From a virus: a stretch of 64,000 nucleotides of DNA. The stretch is taken from positions 1-64,000 of IMG/VR virus record IMGVR_UViG_3300042868_010462. One strand, 5' to 3'. Under the pieces are notes generated by a model. That model did not search any database. It had not been told where the DNA came from and worked only from the letters and a program-made list of their open reading frames with translations. Below, one piece after another: positions 1 to 64,000 of this stretch; position 1 is the stretch's first letter; the number at the start of each line of letters is the position of its first letter. Made by a program: the position numbers and the translations under genes.

Positions 1-972
1 ATAGATTTGGGAGGCATTATTACCAAATTGTAAGTAATTTGATACGCCATCACTTGATGATGTCCCTGCAAAATTATCCCCACCAACACTAAGAATTCCA
101 TTATCTGACAAGTTTAATGTTTGGAAAGTATATGCACTATTCAAAAACTCTAAACGACCATTATTGTTAACACGAATTGTTTTGTTTATATTTGTAGCAC
201 CTGCTGAGGTATTTGTAACTCTTATGAAGTCAGTATATCCAGTACCCCCAATTGTATTACTACCTGAAAAAACTAACATACCATTAGTGTTTCCGGCATC
301 AAGTATTGTTTTTCCGTATAACCCATTAGTTGTAACACCTGAACTACAAAGTAAAGAATCGTTGACATTGATTGGCGAACAACCATATATATTTTCAATA
401 TACAAATCGGTTATACAAGTCGCTGATGTATTTCCAGTAAATGGAGTATATTTTTTCCATACTGCTGTAGAATAAGTTTCACCACTGACACCATCAATTG
501 TATTTGCAGTCCAACTATTAATGAAAGTAATGTTTTCAGGGGAGTTAGCTCTTATTGTTGTACCAAAATCAGATATTATTGTTGTTCCAGTTGAACCAGT
601 TGCTGAATTCCAAAGGGATTCATAATTATTAATCAAAAATTGGTACACTTGGTTTTCTTCATAAACATACACTAACATACCTAACTTTCTTCTTCCTGAT
701 GAAATATTATCAGGTTGAAGTGTTAATGTGTTAACAGAAAATGTTGTACCACTACCTTTTGAAAAAGTAATTGGGATTGTATTTCCACTAAACTCAATTG
801 GTCCGAATGTGGATGGCGGGATTGTGTAATATAGTTGGTCTAAAGAATATACTTCCATATAACCACCAGTGGACAAAGTTGAGTAACTAGTCCCAAATGT
901 TTTTGTTCTTTCTAAACTTTGTTGTCCCAATAATTGATTAGGACTTATTGGATTTTTATATGGAAAACTCAT
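1..972 (-). CDS. virion fibre/decoration protein (partial, runs off the left edge)
   Basis: Not in the ORF track. ATG at 972 overlaps the upstream TAA (TAATG) and the frame is open to base 1: MSFPYKNPISPNQLLG...SSGRRKLGMLVYVYEENQVYQF. The RRxxGMxV motif is shared with 9332..10462; T/G/S/N-rich. Confidence 0.7.
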   Translation of the reverse strand, partial: MSFPYKNPISPNQLLGQQSLERTKTFGTSYSTLSTGGYMEVYSLDQLYYTIPPSTFGPIEFSGNTIPITFSKGSGTTFSVNTLTLQPDNISSGRRKLGMLVYVYEENQVYQFLINNYESLWNSATGSTGTTIISDFGTTIRANSPENITFINSWTANTIDGVSGETYSTAVWKKYTPFTGNTSATCITDLYIENIYGCSPINVNDSLLCSSGVTTNGLYGKTILDAGNTNGMLVFSGSNTIGGTGYTDFIRVTNTSAGATNINKTIRVNNNGRLEFLNSAYTFQTLNLSDNGILSVGGDNFAGTSSSDGVSNYLQFGNNASQIY

Positions 973-2225
973 TAGCCTACACTACCTCCTTTAAAATATA
1001 TATCTGTCGTTTGATTATCTATTAAGAAATCACCAGCTGGATATGTTGTATATACCCTATAAGTTACTGATGGTATTGTTGAACCAGTATATGTAAATGT
1101 ATTTGTTCTAATTGTTGATTCTGTTAACACATTACTAAATACATTCGGATTACCTAAACTTAAATCAATATCTAATTGAGATTGATTATTTGTTAAAACA
1201 ATTGGTATAATCCAAGTGTACCAAGCTTGGTCTAATATTGTATTTTGAAGTATTTCTGTCGTTTCAAAATTGTATGCTATTTTTGTATTACCGAAACTAT
1301 CTACACCACCAGTTGTTTGTGGTACATTGGATGTTATAATCGTTGGTAATTCACCATTTGTCCAACCACTATAATTAACATACAAGTTCATCTCAGTATT
1401 AAATGTCGTTGCACTTGAACTTGGTTGACTTGTATTACTGAAACCAAAGAATTGTGGAGCTCCATTACCAAACATATAGTTACCAATACTTGTTGCGGCA
1501 CTTATTGGTTCAATAAACAAATAAGCAAATGTTGAAGGTAATGGAGATGATGTTGGTGTAACAGATGGTGTAATACTTGGTGTTACACTTATTGTTGGAG
1601 TTATTGTTGGTGTTATAGTTGGTGTTACACTTATTGTAGGTGTTATACTCGGAGTTACTGAAATTGTTGGTGTTACACTTATTGTTGGTGTTATACTTGG
1701 TGTTACACTTGGGGTTAATGAAATCGTTGGTGTTGGTGTAGGTGTGATTGCAACACAACTATTGTTTACACAAACATCACCAATAAAAATATCACATTCA
1801 GTCAAAGCAATTGGATTACTACCACAATAATATAATGTTGTACCTGAGTTGATTGGTAATACACTTGTAATTGTTCCATCACATTGTGTATAATAAAAAG
1901 TTCCACCAGTTGTTCCAGTATTCGTTATTTGAATACATCTACATAAATCAGTTGGTGTCGAACTTGGTGTAGGTGTAATTGTTGGAGTAGGTGTCGGTGT
2001 TACAGGACAACTATATGGTAAAAATGTTTCACATCCGTTACTATCAATAACTTTAATAATTATACTATCCGCAACATCTAAAGGTGATGGAATATCAAAA
2101 GTTGTTGTTGCCGATAATGATGTTGAGCCAGTTAGTGTATAACAATAGATTAATGTTACATCACAAACTATGACTTGATATGGGGGTGTCCCAGTTGTTG
2201 CTGATATACTTATTTGATGTGGCAT
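972..2225 (-). CDS. virion decoration protein with long Pro/Thr repeat linker
   Basis: 417 aa. Cys-containing beta domains separated by ([10 protein letters not shown])n tracts; C-terminal WIIP...TYRVYT resembles the end of 10476..11441. Confidence 0.6.
   Translation of the reverse strand: MPHQISISATTGTPPYQVIVCDVTLIYCYTLTGSTSLSATTTFDIPSPLDVADSIIIKVIDSNGCETFLPYSCPVTPTPTPTITPTPSSTPTDLCRCIQITNTGTTGGTFYYTQCDGTITSVLPINSGTTLYYCGSNPIALTECDIFIGDVCVNNSCVAITPTPTPTISLTPSVTPSITPTISVTPTISVTPSITPTISVTPTITPTITPTISVTPSITPSVTPTSSPLPSTFAYLFIEPISAATSIGNYMFGNGAPQFFGFSNTSQPSSSATTFNTEMNLYVNYSGWTNGELPTIITSNVPQTTGGVDSFGNTKIAYNFETTEILQNTILDQAWYTWIIPIVLTNNQSQLDIDLSLGNPNVFSNVLTESTIRTNTFTYTGSTIPSVTYRVYTTYPAGDFLIDNQTTDIYFKGGSVG
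1545..1748 (-). repeat. coding degenerate tandem repeat (TPxI/V units)
   Basis: Repeated GGTGTTACACTTATTGT-like units encoding the [10 protein letters not shown] tract. Confidence 0.8.
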
Positions 2226-2237
2226 ATAGGATAAATA

Positions 2238-3158
2238 TTACCAACAAGTTATTATAACTAAACCATCCCCTCCATTTCCACCTCTTCCTCCAGTAGTTCC
2301 AGCACCACCACCTCCACCACCTGAACCATACGCACCATTTCCTCCAATACCTCCAGCGGTAGTATTATTAGCGTATCCTCCAGCACCACCTGTGAAAAAC
2401 AAATTATATGGCATATTGATTAATTGCTCATTATATGATGAGAATCCGCTATCAGCTTCAGATGGGTTGGTTGGATTACCTCCGTTTATTGTTGAGACAA
2501 ATCCTGAACCTGTTACATTCGCACCAACACGAGAAGTTGTTGATACACCAGCTCCACCTGCACCACCTGAAACGATATTAGTCAAAGATACTGCAGTACC
2601 TGATTGATTTTGGTTACCTCCACTTCCCCCTAATTGTCCAGCTATCAAAGATACCAAAAAATTATAACTAAGAAATCCTGCGGTCTGAAGAAATACTGTA
2701 CCAGCACTACCTGCGGTAGCATTAGAACTACCGACAGCTCCACCATTACCTGCCCCTGCTGCGGCAGCTCCACTTGCTAAAATTATATTTGATGTTGTTG
2801 TATTTGGTTGTACACTAACATACGATAAAGTACCTACAGTACCATTACCTCCAGCTCCTGCCGTAGGTAACCCACCAGTACCCCCCATACCAACTAAAAT
2901 ATAAAGTGTATCAGGAATAGTTGAAAGTGTACCAAAAGCTCGACTTATTGCCGAAGCACCACCACCAGCACCACCTGACCTAGCACTACCAGCAATACTT
3001 GTAGCACCCGCACCACCTCCTCCACCTCCACCGATGACAATCATTTGCATAAACTTACAACCATTCGGTTTTTGCCAAGTTTGCCAAACAGCCGAACCTA
3101 TCCCATAGAATGATTGAACATTCTTATCATTATTAGGTAAATTAAAATTATCTATCAT
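2238..3158 (-). CDS. glycine-rich virion protein (paralogue 3)
   Basis: WQTWQKPNGCKFMQMIVIGGGGGGG ... GGNGGDGLVIITCW, typical of the phage Gly-rich fibre domain. Confidence 0.75.
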   Translation of the reverse strand: MIDNFNLPNNDKNVQSFYGIGSAVWQTWQKPNGCKFMQMIVIGGGGGGGAGATSIAGSARSGGAGGGASAISRAFGTLSTIPDTLYILVGMGGTGGLPTAGAGGNGTVGTLSYVSVQPNTTTSNIILASGAAAAGAGNGGAVGSSNATAGSAGTVFLQTAGFLSYNFLVSLIAGQLGGSGGNQNQSGTAVSLTNIVSGGAGGAGVSTTSRVGANVTGSGFVSTINGGNPTNPSEADSGFSSYNEQLINMPYNLFFTGGAGGYANNTTAGGIGGNGAYGSGGGGGGAGTTGGRGGNGGDGLVIITCW

Positions 3159-3162
3159 ATTA

Positions 3163-4053
3163 TTACCAACAAGTTATTATTACTAAACCATCGCCACCTC
3201 TACCCCCTCTTCCACCAGTGAGTCCACCCCCTCCACCACCTCCGCCACAACCCCATCCACCATCTCCACCATTACCACCAGTACCACTTGCATTCGAACC
3301 ACCACCAGCACCACCTGTAAAAAATAAAGGTGAAGAACTTGATAGTATCGATGAGGGATTAAATTGATTAAATCCCGCACCACCATTAAATCCACCAACA
3401 GCTCCACCACTTATCGTGGGGATAAACCCTGCTCCAGTTATATTACCACCAACGGCTTGAACATTAGCTGTAGTTAAACCCCCACCACCTGCACCACCAG
3501 TTGTTGGTCTTGATATTGTAATATTTGTTCCTGCTCCAAAAGAACCCCCAACAGAACCATTAACACCACCGATAGAATTAAAAATACCCATACCCATCAA
3601 TACACTATTAGCTACGGTATTAGGATTATTACCAGTACCTGCAGCAGCATTTGAATTCCCACCGGTATTATTACTCGAGCTACTAATAATTAGATGATTT
3701 TGGACAAATGTTGTAACATTATTTATTCCAACATAAGTAACAGTTCCCGCAGTACCATTCGATGACGCAGCCCCACCAGCACCACCTGGACCTATTAAAA
3801 TATGTAATCTTTCAGGGACAAAAAAAGCGGGAATTAATAGTGTTGTTAGGGCACTACTACCACCTCCACCACCACCATTTCTATTAGTTCCGGCAATACC
3901 TGTCAATCCACCAGCACCACCAGCACCACCTCCTAATACAAAGAAGTGTATGAATTTACAACCTTTAGGTTTAATCCAAGTTTCCCAAGGGCCTGTTCTA
4001 TAAAATACTTGAGTATTATAAGTTGTATCGGCTAAATGAAATAAATCTAACAT
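3163..4053 (-). CDS. glycine-rich virion protein (paralogue 2)
   Basis: WETWIKPKGCKFIHFFVLGGGAGG ... GGRGGDGLVIITCW. Confidence 0.75.
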   Translation of the reverse strand: MLDLFHLADTTYNTQVFYRTGPWETWIKPKGCKFIHFFVLGGGAGGAGGLTGIAGTNRNGGGGGGSSALTTLLIPAFFVPERLHILIGPGGAGGAASSNGTAGTVTYVGINNVTTFVQNHLIISSSSNNTGGNSNAAAGTGNNPNTVANSVLMGMGIFNSIGGVNGSVGGSFGAGTNITISRPTTGGAGGGGLTTANVQAVGGNITGAGFIPTISGGAVGGFNGGAGFNQFNPSSILSSSSPLFFTGGAGGGSNASGTGGNGGDGGWGCGGGGGGGGLTGGRGGRGGDGLVIITCW

Positions 4054-4054
4054 A

Positions 4055-4954
4055 TTACCAAGATATAATTATTACTAAACCATCACCACCTCTTCCACCT
4101 GAACCACCAGTAGTCCCAGCACCTCCACCACCACCTCCACAACCGAAAGCTCCATTACCACCATCACCCCCTATACCAGCACCATTTGCTCCCCCACCCG
4201 AACCACCAGTAAAAATAAAGGCGTTTCTTAAAACATTTGATTTATTTGGAAAAGAACCTGTAAATCCATCAGTTCCTCTATTTGTGCCACCCGCTGCTCC
4301 ACCTGATAATGTAGGAAAAACACCACCTGTATTCACATTACCACCAGTTCCATTTGCGTTTGCGGCACTTGACCCACCTCCACCAGACCCACCACATAAT
4401 GGAGAAGTTGGTGCTAAAGCCGTACCATTACCTCCTGCATTAGACCCACCACTTGTACCATTTTGACCTGCACCAAATAAATTGACACCTGAATAACCCA
4501 AGATTTGATTTGCCGCTGTAGGTGCACCACCAGTACCTCCAAGAGTACCTGCAGCAGCACCTCCACCAGGTGTGGTGGAATTACTATATAGTAAAACATT
4601 CACACTTGTAGTATCAGGTAAAACTGATACATATGAAATACTACCAGCACTTCCGTTACTATTTGGTGTTCCACCAGCCCCACCATAACCAACATTGATG
4701 TATACAATATCAGGTAGTGTATTAGCCATAAACATACCTTTGTTCATACCCGAAGACCCACCTCCACCACCACCAGTTCTTCCGACACCAGTACCTGATT
4801 GACCTCCACCACCTCCAGCCCCACCACCGATGACGAGCATATATACAAACTTACAACCCCTTGGTTTTTGCCAAGTTTGCCAAGTACTCGAACCAATAGC
4901 GTAAAATATAGCAACACTATTGTCTAAATTGGGGAGGTTATTATAATCAATCAT
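4055..4954 (-). CDS. glycine-rich virion protein (paralogue 1)
   Basis: WQTWQKPRGCKFVYMLVIGGGAGG ... GGRGGDGLVIIISW. Confidence 0.75.
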   Translation of the reverse strand: MIDYNNLPNLDNSVAIFYAIGSSTWQTWQKPRGCKFVYMLVIGGGAGGGGGQSGTGVGRTGGGGGGSSGMNKGMFMANTLPDIVYINVGYGGAGGTPNSNGSAGSISYVSVLPDTTSVNVLLYSNSTTPGGGAAAGTLGGTGGAPTAANQILGYSGVNLFGAGQNGTSGGSNAGGNGTALAPTSPLCGGSGGGGSSAANANGTGGNVNTGGVFPTLSGGAAGGTNRGTDGFTGSFPNKSNVLRNAFIFTGGSGGGANGAGIGGDGGNGAFGCGGGGGGAGTTGGSGGRGGDGLVIIISW

Positions 4955-4964
4955 AAATTATTAT

Positions 4965-5138
4965 TTAAGCCCAAGGTGGAATTACATTTGTTTCAACTAT
5001 AAAGTATCCATAAGGTGAAACTAAATCCAAAGGGTCACCAACCAAACTAAAGAAAGCGGTATTACCAAACTCATCATTTCTTTGATAAAATTGACCTTCA
5101 TAACCATAGTTAAACTCACATAGTGCGTATATGTACAT
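4965..5138 (-). CDS. small hypothetical protein (57 aa), possible fibre chaperone/assembly protein
   Basis: Below the track cutoff. MYIYALCEFNYGYEGQFYQRNDEFGNTAFFSLVGDPLDLVSPYGYFIVETNVIPPWA fills the gap between co-oriented genes. Confidence 0.65.
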   Translation of the reverse strand: MYIYALCEFNYGYEGQFYQRNDEFGNTAFFSLVGDPLDLVSPYGYFIVETNVIPPWA

Positions 5139-5149
5139 AATTAATTTTT

Positions 5150-5569
5150 TTAGTAATCACCACCGATTATGGTTGCATCCCAACCTGCAGCATTAGGTGC
5201 CGTACCCAAAGTTACATAAATTACATAATTTGCGGGTAAGGCAAAATTCAAAGGTAATTCATAAGTCGATTGTGCTGCAACCTCAGATGCTGCTGTTGTT
5301 GGTAATGTTATTTCATCCCATAGATTATTGTTTGTTGCAGTACCGGTTGTTCCACCATTGTTAATCCATACCCTACCTACTGTTGCGGCAAGATTTTGAC
5401 CCAAAGTTCTAAATCTTATTCTCTGAACATAACTTCCGTTAGTTCCACCCGTAAATACAGGATAAATTGTGCCTGATGTTAAATCTTTTGTGGTATTAGC
5501 TGATGTCATTGCATCAGCCCATTGTATTTTTGGTGTTAGTGTAAAAATTGGTGATGTATTTGCTGGCAT
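5150..5569 (-). CDS. small virion structural protein
   Basis: 139 aa, beta-rich (MPANTSPIFTLTPK...WDEITLP), in the fibre operon. Confidence 0.55.
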   Translation of the reverse strand: MPANTSPIFTLTPKIQWADAMTSANTTKDLTSGTIYPVFTGGTNGSYVQRIRFRTLGQNLAATVGRVWINNGGTTGTATNNNLWDEITLPTTAASEVAAQSTYELPLNFALPANYVIYVTLGTAPNAAGWDATIIGGDY

Positions 5570-5581
5570 ATTTTTATATTT

Positions 5582-7606
5582 TTATATTAATTGATAACTA
5601 TTTGATATTGCGTAAGTTTTTCCATAATCAAATGTTGATGTTGTTGAACCTGTAAAACTGATATCGAAATTTGGATAAGTACCTGTTACAGATATATTTG
5701 TACCACCACTTAATGTCACAGTTTGGTCTGGTAATGAATTGGTAATGGTAAAGTTTGGATAAGTCCCACCTGTTGTAATACCAGTTCCACCACTTAATGT
5801 TATAGTTTGGTCAGGTGCTGTATTAATAATTGTTACATTACCTGATGTTGTATTTGCAGACAGACCTACACCAGTTGTTAAAGAATTAACGACATTAGTA
5901 TAACCAGTAAAAAATCCTGATACATTGAATGTACCTCCTGTGTTATTTGTGAATGTTGTTGTACCATTTGAATAAGTTCCACCTGTAACAAAAACATCCG
6001 TTGGTAAATTCTGATAAGTGGTTGCAGAGATTGTACTTGCGGTTAATCCGTTGTAAATGATAACATCATCATCAATAATTGTAGTACCACTGATATTAAC
6101 ATCTGCCGTAAAAGTTACACTATTCCCACCAAAAGTTATATCAGTACCATCATCAATAATTTGACTATCAATTAATTCGTTAACACCATTCCATTTAGCT
6201 AAATAATTCGTAACACCAGTACCTGTTAAAGTACCTTGAGTAAGTCCACTTACATTAAATGTTCCACCAGTATTATTTCTAAATAAAATATCTCCGTTTG
6301 AATATGTTCCCCCAGTTACAAATACATCAGTCAAACCTGATAAGTTTGCACCACTACCATAGTAGGTTGTTGCGGTTACACCACCATTAATTGTCTGACC
6401 AACTGAAAAAATATTATCAACATTTGTGTAAGCATTGTTTGAATATTGTGTTGAAGTTAAGTGAAAATATTCTCCAGCACTACCTCCTTGAATTGCATTT
6501 AAATCGTTATGTGCGGTAACTTGTGTTGATTGAAATACACTAACGAAAGCACTCTCAACTGAACCAGTTGTTGCACTAACTTGTACAATTATTCTTCCTG
6601 TTAAGAAGGCATGAGATGTAACTAATTCGGGTAAACTTGGTTCTACTGATAATTGAGCTTCTGCAACACTATCATATTCATCATTACCCCAAACTTCATA
6701 TAAGTGGTCATTCACTTCTTGCCCCCTGAAATACCAATTCACCAAATACTTACCAGCTGTAGCCAAAACCTTATCTGTACCATCGTCATAATATTCGTTA
6801 TTCAGAGTATTAGCAGTTGTTGTATAAACCCAAGTTCCACCACTATGAAAACTTTGAAAAAATATATCATCTTGAGAATTAAGTTGGGGTAATGCTTGAC
6901 GATAGACCCCATTCCATGCAACACCTGCAGATAATGTAACGACACCAGTCGAACCACTCAAGCCCAATGAAAATCCTGATTCTCTTGCAAATCTATCAGT
7001 TGATAAAATTCTATCATTTATCTTATTTGGTAATCCTGCTCCATAGTTATCAAATTCTAAAACATGCACAAAATTACCACTTCTGTAGGTTATCATAAAT
7101 AACACAACATCACTATCGGTGATTACAGAATCATTATCATAAACATAATATCTTGGACTACCTCCATTATATTCAATAACCACATAACTTGTGTCTTCAT
7201 CAAATAAACTTGGTATTCCACCACTTCCAGTTGTCCCACTTGGAACTATATAAACTTTTAATGGTTCAATGAAATTTGAATTATTGTATAATGCAACGGT
7301 AACTTGAGGTAAAGTTAGAGTTCCATTATTATTATCAGTCCATCCTGTTGCATTTGTTATCAAACCTGCATTATATGGGGCAGAACCTGAAATAACAATT
7401 GTACCACCAGTACTATTATTTAGTGTTAAATTTCCATTTGAAAATGTACCTCCAGTTATTGAAGTACCTGAACCACCAACAATTCCAGTTAAGTTACTAC
7501 CATCACCATATAAAGTTCCACCACTTATTGTCGTTGCCGAAAATAAGGTAATACCAGTTATTGAACCAAAAATTTTTTCTCCTCTTACATTAGGTGTTGC
7601 ACTCAT
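5582..7606 (-). CDS. long fibre-like virion protein
   Basis: 674 aa, T/G/S-rich, with repeated VTGGTYSNG..FTNNTGGTFNVSG and PDQTxTLSGGT modules. Confidence 0.65.
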   Translation of the reverse strand: MSATPNVRGEKIFGSITGITLFSATTISGGTLYGDGSNLTGIVGGSGTSITGGTFSNGNLTLNNSTGGTIVISGSAPYNAGLITNATGWTDNNNGTLTLPQVTVALYNNSNFIEPLKVYIVPSGTTGSGGIPSLFDEDTSYVVIEYNGGSPRYYVYDNDSVITDSDVVLFMITYRSGNFVHVLEFDNYGAGLPNKINDRILSTDRFARESGFSLGLSGSTGVVTLSAGVAWNGVYRQALPQLNSQDDIFFQSFHSGGTWVYTTTANTLNNEYYDDGTDKVLATAGKYLVNWYFRGQEVNDHLYEVWGNDEYDSVAEAQLSVEPSLPELVTSHAFLTGRIIVQVSATTGSVESAFVSVFQSTQVTAHNDLNAIQGGSAGEYFHLTSTQYSNNAYTNVDNIFSVGQTINGGVTATTYYGSGANLSGLTDVFVTGGTYSNGDILFRNNTGGTFNVSGLTQGTLTGTGVTNYLAKWNGVNELIDSQIIDDGTDITFGGNSVTFTADVNISGTTIIDDDVIIYNGLTASTISATTYQNLPTDVFVTGGTYSNGTTTFTNNTGGTFNVSGFFTGYTNVVNSLTTGVGLSANTTSGNVTIINTAPDQTITLSGGTGITTGGTYPNFTITNSLPDQTVTLSGGTNISVTGTYPNFDISFTGSTTSTFDYGKTYAISNSYQLI

Positions 7607-7621
7607 ACTTTATAAATATTG

Positions 7622-8494
7622 TTAATTCAAAACTTTACCCGCCCATAGTACAGCATTTGTAACTAATCTTCTTAAATTAGCACGAGTTGCAATATATGAT
7701 GGGAAATAAAGGTTAATACCAACTAATCTTGCTGTTCCAACTGTATTAATACCAATTATTGGATATCCTGATGTTGTATATGTAGCAATTGTATTTGCAC
7801 CACTTTGTAAAGTTGTTACCAAATTATTTTGTACTGTACTATTAGTTGTTAAACCAGTCCCCACACCTGTTGTTATTGGATGTACTATTGTTACTGTCAT
7901 ATTACCAGTTGAGTCACTACTTTGATTCACAGTACCAACATAAGGTGTTAAGGTAAAATCAAAACCTATTGGCCTAAGATTCCAAATAAATGTTCCAACA
8001 ACTAAATTACCACCACTATCAACATAGTTCCTCAAAGAAGTGTTCAAGGTAACGGCACCAGTTTGTGAAGAGTTGGTGTAGTACAACACAACATCCCAAC
8101 TACTTGAACTTAAACCAGTACCACTATAGGTTGTTGAAATTGTTACAGCTGAAATTGTTGGTGTTGGATAACCAAGGGAAACAATTTCATTTGAAACTTG
8201 TCCTGACACTGTTGATACTTGAGCATCACCTAAAATCAATAACCTTAATGCTGATGTTGCACCACTAGTTGGTGTTGGTGTAGGTGTAATAGTTAATGTT
8301 GGTGTTATAGTTGGAGTAATCGAAGGTGTTGGTGTTATAGTTGGAGTAATCGAAGATGTTGGTGTTATAGTAGGTGTTATAGATGGAGTTGGTGTTATAG
8401 TTGGAGTAATCGAAGGTGTTGGTGGTACATCAACACCTAACACGACTGGTACTCCACCCAAATCAACAATTTTACCTTCGTGTGTAATAATCAT
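7622..8494 (-). CDS. Pro/Thr-linker protein with C-terminal alpha/beta (ThuA/class I GATase-like) domain
   Basis: (TPSITPTITP)n followed by WDVVLY..LRNYVDSGGNLVV..HPIT..LVTNAVLW. Confidence 0.5.
   Translation of the reverse strand: MIITHEGKIVDLGGVPVVLGVDVPPTPSITPTITPTPSITPTITPTSSITPTITPTPSITPTITPTLTITPTPTPTSGATSALRLLILGDAQVSTVSGQVSNEIVSLGYPTPTISAVTISTTYSGTGLSSSSWDVVLYYTNSSQTGAVTLNTSLRNYVDSGGNLVVGTFIWNLRPIGFDFTLTPYVGTVNQSSDSTGNMTVTIVHPITTGVGTGLTTNSTVQNNLVTTLQSGANTIATYTTSGYPIIGINTVGTARLVGINLYFPSYIATRANLRRLVTNAVLWAGKVLN
8301..8420 (-). repeat. 4 x 30-bp coding tandem repeat
   Basis: GGTGTTATAGTTGGAGTAATCGAAGGTGTT units at 8301, 8331, 8361 (degenerate) and 8391. Confidence 0.85.
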
Positions 8495-8495
8495 A

Positions 8496-9332
8496 TTAAT
8501 AGTTTAATGCTTCTTTTATTCTTATCACAAAGTTTTGAACCACAGTTTGACATTCTCCTGATGTAACTAATACCCCATTATTTTTACTTAATAAAGTTTG
8601 TATTGATAATATGTTTGATGTCGTTGCACCTGATGTATATAGAAATCCACCACAACCACCCAAATTAACTGGTTGTGCCGCATAATTAATTGCATTACCA
8701 AATACGGAACCCCAATTACTATGTCCCAATAAAATGTATAAATTACAATGTGAAGGGTCTGTGGTGTTATATGTTTCCCTAAAAAATGCGTATGTTGTGA
8801 ATCCACTTAAAATTGTTCCGTTATAAATTAATCCTGATGCTAATGTACCACCACCATCAGCACCTGAATTTCCACCGATTTGCCACCCAATAGGTTTTCC
8901 TGAATTACTTCTAGTACCTATAATAGTTAAAGGGAGATAGGTTGGGTCTTGAGTTGTGGTATATTGTGTGTAACCTAATGAAATATAGTAAAAATCAGTG
9001 TCAATTATTGTTGTTGCTGAATTTGTATAAGTAATTGCAGATGGATAAGCAGCAAGTGAATAAGCAGCACTTCCTGTATAAGAAAGTCCGGTTGATAACC
9101 AAGGTGTTGTAATATTTCCTTGGTCAAACATATCACCACCTCCATCTAATATGTAAAATCCAGTACCATCCAATCTATATGTATAAAAACTTGGATTTCT
9201 AAAATCCGACATATAATTACGAAGATAAGTGGCAATTGTATTTAATTGCAAATAGGGTTGGGTAATTACACTTTGAAAATTAAGAAACCTATTATTAAAA
9301 CTTGTAACATTATTTCCATATTTTACAATCAT
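8496..9332 (-). CDS. hypothetical virion protein
   Basis: 278 aa, Y/T/G-rich, translationally coupled within the fibre operon. Confidence 0.5.
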   Translation of the reverse strand: MIVKYGNNVTSFNNRFLNFQSVITQPYLQLNTIATYLRNYMSDFRNPSFYTYRLDGTGFYILDGGGDMFDQGNITTPWLSTGLSYTGSAAYSLAAYPSAITYTNSATTIIDTDFYYISLGYTQYTTTQDPTYLPLTIIGTRSNSGKPIGWQIGGNSGADGGGTLASGLIYNGTILSGFTTYAFFRETYNTTDPSHCNLYILLGHSNWGSVFGNAINYAAQPVNLGGCGGFLYTSGATTSNILSIQTLLSKNNGVLVTSGECQTVVQNFVIRIKEALNY

Positions 9333-10462
9333 TATCCTCTAATAAATCTAATAAAGAGATTATCAGCAACTGCTTCAAAAAAATAATTGTTATTGTAATG
9401 TTTTTGTCCTTGAAATGTTCCCGTTATAATTGACCCAGTGTAATTTCCATTTATATCCCAATTATTTGTGTCATCTAATAAATTGGCAATAGTTCCACCT
9501 GAAGTTATATATGCTGGTATAATATCGGCACTTGCTGAAATAGTACCACCTGAATTAACTTGAACCATTCTATCTGTTGAACCAGCCAATCCTGATGAAG
9601 AAATAGTACCATTCAAAGCGGATGTTCCCGTTACAATTAAATTCCCAGTAATACTTGTATTACCATTTACTGTCCAACCTGTGACACTATTAATACTTGC
9701 GGTTAGAGTTGAACCACTATTCCTTGATATTGTGAATGTATTATTAGAATATGTAAATCCAGTAACAAATGTATCAAAAGAAGAAATACCTGAAACATTG
9801 AATGTTCCCCCAGTATTATTTGTAAAAACAATACTTCCACCACTAAATGTACCACCAGTAACTCTAATATCTGTTGGTAAGTTTTGATATGTTGTTGCAG
9901 ATATTGTTGAAGCCGAAATTCCTGCTGTTGAAACAATATTGAATGTTATTGAAGATAATGCACCAGATAATGATATTGATGATAAAGTTGCTGTTATGTT
10001 GGGTTGATTCTCATTTTGAGAAATGATTAACGATGTTCCACTAAATGTTGCACCAGTCACATATGTATCAGTCAATCCACTTAAACCACTTCCATCCCCA
10101 AAAAAAGTTCCACCACTTATTGTATTTGCTGTTAGTCCATCCAAAAAAATAGTCGCACCTGACACAGTACCACCAGTAAATGTTCCACTACCACCACCTG
10201 AATTAAAAATAGACCAATCAGATAATGTATTTGTCCAAGGTGGTAAGTTTAATTTATAATAGGTCGTACCTCCACCTATACCCACAACCATACCAGCTCT
10301 TCTTCTCAAAGTTGGTATGTTATTTAAATCACTTAATAAATCAACATTTCTTAATCCATCAATACCATATAAGGGGTCTATCACCGGATATGTATCCGTT
10401 GTATCACTCGGAGAAATAAAACCAAAAACCTCAACACCCCCTGATAAACTAAATGAACCCAT
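9332..10462 (-). CDS. fibre-like virion protein
   Basis: N-terminal RRRAGMVV motif; shares ISATTYQNLPTD..VTGGT..FTNNTGGTFNVSG with 5582..7606. Confidence 0.6.
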   Translation of the reverse strand: MGSFSLSGGVEVFGFISPSDTTDTYPVIDPLYGIDGLRNVDLLSDLNNIPTLRRRAGMVVGIGGGTTYYKLNLPPWTNTLSDWSIFNSGGGSGTFTGGTVSGATIFLDGLTANTISGGTFFGDGSGLSGLTDTYVTGATFSGTSLIISQNENQPNITATLSSISLSGALSSITFNIVSTAGISASTISATTYQNLPTDIRVTGGTFSGGSIVFTNNTGGTFNVSGISSFDTFVTGFTYSNNTFTISRNSGSTLTASINSVTGWTVNGNTSITGNLIVTGTSALNGTISSSGLAGSTDRMVQVNSGGTISASADIIPAYITSGGTIANLLDDTNNWDINGNYTGSIITGTFQGQKHYNNNYFFEAVADNLFIRFIRG

Positions 10463-10475
10463 TATTATTTAATTT

Positions 10476-11441
10476 TTAAGGACATAACCACACACTCACA
10501 CTTGCAACAAATGGGAAGAATGTCCTATATACATTGTATGTTATGCTAAACCCATTAGCGTCTACTATAATTATCGTACCTATGTTATTAAATGGTATTA
10601 AACTACCTAAACATCCCGCACTACTATCTCTAAACTCACTTGGTTGTGTTAAACCAGTTGGTATTAAAATATATCCATAATCACCACTTGAACCACTTGG
10701 CAGTACAACAGCACTATTAACAGGATTACTTGTATAACCACTAGTTAATCCACTCGTTTCACCTGAAGTAATTGACGAACCACTGAACTTACCATAATAT
10801 ATTTTTGGTGATTCAGGTCCTAAAGGACTCACTGAAGGTGTTGGTGTCACAGTTGATGTTGGTGTAATCGTAGGTGTCACCGTTGGTGTTGTAGTAGGTG
10901 TAGTCGTTGGTGTCACCGTATTCGTTGGTGTATTAGTCGGTGTTATAGTAGGTGTAACTGTTGGTGTTGCCGTTGTTGGTGGTGTTTTAGTAGGTGTAGG
11001 TGTCGCAGTTGGTGTCTTACTTGGAGTTACACAAGGATTTCTACTTGGTGTAACTGTTGGTGTAACAGATATCGTTGGTGTCGGTGTAAGTGTTTGTGTC
11101 GTTGTTGGTGTCGGAGTTGGTACTTTACAAGGGTCATAACTCGGTGTTGGTGTGACAGTAGATGTCGGAGTTGGAGTTTGAGTCCTTGTAGGTGTAATAG
11201 TAGGTGTTGGGGTTGGTGTTGGCCTTGGTACATTCAAAATACTCAAACAATCACCACTCAATGATAAAATACTATAAGTCCCATAAATCTCTTGTGGAGG
11301 TGTCAATGTATTTGATGAAAATGTGTAAGGTAGAGTTTGAACCCCCAAGTTAAACACATTAGTAGTCCCTTGTGGTGTAAACACAATACTTGTTTGTTCC
11401 CCACTATAATTTATACTACTAATTGTTATTGATTGACTCAT
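10476..11441 (-). CDS. virion decoration protein with ~130-aa Pro/Thr mucin-like tract
   Basis: Long TPTPTxTPT run; C-terminal [19 protein letters not shown] domain. Confidence 0.6.
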
Positions 11442-11458
11442 ACTATAATTACATATTT

Positions 11459-13609
11459 TTAATTTATTGTGAATGTGAAATCATCAGGTTCACAAACTAT
11501 TGTTGAACAATCAGGACAATCAGGATTAAACATTTGAAACTGAGTTTTTAACAAATTGAAGTTATGTTTCACTTCTGGTGCTGATAATGGAGTAACATAC
11601 ATTCTCAATTGAGATATTGCCCCCTCAAATGTACCAGCAAAGTTTTGTTCAATTAATATATTTGTATTTAACCCACTCAATGTTGTTCCACTTAAATCAT
11701 TAATTGGAAAACATTCAGGGTCTTGTTGATAAGGACCATCAGGATTACTTAATGATGTAAATGTTAAGTTCTCCCTCAATCCTTGTGTACCACCACCCCA
11801 AGATATATTAAATGGAACACCAACTTGTTTTTCTTTATCAGTGTTCAAAGCTCTAGGTATAATCTCCTCAAAGTCCTCTATTGTATAAAATATCTTACCA
11901 TTAACATAAATCTTCAACCTACCTTTTCTATATTTACCCTCTTGTAACCACTTCTCATTCAAGTTAATCAACTCAACTTGTAAAGCAGTTTCATTTCTTG
12001 TGTATGGTGGAGCAATCAACGATACAGAATTATTTACCAATCCCTCCAAAAATAACTTTTTAGTTATGTCACCCAATCCACCTCTCCAATATAAATCACA
12101 CTCATCCAAGAAATTATATCTTTCCCAAACAACATCAACCTGAAACCAATGTTCCAAATCCAACCAAGCAGGATTTACTTGTAAACAAGTTGGATATATC
12201 GGTGGTGTACATATTTCTGTTATTGTATAACCAGTTGTATATGTAATACCAGTTGTACAAGTACCCGTAGTTTCACATCCACCTGTAAATCTTAAAAATC
12301 TAATCCCAATACCAGGATTCTTAGGGTCACCACATAATTTTATGGCCAAAGCATTCGACATTGTATCCAACAATGGATTCTTCTCGCAAGTGTCCTCAAT
12401 AGATGTAAACCCTGATGTCGTACAATCATTACAAGACGAACAATCATTACAATTTGTACAAGTAGGTGTACAAGTTGTTTGTGGTGGGAAAGGATTACAA
12501 GATGGTGTTGGACTTGGTGTTGGTGTAGGTGTCGGAGTTACTGGTATAGTAACATCACAAGTATGTGTTTGACATTCCCATCCACAAGTTTGACAAGCCA
12601 ACTCATTACATCCACAACCACAACTAATCTTTGTTTCAGGGTGACCACCACACTTATCACATCCGTAATTGACATGAGGGTCGTGTACACCATTTACTGA
12701 ACGAGGGGGATAAACATATATACATCTACTATTTGTAATGTTGTAATTACAACAAGCACAAGTTTGAAGTTTAGTTAAACCTGATGTTACTCTTGTATAA
12801 CCTGAATCACAAATAGGACTTCCATCTGCGTGGTGATAGAATTTGTTTTCGGCTCTTGTTCCTATGTAAAAGAATATATTTTTATTGTTTGGATATATTT
12901 CATTTAGGGTTGTTTCACCAGTTGTACCTGAAAACTCATTTGTTAATCTTGGTTTCAAAAGTAATTCAACAGCCCATCCCTTGTTCATTCGTTCAGGGAA
13001 AATATTGTAGTCGTAACCAAATAACTTATAAAAACCTTGATAAAACCCACCATATAATTCGTGGTATCTTCCGACATATGGACTTTCCTTACTTACAACT
13101 TCATACAAAATATTTTTATCGAAACCTGAAAATCTCAAGTTGGTAGATGTAAATCCTGTAACTTGGTGTAACTTCAATCTTCTATCAAAATACAATCTGT
13201 TGAATTCTAAATTACTTGGCAATAGACCATCTGTGAAAACAATAGTTTGTGCTGACATACCAGTAACCAAACCATTGTCAATTCCTGTCAAACCAATGTC
13301 ACAAGATGAACCTGACAATTGACAACTTAAAACTTCATTTTTTGGGTTATAGTAGTTTTCAGAAATAAAAACATTATTGAAATTATAATTTTTGTACGTC
13401 AAAATTAAATTTTGAGTGGATGCCGTACTATTAATATCAAAATAAAAAGGTAATCTGTTACCATATGTTTGAGCAATCAAATATGGTGAAAAAACAACCT
13501 CTTGGTTAAAATTTACTTCATCAGAAGTAAGAGACATATCTTGTGTCTCCAATGATAGCTTCAAAAACCAATTTGATGGGTTAAACTGATTTATGTTTTG
13601 ATATGACAT
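11459..13609 (-). CDS. large Cys-rich virion protein, possible LamG/ConA-like fold interrupted by Cys-rich inserts
   Basis: 716 aa. [39 protein letters not shown] lectin-like motifs; many CxxC/CxC and a PT tract. Confidence 0.5.
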
Positions 13610-13619
13610 TCTTTTTTAG

Positions 13620-13648
13620 AATAAATACTTTGATACGAAGTATTTATT
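13620..13648. promoter_or_regulatory. back-to-back TATTTAT elements (11-bp perfect inverted repeat) between divergent operons
   Basis: AATAAATACTT-TGATACG-AAGTATTTATT between the starts at 13609 (-) and 13663 (+). Confidence 0.65.
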
Positions 13649-13662
13649 AAGAAAAATTACTA

Positions 13663-14463
13663 ATGAACAAATTCAGAAAAGAATATTTCAATGACCATTA
13701 TCACTTCATTATCGAAGGTGATGGGGAAAACTTTTCGTTGACCTATACAACCTACAATTTATTAACTGAAGACAAAAAACCAACTAAGAAAAAATTTAAA
13801 AAAGAAAACTTAAAAAATGTTGTCAGTAAAGTTGAAAAAATAACCAAATCAAGAAAAAAATATTCCAAAAAAGAAATAGATGAGTTGATTGACACTGATG
13901 GTACTTTTTTAAGTTCTAAGATTCCTTTTTTGAATCAGTATCTTACACCTAAAAAAACTATGGACCAAACAGTGGTTGCTGCAAGAATATCAAACGACCC
14001 AGTTACAAGAGGATATCGTGTTTATTATGGTGAAAGTGAAAATAAAGATGGTGAAGTTATTGACGAAGAAAATATGTCCGATGCTTTTGGATATGAAGAA
14101 ACTAAAAATAAGGATTTCAAAGAAACACTTAAAACTTTTAAGAAGATGGGTGTGGAAGACCCTGAAGAAAGAATTCAAAGAACAAAACAACTAGGTAAAA
14201 TTCCAAATGTAAAAAAAAGAAAAGGAAAATTAAAACAAAGATTGACCGAAAAAGAAATTGAAGAAGAAAAGAAAAACAAAATGGTTAAAATGGTCGAAGA
14301 TATTATAACTAATAAGTTGGGGGGTAGTGATGGTGAAGTTATTGAGAAAGTTGATAGTTTATCTAAAATTTTAATTAAGAACTTAGAAAGTATCAAAAAA
14401 TTAGCAAAAAAAGAAGGTATAAGTTTGAATAAACTAATTAATGTTTTGAAAAAAAGTGAATAA
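13663..14463 (+). CDS. hypothetical phage protein, K/E-rich, possible internal head protein
   Basis: 266 aa with LLTE, IDEE and RLTE candidate protease sites. Confidence 0.6.
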   Translation: MNKFRKEYFNDHYHFIIEGDGENFSLTYTTYNLLTEDKKPTKKKFKKENLKNVVSKVEKITKSRKKYSKKEIDELIDTDGTFLSSKIPFLNQYLTPKKTMDQTVVAARISNDPVTRGYRVYYGESENKDGEVIDEENMSDAFGYEETKNKDFKETLKTFKKMGVEDPEERIQRTKQLGKIPNVKKRKGKLKQRLTEKEIEEEKKNKMVKMVEDIITNKLGGSDGEVIEKVDSLSKILIKNLESIKKLAKKEGISLNKLINVLKKSE

Positions 14464-14926
14464 AGATTTATACGGCAAAAAAATAGAATTACCTGAAGAC
14501 GTTATTGTTTATCTTAAACAATGTAATGATAATGCTATTGGTGCCGATGAAAGTACAGAAGGATTTAGAAGAAATAGAGAACTCAGAGATACCGGATTTG
14601 TAACATATCAACAACTCAAAAGAATGAAGAACTTCTTTGATAATTTTAACGGACATCAGAATGATTTACCTTTTATTTTAAATGGTGGTCACTATGTTAA
14701 AGGTTGGGTAAATAATATGTTGAAATCGATGAGAGATGATATTTCATTAGGAAAAGAAATAAAATCAGTTGTTTTACCAAATCAATACATACAACCACAT
14801 CAAAAAAATAATCTCACAACAACTAATAGACCAAGTAAAAGTCATTCAAATACCTTGGAAAAATATAATTTACAAGTAACTGAAGACCTTAAAAGGATAA
14901 ATGATTTAATAAAAAAATTAATTTAA
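14456..14926 (+). CDS. hypothetical phage protein (head-associated-like)
   Basis: TYQQLKRMKNFFD...LNGG..VKGWV resembles a motif I recall from phage head-associated proteins. Confidence 0.55.
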   Translation: MNKDLYGKKIELPEDVIVYLKQCNDNAIGADESTEGFRRNRELRDTGFVTYQQLKRMKNFFDNFNGHQNDLPFILNGGHYVKGWVNNMLKSMRDDISLGKEIKSVVLPNQYIQPHQKNNLTTTNRPSKSHSNTLEKYNLQVTEDLKRINDLIKKLI

Positions 14927-14927
14927 T

Positions 14928-15221
14928 ATGGCTCAAGTAGAACCTTTAAGTTTTGCACAACCTGATAATGAGTTGTCAAGAATCGCTGAAGCTGAAAGAA
15001 AAAAACTTTTTCCCAAAAATGATTATGCAACGAATAATCAATATTCTTCAGTTAATCCAAATGCTTTATCTGATGGTGACGAAAAAGGTAGAGGTACTGG
15101 TAATTTCTTAGATGTTTATAATCAAAACATTGGAACTCGTACTGACATTGTTGAAAGAAAAAATGAAATCAAAGTGAACGAGTATCAAGTAAACAAACCT
15201 TATACAACTCCACCAGCGTAA
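14928..15221 (+). CDS. hypothetical protein
   Basis: 97-aa ORF tightly packed in the operon. Confidence 0.6.
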   Translation: MAQVEPLSFAQPDNELSRIAEAERKKLFPKNDYATNNQYSSVNPNALSDGDEKGRGTGNFLDVYNQNIGTRTDIVERKNEIKVNEYQVNKPYTTPPA

Positions 15222-15604
15222 TGAAACTTTACAACATAACCAAAAATCTTATTTTAGAAGTAGCTTCTATCGAATCCGTAATTAACTCAATTAGAAATAA
15301 AAATAGAGTTATTATTTATTATGATGGAGAAGAACCAGGTGGACGTGGTTTAAGAGAAATCGAACCCGTATGTTTTGGTTATTCAAAAAAAGGTAATCCA
15401 GTTCTTAGAGCTTGGGATTTGGAGGGAGCTTCCCATAGAGGATTCAAAGGAGAAAAACCACTACCAAGTTGGCGACTTTTTAGATTGGATAGGATTATGT
15501 CATTAACACCAACAGGAAATAATTTTGAAACTCCTAGACCCAACTATAATCCAAGTGGAGACAAATCTATGAATAGAGTTATAATAAATGCCAAATTTGA
15601 TTAA
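15221..15604 (+). CDS. stand-alone WYL-domain protein
   Basis: SIRNKNRVIIYY..REIEPVCFG..VLRAWD..WRLFRLDRI is the WYL signature; no HTH domain. Confidence 0.8.
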   Translation: MKLYNITKNLILEVASIESVINSIRNKNRVIIYYDGEEPGGRGLREIEPVCFGYSKKGNPVLRAWDLEGASHRGFKGEKPLPSWRLFRLDRIMSLTPTGNNFETPRPNYNPSGDKSMNRVIINAKFD

Positions 15605-15613
15605 AAATATTAT

Positions 15614-16219
15614 ATGAACGAAAATGATTTAATGAACAAATTAGCTATATCTAAAAAGATTATGGAACGTCATAATCAGACCCCTAGAAATACAAATGGT
15701 GGGGGTAATATGAATTTTGATACTAATGTAAGAGAATTTGACGTACCACAAGCTAAATTCAACATACCTCAGGAATTTATGGGTGTTAATGAATCTAAAC
15801 AACAAATACCACAACACACAAATACAAAGGATAGAATTCTATCATCTAAATTACCTGATGAAATTAAAAGATTAATGATTGAACATCCAATCAATCAACC
15901 AAACAATATGGGTGGTGGGGGTTCAGTTTTAAGTAATGAATTGGTTGAAAAAGCAGCAAGATTAATGAACAATGACATTGCTAATAATGTTAATCCATAC
16001 CAACCAAAAAAAGTTGTACAAGAAACGAAATCACAGAATGTAACATCCAACTTGGATAAAAATGTTCTAAAAGATTTAATTAGAGAAACTATCGAAGAAG
16101 TGTTAGGTGAAAATGGTCTGTTAGTTGAAAGTACAAATAAAACAAATGATATGTTCCAATTTAAAGTTGGAAGTCACATTTTCGAAGGAAAAGTAACACG
16201 TATTAAAAAAGTTAAATAA
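15614..16219 (+). CDS. hypothetical phage protein
   Basis: 201 aa; C-terminal LIRETIEEVL..LLVES..FKVGSHIFEG. Confidence 0.6.
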   Translation: MNENDLMNKLAISKKIMERHNQTPRNTNGGGNMNFDTNVREFDVPQAKFNIPQEFMGVNESKQQIPQHTNTKDRILSSKLPDEIKRLMIEHPINQPNNMGGGGSVLSNELVEKAARLMNNDIANNVNPYQPKKVVQETKSQNVTSNLDKNVLKDLIRETIEEVLGENGLLVESTNKTNDMFQFKVGSHIFEGKVTRIKKVK

Positions 16220-16243
16220 TTTATTTTTTTCATAATTCTTATT

Positions 16244-16289
16244 CCCCACATCCCCTGAAGAAATTCAAGTTGTGGGGTTTCGTTTTTTT
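16244..16289 (+). terminator. probable intrinsic terminator
   Basis: CCCCACA-N20-TGTGGGG followed by TTTCGTTTTTT, just after the 16219 stop. Confidence 0.55.
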
Positions 16290-16351
16290 AGAGGGTAATA
16301 CTTTCCTTTTGACATAACGTTTATATTTATATAATATAAAATATATTGATT

Positions 16352-17110
16352 ATGGACATTGAAACTGAAAAATTTATAATAGAGGAATATAAAAAAGGGT
16401 TGGGTTCTGTAATGATTTCACGTAAAGTGGGGTTATCTAAACCTACGATATTAGCTGTAATAAAAAAACACAAACTAACGAGGTATAAAGATAGATGTAA
16501 ATGTTTAAAAATAAAAGAAGTTGGTGACAAATTTACATTATCATGGACGTGTAAGATGTGTAAAAACGAATTCCAAAAAACCTCGAAAAATAAATCCGTA
16601 TTGTGTCGTAATTATTACAACTCAATAAAAAAAAGTAGTAATTGTAAATCTTGTAGTTTATTATTACAGAGAGGTAAAGGAAATCCTTTTTATGGGAAAA
16701 AACATAGTAAACAAACACTCGATTTAATTTCCAAAAAAATATCTGAAAATCCACCAAAACAAAGTTGTGTGTCTAAATTGGAAAAAAAATTGTTGAGTGA
16801 AATTAAAAATAGGGGAATAGATGCTAAAGGAACTGTGTCTATTGATAGATTTATATGTGATATTTTTATTGAAAAATACAATTTAATTATTGAATTTTAT
16901 GGTGATTATTGGCATTGTAATCCCAAAAAATATAAATCTGATTATTTTCACCCGCACAAAAAAAAGACAGCAAAAGAAATATGGGACGAGGATAAACTAA
17001 GAATTGATTATTTGAAAAAAATGGGTTATAATTTAGAAGTTATCTGGGAACGTGAATTCTCAGATGATAAAAAATTAAACAAAATTATTAAAAAATATGT
17101 CAAAAATTAG
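16352..17110 (+). CDS. free-standing homing endonuclease, Vsr/EDxHD(DUF559)-like, with HTH, Zn-binding and NUMOD3 modules
   Basis: N-terminal HTH, CKMC/CKSC, GKGNPFYGKKHS (NUMOD3) and CDIF..IIEFYGDYWH..EDKLR..GYNLEVIWE. ATG at 16352 preferred over the track start. Confidence 0.8.
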   Translation: MDIETEKFIIEEYKKGLGSVMISRKVGLSKPTILAVIKKHKLTRYKDRCKCLKIKEVGDKFTLSWTCKMCKNEFQKTSKNKSVLCRNYYNSIKKSSNCKSCSLLLQRGKGNPFYGKKHSKQTLDLISKKISENPPKQSCVSKLEKKLLSEIKNRGIDAKGTVSIDRFICDIFIEKYNLIIEFYGDYWHCNPKKYKSDYFHPHKKKTAKEIWDEDKLRIDYLKKMGYNLEVIWEREFSDDKKLNKIIKKYVKN

Positions 17111-18311
17111 AGTTCTAGTAACCCCCTCAGACACGACCGGAGTTGGAAAATTCAGAAGTGTAGACCCCCATGTAATGTTACAAAATATGTATCCAGATGA
17201 CTTCCACGTGGATATTGATTATCAACCTAGAATTAATGATGTAAATTATTGGAAACAATATCAAATTGTTCATATACATAGGAATATTGGTAATAGTTAC
17301 GAACATACACCAAGTATTATTAATTTTTTGAAATCAATAGGTATTGTTGTTATTGTAGATTTGGATGATTATTGGTTACCAGGAAAGGAGCACCCAATTC
17401 ATACATTGATTGTACAAGACAAAATCCATGAGAAAATTATGGCAAATTTAAAAGTTGCAAGTTATGTTACTACAACTACAAATATCTTTGCTGATGAAAT
17501 CAAAAAATTAAATAGAAATGTTGTCATTTTCCCAAATGCAATCGACCCAACTGAAAGTCAATTTAAACAACCTACTGAGAAATCAGATAGAATAAGAATT
17601 GGTTGGTTAGGTGGTTCATCTCACTTACATGACTTGAAATTGTTAGAGGGATTTGTCTCAAAGAATATATCTTTGAAGGATAAGGTACAATATGTGTTGT
17701 GTGGTTTTGATACAAGAGGTACAATTACTGAAATAAACCAACAAACAGGTGAAAAGAAACAAAGACCAATCAACCCTGACGAAACAGTTTGGGCGAGATA
17801 TGAAGAAATTTTCACGAATAAATATGGTACAATTGATGATAACTACAAACAATTTTTACTTCAGTTTAAAGAAGAAGAATACCCAAATATAAGTGATTTA
17901 CCATATAGACGAGTTTGGACTAAACCAATCAATACTTATGCAACTAACTATTCAAAGTTTGATATATCAATGGCACCAATCAAAAACCATATATTCAATA
18001 GAGTAAAATCTCAACTGAAAGTTATTGAGGCTGGTTTTTATAAAAAAGCATTAATTGCATCTGAAGTAGGACCTTATACAATTGACCTCAAACACGCTTT
18101 AAGTTTTGGTAATTTTACTGATGGAAATGCTTTGTTAGTTAAGGAAGAAAGAAATCATAGTGATTGGGCAAAAAATATTAAATTTCTTGTAAATAATCCG
18201 AATTTAATCGTAGATTTGGGTGAGAGATTATATGAGTCAGTCAAAGACAAATATGATTTAAGAAATGTTACAAGAGATAGAGCTCAATGGTACAAATCAC
18301 TAATTAAATAA
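17097..18311 (+). CDS. GT-B (GT4-like) glycosyltransferase
   Basis: DLDDYW, FPNAID, RIGWLGGSSH..DL and DISMAPI..FNRVKSQLKVIEAG..IASEVGPY. Confidence 0.8.
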   Translation: MSKIRVLVTPSDTTGVGKFRSVDPHVMLQNMYPDDFHVDIDYQPRINDVNYWKQYQIVHIHRNIGNSYEHTPSIINFLKSIGIVVIVDLDDYWLPGKEHPIHTLIVQDKIHEKIMANLKVASYVTTTTNIFADEIKKLNRNVVIFPNAIDPTESQFKQPTEKSDRIRIGWLGGSSHLHDLKLLEGFVSKNISLKDKVQYVLCGFDTRGTITEINQQTGEKKQRPINPDETVWARYEEIFTNKYGTIDDNYKQFLLQFKEEEYPNISDLPYRRVWTKPINTYATNYSKFDISMAPIKNHIFNRVKSQLKVIEAGFYKKALIASEVGPYTIDLKHALSFGNFTDGNALLVKEERNHSDWAKNIKFLVNNPNLIVDLGERLYESVKDKYDLRNVTRDRAQWYKSLIK

Positions 18312-18317
18312 AAATAT

Positions 18318-19031
18318 ATGTTAATCAAACAACCAATTACTAAGATTTTATTTATGGACATTGAAACAGTTGGGGGTTGTCCCAACTATGATGTGTGTTC
18401 TAATTTAAACCCATCTGTGGCTGACCAATTTGACAAATATTTTGATTGGTTCTTGAAAAGGTTTCCTGAAGATAACGAAATTAAAGAAGACCAAAAAAAT
18501 ATTGTATTTTCAAGTAGAGCTGGTTTAGTTCCTGAATTTGCAAAAATTATTTGTGTTAGTTTTGCATTTGTTTTAGATGATGGGTCTGTTAGAAAACAAA
18601 CATTTTCAAATGATAATGAACATCAATTGTTGAAAGATGTTCAAGGTTTATTAAACAAATGTGCAAAGTTAGATTTTTGGTTGTGTGGACATAATTTGAA
18701 AAACTTTGATATCCCAATGTTGGCAAAACGTATGATTATTAATGGATTGATGCCTCCGGCACTTCTTCCATCATATGATACAAAACCTTGGGAAATCAAA
18801 GCAATTGATACCAAAGAAATTTGGCAATATGGGGCATATTCTTCAATTGGGTCACTCGATTTATTATGTTCTACTATGGATATACCAACTCCAAAGGATG
18901 GTGAGGTAAAAGGTGATAAAGTTCACTCAGAATATTGGGAAAAACAAAACATCAAGGGTATTAGTGAATATTGTGAAAAAGATGTTGATGTCTTAATTCA
19001 AATAATTAAAAAGTTAAAAGAACTCAGATAA
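18318..19031 (+). CDS. 3'-5' exonuclease (PolB-exonuclease-like, DEDDy)
   Basis: ExoI DIET, ExoII GHNLKNFDIP and ExoIII EYCEKDV. Confidence 0.85.
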   Translation: MLIKQPITKILFMDIETVGGCPNYDVCSNLNPSVADQFDKYFDWFLKRFPEDNEIKEDQKNIVFSSRAGLVPEFAKIICVSFAFVLDDGSVRKQTFSNDNEHQLLKDVQGLLNKCAKLDFWLCGHNLKNFDIPMLAKRMIINGLMPPALLPSYDTKPWEIKAIDTKEIWQYGAYSSIGSLDLLCSTMDIPTPKDGEVKGDKVHSEYWEKQNIKGISEYCEKDVDVLIQIIKKLKELR

Positions 19032-19708
19032 TGCAAGGAAATATGAAAGATTTGTTTAAACAAGTCGATGATTTACAAAATTATTTAAAAGGAAAGGAAG
19101 ATGAAATAGATTACAATATTATCTATGAAACTTATGGAGTTGACATTAAACAACTAGAACAAGAAATGTTGAATTATGTCCCCAAACAAATACTTGGTTA
19201 CACTAAACTTAATCCCGATGCTATTGACCCTAGTTACAATTATATAAGTGACTCAGGCTTTGACTTGTACTCAACAGAAGAAATTGTTGTAAACCCATTA
19301 GGTAGAGCTTTAATACCAACAGGATTGGCCTTTGACATCAAAGATGGTTATGAAATACAAGTAAGGTCAAAAAGTGGTTTAGCAATAAATCAGGGTTTAT
19401 TTGTATTAAATTCACCAGGAACTGTGGATTGTTTTTCTGAAGATATGAAAATTTTAACTATAAATGGTGAAAAACATATTAAGGATTTAAAAATAAATGA
19501 TATAGTATTTTCATTCAATGAAAAAAGTTTAGAAATTGAAAAAGATATTGTTCTTAAAATTTTTGACACTAATGTACAAGATATATTGAAAATTGAGACT
19601 GAAGAAGGTGTACTTGAGGTAACCCCCAATTCAGAAATTTATACAAATAAAGGGATTGTTTTGGCCAAAGATTTACAAGAAAATGATGAGATAATTGTAT
19701 TTTTTTAA
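19031..19708 (+). CDS. dut: dUTPase N-terminal half fused to split intein N-fragment
   Basis: dUTPase motifs DSGFDL, IPTGL, QVRSKSGLA and NSPGTVD, then intein block A CFSEDMKILTING; the ORF ends after the IntN part. Confidence 0.88.
   Translation: MQGNMKDLFKQVDDLQNYLKGKEDEIDYNIIYETYGVDIKQLEQEMLNYVPKQILGYTKLNPDAIDPSYNYISDSGFDLYSTEEIVVNPLGRALIPTGLAFDIKDGYEIQVRSKSGLAINQGLFVLNSPGTVDCFSEDMKILTINGEKHIKDLKINDIVFSFNEKSLEIEKDIVLKIFDTNVQDILKIETEEGVLEVTPNSEIYTNKGIVLAKDLQENDEIIVFF
19430..19705 (+). mobile_element. split intein N-fragment (92 aa)
   Basis: Cys1 at 19430. CFSEDMKILT..KHIKDLKINDIV..LEVTPNSEIYT.KG...AKDLQENDEI are HINT-fold N blocks. Confidence 0.85.
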
Positions 19709-19741
19709 CCAAGATACTATTTATCAATAAAGATAATAAGT

Positions 19742-20635
19742 ATGTCAGTAAAATGTAAAATTTGTGGGATTGAAAAACAATATTCAATTGTTGAACATTT
19801 AAAATTTGAACATAAATTAACCTCAAAAGAATACAAAGAGTTATATCCAGGTAATTTAGTTAAATCAAAAGAATATGCAACAATATTTTCAGAGAAACAA
19901 AAAACTAAATGGAGTGATACTGAATATAAACAAAAAATGACAAAATCTAGACAAGTATCCCATAATAAATCTGAATTCAAAAATAAAATGTCTAATATTA
20001 TAAAAAAGAGACATAAAGAAACACCCGAAATCTATTCAGGTTTTACCAATTGGCATAAAAGTGAAAAATTTAAAGAGTGGGTCAAATCTGAAGATAGAAT
20101 AAAAAAAATATCAAAAACATCAAAAGAAAGATGGGAAAATGAGGAGTATAGACAAAAAACAATCAAATCAATCGTAAAAGTGTTGGGTGATGGTAGATGT
20201 GAAAAAGGAAAAGAGTTTAGGGAAAATATGTCAAAAATTATTTCTGAATTATATAGTACAGGTAAATTAAGTAATACAAGTAACAAATATAAAACAGGAA
20301 AATATGAATCAAAGGAAAATGAAACCTTTTTATATTCATCCTCATATGAATTGGAAACTATGATTTTTTTTGACTCAGTTAATTTTATAAAAAGATGGAC
20401 GAACAAACATGGTATTCGAATAAGATATTTTTATAATGGACTACACAGAAACTATGTTCCTGATTTTTACATTGAATTAGCCAATGGTAAAATCTTTTTA
20501 ATTGAACTAAAGGGGTGGGAAACTGAGGAAGTATTAGTAAAACAACAATTTGCATTAAAAGAATACCCAAACTATAAATTGTTTTACTCAGTTGAAGAAC
20601 TAAAAAATTTTATATATGAAAACAACGAAGATTAA
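19742..20635 (+). CDS. putative homing endonuclease, TnsA-like PD-(D/E)xK, with N-terminal C2H2 zinc finger
   Basis: CKICG..EHLKFEH, a K-rich helical middle, and YSSSYE..RYFY..RNYVPDFYI..LIELKG. Confidence 0.75.
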   Translation: MSVKCKICGIEKQYSIVEHLKFEHKLTSKEYKELYPGNLVKSKEYATIFSEKQKTKWSDTEYKQKMTKSRQVSHNKSEFKNKMSNIIKKRHKETPEIYSGFTNWHKSEKFKEWVKSEDRIKKISKTSKERWENEEYRQKTIKSIVKVLGDGRCEKGKEFRENMSKIISELYSTGKLSNTSNKYKTGKYESKENETFLYSSSYELETMIFFDSVNFIKRWTNKHGIRIRYFYNGLHRNYVPDFYIELANGKIFLIELKGWETEEVLVKQQFALKEYPNYKLFYSVEELKNFIYENNED

Positions 20636-20723
20636 AAAAATAACATCAGAAAAAAAACAAACTTATGATATAACAGTAAGTAATAATCATAACTTCTTTT
20701 GTAATAGTCATTTGATACATAAT
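20616..20723 (+). mobile_element. split intein C-fragment (36 aa)
   Basis: Block F YDITV..HNFF and block G IHN ending at 20723; the +1 residue is Cys (TGC 20724). Confidence 0.87.
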
Positions 20724-20918
20724 TGCGGTTATTTGGGTGAAGTAAAAGTTATAATATTTAATACGAATTCAGACCAAGTAACAATAAAAAAAGGAATGAA
20801 AATTGCACAAGCAGTTTTATGTCCAGTAATAAACGGAAAATATGTTGATTTGGAACTAAAGAAAGATTTAGGTCAAAAAGACAGAGGTGATAACGGATTT
20901 GGCTCAACAGGAATATGA
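20616..20918 (+). CDS. dut: split intein C-fragment fused to dUTPase C-terminal half
   Basis: MKTTKIKKI..TYDITVSNNHNFFCNSHLIHN|C, then GYLGEVKV, KIAQAV and the motif-5 DRGDNGFGSTG. Confidence 0.88.
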   Translation: MKTTKIKKITSEKKQTYDITVSNNHNFFCNSHLIHNCGYLGEVKVIIFNTNSDQVTIKKGMKIAQAVLCPVINGKYVDLELKKDLGQKDRGDNGFGSTGI

Positions 20919-22429
20919 TTACTATAATATACTCAACACATAAGAACGAAGAATATAATTCTAAATTTAAGACCCACCTAATTAATAGTGTGGGTCTTAG
21001 TGATGTTCAAATATTGGAATATCAAAATAATAATCAATATTCTTTAGCTCAAGTTTACAATAGTGGAATAACTGAATCAATTTATGATATTGTGGTATGT
21101 TGTCACAATGATATTAAATTAGAAAAAAATTGGGGTCAAAAATTATTAAATGATTTTAATAATAACCCTGAATTTGGAATAATTGGTAAAGCAGGTTCTT
21201 GTTATTTCCCTGAATCAGGAATTTATTGGGAAAGGATGAAACAAACTATGGTTGGTCAAGTTTGGCATCAACCTGAAGGACAAAAAAAATGGTTGAGTTT
21301 GTATTCACCAAAAGTACCCTTTATTATTCCAGTTGTAACAATTGATGGTTTATTTATATCTTTTAATAAAAACAAACTTAAACATAAGTTCGATGAAACT
21401 ATTGGAAAGTTTCACTTTTATGACCATAGTTTTACAATTCCAAATTATTTAGATGATGTAAAAATTGGAGTAACATCTTCATTTGAAATAACACATGAAT
21501 CTATTGGTCAACCAAATCAAGAATTTTGGGAATCTAAAGAAGTTTTTCTCACAAAATATAAAAATAAATTACCATTAGATTTAAAACCTGAAAAGGTATA
21601 TGTCCCTGAAATTATTGGGAAAAATTTAGATAAAAAAGATAAAGTAGCCATAATAATCCCAACAAAGGGAAAATTAGATTTATTATTCCAATGTTTAGAA
21701 TCATTTTATTTAAATTGTGATTCTAATTTTTTTGACATTTTTATAGCTGATACAGGTTCTTCTTCGGAAGAATTATCAAGTATTGAAAATACGATTATGT
21801 CATACAAAAATATAAAATTAATTAAATATTCATTTTATAATTTTGCAAAGATAAATAATGATGTTGTGAAAAATTATGTAGGTAAACAATATGAATACAT
21901 TTTGTTTTGTAATAATGACATCAAAATTTTGAACAACGTAATATACAGTATGATTAAAGTTTTCAAAGATAACCCAAAAGTTGGTACTGTAGGTTGTAGG
22001 CTTCACTTTGAAGACAATACAATTCAACATGATGGTGTTATAATGTTTATAAGAGATAATAATCAATTAGGTGTAACACATAAAAATCTAAGTACATATT
22101 ATTCCTATAGTTTAGGGTTAAATAAAAATTTTGGTAATACAGGTGGATTGATGATGATAAGAAGATTCACATTTGAAAAGTGTGGTTTCTTTTGTGAAGA
22201 ATATGATAGTTGTTTTGAAGACGTTCAACTTAATGGAACTACTTTACTTTTAGGTTTAGATAACTATTGTGATGGTAATTCAGTTGCCTACCACTATGAA
22301 AGTCAAACAAGAGGAAAAGATGATGTTGCAAAAAATAAAGAAATGAATGATTTTTTTAAAACCTTGTTACCTTTTTTGATAAAAAATTTTACTAAATTAA
22401 TGAATAGAGTTCCGATATATAAAATATGA
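20915..22429 (+). CDS. two-domain GT-A glycosyltransferase (GT2-like)
   Basis: N-domain CCHNDI..IDGLF..FHFYD; C-domain IIIPTK..IADTGS..FCNNDI..EDV..HYESQTRG. Confidence 0.8.
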   Translation: MITIIYSTHKNEEYNSKFKTHLINSVGLSDVQILEYQNNNQYSLAQVYNSGITESIYDIVVCCHNDIKLEKNWGQKLLNDFNNNPEFGIIGKAGSCYFPESGIYWERMKQTMVGQVWHQPEGQKKWLSLYSPKVPFIIPVVTIDGLFISFNKNKLKHKFDETIGKFHFYDHSFTIPNYLDDVKIGVTSSFEITHESIGQPNQEFWESKEVFLTKYKNKLPLDLKPEKVYVPEIIGKNLDKKDKVAIIIPTKGKLDLLFQCLESFYLNCDSNFFDIFIADTGSSSEELSSIENTIMSYKNIKLIKYSFYNFAKINNDVVKNYVGKQYEYILFCNNDIKILNNVIYSMIKVFKDNPKVGTVGCRLHFEDNTIQHDGVIMFIRDNNQLGVTHKNLSTYYSYSLGLNKNFGNTGGLMMIRRFTFEKCGFFCEEYDSCFEDVQLNGTTLLLGLDNYCDGNSVAYHYESQTRGKDDVAKNKEMNDFFKTLLPFLIKNFTKLMNRVPIYKI

Positions 22430-22977
22430 TTACGTTTATAATCCCATCCTTGAATAGACCATCTTTGAAAAATTCAGTACAATCTTTAATAAATCAAACT
22501 GAACAAAATTGGAAAGCCATCATAGTTTATGATGGTGTTGATGGTCAATCGTTTGAGGATAATCGAATAACAACCTTAAAAGTAGATAAACTTGGTAGTT
22601 TTAGTTCTCATCATGGTATGGCTGGATTAGTTCGTAATTTTGGTATTGAAAAATGTGACACTGAATGGATTGGATTTTTGGATGATGACGATACTATTGA
22701 TTCAAGGTATGTTGAAACTTTACAAAAAAAATATTCAAAATATGATTTAGTTGTTTGGAGAATGAAGTTCAAGAATGGAATGATTATCCCAAGATTAACT
22801 AATGATAACTTAATTTTTGGTAATGTTGGTATTTCTTTCTGTTATAAAAATAAATTTAAAAACGTTAAATTCGAAGATAATAGAGATGGTGAAGATTTTG
22901 ATTTTATTAGTAATCTTAAAAAAAATACCTCAAATTACATAATAACCCCTGAAATTTTTTATAACGTTAGTCATTAA
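22426..22977 (+). CDS. GT2 glycosyltransferase
   Basis: FIIPSLNR, VYDG, RNFGI, FLDDDD and GEDF. Confidence 0.8.
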   Translation: MITFIIPSLNRPSLKNSVQSLINQTEQNWKAIIVYDGVDGQSFEDNRITTLKVDKLGSFSSHHGMAGLVRNFGIEKCDTEWIGFLDDDDTIDSRYVETLQKKYSKYDLVVWRMKFKNGMIIPRLTNDNLIFGNVGISFCYKNKFKNVKFEDNRDGEDFDFISNLKKNTSNYIITPEIFYNVSH

Positions 22978-23606
22978 TGAAATTATTTGAAAGATTTGAT
23001 AAAGTTTTTTGTATTAATCTAAAAAGACGACCTGAAAGACTCGAACAATTTAAGGAAGAAGTTGATAAATTTGACTTGGGGAATTTTGAAACTTTTGAAG
23101 CTATTGATGGTAATACAATAGCTCAAAATAATTTGGGAGTACTAAAACCAAGTGAAAAAGGTCTAATTGAAAGTAATATTAAAATACTTAAAAATTGTAT
23201 TGAAAAAAAATATAGTAGTGTGTTGATTATAGAGGACGATTGTTTATTCACTGATGAAATTAATAAAATAGATTCATATTTTGATTGTTTACCAAATGAT
23301 TGGGAAATGTTGTATATGGGTGGAAATCATAATACACATATTAAAATAAATCCACCTGAAATCATTAATGAAAAAGTGTATAAATTACATAGTACGTATT
23401 CAACTCATTTTGTTGCTATAAAAAATGTAATTTTTGAATACGTTTTGAATGAATTACAAAATAATCAGTTACCTTTAGATGTAACATATACAAAAATACA
23501 AAAAAATAAAAGAGTATATTGTTTTTATCCAGCAATTGCAAAACAAAGAAATGGTTACTCAGATATCCAACATAGTTTTGTTGACTATGATTGGTTGATT
23601 AAATAA
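22977..23606 (+). CDS. GT25 glycosyltransferase
   Basis: CINLKRRPER, FEAIDG, LIIEDD, WEMLYMG and QRNGYSDI. Confidence 0.8.
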   Translation: MKLFERFDKVFCINLKRRPERLEQFKEEVDKFDLGNFETFEAIDGNTIAQNNLGVLKPSEKGLIESNIKILKNCIEKKYSSVLIIEDDCLFTDEINKIDSYFDCLPNDWEMLYMGGNHNTHIKINPPEIINEKVYKLHSTYSTHFVAIKNVIFEYVLNELQNNQLPLDVTYTKIQKNKRVYCFYPAIAKQRNGYSDIQHSFVDYDWLIK

Positions 23607-23614
23607 AAAATTGT

Positions 23615-24436
23615 ATGGAAACTAACTTTTTTACAAGTTTTTTAATGGGCGGTTTGGGTAATCAAATGTTTCAGATTTCCCATGCTTACGCTCAAGGGTT
23701 AAAACACAAAACAAAAGTAATTTTTAAACCAACCGCCTACACTCCAATGCAGGCAAACAAACCTGACAAGTATTTTGATAACATTTATAGAAAAATAAAG
23801 TTTGATAACTTTAGTTGTGAATTACATAGAGTTGTTGGTACATGGGATTTCAAAGAAATTATACCCCCTAATGGAAAAAATATAGAGTTTTATGGTTATT
23901 TCCAAAGTAGTAAAAATTTTTATGGTTTTGATGATGATATTAGGAATTTATTTAAACCAAATGTTTCTTTTTTTGAAAAAATAAGTAAAAAGTTCCCGAA
24001 ATTGGATTTTTCAAACAGTGTATCACTACACATTCGTAGGGGGGATTATTTAAAAATTCCAAAGATTTTACCTCCATTAGATGTGTCATATTATGAGAAT
24101 TGTATAAATAAAATTGACTACTATGAAAATATCTTTGTTTTCAGTGATGAAATAAGTTGGGCAAAACAAAATTTAAAATTTAAAAATTTAATTTTTGTGG
24201 AGGGCTTAGAAGATTATGAAGAACTATGGATGATGAGTTTATGTAAAATTAATATTATGTCCAATTCAACATTTTCTTGGTGGGGAAGTTTCTTGAATAG
24301 TAACAAAGATAAAAAAGTTTTTGTTCCAAATATTTGGTTCGGTCCTAATGGCGAAAAAAACTTTAATGATTTGTATGAATCCGATTGGGAAAAAATAAAT
24401 GTAAACTTTTTAAACGATAAATTAATATGTTATTAG
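23615..24436 (+). CDS. GT11 alpha-1,2-fucosyltransferase-like
   Basis: GGLGNQMFQ, GYFQS, HIRRGDY and NSTFSWWG. Confidence 0.85.
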   Translation: METNFFTSFLMGGLGNQMFQISHAYAQGLKHKTKVIFKPTAYTPMQANKPDKYFDNIYRKIKFDNFSCELHRVVGTWDFKEIIPPNGKNIEFYGYFQSSKNFYGFDDDIRNLFKPNVSFFEKISKKFPKLDFSNSVSLHIRRGDYLKIPKILPPLDVSYYENCINKIDYYENIFVFSDEISWAKQNLKFKNLIFVEGLEDYEELWMMSLCKINIMSNSTFSWWGSFLNSNKDKKVFVPNIWFGPNGEKNFNDLYESDWEKINVNFLNDKLICY

Positions 24437-25050
24437 ATTTCGAAGAATTAATTAAAAAATATAATCTAAAGATTCGGGGAGTAATCCATATTGGTGCACA
24501 TTATGGACAAGAACATCAAATTTATAAAAATGAAAATATTAGTAATATTGTATATTTTGAACCTTTGTTAAAAAATTTTCAAGTATTAAAAGAAAATGTT
24601 AAAGATGAAGCTATTCTGTTTAATTTAGCTTTAGGGTGTGAAAAAAATGAAATAGAAATGTTTGTGGAAAATAACAATTTAGGTCAATCATCATCAATAT
24701 TAGAACCACACCTCCATCTTCAACAATATCCAATAATACAATTTGATAAAAAAGAACTTGTAAAAATGGAAAAGTTAGATGATATTGATATAACATTCGA
24801 ACATTATAACCTAATAAATATTGATGTTCAAGGATATGAACTAAATGTTTTTTGTGGAGCTAAAAAAGTTTTGGAAAAAATCGATTACATAATCAGTGAA
24901 GTAAATAGAGCTGATTTGTATAAAAATTGTACAAAAGTAGAAGAATTAGATTTATTCTTGAAAACATATGGATTCGAACGAGTTGAAACTTCTTGGGTTG
25001 GAAATACATGGGGGGACGCTCTTTATATTAAAAAAAATGATACTTTATAA
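24427..25050 (+). CDS. FkbM-family methyltransferase
   Basis: HIGAHYGQE, FEP, IDVQGYEL and WGDALY. Confidence 0.82.
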   Translation: MLLDFEELIKKYNLKIRGVIHIGAHYGQEHQIYKNENISNIVYFEPLLKNFQVLKENVKDEAILFNLALGCEKNEIEMFVENNNLGQSSSILEPHLHLQQYPIIQFDKKELVKMEKLDDIDITFEHYNLINIDVQGYELNVFCGAKKVLEKIDYIISEVNRADLYKNCTKVEELDLFLKTYGFERVETSWVGNTWGDALYIKKNDTL

Positions 25051-25849
25051 ACTACCTATTTACGACAAAAAATTTGACCACTCTTATTCTTCTAGTTGGT
25101 ATCACAAACCAGAAAAATTTGAGTGGGTAAGAAATGATTACGATAATTTTGAGTTTATTGTTATCACAAACCTTTCAGATGTTGACAAATTCCCGAACAA
25201 AAAAGTAATTGGTTGGATAATAGAACCTCCAGCGATAGATTCAAGTCAATATGAGTATGCCAAAGAAAATCATTATAAATTTTTTAGGATTTTTACTTAC
25301 CACGAGAATTTACTTAGTATTTCAAACAAGTTTGATTTTTTACCGATAGGTGGTACTTGGATAGAAAATAATGAAAGAAAAATTTATGATAAAAATAAAC
25401 TTATTAACATTATTGTATCAGAAAAAAAAATAACTGAAGGACACAAACTTAGGCATCAAATTGTACAAAATTTTACAAATTTGGATATTATGGGTAGAGG
25501 TTATAAAATTTATAACAATAAAGTTGATATGTTAAAAGATTATATGTTTTCTATAGTGATTGAAAATGAAAAAATAAATTCACTTTTTACTGAAAAACTT
25601 ATAGATTGTTTTCTAACAGGTACTATTCCGATATATTATGGTTGTGAAAAAATATGTGAATTTTTTGATACTAAAGGCATTATAGTTTTTAATACTTTAA
25701 AGGAATTGGAAGATATTATAAACAAAATAACTATTGAGGATTATAATCAAAAAATTGATTTCGTTAAAAAAAATTTCGAATTAGCAAAGAATTACACGAT
25801 AGCTGATAATATTATTTTTGAAAAATTAAAAAAAGAAAAATTATTTTAA
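25037..25849 (+). CDS. GT10 (alpha-1,3-fucosyltransferase)-like
   Basis: YMFSIVIEN..FTEKLIDCFLTGTIPIYYG; ATG at 25037 preferred. Confidence 0.75.
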   Translation: MILYKLPIYDKKFDHSYSSSWYHKPEKFEWVRNDYDNFEFIVITNLSDVDKFPNKKVIGWIIEPPAIDSSQYEYAKENHYKFFRIFTYHENLLSISNKFDFLPIGGTWIENNERKIYDKNKLINIIVSEKKITEGHKLRHQIVQNFTNLDIMGRGYKIYNNKVDMLKDYMFSIVIENEKINSLFTEKLIDCFLTGTIPIYYGCEKICEFFDTKGIIVFNTLKELEDIINKITIEDYNQKIDFVKKNFELAKNYTIADNIIFEKLKKEKLF

Positions 25850-26611
25850 ATGGACTTCGATAAGAAAAAAATAGTAGAAAAGATTTTAAAGATTTCTTTT
25901 GAAAAAAATGAGGGTCATATACCAAGTTCCCTATCAATTTTGGACATTTTATTTGTGTTATACTCTAAGATTTTGGATGTAAACCGAATCAAAAAAAATG
26001 AAATAGATAGGGATAAATTTATTTTGAGTAAAGGTCATGCTTCTTTAGCAATATACTCTATTTTAGATGAGTTTGGTTTGTTAGAGGAAAACTTGGATAA
26101 TTTTTGTGACTTTAATAGTAAACTTGGTGGACATCCATCAGATAAAATAAATGGTATAGAAATATCTTCAGGTTCACTAGGACACGGATTACCAATAGCA
26201 GTTGGGATGGCAATTGGTCATAAAATTAGAAATTTTACATCAAAGATTTATGTTCTTGTTGGTGATGGAGAACTTAATGAAGGTACGAATTGGGAATCAT
26301 TTTTGTTAGGAGCACAACACAATTTAGATAATTTAGTTTGCATTTTAGATTATAATAAATCAAATGATAGAGCATTACACTTGAATAATTTAGAAGAAAA
26401 AATGAACTCCTTCGGTTGGGAAGTTGATGTTATTGATGGTCACAATTTGATTGAAATCGAAAAATCATTGTCAAAGAAAAACAAAAAACCAAAATTTATT
26501 TTGGCAAATACTATAAAAGGTAAAGGATGTAAAATTATGGAAAACAATCCCGAATGGCATCATAAATTTCCTAATTTAGAGGAATTAAAATTATTAATTG
26601 AAAATTTATGA
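25850..26611 (+). CDS. transketolase-like, N-terminal (TPP-binding) subunit
   Basis: FILSKGHA, LGGHP, GSLGHGL, GDGELNEG and TIKGKG. Confidence 0.88.
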   Translation: MDFDKKKIVEKILKISFEKNEGHIPSSLSILDILFVLYSKILDVNRIKKNEIDRDKFILSKGHASLAIYSILDEFGLLEENLDNFCDFNSKLGGHPSDKINGIEISSGSLGHGLPIAVGMAIGHKIRNFTSKIYVLVGDGELNEGTNWESFLLGAQHNLDNLVCILDYNKSNDRALHLNNLEEKMNSFGWEVDVIDGHNLIEIEKSLSKKNKKPKFILANTIKGKGCKIMENNPEWHHKFPNLEELKLLIENL

Positions 26612-27498
26612 GAAAACAACTTGTAAAAAGTGTTGAGAAAATTTTAGATGAAAATGTAAATACATCGTTATTATTAGGAGATATAGGTGTTTTTGGTTTT
26701 AGAAATTCTTTAGAAAAATTCAGTAATCGAGTTTTTAATATAGGTATTTTAGAACAAAGTACAATTGGTGTCGCGGCAGGGTTATCCAAATGTGGTATTA
26801 TACCAATTGTTCACACTATAGCACCCTTTATGGTCGAGAGGGCTTTTGAACAAATAAAAATAGATTTCGGTTATCAAAAATTAAAAGGAAATTTTATCTC
26901 AATTGGTGCGTCATATGATTATGCTGCTTTAGGGTCAACACATCATTGTCCTGGTGATGTACAACTTTTAATGACCATACCAAACTTACAAATATTTTTA
27001 CCAGGTACCTCATTTGAATTTGATTTATTATTGAATGAAATTTATCAAAGTGAATCACCAAATTACTTTAGATTAACTGAATACGAAAATAATATTAACA
27101 TTGATGTAAAGTTTGGAAAAGCAAATGTAATAAAAGAGGGTAAACTAGCGACTATTATTTGTGTTGGAAATATGTTACAAAGTGTCCTCGATGTATGTCA
27201 AAATTTAGATGTAACTATATTGTATTATACAACTTTGAAACCTTTTGATTTTAATACACTGAAGGATTACTTCAATGAAAAAATAATAATAGTTGAACCT
27301 TACTATGAAGGTGTACTGAATTACTATGTCAACTCAACATTCAAAAACAAAAAATTTCATATTGATAATATTGGAATACCTCATATATTTTTACTTAATT
27401 ATGGTACAAAAATTGAACATGATAAAAATTTAAAACTAGATAAACAGAGTATAGAACAAAGAATTATAGAATGTATACAATCGAATCTGAATGTTTGA
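26608..27498 (+). CDS. transketolase-like, C-terminal (pyrimidine-binding) subunit
   Basis: FNIGILEQ, RAFEQI, GSTHH and YFRL. Confidence 0.85.
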   Translation: MRKQLVKSVEKILDENVNTSLLLGDIGVFGFRNSLEKFSNRVFNIGILEQSTIGVAAGLSKCGIIPIVHTIAPFMVERAFEQIKIDFGYQKLKGNFISIGASYDYAALGSTHHCPGDVQLLMTIPNLQIFLPGTSFEFDLLLNEIYQSESPNYFRLTEYENNINIDVKFGKANVIKEGKLATIICVGNMLQSVLDVCQNLDVTILYYTTLKPFDFNTLKDYFNEKIIIVEPYYEGVLNYYVNSTFKNKKFHIDNIGIPHIFLLNYGTKIEHDKNLKLDKQSIEQRIIECIQSNLNV

Positions 27499-28481
27499 AA
27501 ATTATTGAGAAAATAAATTTCGAACCATTGGTCAACAAAAAAATATTAATCACAGGTGCATCAGGTCTTATAGGGAGTTGGATGACAATTTGCTTACAAC
27601 TTTTGAAAAATACTCATAATTTAGAATTATATATTTGGACAAAAAATAAGTTACTCAATTTTAATTCCCCAACTACTGAACTTAATATTATAACAAGAGA
27701 TATTTGTGATGAAAAAAGTTTTACTGATTTACCAAATTTCGATATTATTATTCATGCAGCTGGTTATGGACAACCTTCTAAGTTTTTAGAGAATAAAATA
27801 AAAACTATTATATTAAACACAAAATCAACTATAAATTTAATTCAGAAATTAAATAAAAATGGTAAATTTTTGTTTGTAAGTACAAGTGAAATATACAGTG
27901 GAAACTATAAAGAAGAAATTACAGAAAATGATTTTGGTTTCACATTAACGAATCATCCTCGTAGTTCTTACATAGAGGGTAAAAGATGTGGAGAATCTAT
28001 TTGTTACTCATATATCGAACAAAACATTGATATTAAAATAATAAGATTAAGTTTGGCTTATGGCCCAGGTACAAAAAAAGGTGATACAAGGGTTTTAAAT
28101 TCTCTAATAGAGAAAGCACTCAAGGAAAACGAAATAAATCTATTAGATTCAGGTAAAGCTATACGAACCTATTGTTATATTTCTGATGTAATAGAAATGT
28201 TTTGGAATATATTTTTATATGGGAAAGAAAAAATTTATAATGTCGGAGGTTCAGAAAAAATATCAATTTATGAATTAGCTAAAGAAATAGGAAACTATTT
28301 AAACGTTAATGTTAATTTACCTAAACAAGATAAATCCTTAGAAGGTAGTCCAAATTTAGTTAATATGAGTATTAATAGATATCTACAAGAATTTGGTAAC
28401 AAAAATTTCATACCTTTACAACAAGGTTTAAAACAAACAATTAATTGGCAAAAAAAAATATATGAAGAAAATAACTTATAA
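27471..28481 (+). CDS. NAD-dependent NDP-sugar epimerase/decarboxylase (UXS-like SDR)
   Basis: ITGASGLIG, STSEIY, PRSSYIEGKR and RTYCYISD. Confidence 0.8.
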   Translation: MYTIESECLKIIEKINFEPLVNKKILITGASGLIGSWMTICLQLLKNTHNLELYIWTKNKLLNFNSPTTELNIITRDICDEKSFTDLPNFDIIIHAAGYGQPSKFLENKIKTIILNTKSTINLIQKLNKNGKFLFVSTSEIYSGNYKEEITENDFGFTLTNHPRSSYIEGKRCGESICYSYIEQNIDIKIIRLSLAYGPGTKKGDTRVLNSLIEKALKENEINLLDSGKAIRTYCYISDVIEMFWNIFLYGKEKIYNVGGSEKISIYELAKEIGNYLNVNVNLPKQDKSLEGSPNLVNMSINRYLQEFGNKNFIPLQQGLKQTINWQKKIYEENNL

Positions 28482-29373
28482 AAATATAGAAAAAATTTTG
28501 GGTTTTAAGTTAGACAAAGAACTCAGAGAAAGAGTTAATAGTTTTGATTTAAAATATAGAAAATTAAGTAAAAAAGAATTAGACCATTACTTGAATCATT
28601 GTGTTAATGTCCTCACTAGTGATATAACAATATCCGGTAAACATAGAATAACAGAATGGGAAAAAGGTTGGGATGAAAACCTAACTTCTTTTAATGAATC
28701 AAAAAACATACAAGATTTAATCCCAAAATATCACTCAAAAAATAGAATTGTACGATGGAATGGTGATGTTGTTATGCCTCTTACCGAAAACTTTGACTAT
28801 AAAATTCACATATGTTTTGTAGATGCGATTTTGAGACATTATTCTAAAGGTCTAAAAAATGTATTTGAATTTGGTTGTGGACCGGCTTATCACTTAATTA
28901 GATTGAAAAAATATGATGAAAATATAAATGTGTTCGGTACTGATTGGACAACAAGTTCACAAAAAATTATCGAAAACATAAATCATATTTTGAATATGGA
29001 CATAAAGGGCATCAATTTAGATTTTTTTAATCCTGATTATAATATTGAAATCCCAAAAAATTCTGCTATATATACTGTAGCGTCATTGGAACAAATAGGT
29101 GATGAATTTGGAAAAATCGTTGATTTTATGATTGAAAAAAAACCATCGATTTGTATCCATATGGAACCAATTGATGAATTATTGGATAAAGATATATTAG
29201 TTGATAATTTATCAATCAAATATTTTAGAAAAAGAAATTATTTGAATGGTTTTTTACCTTATTTGGAGTCATTGGAAGAAAAAAATAAAATTAAAATTCT
29301 TAAAAAACAAAGAATTTTTAGTGGTAGTTATTTTATAGAAGGACATTCTTTAATTGTTTGGAAGCCACTATAA
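28462..29373 (+). CDS. class I SAM-dependent methyltransferase-like
   Basis: VFEFGCGPAYHL..GTDW..SLEQ..HMEP. Confidence 0.6.
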   Translation: MKKITYKNIEKILGFKLDKELRERVNSFDLKYRKLSKKELDHYLNHCVNVLTSDITISGKHRITEWEKGWDENLTSFNESKNIQDLIPKYHSKNRIVRWNGDVVMPLTENFDYKIHICFVDAILRHYSKGLKNVFEFGCGPAYHLIRLKKYDENINVFGTDWTTSSQKIIENINHILNMDIKGINLDFFNPDYNIEIPKNSAIYTVASLEQIGDEFGKIVDFMIEKKPSICIHMEPIDELLDKDILVDNLSIKYFRKRNYLNGFLPYLESLEEKNKIKILKKQRIFSGSYFIEGHSLIVWKPL

Positions 29374-29393
29374 CTTAAAAAAATATAAAGATA

Positions 29394-30173
29394 ATGACAT
29401 CTTTTAAATCTGTGATGGCTGTTGATTTAGTAAATTCTTGGGATAAAGTACCTAATGGATGTTGGGATTTATTAGAAGATTTATATATCAGATATAATGA
29501 AGAAAAAAGTACAACTCAAAAAATACCAAAAAAAATTCATCAAATTTGGATTGGTGAAATACCTGAAACAGTAATTGAACTTAGTAATCAAATAAAAACC
29601 ATAAATTCTGATTGGGAATATAAACTATGGACAATGGATGATTTGAAAGATTATCCAATGATGAATAAAAATTTGTTTGATTGTTTACAAAATCCAGGTA
29701 GTAAATCAGATGTTGCAAGATATGAAATAATTTATAACGAAGGAGGAATTTATTTGGATACTGATTTTAAGGTAATAACAAAATTTGATTCCATCATAAA
29801 TTGTGATTTTTTTACAGGGGTTGGTCACTCAAAAGAACCAATGGTCTTTAATGGATTATTTGGAAGCACCCCAAAAAATATTTTTTTGGAGTCATTATTA
29901 ACTTCACTAAAAAATCAAGAATTTGATTGTAATACTAATGATAAAGAAAGTATTATGAATTTTAGTGGTCCTTATTTCTTTTCGAACCAATTTTTTTCTT
30001 TTATTAAACAAAATCCAAGTTCAGATTTTGTTGTTTTCCCAACTCCTTATTTTTATCCCCTACCAGCCACTGAGAGAAATAATGTTAGAAACAACATCAA
30101 TCATGAACTAATTACACAATATATTAGTGATAAAACAATTTGTGTTCATTTGTGGTTTTGTTCATGGCAATAG
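29394..30173 (+). CDS. GT32 (Och1-like, DxD) glycosyltransferase
   Basis: IPKKIHQIWIG, KSDVARYEI, GGIYLDTD and SGP. Confidence 0.85.
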   Translation: MTSFKSVMAVDLVNSWDKVPNGCWDLLEDLYIRYNEEKSTTQKIPKKIHQIWIGEIPETVIELSNQIKTINSDWEYKLWTMDDLKDYPMMNKNLFDCLQNPGSKSDVARYEIIYNEGGIYLDTDFKVITKFDSIINCDFFTGVGHSKEPMVFNGLFGSTPKNIFLESLLTSLKNQEFDCNTNDKESIMNFSGPYFFSNQFFSFIKQNPSSDFVVFPTPYFYPLPATERNNVRNNINHELITQYISDKTICVHLWFCSWQ

Positions 30174-30949
30174 ATTATATACAAGGAGAGAAATTTCAAA
30201 GATTAGCAGATAATAATAAAATATTTTATGTTGACACACATAATGTTAGTAATTTTTTGAAAAATCCCCCAAAAAACGAATTTGTTTTAATATCACATAA
30301 TAGTGATGGTAATATTACAAAAAACCCCAAAAGATTCAACGCAGGTTCAAGTAATGATTTCTTTTTTGATTACAACACTTTACCTAAAAATTTAGTTAAA
30401 TGGTTTGGTCAGAATGTTGATGTAGAAAGTGAAATTTTAGATTCTATCCCTATCGGATTAGAAAACTCTTGTTGGTTTCCTACAATAAAAAAAATAGACA
30501 AAATTAATACAATTAGAGTCGAAGAAAAAAAATATATTAATCTTTTATACATTAATCATAATATAAATACAAATTTAACTGAAAGACAAAAACCTTACGA
30601 CATATTGAAATCCAAAAATTGGTGCACCACTGAATATGGTAAAAATGGAGAAAACTTTGAACAATATTTAAAAATGTTACATTCACACATTTTTGTTTTA
30701 TGTCCATCAGGTAATGGTTTAGATACACATAGATTTTGGGAAACACTATATGTCAACTCAATTCCTGTGGTTAAAAGAAATTTGAATAACAAATTTTATA
30801 CTGACTTACCAATATGTTTTATTGATGATTGGGAAGAATTAGACGAAAATTTCCTTAACGAGGAGTTGATTAAAATAAAAAAAATGGAATACAACTTTGA
30901 ACAATTGGATTTTAATTTTTGGAAAAACAAAATTAAGAATACTATATGA
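30164..30949 (+). CDS. exostosin/GT47-like glycosyltransferase
   Basis: HNSD, IPIGLEN and FVLCPSGNGLDTHRFWETLY..IPVV; ATG at 30164 preferred. Confidence 0.7.
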   Translation: MAIDYIQGEKFQRLADNNKIFYVDTHNVSNFLKNPPKNEFVLISHNSDGNITKNPKRFNAGSSNDFFFDYNTLPKNLVKWFGQNVDVESEILDSIPIGLENSCWFPTIKKIDKINTIRVEEKKYINLLYINHNINTNLTERQKPYDILKSKNWCTTEYGKNGENFEQYLKMLHSHIFVLCPSGNGLDTHRFWETLYVNSIPVVKRNLNNKFYTDLPICFIDDWEELDENFLNEELIKIKKMEYNFEQLDFNFWKNKIKNTI

Positions 30950-31860
30950 AAATAAAATTCTTGGGATATTGGAATAATGATTATAACATATACAATTTTA
31001 TAAATGATATTTGGAATTACGATGGTAAATATAATGAATATATCACTTATGGGGATGATTATACACATATAGTTATAATTAATAAAATTAATTATAATCT
31101 GAACTTTGATAAGGAAAAAACCTTCGGAATTATTTTAGAACCTCATTGGTCAACTAATTTTGATAACAATTTGTTTGACAAATGTAAATTTGTTCTGACT
31201 TACGAAACAGATTTTTATAAAAAAAATAATGCCATATTTTATCCATTATTAGGAACACATAGGTTATATAATTGTCAATATAAAGGTGAAATAATATACC
31301 AACCTGAAACCACTAAAACTATAATAAATTCAAACTTCCAAAAAGACAAAAAACTATCCATTATTGTTAATTATCATAGTGAAGCTAATAGTGTTAAATC
31401 TAATTATACCATAACAAGATATGTCGAAAGAGAAAATTTAGTAAAAAAACTTTTGGAAAGTGATTTGGATTTTGATATGTATGGGCAAGATTGGGACACT
31501 ATTGGAGTTAAAGATAGAAGATACAAAGGGTTTCTCTCGAACAAGTTAGATGGTATAAAAAATTATGAATATACAATTGCTTTAGAAAACTCAAGTATTA
31601 GAGGAAATATAACTGAAAAAATTATTGACCCTATTTTGTGTAAAACAATTCCAATTTATAATGGACACCCATCAATACAAGAATTTTATCCAAATTCTTG
31701 TGAGTATTTACACTATGATGGTAATGAAATAGAAAATATAAGAAAAATAATTAATTCTGAAAAAAAAGAATATAATTTTATAGAATCAATAGATTTATAT
31801 TTAAATCATTACAACCCTATTAAAATAATTAAAGAAATAATTGAAAATGACAGTATCTGA
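30946..31860 (+). CDS. GT10-like glycosyltransferase
   Basis: YEYTIALEN..ITEKIIDPILCKTIPIYNG. Confidence 0.7.
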   Translation: MKIKFLGYWNNDYNIYNFINDIWNYDGKYNEYITYGDDYTHIVIINKINYNLNFDKEKTFGIILEPHWSTNFDNNLFDKCKFVLTYETDFYKKNNAIFYPLLGTHRLYNCQYKGEIIYQPETTKTIINSNFQKDKKLSIIVNYHSEANSVKSNYTITRYVERENLVKKLLESDLDFDMYGQDWDTIGVKDRRYKGFLSNKLDGIKNYEYTIALENSSIRGNITEKIIDPILCKTIPIYNGHPSIQEFYPNSCEYLHYDGNEIENIRKIINSEKKEYNFIESIDLYLNHYNPIKIIKEIIENDSI

Positions 31861-32455
31861 AAAAATTTTTGAAACTTTATACTTTAATGATGGTTTTTTT
31901 ATTGAATGCGGGGCTAATGATGGTATCACACAAAGTAATACCTATCTTCTTGAGAAACTTAAAAATTGGAATGGTATATTAGTTGAACCCTCAAAAAATA
32001 AATTCGTTGAGTGCCAAACGAACAGAAGTACTAAAAACATTTTTTATAATTGTGCCTTGGTTTCTGATGATTTTAAAGAAGAATTTATTGAAGGTGATTT
32101 TGATGGTAATTTAATGAGTTCAATAAATGGGAGAAGGCTAAATAGAAAAAATTTGGAACTAGTACCAACATTAACCTTGAATTATATTTTAGAGAAACAT
32201 AAAATTGAAAAAATTGATTTTTTTTCTCTTGATGTTGAGGGTTATGAATTAGAAGTTCTCAAAGGTATTGATTTTAAAAAATTCAAACCTAAGTACATTT
32301 TAATCGAAATTTATAATCATCTTTTTGAACCTATAACTAATTTTTTAAAAAATGAAAATTACATTTTAGTTCAGAATGTTTCAAACTTCAACAAAAACGA
32401 TTATCCAAACTGGGATGGAAGTCATAATGATTATTTATTCAAACAAATAAATTAA
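31841..32455 (+). CDS. FkbM-family methyltransferase
   Basis: FIECGANDG..SNT..WNGILVEP..FSLDVEGYEL. Confidence 0.85.
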   Translation: MKMTVSEKIFETLYFNDGFFIECGANDGITQSNTYLLEKLKNWNGILVEPSKNKFVECQTNRSTKNIFYNCALVSDDFKEEFIEGDFDGNLMSSINGRRLNRKNLELVPTLTLNYILEKHKIEKIDFFSLDVEGYELEVLKGIDFKKFKPKYILIEIYNHLFEPITNFLKNENYILVQNVSNFNKNDYPNWDGSHNDYLFKQIN

Positions 32456-33105
32456 TGAAACTAGACAAAATTTATTTATTGAACCATAAAGATTTTGATG
32501 TCAGGAGAGATAATATTGAGTCAAAACTTAAAAGTGAAAAAATAGAATATGAGTTGGTTCAAAATTACCATCCATCTGAAATAAATTATGAGTATGATTT
32601 AGGTGATTGGAATCAACATTTTGACATTGAAATAACTCACCCCTATGGTAATTACAAAAATTTTTCCAAAAAGGTTTCTATAGGTAGTTTGAGTTTAGTT
32701 CTAAAACACAAATTTTGTTTCTTGAGTCAGTTAAAATATAATTATAAAAACATTCTTATTTTGGAAGACGATTGTGAAATACCAAACAACTTTCAAAATT
32801 TATTAGATGACGTTATGAACGAATTTGAACCACTTACCAATTTTGGTGTGGGTGTGGTTATGTTAGGTACGGCATTCAATTTTAGTTCCAAAAAAAATGA
32901 TGGGACAAAAAAAATATATTTCGATGAACTACAAAAAACTAGATGTACTCATGCGTATATTATTAATATTGAAGTGACAAAAAAAATAATTGAATATTTT
33001 TCATATTGTAATTTACCTATAGATTTCAAATTAAATGAATTGTTCGAGTTTTTTAAAATAAAAGTTGCTTGGCTAGAACCAGGATTAATTCAAGTAAAAT
33101 TTTAA
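32455..33105 (+). CDS. GT25-like glycosyltransferase
   Basis: SLVLKH, LILEDD, RCTHAYII and LPIDF. Confidence 0.7.
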   Translation: MKLDKIYLLNHKDFDVRRDNIESKLKSEKIEYELVQNYHPSEINYEYDLGDWNQHFDIEITHPYGNYKNFSKKVSIGSLSLVLKHKFCFLSQLKYNYKNILILEDDCEIPNNFQNLLDDVMNEFEPLTNFGVGVVMLGTAFNFSSKKNDGTKKIYFDELQKTRCTHAYIINIEVTKKIIEYFSYCNLPIDFKLNELFEFFKIKVAWLEPGLIQVKF

Positions 33106-33109
33106 TATT

Positions 33110-33988
33110 TTGACCATAACAATAGCCCCAATGGTACATCCAGAAGTTGCTGATGCCCCATATTTTTTAGAAATACTTTCTAATCTAAAAGATAAACTTG
33201 ATGATACATTTCATTTTATAATTTCAAGATTAAATACATCAGAAGAAATTGTACAATTTCACAATTGTATAAAAAATGACAAAAAAAATATTTTAATTTT
33301 ACTTTCAGATGAAAAAGGAATTATTCCTCCTTTTTTGGAAAAACTTTATTTAGTATTCAGAACATATAGTAACTCTAATTTAGTTGATAATAAAAAAATT
33401 TTTCCTGTACCATGTGGTTTTTCTTTTGGGTATGGTGGGTTTTTTGGTAATTCAGATTGGAAATATAAACAAACAACAAAAAAATTACTTGTTGACCGAA
33501 AGTATGATATTTTTTATTCAGGTCAATTTTCTCAAAATAGACAAGATTGTATTAACGTGTTAAACAATCTAAAAAATAACTATAATTGTATTGTAAATAT
33601 TACTGATGGATTTGCTAAAGGTTTCAAATTAGAAGAATACTATAATTTTATGTCAGATTCCAAAATCTCAATAGTACCAAATGGTTGTGTGGTGCCTGAA
33701 TCATTTAGATATTTCGAGTCGTTCGAAAACAACTGTATTGTTGTTACAACTTTCCCAAGAAACACAATATATGGTAATTGGTTTTATAATAATTCTCCAG
33801 CAATATTTTTAGAAGAATGGTCACAATTGACCAATGAATTAGTTGATACACTTCTAAGACCTGACGAACTCGAAAAATTTGATATCGTAAATCAGAAATA
33901 TTTTGAACATAATATATCTCCATTGGGGATTAGTAATTATATTTATAAACAAATTACAATTAAAGAAAATGATAGGGGTATACTTTAG
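33110..33988 (+). CDS. exostosin/GT47-like glycosyltransferase
   Basis: RKYDIFYSGQ..SKISIVPNG..ESFRYFES; start uncertain. Confidence 0.6.
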   Translation: MTITIAPMVHPEVADAPYFLEILSNLKDKLDDTFHFIISRLNTSEEIVQFHNCIKNDKKNILILLSDEKGIIPPFLEKLYLVFRTYSNSNLVDNKKIFPVPCGFSFGYGGFFGNSDWKYKQTTKKLLVDRKYDIFYSGQFSQNRQDCINVLNNLKNNYNCIVNITDGFAKGFKLEEYYNFMSDSKISIVPNGCVVPESFRYFESFENNCIVVTTFPRNTIYGNWFYNNSPAIFLEEWSQLTNELVDTLLRPDELEKFDIVNQKYFEHNISPLGISNYIYKQITIKENDRGIL

Positions 33989-34688
33989 AGGAAGATTAGG
34001 GAACAATATGTATCAATATGCTTATATTCGAAGTGTTTCAGAAAGATTAAATTTAGAATTTACTATACACGAATCACCACAAGGTAATTTTGAACAATTT
34101 GATGATATTTTTCCTCATTTAAATTACAAAAAAAATGTTGGTTCTTTTACTAAGATGTTAGAAGAAATAAACTATGACTTTAAAGAAGATTTATACAACT
34201 TAAAAGATGATACAATAACGTATGGATTTTTTCAAAATCATATGTACTCCGAAAGAGAAAAAGTTAAAAATTGGTTTAAAATCTTTTTAGACGACAATCA
34301 AGAAAAAGAATTGGAATCAATTGTAAATAATTTTAGTCCTGATGAGTATTGTTATATTAATTTTAGGGGTACAGATTTTATGGATGTTATTAGTTGGCAG
34401 ACAAACAAAGATTTTTTTGAGAGAGCAAAAAATCAAACTAAAAGAAAAAAATATTTGGTAATTACTGATGATATTGAAAACGCTAAAATCAATATTAATG
34501 CTGATGCTTATTTTAACCCAAATTTCAAAATCGCATTGAAATTGATGACTTTATCAAAAGAATTAATAATTCCCGCATGGACTTCTTTTGGTTGGTGGGG
34601 TGCGTGGTTGAGTGAAAGTGAAAAAATTTGGGCGCCTGATATAACTGACATATGTTATAATAAAAATGATATATTCACGTATATATAA
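33969..34688 (+). CDS. GT11-like fucosyltransferase
   Basis: GRLGNNMYQYA, GFFQ, NFRGTDF, ITDD and SFGWWGAWL; ATG at 33969 preferred. Confidence 0.75.
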   Translation: MIGVYFRGRLGNNMYQYAYIRSVSERLNLEFTIHESPQGNFEQFDDIFPHLNYKKNVGSFTKMLEEINYDFKEDLYNLKDDTITYGFFQNHMYSEREKVKNWFKIFLDDNQEKELESIVNNFSPDEYCYINFRGTDFMDVISWQTNKDFFERAKNQTKRKKYLVITDDIENAKININADAYFNPNFKIALKLMTLSKELIIPAWTSFGWWGAWLSESEKIWAPDITDICYNKNDIFTYI

Positions 34689-34702
34689 AAAAATTTCAAT
34701 TA

Positions 34703-35335
34703 ATGACTGATACACATTTCGAAAAATTAAAAATAAAGTTTAAAGGATATGAAACCTTAAAAGAATCCTATTCCCAAGCAGGTCAAGACCTATTCGTTTT
34801 GTGCGTGTTGGATGGGAAGAAAAATGGTAAATTTTTAGATATTGGTGCATCTTGGCCAAAATTTTATAATAATACCTTTTTATTAGAGTCCGATTATAAT
34901 TGGAGTGGGTTGTTAATTGAAATAGATAACGAGTATTGTTCTCAATATCCTTCCGATAGAAGGTCAGAATTTATCTGTGGTGATGCAACCTCATTAGATT
35001 ATGTAAATATTTTTTCAAATTTAAAAGAAGTTGATTATCTTTCTTTAGATATTGATGGTTTACCTACTTTAGATGTGCTCAAAAAATTAGATTTGGGTAC
35101 TAATCAAATTTCTGTTGTTACTTTTGAACACGACATTTATAAGTCAGATTCTTATATAAGAGACGAATCAAGAAAAATTTTTGAGTCATTTGGTTATGTT
35201 CGTTTGTGTTCAGATGTTTGTAATGGTGGAAATTCTTTTGAGGATTGGTATATAACTCAAAAAATTTACGATGAAAAACTTAAAGTTTTGGAATCGGTAA
35301 ACAATGAGTGGACTGAAATTATTTACAACAAATGA
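34703..35335 (+). CDS. FkbM-like methyltransferase
   Basis: YSQAGQD, FLDIGA, NNT..LE..WSGLLIE, DYLSLDID and FEHD. Confidence 0.72.
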   Translation: MTDTHFEKLKIKFKGYETLKESYSQAGQDLFVLCVLDGKKNGKFLDIGASWPKFYNNTFLLESDYNWSGLLIEIDNEYCSQYPSDRRSEFICGDATSLDYVNIFSNLKEVDYLSLDIDGLPTLDVLKKLDLGTNQISVVTFEHDIYKSDSYIRDESRKIFESFGYVRLCSDVCNGGNSFEDWYITQKIYDEKLKVLESVNNEWTEIIYNK

Positions 35336-36354
35336 AAATAATTTTTGAATCAAGTTTATTGTCTCAGAATGGGACTTCTGTAGCAACATTTGACTATGCA
35401 AATTATAACCAAGAAATTTTGGGTAATGAGTCAATTATTCTTACAAAATCTACAAATTATTTGAAAGAGTTACACCCAAATCTTGAGCATCACTCAGAAA
35501 CTTTTAATCTTTTTACAAAAAAATTTGATGTACACCAATATAATAATTGGTATGAAGCTGAAAAAATAATTAGCGACACAAAATGTGATATGTTATATAC
35601 CTTAAAAAGTGGTATTCAGGATGAAATTGTTTCACAAAATACAAAAACAAGTGTTCATGCTGTTTTTAGATGTTTACAACCTCATGGTACAAAAAATGCT
35701 TTTATATCTGAATGGTTGTCTGTTAATTTTTTAGGTGGTCAAATCCCATATGTACCACACATTGTAAAATTACCTGAAATTGACGAGAATCTTAGAAAAT
35801 CTCTTAATATACCAAAAGATGCAATTGTAATAGGACGACACGGTAGTAAAACTTCTTTTAATTTACCTTTTGTTTTTGATGTAATTAATAGAATTATAAA
35901 TGAAAGAACTGATTTATATTTTCTATTTCTGAATACTAATTCTTTTTGTGAAAGTTTTTCAGAAACAAGAATAAATAATCACGAACGAATTATTTTTTTA
36001 CCCGAAACATTCGATGTTTTTGAAAAAACTAAATTTATTAACACTTGTGACGCTACGATACATGCAAGAAAGAATGGTGAAAGTTTTGGTTTGGCTATTG
36101 CTGAATTCTCAATAAGAAACAAGCCGGTTATAACTTGGTCAGGTAAAGAACATCATAAATTTTATGAACATGGACATGATTTTGCCCATATTCATATGTT
36201 AGGGGATTGTGCTTATTATTACGATGATTATGACCAACTTTACAATATTCTAAAAAATTTTGAACCACAACCAAATAAAAATTGGGACGTATACTCCCAA
36301 AAATTTACTCCTCAAAAGGTTATGGAAAAATTTAAATCAGTTTTTTTAGATTGA
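35332..36354 (+). CDS. GT-B (GT4-like) glycosyltransferase
   Basis: GTSVATFDYA..IGRHG..HARKNGESFGLAIAEFS..KPVIT. Confidence 0.75.
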   Translation: MKIIFESSLLSQNGTSVATFDYANYNQEILGNESIILTKSTNYLKELHPNLEHHSETFNLFTKKFDVHQYNNWYEAEKIISDTKCDMLYTLKSGIQDEIVSQNTKTSVHAVFRCLQPHGTKNAFISEWLSVNFLGGQIPYVPHIVKLPEIDENLRKSLNIPKDAIVIGRHGSKTSFNLPFVFDVINRIINERTDLYFLFLNTNSFCESFSETRINNHERIIFLPETFDVFEKTKFINTCDATIHARKNGESFGLAIAEFSIRNKPVITWSGKEHHKFYEHGHDFAHIHMLGDCAYYYDDYDQLYNILKNFEPQPNKNWDVYSQKFTPQKVMEKFKSVFLD

Positions 36355-36390
36355 TAATTTACTAAAAATTTTGGTGCTTTATACTGAAGT

Positions 36391-37368
36391 ATGAAAAAGA
36401 AAAAAGTAGCTTTAATAACAGGTATTAATGGTCAAGATGGGTCGTATTTAGCAGAATTTCTTTTAAGTAAAAACTACGAGGTATGTGGAACTTTGAAGAG
36501 AAATTCAATTGCTGAGAATCAAACTACAAGATTAGAAAAAATTTATGATAGTATAAATTTACATTACGCAGATATGACTGATTTGTCTTCTTTGATATCA
36601 GTAATACAAATTGTACAACCCGATGAAATTTATAATTTAGCAGCACAATCTCATGTGAAAATTTCTTTCCACCAACCAATCTATACCAGTAATGTTACTG
36701 GTTTAGGTACTTTAAATTTACTAGAAGCGGTAAAACTTATTAAACCCAATACAAAAATTTATCAAGCTTCTTCTTCAGAGATGTTTGGAAATTCTATAGA
36801 TACTGATGGATTTCAAAGAGAGACAACACCAATGAATCCTGTTTCCCCTTATGGTTGTGCAAAAGTTTTTAGTTATAATATTTCTAGAAATTATAGAAAT
36901 TCCTATGGGATGTTTATTTCAAATGGTATATTGTTTAATCATGAATCACCTAGAAGGGGTACTAACTTTGTTACAAATAAAGTTTGTAAAGAAGCAGTTA
37001 AAATTAAACTTGGGTTATCTAATGAGTTAAAACTAGGAAATCTTGAAGCAACAAGAGATTGGGGACATGCTAAAGATTATGTAAGGGCTATGTGGGAAAT
37101 TTTACAATTGGATACTGCTGATGACTTTGTTTGTGCAACGGGTAATTCACATAGTGTACGAGATTTGTGTCAATATGTTTTTTCTTACTTAGGATTAAAT
37201 TATCTTGATTATGTTAAAGTTGATGAAAAGTTTCTAAGACCTGAGGAATTACATAATTTAAAAGGTGACTCATCAAAACTGAAAAATAAAACAAAGTGGA
37301 CTTATGAATATACCTTTGAGTCAATGCTTGAAGAAATGGTACAATATTGGTTGAATTATTATGAATAA
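36391..37368 (+). CDS. gmd: GDP-mannose 4,6-dehydratase
   Basis: ITGINGQDGSYLAE, YNLAAQSHV, YQASSSEMFG, SPYGCAK, NHESPRRG and RDWGHAKDY. Confidence 0.96.
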   Translation: MKKKKVALITGINGQDGSYLAEFLLSKNYEVCGTLKRNSIAENQTTRLEKIYDSINLHYADMTDLSSLISVIQIVQPDEIYNLAAQSHVKISFHQPIYTSNVTGLGTLNLLEAVKLIKPNTKIYQASSSEMFGNSIDTDGFQRETTPMNPVSPYGCAKVFSYNISRNYRNSYGMFISNGILFNHESPRRGTNFVTNKVCKEAVKIKLGLSNELKLGNLEATRDWGHAKDYVRAMWEILQLDTADDFVCATGNSHSVRDLCQYVFSYLGLNYLDYVKVDEKFLRPEELHNLKGDSSKLKNKTKWTYEYTFESMLEEMVQYWLNYYE

Positions 37369-38266
37369 TAAAATTTTAGTTACAGGAAGTAATGGTTTAG
37401 TTGGTTCAGAAATCAATGCTGATTATAGAATAGGTAAGGAGTATGATTTAAGAAAGGATTTTGATTGTAGTAGGATGTTATCTATGTATGCACCTACCCA
37501 TGTTGTAAATTGTGCAGCTAAAGTTGGTGGTATTGGTCTTAATATGGCAAAAAAAGGAGAACTTTTTTATGATAACATTATGATAAATACAAATATGATA
37601 GAAAATTGTAGAAAGTATAATGTAAAAAAACTTGTAACATTTTTATCGACTTGTATTTTTCCTGATAACATAAGTTATCCATTAACAGAAAAAAAGATAC
37701 ATTTAGGTTCACCCCATTTTTCTAATGATGCTTATGCCTATGCGAAAAGAATGGTCGACATACAAAATAGAGCATATAGAGAACAATATGGTATTGAATA
37801 TGTGTCTGTTATCCCAACAAACATTTATGGACCTAATGACAACTATTCTTTAGAAAATGGACACTTAATACCTATGTTAATACATAAAATGTTTATAGCT
37901 TCAAAAAATAAACAAGATTTTGTTGTTTGGGGTAGTGGTAAACCAATGAGAGAATTTATATATTCCAAAGATATTGCTAAATTAACTGAGTGGGTCTTAT
38001 TAAACTACAATGAGGATGAACCAATTATATTGGGTAATTCTGTAGAAGTAAGTATATTAGATATTGTGGACTTAATAGTAAAAGAGTTTAACTTTAAAGG
38101 AAAAGTTAAATTTGATAAAACTAAACCTGATGGTCAATTAAGAAAACCATCCGATAATACTAAATTGAGGACTCTTTTACCTGATTTTGTATTTACTCCA
38201 CTAGAAACGGGTTTAAAAGAAACTATAAATCATTTTATACAAAATTATGAAAGTATAAGAAAGTAA
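37361..38266 (+). CDS. fcl: GDP-L-fucose synthase
   Basis: AAKVGGI, STCIFP, YAYAKR, PTNIYGPNDN, WGSGKPMREF and KPDGQ; adjacent to gmd. Confidence 0.92.
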   Translation: MNNKILVTGSNGLVGSEINADYRIGKEYDLRKDFDCSRMLSMYAPTHVVNCAAKVGGIGLNMAKKGELFYDNIMINTNMIENCRKYNVKKLVTFLSTCIFPDNISYPLTEKKIHLGSPHFSNDAYAYAKRMVDIQNRAYREQYGIEYVSVIPTNIYGPNDNYSLENGHLIPMLIHKMFIASKNKQDFVVWGSGKPMREFIYSKDIAKLTEWVLLNYNEDEPIILGNSVEVSILDIVDLIVKEFNFKGKVKFDKTKPDGQLRKPSDNTKLRTLLPDFVFTPLETGLKETINHFIQNYESIRK

Positions 38267-38276
38267 TAAAAAAAAT

Positions 38277-39005
38277 ATGACTCAAAGAAGAAAAACGAAT
38301 CAACAACAAGAACCTGAACAAAAAAATAAAACTAAAAAGGAGATTATTTCAGAAATAATCAAAAAGAAATCTAAGGAAAAATTTTTAACTGAAAATCAAA
38401 AATTGTATTACGATTTACTTAAAAAAAATCAGATAACGATTTGTTCAGGTCCTGCGGGTGTTGGTAAATCTTACATTGCAATGAAAGCAGCTATCGACTT
38501 GTTAGCCGACCCCCAATCACCATATGAAAAAATTATTATAGTTAGACCAGCTGTTGAAGCAGAAGAAAAACTAGGTTCATTACCAGGAAATGTTGAGGAA
38601 AAATTAGACCCATATATTTTCCCATCATATTATTTGATGAATAAAATCATTGGTAAAGAAGCGAGAGAGAAACTTAAAGAAAATGATATTATTGAAGTTT
38701 TTGCTTTAGCATATATGAGAGGTATGAACATTGACAATTCACTTTTAATATTCGAGGAAGCACAAAACTCAACACCAAATCAAATGAAATTACTATTGAC
38801 AAGAATAGGATTCAATAGTAAATTTTTTATCAGTGGTGACTTAGAACAAACTGATAGATACAAAGACAAAACACATTCAGGTTTATATGATGCAATAAAA
38901 AAATTCAAGGACTTAAGTGATGTTGGTGTTTTTGAATTTGATACTCAGGATGTTGTAAGAAACCCATTAATCGGTAAAATCTTAAAAAGATACGAAGATA
39001 AATGA
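38277..39005 (+). CDS. phoH: PhoH-family ATPase
   Basis: GPAGVGKS, RPAVE..LGSLPG, LAYMRG, EEAQN, GDLEQ and VVRNPLI. Confidence 0.93.
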   Translation: MTQRRKTNQQQEPEQKNKTKKEIISEIIKKKSKEKFLTENQKLYYDLLKKNQITICSGPAGVGKSYIAMKAAIDLLADPQSPYEKIIIVRPAVEAEEKLGSLPGNVEEKLDPYIFPSYYLMNKIIGKEAREKLKENDIIEVFALAYMRGMNIDNSLLIFEEAQNSTPNQMKLLLTRIGFNSKFFISGDLEQTDRYKDKTHSGLYDAIKKFKDLSDVGVFEFDTQDVVRNPLIGKILKRYEDK

Positions 39006-39655
39006 GAGTAGCTATAGATATCAACGGTGTACTTAGAGATACTATTGGTAAGTTTAAACAATTGTATGAAAAACATTTGATTGATACACCTCAAAGTGAG
39101 TACATTAACACAACATATACAATTGACTTGTCAGGTAATACAGAAGTACAAACACTACCAGAACCATTTGAATACAAAATTTTATCCCCAGTTACAAGTT
39201 TAGATTTAAAAAAACATTTTTCATTTCAAAACGAGGAGGAATATTATTCATTTATGTATGAAGAATATTGTATGGAATTATTTGGACATTCTCCATCTAC
39301 TGAAATGTCAACATTTTATGATTTGAATGATGTTTATTATAATCTAAGAAAAAGATTTGATTTTCTTTTAATCTCAGATGAGATAGGAAAATCAAAACCC
39401 GCAACTTTATTCTTCTTGTCTAAATTTGGTTGTGAGTTAGAAAAAATTATGTTTTATTCAAACACCACAATTAATTATTTATGGGACGAATTTGACATTT
39501 TACTTACTGCAAATCCTAACTTATTATTAAATCATCCGATTGACAAAAAAGTAATCAAGTTTGAAACTGAATATAACAAGGATATAAACAAATACGACTC
39601 AATCAAAAGTTTGAAAGAGTTAGAACAATTACTCAAACAATTAATAAAATGTTAA
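39002..39655 (+). CDS. HAD-fold 5'(3')-deoxyribonucleotidase-like protein (degenerate motif I)
   Basis: MRVAIDINGVLRD (DxDG appears as DING)..YN..I.SL. Confidence 0.5.
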   Translation: MRVAIDINGVLRDTIGKFKQLYEKHLIDTPQSEYINTTYTIDLSGNTEVQTLPEPFEYKILSPVTSLDLKKHFSFQNEEEYYSFMYEEYCMELFGHSPSTEMSTFYDLNDVYYNLRKRFDFLLISDEIGKSKPATLFFLSKFGCELEKIMFYSNTTINYLWDEFDILLTANPNLLLNHPIDKKVIKFETEYNKDINKYDSIKSLKELEQLLKQLIKC

Positions 39656-39918
39656 AAATATTAGGAGAAAATTATTATTTTGATATAGATGTTATTGAAA
39701 ATTACATTAATGTCGAGCCACCTAAAGATTATAGTGGCGCACCACAAAATCATATAAGTGTAGTAAAATATGAAATGGTAAAAATGATGGTAGAAACACT
39801 TATAGTTGAAAATGAGGAAGCCGATGAAACTTTAGGGATGAAAAATAGTGATTTATCTATACCATTTAGATTAGCTTTCAATTCTTTACTATATAAAAAA
39901 TTAATAAACAAAATTTAA
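39649..39918 (+). CDS. hypothetical protein
   Basis: 89-aa coupled ORF. Confidence 0.6.
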   Translation: MLKILGENYYFDIDVIENYINVEPPKDYSGAPQNHISVVKYEMVKMMVETLIVENEEADETLGMKNSDLSIPFRLAFNSLLYKKLINKI

Positions 39919-39919
39919 T

Positions 39920-40978
39920 ATGAATTCTGAACAAATACAAAAAGTAGAACAATCAATTAAAAACTTAAAAGATAAAAATTCTAAAATTTATCTATTAGTA
40001 CAAGACACCAAAGGTAATGCAAAAGCTTCGGTAGCATACATCTATAATATGGGTTTAGCATTAATGGAAGATGGATTTAACGTCATAATGTTACACGAAA
40101 AAAATGATTACTATGGTGTAGATTCTTGGTTAGGTGAGGAATATATGAAAATACCACATACCTTTATCGAGGGTCAAAATTTAGGTGTTACCCCTGAGGA
40201 TTTCATTGTTATTCCAGAAATCTACGGATTTGTGATGGAACAAATAACTAAATTACCTTGTGGAAAAATTGTTTTAACTCAAGCATATGACCACATTTTA
40301 GAAACCTTACAACCTGGTCAATCTTGGTCACAATTAGGTTTTTATAAATGTATTACTACGTCAAATATGGTTAAAGAATATTTGGAAAATACAATGAGAG
40401 GTATTTCTTATGACGTATTAGAACCATTTATTTCTGAAAGTTTTACAAAACAAAAATTACCAAACAAACCAATCGTAGCAGTTCACACTAGAGACCAAAG
40501 AGATACCTTAAACTTAATTAAAAGTTTCTATCTAAAATTCCCACAATATAGATGGGTCACATTCAAAGATATGAGAGGACTAAGTATAGAACAATTCGCT
40601 GATGAGTTAAAAAATTGTTTCATTTCTGTTTGGGTTGATGAAACAAGTTCATATGGTACTTTTCCATTAGAAAGTATGAAAACAAATATACCTGTCATTG
40701 GATTAGCTCCAAATATAGTACCTGAATGGATGAATGAAGATAACGGACTATGGATTAATAACAAAACTCAAATGGTTGATTATTTGGCTGATTATATCCA
40801 AAATTGGTTAGAAGATAATACCAATCCAAAAATAATTACCGAGATGGAAAAAACTGTGGAAAGTTTACCAACTAAGGATAATTTCTATAAAAAGGTTAAA
40901 GAATTATTTAACGACTATGTGGAAAAAAGAGCCATAACTTTTGAAGAACAATTAAACAAATTACAAGAAGTAGAATAA
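39920..40978 (+). CDS. GT-B-like glycosyltransferase
   Basis: FIVIPE, and the C-terminal SSYGTFPLESM..PVIG donor-binding-like motif. Confidence 0.6.
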   Translation: MNSEQIQKVEQSIKNLKDKNSKIYLLVQDTKGNAKASVAYIYNMGLALMEDGFNVIMLHEKNDYYGVDSWLGEEYMKIPHTFIEGQNLGVTPEDFIVIPEIYGFVMEQITKLPCGKIVLTQAYDHILETLQPGQSWSQLGFYKCITTSNMVKEYLENTMRGISYDVLEPFISESFTKQKLPNKPIVAVHTRDQRDTLNLIKSFYLKFPQYRWVTFKDMRGLSIEQFADELKNCFISVWVDETSSYGTFPLESMKTNIPVIGLAPNIVPEWMNEDNGLWINNKTQMVDYLADYIQNWLEDNTNPKIITEMEKTVESLPTKDNFYKKVKELFNDYVEKRAITFEEQLNKLQEVE

Positions 40979-40979
40979 T

Positions 40980-50940: not shown

Positions 50941-51165
50941 ATGGAAGAAAAAGAATTATTCGGTAAATTATTTAATAGTGTTCCTTTATTAACTGATGAC
51001 CACTTACAAACATTACTCGATGTAATGGATAGAGAACAAGCAATCTTTATGTTAGTACAAGCTGTAAAATACGCATATATGTCAGGTGTATATTCAATTG
51101 GTGAAGTTGAAGTAATTTCAAAATCTATTAGAATACTCTCCAGTAAAGAAACTAAGGATTCTTAG
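50941..51165 (+). CDS. small hypothetical protein
   Basis: MEEKELFGKLFNSVPL..; ATG at 50941. Confidence 0.55.
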   Translation: MEEKELFGKLFNSVPLLTDDHLQTLLDVMDREQAIFMLVQAVKYAYMSGVYSIGEVEVISKSIRILSSKETKDS

Positions 51166-51562
51166 AATCTATAGCATCTGAAGCATTTTCCTCAGGTTTA
51201 CCTTGAACTGTTGAAGTTGCGACCCCAGTCACTTTACCACCATCAGTAGTTAATGCCCCAACTTTCATTTGTGACATTTCTATTGGTTTAATTTGTCCAA
51301 AGTCACTTGGTAAATCTGTTTTAGTTGTCTCAGTAGAACTTGTCGTTATAGTAGGTGTTGTTGTCACTTTATCAGGTTGTCCTAACTTAGTTTTAATTGC
51401 GGCTAAGGTTTGTGGCCCGAACTGATTATCATCTTTTAACCCCAAAAGTTTTTGAATATCTGCGATAGATTTATTTTCTGTTGTTTGTTCAGCCAAAATA
51501 TTTTTGTTATGTAAACTTAATATTCTTAATTTATCATTTTTATCAATTCTTATTTGTTTCAT
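51152..51562 (-). CDS. protein with peptidoglycan-binding-like domain
   Basis: IADIQKLLGLKDDNQFGPQTLAAIK, a PGBD-like DGxFGPxT motif. Confidence 0.6.
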   Translation of the reverse strand: MKQIRIDKNDKLRILSLHNKNILAEQTTENKSIADIQKLLGLKDDNQFGPQTLAAIKTKLGQPDKVTTTPTITTSSTETTKTDLPSDFGQIKPIEMSQMKVGALTTDGGKVTGVATSTVQGKPEENASDAIDSKNP

Positions 51563-51565
51563 ATT

Positions 51566-52048
51566 CTATTTCTTTGATAATATATCATAAAGTTTGTTTA
51601 TGTTTTCCTGACTTAAATCGGTACCACTCAAACCTGCAAGTTTTAAAACTTCAGGTATTTGTGGTTTTACACTATTTATGACTTTCCCCATTCCAATAAT
51701 ATTAGTTCCACTTGTTACTGGTGTAATCTGTATCTTTCCATCAGTACCACAATAATAAGTTGACATTTCTTTAGTTGTTTTATTCATCCTTCTACCATTC
51801 CCAAACCATAAAAAACCACTTCCATCATACATAACTGTATTATCCTTTCTTAAAATTGGTTTAACATTTTTAGATTGTACAACACACGGAAATTTTTCCC
51901 AACCTGTTGTAATAATACCTGTTCCTAAAGTTTTAAATAAGTCGGAAAAGATATTTTCAGTCAGATATTGTTTTTTGGTTCTGTTTTCGTGTAAATTCAA
52001 AATCCTTTCTCTTTCGGATTCATTCAAAAAATATAACTTCTTATTCAT
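51566..52048 (-). CDS. hypothetical (head-associated-like) protein
   Basis: N-terminus LNESERERILNLHE..YLTE resembles that of the neighbouring gene. Confidence 0.55.
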   Translation of the reverse strand: MNKKLYFLNESERERILNLHENRTKKQYLTENIFSDLFKTLGTGIITTGWEKFPCVVQSKNVKPILRKDNTVMYDGSGFLWFGNGRRMNKTTKEMSTYYCGTDGKIQITPVTSGTNIIGMGKVINSVKPQIPEVLKLAGLSGTDLSQENINKLYDILSKK

Positions 52049-52077
52049 AAAAATCTTTCTTTATAAATATCATTAAT

Positions 52078-52758
52078 CTATGAAAACTTGTTACCCTTTT
52101 TAATATTTTCTATTCCCCACATTGGTTGAAGATTTTCTAACGACCAACACTTCTTAAACTCATCATCTCCACTACTCTCAAATATAAACGATGATATTGG
52201 TTTAATATGGTCAATATGCCACTCACCATAGTTATCCCAATTCATCCCATCGTTAAATTGTTTTTGTAAATGTACAATAAGTTCCTCAGGTGAGTAACCC
52301 AAGATATCAAAGTAGTGTCCGTACTTCTGTAAATTGTTTTCTTTAAGTACTATGTATATTGCAGTTCTAAAGTTAGAGATGAGTTTATAAATTGGGTCAG
52401 TATGTCTTTTGTGTTTTTGATATTCTCGTTTTTTTTCTCGATGTTTATTAATATTATTTTCTCTCCATTCTTTATGATATGAATTTAATTTATCCCTATT
52501 ATTTTTTTGCCATTCTTTGTGATAAATCGTTTTCTTCTCTTTGTATTTTTCATAAGTTCTTTTATATGTGGCTTTTTTACCTCCTTTGAACTTTTTACCA
52601 GGGACACCAACTTTCACATTGTTTTCTTTTAATATACGTAATACAATATGTTTATTAATACCCAATCTTTCGGATATACTGGGACTACCCAACATTTCGT
52701 CATTGTATAACCTTATTATTTCGTTAACTATTTGTTTATCTAATTGTATCTTTTTCAT
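52078..52758 (-). CDS. free-standing HNH homing endonuclease with N-terminal HTH
   Basis: LGYSPEEL..HL..QF..GMNWDNYGEWHIDHIKP..CWSLENLQPMW..ENIKKGNK. Confidence 0.85.
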   Translation of the reverse strand: MKKIQLDKQIVNEIIRLYNDEMLGSPSISERLGINKHIVLRILKENNVKVGVPGKKFKGGKKATYKRTYEKYKEKKTIYHKEWQKNNRDKLNSYHKEWRENNINKHREKKREYQKHKRHTDPIYKLISNFRTAIYIVLKENNLQKYGHYFDILGYSPEELIVHLQKQFNDGMNWDNYGEWHIDHIKPISSFIFESSGDDEFKKCWSLENLQPMWGIENIKKGNKFS

Positions 52759-52802
52759 ATAAGATAAATATAAACATAAAGTTGATTATTTCAATAATCA
52801 AT

Positions 52803-52832
52803 AAAAAAAAAAAGGGACAAAAACTTGTCCCT
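52803..52832 (-). terminator. intrinsic terminator of the capsid operon
   Basis: AGGGACAA-AAAC-TTGTCCCT with an A run on the + strand (U tail on the - strand). Confidence 0.8.
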
Positions 52833-52856
52833 CTCGTCAATATTAACTAAGATTGA

Positions 52857-54725
52857 TTATCTCAATTCTTGTAAGTCGAATGTTCTAACACCATCAACTG
52901 TAATTCTTCCATAGAACCTGTTGTTCACCATTTTTTTAGCGTATCTAGTCATGATACCTTTGATTGGTGTAAAGTTGAATGGATTATACATTGTTGGAGT
53001 CAATTGAAGTGGAACATACGGAGCATAGATGTAACCAGTATCAAGAAGTGACGTACCTTTGTGTCCAATTAACACTTGGTTAGGTGGGAAGTAAGGGTCA
53101 CGATATACTTGGTATCTACCTGCTAATGTACCTACTCTTTCAATACCCATATTGTATTGGTCTTGGTCAGGAGAAGCATTTGATACGTGGAAGTATTCCA
53201 AGTCATCAAAGATTGCAGAAACCTCAGAAGACACAACAATCCAGTTAGCACCACCTCTAAGAGTTGATTTGTGGATTTGAGCAGAAAGTTGGTTGATAGC
53301 AGTAATCAACGTTTGATTCCAATCTTTTTGAGTGTAAGAAGTAGTAGCACTAATTCTTCTCCATCCGTTGTAATCCCATCTTAGATTCCAAGCAGCACCT
53401 TTTCTAAGGTCACGTAGGATTTCTCTATCGATTTCAGCTGCAACTTGCTCAGAAAGAAGAGCAGTTAATTCAGCTTCAGCATCGATGTTGTGGAATGCAG
53501 CAACGTCTTGTGCTAATTCAGGAGACCATTGAGCTCTTAATTTTCTTTCAGTTACAGAAACAGTTACTGATTCAAGGTCGAAAGAAACTTCACCAATTTT
53601 GTCTTCAAATTCTAATTCTTCGTATCTTCTAAATACTGTTGTGAATGCAGTACCTGAAAGTGTACCAGTCAAAGTTGTACCTGTGTAACCATCTAAAGAG
53701 TCAGAACCACAATCAGCACATATTGGACAAGAAAGGTCTACCTCTAAGTAGATACAACCATCTTGACTACAAATGTCATTGTAAGTACCACCACCATTTG
53801 AAGGCCAAGTAGTTTTAGTATTAGTTGAAGTTGGAGAAACGATACCTTTACCATATTGTTGAGTTACAACACGGAATAATAATGAGTTTCTTGTACCAGC
53901 AGCATTGTAAATAACATTACAAGGAGTTGTTGCACTGAAAGGTGAAGATGCTTGAGCGGCTGTTGCATATACTCTTAAATCAGATAAGAATGCCTCAGTA
54001 TCAATTTCATTACCATCAGGTGCAATAAGTTTACCAACACCAGTGTCAGCAAATCCACACATTTTGATAATTACTTTTCTTACGTTAGTTGTTGCTGGAT
54101 ATTGAGATGTTGCATCAGTAAGTAATCCACTACTCCAAACTTGAACAGTAGCTGTTTGAGTAATAGCAGACCAACGACCTTTTGAATAATCAAATAAACC
54201 AGGAGGGTCTAAAGCAGCTTCATTACCTTCATAGAATAAATCATAAAGATTTTTTGCATAAGCACCAGTACTTGTACCATAACCAGCACTTGTATCACCA
54301 GGATAGTTACCAGGACTTCCTACAGGTGCGTAGTGTTGACCACTATCACCAGCATTGAAGTTACCTGAAGGGTAAGTAGCACCAGTGTAACCTTGGATTT
54401 TAGGTACGAAGTAGAACAATTTACCAATAGGTAAGTTCATAGCTTGTACAGATACGATATCGTTAGCTAACAATTTAGAGAAAACTCTTCTTACGATAGG
54501 AAATACAACAGTTTCGAAAGAACCTGAACTTCCATCAGAAGTTGCTTCATTGATTAAGAAAGAAGCTTGGTTTTCATATAACTGAGCTACGTTTTCTTTT
54601 AGGTGGCCTCTAAGACCTTCAAGGAATCCTAATTTATCCCATTTGTTGATAGTATCTTCTTTGATAACTTTAAGGTGTTTCAAACCAATATTACCAACAA
54701 GACCCGATTCTAATAATGCTCCCAT
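52857..54725 (-). CDS. major capsid protein (T4 gp23-like)
   Basis: PIVRRVF..DIVSVQAM.LP.G.LFY, RKLRAQWSPELAQD..AFHNIDAEAELT..EIDREI and YAPYVPL..P.KGIMTRYA. Confidence 0.95.
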   Translation of the reverse strand: MGALLESGLVGNIGLKHLKVIKEDTINKWDKLGFLEGLRGHLKENVAQLYENQASFLINEATSDGSSGSFETVVFPIVRRVFSKLLANDIVSVQAMNLPIGKLFYFVPKIQGYTGATYPSGNFNAGDSGQHYAPVGSPGNYPGDTSAGYGTSTGAYAKNLYDLFYEGNEAALDPPGLFDYSKGRWSAITQTATVQVWSSGLLTDATSQYPATTNVRKVIIKMCGFADTGVGKLIAPDGNEIDTEAFLSDLRVYATAAQASSPFSATTPCNVIYNAAGTRNSLLFRVVTQQYGKGIVSPTSTNTKTTWPSNGGGTYNDICSQDGCIYLEVDLSCPICADCGSDSLDGYTGTTLTGTLSGTAFTTVFRRYEELEFEDKIGEVSFDLESVTVSVTERKLRAQWSPELAQDVAAFHNIDAEAELTALLSEQVAAEIDREILRDLRKGAAWNLRWDYNGWRRISATTSYTQKDWNQTLITAINQLSAQIHKSTLRGGANWIVVSSEVSAIFDDLEYFHVSNASPDQDQYNMGIERVGTLAGRYQVYRDPYFPPNQVLIGHKGTSLLDTGYIYAPYVPLQLTPTMYNPFNFTPIKGIMTRYAKKMVNNRFYGRITVDGVRTFDLQELR

Positions 54726-54761
54726 TTTCTATTTTTTTTAGTTTAGTTTGCAGTTTATTGT

Positions 54762-56312
54762 TTATTTTAATTTTGACATTAAATCTTTCATTCTAAGGAA
54801 TTGAGGATTTTCGTAAGTTTTTGACTCAATCAAGTTAATTGATGAACCATTTGAAGGACTTTTTTGAATTGTTCTTTCGATTGATTCATTAACTTGTTTT
54901 CCTGTAGAAGGAGTTAATTCGTCTTTAATAATTTTGTAAAGATTTTTTGATTCTTTAAGAGTTTCTACACCATCAAATCTTTTCAGAATGTTAATTTTTT
55001 CTTGTTTTGAAGTTGAATGTTCTGTAAACAATCTTGTCGCATAAGCTAAGTTTGAATTAAATATTGCAACTTCATTTAATTTATTTCTGAAAACGTTTAA
55101 TGCTTTTCTGTATTCCTCATTTTTTTCTCTAAGTAAATTTACTTCTTGAGATTCGATAGATTCTTTTCTGATATGACGTGGTGCTGCTTTTGGTTTTGGA
55201 AGACCTTCTCTACCCCAATATTTACCATTACCTAGTGTTCTTGAAGCTTCTTTAGTTTCCCTTTTTTCAAAATCTGAACCTTTGTGAGTTTTTGATTTCA
55301 TACCTTTTTTTCCGGTATAATCTTCTTCACCTTTGTGAGTTTTTGATTTATCGCCTTTGTTCATACCATATTTACCCTCCTTAAATTCACCTTGTAAACT
55401 TGGTGATTTTTTGTCGAATTCATACTTCGGTCCTTTACCAGTATATGGTGCTTCATCACCCTTTTTCATTTTCTTTGTTGGGAAGTCCATAACCTTTCCA
55501 TAGTTAAATTTAGGTCCGTGTCCAATACCAACTCCTTTCGGTTTTCTGGCTTTCTTTGCTTCCATTAAATCATCCATTTCCTCGTCCATAGAATCATCCA
55601 TTTCCTCGTCCATTTCGATTTCATAGATTGGTTCATCCATTTCCATCATATCCATGTCATCCATTTCCATCATATCCATGTCATCCATTTCCATCATATC
55701 TATGTCATCCATTTCCATCATATCCATGTCATCCATTTCTTCGTCAGTTTCCATTTCGAGTTCATAGATTGGTTCATCCATTTCATACATTTCTTCATCC
55801 ATATCTAACCCTTCACGTACAATGTAATACTCTTTATTAGTCTCATCATCAGATAGTTCAATGTTACCTTCACCATCTTCAACCACCGATATTTTGTCAG
55901 TATCTTTCATTCTTGAAAATACTTTCATTACGTTTTCGATTGGTTCATTTGTTAAATCAATTGTAACATCTTCATCATCTTCCATTTCTTCATCGTCTTC
56001 AAATTCCATGTCTTCATCATCCATTTCGTCTTCCATGTCTTCATCATCCATTTCGTCTTCATCGTCCATTTCGTCTTCCATGTCTTCATCATCCATTTCG
56101 TCATCGAATTCAACATCAGCAATGTCAGATTCTTCTTCTTCTGAATCAACCTCTTCTTCGTCTTCTTGTTCGTTAAGAGATTCTTTTACTAATTCCTTGA
56201 TTTCTTGTCTCATTACTGAACCAAGTATTCCTTTTGCATTCTCAGCAACCGCTTCTTCCAAATTTTTCATTTGAATGATTGCCTCTTCTAAAATGTTTTT
56301 TTCTTCAGCCAT
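54762..56312 (-). CDS. prohead scaffolding/core protein
   Basis: Very acidic, immediately upstream of the MCP; C-terminal LNEVAIFNSNLAY..FD..TLKESK..RMKDLM. Confidence 0.75.
   Translation of the reverse strand: MAEEKNILEEAIIQMKNLEEAVAENAKGILGSVMRQEIKELVKESLNEQEDEEEVDSEEEESDIADVEFDDEMDDEDMEDEMDDEDEMDDEDMEDEMDDEDMEFEDDEEMEDDEDVTIDLTNEPIENVMKVFSRMKDTDKISVVEDGEGNIELSDDETNKEYYIVREGLDMDEEMYEMDEPIYELEMETDEEMDDMDMMEMDDIDMMEMDDMDMMEMDDMDMMEMDEPIYEIEMDEEMDDSMDEEMDDLMEAKKARKPKGVGIGHGPKFNYGKVMDFPTKKMKKGDEAPYTGKGPKYEFDKKSPSLQGEFKEGKYGMNKGDKSKTHKGEEDYTGKKGMKSKTHKGSDFEKRETKEASRTLGNGKYWGREGLPKPKAAPRHIRKESIESQEVNLLREKNEEYRKALNVFRNKLNEVAIFNSNLAYATRLFTEHSTSKQEKINILKRFDGVETLKESKNLYKIIKDELTPSTGKQVNESIERTIQKSPSNGSSINLIESKTYENPQFLRMKDLMSKLK
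55633..55739 (-). repeat. 4 x 24-bp coding repeat (MDDMDMME)
   Basis: TCATCCATTTCCATCATATCCATG units, flanked by a duplicated EMDEPIYE segment. Confidence 0.85.
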
Positions 56313-56430
56313 TTTTGGTTTTTTGTATTTTTATTCTATAAATATGTTAATACTTTAAAAAAACTTTTGTAGAGTTATAAACAAACCCAAAAAAGTTTAT
56401 TTATAAATATCCCCAAAATCTATAAAATGA

Positions 56431-56456
56431 AAAAAGGAGGAACAAAGTCCTCCTTT
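56431..56456 (-). terminator. intrinsic terminator
   Basis: AAAGGAGGA-ACAAAG-TCCTCCTTT downstream of 56479. Confidence 0.7.
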
Positions 56457-56478
56457 ATTTTTTAATTAGATAAAAAAA

Positions 56479-56694
56479 TTATTCAATTACTTCATCTATT
56501 TTACTCTCGACTATTGCGGTAATACGCCAATCTTGTGTATAGTGCTCATAGATTTTAGTTACTTTTGCTTCAACATCTGTGGGATTGTAACCAAGAACTA
56601 ATTTTTCTAATTTTATTTTTTTTACTTTACCTGATTCTTCATCAACTAAATCCTCGGCAATTTTTGCTACAAAATACTTTTGTCCATCTTCCAT
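56479..56694 (-). CDS. DUF4494-like small protein
   Basis: YFVAKI..ESGKVKKIK..LV..TDVEAKV..WRITAIVESKIDEV. Confidence 0.55.
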   Translation of the reverse strand: MEDGQKYFVAKIAEDLVDEESGKVKKIKLEKLVLGYNPTDVEAKVTKIYEHYTQDWRITAIVESKIDEVIE

Positions 56695-56718
56695 ATCTTA
56701 ATGATTTTTTTAATTTAA

Positions 56719-57441
56719 CTAATACCCAAGTTTAGCCAATTTTTTCATTAAATCAAGAGTAGCGTTACCTTTTTCACCAACATTTCTTTCTATAGCCATT
56801 TTTTTATCTTCGTCTAAGTTTTCAGCGTACATATCTCTATCCTCTTTATTTATAAAAAGGTAAGCCCCTGGTGTTGATGGTGAAGATACTAAGTCAAAAC
56901 AAATTAACTCGAAGTCATCTTGTACTTCATTCTGTTCCCCAACCTTTTTAAGTGAACCAACACCACGAGATGAAATACCTAACGTAACTCCTTGTCTGAG
57001 ATAATTCGCAGCCATATCTCCTTTTGTTGAAACTATTCCCCTCTCGTGAAAACCTGGTGAGGTTAGTAATTTTAGTTTACCCATCAATATAGGTCCTTCC
57101 CACCATACTTCAGTAATAATATGAGAAACTCTATCTAAATCTATCAAGGAGGACTCAGGGTGATTTAACTCAGACAATGAAGTACCTTTAGCAATCATTT
57201 TTTTGTAGTTTTCTGCTTCTCTTTTTAAGATTCTTTCAGGATAAACTCTTCCATTACGATTTGGGGTGTTATATTTTTGTAATACAGCATAAAATTCGAA
57301 TGGTTTGGAGTGGTCTAAAAAGTTTTTAGATTCTTTTATTATTTTGGCATTTTCATCCATTGAAGGAGAAACATAACCTGCATCATATTCGATTAATATA
57401 CCTTTACCCACGTGTCCTGGTTTGATTACTTCTAAGTTCAT
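56719..57441 (-). CDS. prohead protease (T4 gp21-like)
   Basis: NRNGRVYP, ELNHP, VSHII, GISSRGVGSL and FDLVSSPSTPGA. Confidence 0.92.
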   Translation of the reverse strand: MNLEVIKPGHVGKGILIEYDAGYVSPSMDENAKIIKESKNFLDHSKPFEFYAVLQKYNTPNRNGRVYPERILKREAENYKKMIAKGTSLSELNHPESSLIDLDRVSHIITEVWWEGPILMGKLKLLTSPGFHERGIVSTKGDMAANYLRQGVTLGISSRGVGSLKKVGEQNEVQDDFELICFDLVSSPSTPGAYLFINKEDRDMYAENLDEDKKMAIERNVGEKGNATLDLMKKLAKLGY

Positions 57442-57480
57442 ATTTGAATTTTACTATATAAATATAAATCAAATATAGTT

Positions 57481-57936
57481 TTATATTTCTGAAGAGTTAT
57501 TTTTATCCTTTTTGGTTAAGGTAAATGAAAAATATTTGTTATTGTGAAAGTTTTCTCTGAAAACGTCTTTTGTGATGTTTTTCAAACAATCCTTTATTTC
57601 AGAAGATTTGAAATCTAAGTAAGGTTGTTTTGTAAAAAAGTTTATTTCTAAGTTGAGAAAAGATTTTTTATTTAAGTTTATACCACTCGACCTTAAATCT
57701 AAGTCCACAATAAAATTTTCGTTGAATAATTCTTTGTTTATATTGTGATAAATTGTATGTTTGATACTTCTACTTAGATTCAAAACAACTCTATTCCAAT
57801 TCTCTACGTCTTCTTTTGGTTCTACCCATGTTTGTATGTTTAGGTAAATGGAGTTCAATTCAAACGAATCTACAGTACCATAAACAACTTTTGCAATTTT
57901 AAAACCTTGTATTTTTGAGGTTTTCCCTTTTTTCAT
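57481..57936 (-). CDS. hypothetical protein in the head module
   Basis: 151-aa ORF (YGTVD..FIVDLDLRSSGI..KKSF). Confidence 0.6.
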   Translation of the reverse strand: MKKGKTSKIQGFKIAKVVYGTVDSFELNSIYLNIQTWVEPKEDVENWNRVVLNLSRSIKHTIYHNINKELFNENFIVDLDLRSSGINLNKKSFLNLEINFFTKQPYLDFKSSEIKDCLKNITKDVFRENFHNNKYFSFTLTKKDKNNSSEI

Positions 57937-58030
57937 TAATTTGTAACATTTTCAGTTTATTTTTTCATAAAAATAGGGGATATTTACTTAATAGTCAAAA
58001 ATAAATTGTTTTAACAAATATTTGTATCAT

Positions 58031-58222
58031 ATGCTAATAATCAAAGTCGATAATAAAACACCAATAGAAAAGGCCTTGAAACTTTTTAAAAGTAAAGTTA
58101 TCAAGACCAAATTGATGACTGAGTTAAAAAACAGAAAGGAATTTGTTAAAAATTCAGTCAAAAGAAGAACTGAATTGAACAAAGCAAAATATGTTCAAAA
58201 AATCAAAAATAAAATAGATTAG
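58031..58222 (+). CDS. rpsU: phage-encoded ribosomal protein bS21
   Basis: MLIIKV..IEKALKLFKSKV.KT....ELKNRKEFVKNSVKRR..KAKY; ATG at 58031. Confidence 0.85.
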   Translation: MLIIKVDNKTPIEKALKLFKSKVIKTKLMTELKNRKEFVKNSVKRRTELNKAKYVQKIKNKID

Positions 58223-58935
58223 ATACTATTATCCAATTCCTCCAATCTAAATAAATTCAATTTATCAAACTTTTCATTTGTAATCTTCGAAATTGTTTCA
58301 TCAATTTTGGTGACTACTTCTTCTTCTGAATTTTGTTTGATGTTACTTAGTTTATTTAAAACACTTTCTTTAACTACTTTGTACTTAGATTCCATTTCAG
58401 TAACATCTGAAGAAAGAAATCTCAACAACTTACCCTTAGTGTTTTCGTCTAATTGTTGTACGTAGTTTTTGATTGTTTTATTTGCTATATTAACCATTGT
58501 TGATATTGGTAAATTAATTGATTCTTTTTCTTTTTTAACCTTTCTTTTAAGGGATTCTGTTATTTTCTTTCTACTATTAATTTTTTGTTCAATAGTTAGA
58601 ACACTATCAGAAAACAAATTGTCAATGTCAGTATATTCGTTTTCAACATCAACACCCTCAACCCATAGTTCAAGTTTCCTCAATTTCTTTGGGTTAATTT
58701 TGCTCACAATATTTTTGTATTGGTTAATAGTTTCATTAACATAGTCGTTAACAATCGTACTATCTATGTTTGATTTATTTTTTAATTCATCATAAATCCA
58801 AAATAATTTAGTAAGATTTTTATTTTCTAAAATTGTATTTTGAAAATTTTTAAGTTCAGATTTAAATTCATTTTTATTGGAAAATGATTCCAACAAAATC
58901 TTATCAATTTTCGATTTAATTATACCAAATTTCAT
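58219..58935 (-). CDS. hypothetical helical protein in the head module
   Basis: 238 aa, between the portal and rpsU; preceded by TATTTAT. Confidence 0.6.
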   Translation of the reverse strand: MKFGIIKSKIDKILLESFSNKNEFKSELKNFQNTILENKNLTKLFWIYDELKNKSNIDSTIVNDYVNETINQYKNIVSKINPKKLRKLELWVEGVDVENEYTDIDNLFSDSVLTIEQKINSRKKITESLKRKVKKEKESINLPISTMVNIANKTIKNYVQQLDENTKGKLLRFLSSDVTEMESKYKVVKESVLNKLSNIKQNSEEEVVTKIDETISKITNEKFDKLNLFRLEELDNSI

Positions 58936-58956
58936 AATTTTTTTTATTAATAAATA

Positions 58957-60744
58957 TTAATCTTTTAGGAGTTTACTTAGTTGACTCTCCATTTCCCCCA
59001 AATAATTTTTGGCTTTGGACAAATCAATAAAACTCATTTCCTCAAATATCCCTTCGTTTTCCAACAATATGTTTAAATTATCTCTATTGTTAAATGTTTC
59101 ACCCATACCTTCAGGACCACCTGCTGGTGGTGGAGTTCCCCCTTCAGCTCCTCCTGGAGGTGGTGGTGCCCCACCTGATGTTGTACCTGTTGTTTGAGTA
59201 TATAATTTATCAACATTATCAAACACACCAGTATTTGTTATAATTGTTGCGGTATTTGTAAGCTCAGCACCTACAGCTTTTTCAATTCTCTGTTGTTGTA
59301 AATCAAGTTTGATTTCCTCATCAGAGAATCCCATAACGTGTTTCTTAGCCCATGAAACAGAAGTTGGTGCAATACCCTCAATTGATGTAACACATTCCTT
59401 ATATAATGCGACCTTCTCTTTCCATATGTCAATTTTTAATAAATCTGCTTGACTCGATGGGTTTGTTAAACTTAAAGTAAAATTGGATAATTCATCTTCA
59501 AAACCTAAAAGGAATAAATGTACAATCGCAATCTTATTTAACTCAGCAACCATAGATTTTTGGATTCTGTTAATTGTTCTTGCAAAACGAATATCAATTA
59601 ATGATAAATTTTTACCATCACCAACTGGTTCTTCAAAACCTAAAAACGCTTTAGGTACACGTAAAGCAGTAAGTAGTTTCTTTTGGATGTATTCAATATC
59701 AGCAATCTCACCTAAGTTTTGACCACCAGGTAATGTATCAATCGGACTTGCCGCAGCGGCATCACGTACAGGAATGAAATAATCTTGGTCAACAGCCATT
59801 TGATTAAATCTCATATCCACATTACCTGTTTGAGAATCAACAACCTGACTTCTTTTGAACTTGTTTGCAACACGTTGTACATATGGTTCAACATCTTTAT
59901 CATCCATATTACCAACGAATACTTTAAACACCCTTCTCTCAGGTGCACGTGATGTTCTATAAATTAACATCGCATCTTCAGATAACAATAGTTGTTTCCA
60001 AATACGCCTTGCCTTTTCTAACATTGAAGTACCATATGGTAACTTTCTATCATCACCTAATAATCTAAAGTGTGCAATTTCCCAAGAGTTGAATTCCATA
60101 TCCTTGGCTTTCCACTTGAATCTAAGACCTTTGTTTTCGGCTGGTTCTTCAACATTTTGTCTACTTGCTTGCGCTGGCATACCTCTTTCCAAACGTTCAA
60201 TTTCGATATTTGGTAATTGCATACAACCAACAACTCCTTTTTCAGGGTCAAGTTTAAGATAGACAAAGTTATCACCATACTTACAAGTATTTCTAGTCCA
60301 CATTGGTAGATTTGTATTTAAATCTAAAACATTCAAAAATAAATCTATTAAAATACCCTTGATACGTTTTGATTCTGAGTATATTTGTAACATATACCCA
60401 TTCTGGTCAACCGTAGTAGATTCCTCACCATAAATGTCTAACGCAGCAGATATTTCGGGTGTATATTCCATAGATTCATAATCATAAAACGAAGCCAATC
60501 TAGTTGGTTCGTAATATACAGCCTGAGTGTATAAGTTACTTTCAATCTTAGTCCATTGATTTGCTAAGTAGTAAGTTTGTTGTGCTTGGAGTAATTCCTT
60601 ATCAAATTCTTGTTTTGATTTAGTTTTTAATAACTCCTTTCTATCGAAACTATAAGTTGGGTAATCTTGATTAAGTAAAGCATTAGGACCGAATGCTTGT
60701 GTTAATCTTTGCCAAACTGTTAAATTATTTTGATTATTTTCCAT
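58957..60744 (-). CDS. portal protein (T4 gp20-like)
   Basis: PEISAALDI, SMLEKARRIWKQL.L.EDAMLIYR..RAPERRVF, DYFIPVR, IDTLPGG, DIEY..KL..ALRVPK and DIRFAR. Confidence 0.93.
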   Translation of the reverse strand: MENNQNNLTVWQRLTQAFGPNALLNQDYPTYSFDRKELLKTKSKQEFDKELLQAQQTYYLANQWTKIESNLYTQAVYYEPTRLASFYDYESMEYTPEISAALDIYGEESTTVDQNGYMLQIYSESKRIKGILIDLFLNVLDLNTNLPMWTRNTCKYGDNFVYLKLDPEKGVVGCMQLPNIEIERLERGMPAQASRQNVEEPAENKGLRFKWKAKDMEFNSWEIAHFRLLGDDRKLPYGTSMLEKARRIWKQLLLSEDAMLIYRTSRAPERRVFKVFVGNMDDKDVEPYVQRVANKFKRSQVVDSQTGNVDMRFNQMAVDQDYFIPVRDAAAASPIDTLPGGQNLGEIADIEYIQKKLLTALRVPKAFLGFEEPVGDGKNLSLIDIRFARTINRIQKSMVAELNKIAIVHLFLLGFEDELSNFTLSLTNPSSQADLLKIDIWKEKVALYKECVTSIEGIAPTSVSWAKKHVMGFSDEEIKLDLQQQRIEKAVGAELTNTATIITNTGVFDNVDKLYTQTTGTTSGGAPPPPGGAEGGTPPPAGGPEGMGETFNNRDNLNILLENEGIFEEMSFIDLSKAKNYLGEMESQLSKLLKD

Positions 60745-60787
60745 AAAGAAATTTTAAATATATTTCTATTGTTTTAAATAGTTCTAC

Positions 60788-60952
60788 CTAATTTGATGTA
60801 TTATTATTAGTTGTACTATTTGTATTATTGTTTTTGAATGGGACTTTATCAGGAGGACTAATTTTTGTAGTAGATATACCCTGACCTGGGACATTCAATT
60901 TTGACCCATTGAATTTCTTATCTCCACTTTTTTTTCTGTTTACAAATCCCAT
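60788..60952 (-). CDS. small basic hypothetical protein (54 aa)
   Basis: MGFVNRKKSGDKKFNGSKLNVPGQG..; preceded by TATTTAT and fills the terminase-portal gap. Confidence 0.55.
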   Translation of the reverse strand: MGFVNRKKSGDKKFNGSKLNVPGQGISTTKISPPDKVPFKNNNTNSTTNNNTSN

Positions 60953-60971
60953 AATCTTTTTTTTATAAATA

Positions 60972-62735
60972 TTATCTACCTCCGAATAACCAAGAGTATT
61001 TCATATAGTCCTCCTTACTTGCGTTTTGATTTCTTTGATTAATTCTCTCAGTTCCAAAAGGTATCACAGGATTGAAATCAATCTGTTTAGCCGCAGTTTC
61101 ATTGTTAGTAACAGACCAAGATTCTAACATAGCTTTAGTTTGTTCGGTCACCTTTTCTAAACTACTGAATGATGATTCCGCAACATAAGTTGCCATTGCA
61201 ATTGACATAATTAAATCATCGTGTTGACCCTTTTGATGGTCTGGTCTTCCATTTACATATACGAATGTATTCATTTCATTGAATAATCGTAAACTATAAA
61301 TTTTAAACTGATGTCTCATAGCTTCCTCAAATGATGCTATAATTTGTACACGTTTGTTGTTGAAATTTAAACCCGGTATCTTTTCTAAAGCCTTTGGGTC
61401 ATATTTCCACTTATTGGCTAAATCAATTCCATCAACATATAAATTTTTGTAACCCATTTCTTGAAGTTTTCTAGATGTTGAAACACCCATTCCTCCTGTT
61501 ATATCTATTACAATGAAACAATTATACATATTACCCCACTTATAACATATTTCTGCCATCGTATCAGGTGGAAGTTTACCCACATATTCCGCAACTTGTT
61601 CTCTTTCATCAAAGTCAATAATTTGAAATGAACTAAAGTCCTCACTATCCCCTCTACTCACATCCACACCCATCACATATTTGTGACCCATCACAGGTTC
61701 TTTCCAAATCCATAAAGAGTTACCAATCATTTTATTTTGGGGTTCTCTAATCATATTCTCTTTTACCCTTTGCATCAATAGTGAATCAAAAACGTTATCA
61801 CCTGAACCAAGGAAGTTACACTCTAACTCTTGTGATACTTTTCTTTTATCATATTTCAATTTTTTAACCATACCTTCAAACCAAGAAGAACAAGGTTTAT
61901 AACCTGAATCCATTATCAACTTGAGTTCCTCAAAATTTCTTTCTTCAAATGGTATAGTTTCCCAACTAATAATTTCATCTTTAGGATATTCTTCTTTGTT
62001 TAGAAGGTAGTGAATAGTATCTTGAGTTTTAACTAAAAATAAATCTTTTGTATATCTTGGGTCTCTGTACCAAAACATTTCAGATATTTTGAAATCATTC
62101 ATATTTCTATGTGCCTGATTATATATTTCATAGTAAATTGGGTCATAACCATTTGGTGTTGACACCACAATAACTTTACCACCAGTAGAAAGTGAGGCCA
62201 TACAAGCAGCCCAGAAGTCAGAATCTGCATCAATGAACGCAGCTTCATCAAATACAAGAATTGTTGGTGTGAAACCACGTAGGGCATCCTTAGAGGTAGC
62301 AACAGCTTTTACCTCACAACCATTATTTGTTTTATAGTGTTTTTGTGAATTTTTATCACTTGAAAAATCAATACCAACCCAAGATGGCCATTGTCCAATA
62401 AACATCCTGATTTTATTGGCCATTTCCATAGAAGTATCTAGTTTATTTGCGATAATCAAAATCTTTTCAGGTTTTGTTTTTTTAGCAAACGCTATTCTTT
62501 TAGATATCCATGCTGCCGTAACTGTTGATACTCCTGCTTGCCTGTACTTCAAAGCAATATTTTCATTGTATTCCTCGTAGTCATTTAATAATGATATTTG
62601 GTCAGGAAACAACTCCAGTGGGACATATTTTGAAACTGTGTTGTCATATGTTTCAAGGTATGTTCTTAATGCGTAAGGTGTATCTTTCATACATCTTACA
62701 TATTCTATCATTACTTGTTCTTTTGTTAAACTCAT
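60972..62735 (-). CDS. terminase large subunit (T4 gp17-like)
   Basis: KYRQAGVST, LVFDEAAF, VSTPNG, QELECNF, MGVDVSRG and HDDLIM. Confidence 0.93.
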   Translation of the reverse strand: MSLTKEQVMIEYVRCMKDTPYALRTYLETYDNTVSKYVPLELFPDQISLLNDYEEYNENIALKYRQAGVSTVTAAWISKRIAFAKKTKPEKILIIANKLDTSMEMANKIRMFIGQWPSWVGIDFSSDKNSQKHYKTNNGCEVKAVATSKDALRGFTPTILVFDEAAFIDADSDFWAACMASLSTGGKVIVVSTPNGYDPIYYEIYNQAHRNMNDFKISEMFWYRDPRYTKDLFLVKTQDTIHYLLNKEEYPKDEIISWETIPFEERNFEELKLIMDSGYKPCSSWFEGMVKKLKYDKRKVSQELECNFLGSGDNVFDSLLMQRVKENMIREPQNKMIGNSLWIWKEPVMGHKYVMGVDVSRGDSEDFSSFQIIDFDEREQVAEYVGKLPPDTMAEICYKWGNMYNCFIVIDITGGMGVSTSRKLQEMGYKNLYVDGIDLANKWKYDPKALEKIPGLNFNNKRVQIIASFEEAMRHQFKIYSLRLFNEMNTFVYVNGRPDHQKGQHDDLIMSIAMATYVAESSFSSLEKVTEQTKAMLESWSVTNNETAAKQIDFNPVIPFGTERINQRNQNASKEDYMKYSWLFGGR

Positions 62736-62759
62736 AAATTGTATTTTATATAAATATAA

Positions 62760-62789
62760 AAACCCCCACTTAATTATAAATGGGGGTTT
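62760..62789 (-). terminator. hairpin/terminator upstream of the terminase
   Basis: AAACCCCCA-N12-TGGGGGTTT. Confidence 0.6.
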
Positions 62790-62794
62790 GTAAG

Positions 62795-63940
62795 TTAATC
62801 TTCATCTTCATCATCAAAATCGAATGTATCCCAATCATCGGGATTGAAATCGTCATCATCATCTTCTTTTTCCTCTGGTTCAATTGGTTTCTTCTTTTCA
62901 AACTTCATTTTTTCTAATGGTTTTTCTTTTTTCTTTTCGTAATTAATATCATCTATAATTTCTTGTGACAAATCTAAAAATCTATCGATTTGTTCTTTGT
63001 CATTTTTAAAAACCCCTAACATCATTTTATTGTAATCATCAGGTTTCCCCTCAAATTCTTGAGCCAACATCAATAATAAATCGGGTTCAATTTCATGTGA
63101 ATAACCATCAAGTTCCATATCCCATAAAAATCTTAATTGTTCTATTAGGGCTCTACCATAATTCATATTTTTGATTTCGTGTTTGTGGGCATCAGCTACA
63201 CCCATAATTGTATCACCCACTTCTTTGTTTTTAGGTAATGTGAAAATAGAATCATAATATCTCGCCCCTTTAACCAATTCGTGCATAAGTAAAGGAAAAT
63301 TTGGTGCGGCAGCATCAATAATCCAAACCCCATTTTTATCTAAATAGACATCACAATATGCGACTCTCCCTGTAACACTTTGAGCCATTCTTTCTAATTG
63401 TGCCGTGTTTTCCCAATAAAAACGAGAAGCCCCCGAACCGAACTTTTTGTATAAGTCAACTAATCTTGGGTCAATCGAATTTAATTCATCCTCAATATTG
63501 TTAACAGCATTAAATCCATCCCTCCAAGCAGCTCCTTGTGTTAAAGCATTTTGTATATGTCTTTGTTTTATTCTTTCGTCAAATGATGAATCTACTTGTT
63601 TTGCCTTTTCTATTTTTGTTGTAGGTATTTCTTGAGATAATCTTCTACCACCACTACCTTGACCTAAAATTGCATTTACCTTTATTTTACCATTATCAAC
63701 CCCATTTTTTATATGAGGGTACATATTAAAAAATGTAACTAAAGCTAAATCTTGTAAATCACTTTTGTGACTTGATTCTATATTTGGTAACCCAAACATT
63801 AAAGATGTGAATTCTTGTGAACTTGGTGCTTTGTTTTCAGGATTGTCGTACAGATTTTTAGCTGTTCGTTCTATTCTGTTTTTTACATCATCAGGTAAGT
63901 AGTCACTAATCGGTGCTTCAAATAACCAGTTTTTTTTCAT
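62795..63940 (-). CDS. hypothetical protein with acidic tail
   Basis: 381 aa; KQRHIQNALTQGAA..NFPLLMHELVKG. Confidence 0.6.
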   Translation of the reverse strand: MKKNWLFEAPISDYLPDDVKNRIERTAKNLYDNPENKAPSSQEFTSLMFGLPNIESSHKSDLQDLALVTFFNMYPHIKNGVDNGKIKVNAILGQGSGGRRLSQEIPTTKIEKAKQVDSSFDERIKQRHIQNALTQGAAWRDGFNAVNNIEDELNSIDPRLVDLYKKFGSGASRFYWENTAQLERMAQSVTGRVAYCDVYLDKNGVWIIDAAAPNFPLLMHELVKGARYYDSIFTLPKNKEVGDTIMGVADAHKHEIKNMNYGRALIEQLRFLWDMELDGYSHEIEPDLLLMLAQEFEGKPDDYNKMMLGVFKNDKEQIDRFLDLSQEIIDDINYEKKKEKPLEKMKFEKKKPIEPEEKEDDDDDFNPDDWDTFDFDDEDED

Positions 63941-64000
63941 TACTTCTTTTTTAATCTATTATAAAGTTTTTCCATCACAAAATCAAATTCTTCTTCCCCT
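63940..64000 (-). CDS. C-terminal end of an upstream gene (partial)
   Basis: Open frame ..GEEEFDFVMEKLYNRLKKK* whose stop overlaps the next ATG (TAATG). Confidence 0.45.
   Translation of the reverse strand, partial: GEEEFDFVMEKLYNRLKKK

Follow-up and report, generated by a model that had tools for sequence, protein, structure and literature searches.

In an uncultured T4-like phage, the gene for dUTPase is, with high probability, fractured by a 1,294-nt mobile element; its two products would be joined by trans-splicing into a 197-aa enzyme, and a nuclease encoded by the element would be responsible for homing. The locus is located in the first 64,000 nucleotides of the IMG/VR virus record IMGVR_UViG_3300042868_010462 (this whole stretch is further referred to as the window). 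The element interrupts dut at motif 3, immediately behind the catalytic Asp, and is composed of the N-terminal intein half (IntN), a spacer carrying a promoter-like motif of its own, the nuclease gene and the C-terminal intein half (IntC). A preliminary description made from the sequence alone had suggested a fractured dUTPase gene with a natural split intein and a nuclease between the halves. This suggestion is now backed by intein-less alleles, 21 syntenic loci, purifying selection, repeated gain or loss of the element and a structural model of the IntN–IntC complex.

Anatomy and distribution of the interrupted dUTPase locus

The locus comprises three genes, all on the plus strand: the N-gene (19031–19708), the nuclease gene (19742–20635) and the C-gene (20616–20918). 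The N-gene product (225 aa) consists of 133 aa of dUTPase (19031–19429), ending in NSPGTVD, and the 92-aa IntN (19430–19708 with the stop codon; Cys1 at 19430). A spacer of 33 nt (19709–19741) separates it from the nuclease ORF, which encodes 297 aa in its own reading frame. The end of the latter, with its stop codon, overlaps the beginning of the C-gene by 20 nt, the C-gene start codon being inside the nuclease gene. The C-gene product (100 aa) consists of the 36-aa IntC (20616–20723, with the His-Asn end at 20723) and 64 aa of dUTPase, CGYLGEV...GFGSTGI (20724–20918 with the stop codon), where Cys+1 comes first. All coordinates and lengths in the preliminary description, including the 20-nt overlap, proved exact. 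The fractured-gene anatomy of this locus is far beyond chance.

The two halves cover adjacent stretches of dUTPase profiles. In the Pfam search, positions 4–63 of PF00692 were matched by the N-gene and positions 71–129 by the C-gene; matches to PHROG dUTPases end at position 226 in one half and resume at 228 in the other. The N-extein matches the dUTPase from PDB 8hrv (E 2.4e-19) with GTVD placed opposite GTVD, and the C-extein matches PDB dUTPases with E as low as 3.9e-10. The N-extein has an N-terminal extension (about 55 aa) specific to its clade and holds motifs 1 and 2 as well as the part of motif 3 through the catalytic Asp. Motif 3 is completed in the C-extein by CGYLGEV, and motifs 4 (KIAQAV) and 5 (RGDNGFGSTG) follow there. 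All five motifs of trimeric dUTPases (PF00692), including the GFGSTG arm, are present in the proper order, two and a half per half.

Uninterrupted alleles of 197 aa, the length predicted earlier for the rebuilt enzyme, were indeed found (P0056 and P0061). The N-extein of P0056 is identical to that of the split allele, and its C-extein differs in three of 64 residues, one of them being Ser instead of Cys+1. At the DNA level, uninterrupted 197-aa alleles from metagenomes are 97–99% identical to both flanks of the insert, and so the insert is a clean 1,294-nt element following the catalytic Asp; three diverged alleles carry it with exactly this length. The C-extein and the intein-less allele L081 (positions 315–908 of L081) share 97.4% of nucleotides, and the L081 site reads CCAGGAACTGTGGAT directly followed by AGTGGTTATTTGGGT, with the insertion point between them. 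A recombination boundary at the intein site was suspected from the blastn identity to L081 (98.7% upstream, 78% downstream). It was ruled out base by base, as the C-extein retains 97.4% identity and the drop begins at the next gene, encoding a glycosyltransferase. Phage genomes are mosaic in this region, and the identity to L081 falls to 78% right after dut.

The three-gene layout was found in 21 viral contigs and also in over 90 protein clusters, and uninterrupted dut, in 59 viral contigs. Being common in metagenomes, the layout is not a one-off. Among GenBank phage isolates none had the split layout: in a tblastn search with the N-gene no record covered 80% of the query, and blastn yielded short dUTPase matches only. 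At least four gains or losses of the element are implied by the tree of exteins, in 200 of 200 bootstrap trees. Neither a contiguous mini-intein nor an intein with an in-frame nuclease was seen among longer proteins or the best 120 near-length matches; since this search relies on shared words, it is weak evidence. P0337, considered as a one-piece form, is instead a dUTPase–glycosyltransferase fusion or a gene-call artefact.

The dN/dS ratio is 0.11–0.22 across the two exteins, the two halves of the intein and the nuclease, indicating purifying selection in all five segments, with the values being rough because dS is saturated. This bears on whether the dUTPase is dead, that is, whether the element disrupted a gene the phage can do without and what is left of it is decaying. 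Some phages do not need dUTPase, and one allele (L004) has a truncated C-extein together with a 20-aa deletion in the nuclease. Nevertheless, the exteins of split alleles have dN/dS about 0.17–0.22 and retain all five dUTPase motifs, 20 of the 21 split loci have unbroken reading frames, and the element keeps its length of 1,294 nt in diverged alleles. We therefore regard decay as highly improbable. An excess of intein and nuclease identity over the exteins was also considered as proof of recent transfer and rejected: dN is lower in the intein and nuclease, which is only suggestive of such transfer given saturated dS. For the same reason, the element cannot be shown to be younger than its host gene.

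Intein halves and the proposed trans-splicing

The dUTPase halves would be translated apart, the acidic IntN and the basic IntC would associate, and class 1 trans-splicing involving Cys1, the terminal Asn and Cys+1 would join the exteins into the 197-aa dUTPase. The product would contain Cys at the position where intein-less alleles have Asn or Ser.

Most of the expected splicing residues are in place. IntN starts right after the extein with the invariant CFSEDMKILT, and Cys1, as expected for a class 1 intein, is conserved in all 21 sequences. IntC is the most conserved segment of the locus (mean amino acid identity 82%); its blocks F (YDITVSNNHNFF) and G (HLIHN) are intact, and D18, H25, H35 and N36 are invariant. 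It matches Pfam Intein_splicing at positions 121–155 and scores 19.1 bits with NCBIfam intein_Cterm (cut-off 15.6). The +1 residue also agrees with class 1, being Cys across the relatives with the exception of Ser in the divergent L087. Comparison of distinct alleles by presence of the intein gives Cys+1 in 8 of 8 split alleles and Asn or Ser in 32 of 32 intein-free ones, which argues for real splicing.

The class 1 signature is broken in block B, where IntN has TPNS instead of TxxH: the Thr is kept, and Ser (S69) stands in for the His. When IntN was aligned independently to four solved inteins, including Spl DnaX, NrdJ-1 and DnaB, Ser fell at this position every time, and all relatives have Ser or Thr there, none having His. 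No intein residue is more conserved than this histidine, which usually activates the N-terminal scissile bond. We infer that splicing proceeds despite its replacement. A candidate for a compensating residue, and no more than that, is H32 of IntC, an additional invariant histidine located in block G. The preliminary description had likened the intein to fast split inteins by the charges of its halves. The charges themselves hold (computed net charge −10 for IntN and +4 for IntC), whereas the label of a fast intein is unsupported because of the missing block B histidine.

An alternative is that the intein halves do not splice and serve as a non-covalent device holding the dUTPase fragments together, comparable to the interaction domains that remain from mobile elements in other phage enzymes occurring as fragments. 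A precedent is documented for a phage NrdA broken by a mobile element and assembled non-covalently (PMC3045599). The family-wide absence of the block B histidine and the fact that matches of IntN to Hint, PT-HINT and intein_Nterm are all under the curated cut-offs are consistent with this explanation. However, invariance extends to Cys1, the His-Asn end and both block F residues (Asp and His), and the strict association of Cys+1 with split alleles is hard to explain if the +1 nucleophile is not used. Besides, if the intein stayed in place, each subunit of the trimer would retain about 128 residues of it next to the catalytic Asp, which would probably block catalysis, and a few natural inteins do splice without the block B histidine (PMC6333167). 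Overall, non-covalent assembly seems quite improbable, and trans-splicing is preferred.

The modelled IntN–IntC complex scored 0.73, the best control scoring 0.00; of 80 solved complexes, 58 attained that mark, compared with 2 of 110 mismatched pairs. Three runs shared at least 90% of contacts, with partner pLDDT of at least 77. As the pair resembles solved split inteins, the model demonstrates likeness and not binding, and its score may reflect memory of these structures.

The closest solved relatives of IntC are gp41-1 (PDB 6qaz) and NrdJ-1 (PDB 8ubs), with marginal similarity (E 0.006 and 0.01, respectively). NrdJ-1 can also be aligned over block B of IntN, and the split site is canonical, as in both these inteins. 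They differ from the dUTPase intein in that both have TxxH and splice fast, and gp41-1 has Ser+1, in contrast to TPNS and Cys+1 here. The lack of the block B histidine is shared with natural inteins of the Tko CDC21-1 type, which are reported to splice by a compensatory mechanism (cited in PMC6333167). The latter are contiguous archaeal inteins of CDC21/MCM with a bulky Leu at position −1, whereas the dUTPase intein is split, comes from phages and has Asp at −1.

Natural split inteins are the main tools of protein ligation, and few families of them have been characterized. The dUTPase family is abundant and diverse, comprising dozens of diverged IntN/IntC pairs. Its distance from gp41-1 and NrdJ-1 makes orthogonality to these inteins plausible. 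The missing block B histidine provides a natural test case for alternative catalysis of the first splicing step.

The nuclease, its spacer and a probable role in homing

The N-terminus of the nuclease contains a C2H2 zinc finger (C5, C8, H19, H24), followed by a region of helical repeats (about 40–180) and a C-terminal PD-(D/E)xK core (about 185–297). E203, D241, E255 and K257 are invariant in the family alignment, and the C-terminal domain was modelled by AF2 with pLDDT 82–95. The protein is a canonical PD-(D/E)xK enzyme. NUMOD3 was not detected by Pfam in the helical repeats, though they look similar by eye.

The preliminary description called the nuclease TnsA-like. This holds for the fold: TnsA is the top match in two aligners (Foldseek E 1.1e-3; VIA Z 8.6), residues 181–287 being superposed on residues 40–168 of TnsA, a range spanning its catalytic domain, with rmsd 3.1 over 105 residues and 13% identity. 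Lower scores were obtained for I-Bth0305I (Z 5.5), Vsr (4.9) and I-Ssp6803I (4.3). A weak, sub-cut-off match to Pfam TnsA_N (PF08722) was observed in 7 of 9 family members (best E 1e-3), and P0213, a distant relative, has a precomputed PF08722 match. DUF1064 and ROS_MUCR also gave weak matches in the family, under the cut-off. A search of the nuclease profile against PDB sequences yielded nothing meaningful, and Pfam showed no match to GIY-YIG or Vsr in the nine family members at E≤1. On the whole, the match of the modelled core to TnsA is modest.

It does not extend to the nuclease being an actual TnsA. An active-site pattern of the E...D...xK type is shared with TnsA, the endonuclease subunit of the Tn7 transposase (PDB 1f1z, 1t0f). 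However, no TnsA_C domain was found in the family, the protein stopping with the core at residue 297; since this domain, which binds TnsC in TnsA, is absent, the nuclease is not a TnsA. It has the zinc finger and helical repeats at the N-terminus instead, and its gene is flanked by two dUTPase halves and not by transposon genes. Known homing enzymes with the restriction-endonuclease-like fold include I-Bth0305I (Vsr-like, EDxHD) and I-Ssp6803I (PD-(D/E)xK), both of which are likewise modular, with an N-terminal DNA-binding and a C-terminal catalytic part, but the dUTPase-locus nuclease is nearer to TnsA by the fold score.

The spacer contains the block ATACTATTTATCAATAAAGATA (19714–19735), nearly invariant in nine distinct spacers despite saturated synonymous sites in the coding regions. 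Inside the block there is TATTTAT (19718–19724), and the same heptamer occurs 8–35 nt upstream of 14 ORF starts in the window, mostly of virion genes (P about 9e-16). Hence the block looks like a promoter of the nuclease gene and is considered as a putative one. The number of sites found in scans for σ70 promoters and terminators did not exceed that in shuffled sequence.

The nuclease most likely serves for homing: in co-infected cells, dut alleles without the intein would be cleaved by it, and the element would be copied into the cleaved allele during repair; its activity and target are inferred. Alternatively, the nuclease could be a passenger or have another role and no longer be involved in homing, with the patchy distribution produced by precise losses or by recombination of whole dut alleles. 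Such recombination is conceivable in mosaic phage genomes, exemplified by the 78% identity to L081 just past dut, and a younger age of the element is undemonstrable at saturated synonymous sites. On the other hand, the presumed catalytic residues do not vary, nucleases sharing 61–78% identity show dN/dS of about 0.19, the gene is equipped with a promoter-like motif of its own, which is conserved, near-identical dut alleles exist with and without the element, and each precise loss would also require reversion of Cys+1 to Asn or Ser. We consider this alternative unlikely and favor homing. The nuclease would then add a TnsA-like PD-(D/E)xK type to the short list of homing endonucleases, and its diverged alleles together with empty target sites provide material for studying target recognition.

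Comparison with published fractured genes

Fractured genes are known in gp41, NrdA, NrdJ, IMPDH, DnaE, DNA ligase and terminase, with spacers of 27–51 nt, IntN of 88–105 aa and IntC of 33–54 aa (Dassa et al. 2009, PMC2677866). The dUTPase locus has the same organization: a split enzyme gene with in-frame IntN and IntC, where the host N-part with IntN, a short non-coding spacer (33 nt), a separate endonuclease ORF and IntC with the host C-part follow each other on one strand. The intein halves (92 and 36 aa) are within the published range and oppositely charged. The likeness extends to the overlap with the C-gene, which is sometimes observed there, to apparent own control elements of the nuclease gene, to the phage origin and to the host being an enzyme of DNA-precursor metabolism. 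Unlike the published loci, dUTPase is outside the eight host types (PMC2677866), and the nuclease belongs to the canonical PD-(D/E)xK type and combines a C2H2 zinc finger with a TnsA-like fold, whereas theirs are GIY-YIG or Vsr-like. Further, all five catalytic residues are retained in the split inteins published so far, among them the block B histidine, which the dUTPase family lacks.

No description of a split-intein dUTPase, or of a TnsA-like or DUF1064 nuclease associated with inteins or homing, was found in the searchable literature (subscription-only papers and intein databases are outside it). The supposition that a dUTPase host with a TnsA-like partner is a new combination thus stands within this scope. 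The fractured-gene kind is already known; the host, the nuclease type and the intein chemistry are genuinely new to this literature.

A wider reading, possible and put forward tentatively, is that with this locus a large, hitherto undescribed family of natural split inteins is recognized for the first time, in which trans-splicing does without the block B histidine, the N-terminal junction being activated otherwise. Their partner would be a further class of homing endonucleases combining a TnsA-like PD-(D/E)xK core with a C2H2 zinc finger, and the promoter-like motif of the nuclease gene might tie the assembly of active dUTPase to the timing of C-half expression. 

As regards the phages themselves, dUTPase is, at its catalytic Asp, one more conserved site of nucleotide metabolism colonized by homing elements, and the dut locus is a well-sampled case in which phages in the wild differ in having the element or not.

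Neither a second nuclease copy nor another intein was found in the 148-kb record from which the window is taken. A neighboring ORF (16346–17110) has matches to Vsr and MTES_1575.

Structure and novelty of the locus

The split dUTPase locus is formed by three co-directional ORFs: the N-gene (19031–19708, 225 aa), encoding the N-extein and IntN; the nuclease gene (19742–20635, 297 aa); and the C-gene (20616–20918, 100 aa), encoding IntC and the C-extein. Upon an ORF check the coordinates of the preliminary description proved exact, including the 20-nt overlap of the nuclease gene stop with the C-gene start. Profile matches of the N-gene cover dUTPase positions 4–63 followed by Hint models, and those of the C-gene, the final part of the intein splicing model (positions 121–155) followed by dUTPase positions 71–129. 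Matches to the PHROG dUTPase end at position 226 in one half and begin at 228 in the other. Alignments with solved dUTPases reach GTVD in the N-gene and resume at GYLGEV in the C-gene; therefore the break immediately follows the Asp conserved in motif 3, as had been proposed. We take this residue to be catalytic and to correspond to Asp90 of E. coli Dut. The computed net charges of IntN (92 aa, −10) and IntC (36 aa, +4) agree with the acidic and basic character ascribed to them. Immediately 5’ of dut, a gene on the plus strand (18318–19031) encodes a PolB-type 3’-5’ exonuclease-like protein (DNA_pol_B_exo2, E 5e-13). The gene ends within the start of dut, an overlap that intein-less contigs share.

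The locus has the same organisation as the fractured genes described by Dassa et al. 2009 (PMC2677866). "Split intein" was not found together with "dUTPase" in the literature searched (subscription journals and intein databases lay outside this search), and the intein surveys checked do not mention dUTPase. Within this scope no such pairing of host and nuclease was met, and the suggestion of a new combination holds; the searchable literature describes neither a dUTPase host, nor this nuclease type, nor a family of split inteins that lacks the block B His. The fractured dUTPase is real, widespread and useful, and rests on an established principle; trans-splicing and DNA cleavage are its predicted activities.

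Intein-less alleles and distribution of the element

Intein-less alleles were sought among 5.8 billion proteins. The search yielded dUTPases of 197 aa that share the N part and have motif 3 unbroken, as GTVD-S-GYLGEV. The window DNA is 97.4–98.9% identical to the intein-less contigs L081, L084 and L085 upstream of 19430, and in the 192 nt that follow 20723 the identity is 96.4–97.4%. Thus the alleles differ by a single clean 1,294-nt insert (19430–20723) and by the +1 codon, the first of the C-extein, which is AGT (Ser) in the intein-less alleles and TGC (Cys) in the window. All five C-extein differences from L081 are at most 51 nt from the insertion point, whereas upstream no difference comes closer to it than 117 nt. 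Such clustering could reflect a short tract of co-conversion or an altered nuclease target, the numbers being too small to decide.

The drop in identity assigned by blastn to the intein actually begins at the next gene, as comparison with L081 demonstrated. From the glycosyltransferase gene 3’ of dut onward (window 20915, L081:905) DNA identity falls from 97–99% to ~78% and then to 68%; the glycosyltransferase cluster contains a mosaic boundary here. In P0337, a 401-aa JGI protein, dUTPase is joined to a glycosyltransferase; either the two adjacent genes are truly fused or the gene call is an artefact.

In IMG/VR, 21 loci have the same three-gene layout and 59 have uninterrupted dut. Three alleles with exteins 22–38% different in protein carry an element of exactly 1,294 nt. 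On the maximum-likelihood tree of joined exteins (40 distinct rows) split alleles fall at four separate places among intein-free ones, and well-supported branches force at least four gains or losses in 200 of 200 bootstrap trees. Some 95 of the best 120 clusters (90% identity) for the N-gene are proteins of ~225 aa composed of the N-half and IntN. Nuclease relatives less than 50% identical (P0189, P0190, P0193 and P0205) likewise lie between dUTPase-IntN and IntC-dUTPase genes; among these more distant loci is one with Ser at +1 and another whose N-half shares just 34% identity with that of the window. The dN/dS ratios (Nei–Gojobori) are 0.11–0.22 for the N-extein core, IntN, nuclease, IntC and C-extein, and are rough because dS exceeds 1. 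The lower dN in the intein halves and nuclease than in the exteins fits a shared mobile element, without proving it. The element copy at L004:523–2246 carries a 20-aa internal deletion in the nuclease (277 aa) and retains only ~20 residues of C-extein; it is apparently decaying.

Evidence for and against splicing

In favour of splicing, Cys1 of IntN, Asp18 and His25 of block F and His35-Asn36 of block G are invariant. The +1 residue is Cys in all eight distinct split alleles and in none of the 32 distinct free alleles, where Asn or Ser occupies the position; so strict a link would be expected only with the +1 nucleophile in use. A divergent fractured allele (L087:1383–1568) has Ser at +1, not Cys. 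The exteins remain under purifying selection, the ratios being rough at dS > 1, and this too argues in favour of splicing.

Also on the side of splicing, the IntN-IntC complex, predicted in three runs from IntN with five extein residues and IntC with six, scored 0.73 vs 0.00 for the best control. This mark is attained by 58 of 80 solved complexes and by 2 of 110 mismatched pairs. The three runs share at least 90% of contacts, and the partner pLDDT is at least 77. Since split inteins have already been solved, the model shows likeness to them, short of proving binding.

The main evidence against splicing is the missing block B His (of TxxH). In the window Ser takes its place, and every relative has Ser or Thr there, among them the divergent fractured allele L089:171–794, whose block B is TPTT and whose N-half is only 34% identical to that of the window. 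Alignment with each of four solved inteins (Spl DnaX, NrdJ-1, a DnaB intein and a BIL domain) sets Ser opposite the His. The His is retained by all published fractured-gene inteins (Dassa et al. 2009, PMC2677866). Natural inteins without it form a very small subset; Tko CDC21-1 orthologs among them splice via a compensatory mechanism (PMC6333167). An additional block G His, H32 of IntC, is invariant and, speculatively, is a candidate compensator.

The endonuclease, its upstream motif and the source phage

In the alignment of nine diverged nuclease sequences the N-terminal zinc finger CxxC...H....H (C5, C8, H19, H24) is invariant, with weak ROS/MucR matches in four of the nine. The helical region contains ~5 repeats, NUMOD3-like in appearance, with no Pfam detection. 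In the C-terminal domain E203, D241 (in PDF), E255 and K257 are invariant and form a canonical PD-(D/E)xK signature. The AlphaFold model of this domain (pLDDT 82–95) has TnsA as its top match both in Foldseek (E 1.1e-3, probability 1.00) and in VIA, searched exhaustively (Z 8.6, rmsd 3.1 Å over 105 residues; model 181–287 vs TnsA 40–168), where it stands ahead of VRR-NUC (7.8), Bax1 (7.6), I-Bth0305I (5.5), Hjc (5.4), Vsr (4.9) and I-Ssp6803I (4.3). Sub-threshold Pfam matches are to TnsA_N (7/9) and DUF1064 (6/9). The earlier term "TnsA-like" is therefore fair for the fold, but the protein is not TnsA proper: the C-terminal TnsA domain is absent, and its neighbours are dUTPase halves.

Published fractured-gene nucleases are GIY-YIG or Vsr-like (Dassa et al. 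2009, PMC2677866), and the types associated with inteins are, according to a 2025 survey, LAGLIDADG, HNH, GIY-YIG, VSR-like and endonuclease VII-like. The Vsr-like type also occurs in the window outside any intein, in a second free-standing putative homing endonuclease (16346–17110, plus strand, 254 aa) that combines NUMOD3 with a Vsr-like / REase_MTES_1575 domain. The nuclease profile, searched against 1.84 billion representatives (E ≤ 1e-3), retrieved 1,774 related clusters. One relative, P0213 (L090:2501–3379, 292 aa, Pfam TnsA_N match), stands by itself directly 5’ of an SbcCD-like gene (Metallophos and SMC_N) on a 29-kb contig; a solitary position of this kind is what a family of free-standing homing endonucleases would show.

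The 33-nt spacer before the nuclease gene contains the block ATACTATTTATCAATAAAGATA, almost unchanged across nine distinct spacers despite saturated synonymous sites. TATTTAT lies 8–35 nt 5’ of 14 ORF starts in the window (1.6% expected; binomial P about 9e-16), for example, on both strands, at 13641, 46623, 62756, 58956, 57464, 52069, 7618 and 2237. These are mostly virion genes, some adjoining the portal and head genes. It is probably the late-type promoter motif of the phage, a counterpart of TATAAATA of T4. The nuclease gene thus appears to have its own copy of a recurrent promoter-like motif. Because the C-gene begins within the last stretch of the nuclease gene, its product, the C-half, may be co-expressed with the nuclease. 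TATTTAT is also found 22 nt 5’ of the Vsr-like endonuclease ORF.

The parent viral record comprises 147,874 bp (an estimated ~50% complete), and the G+C content of the window is low (25–33%). The genes of the window include those for a portal protein and for a major capsid protein of T4 type (Pfam Gp23, E 1.9e-73). Judged by these genes, and by capsid proteins only 41–46% identical to the closest ones from GenBank phages (uncultured huge phages, Microcystis phage Mel-JY01 and Flavobacterium "immuto" phages), the source is an uncultured T4-like phage lineage.
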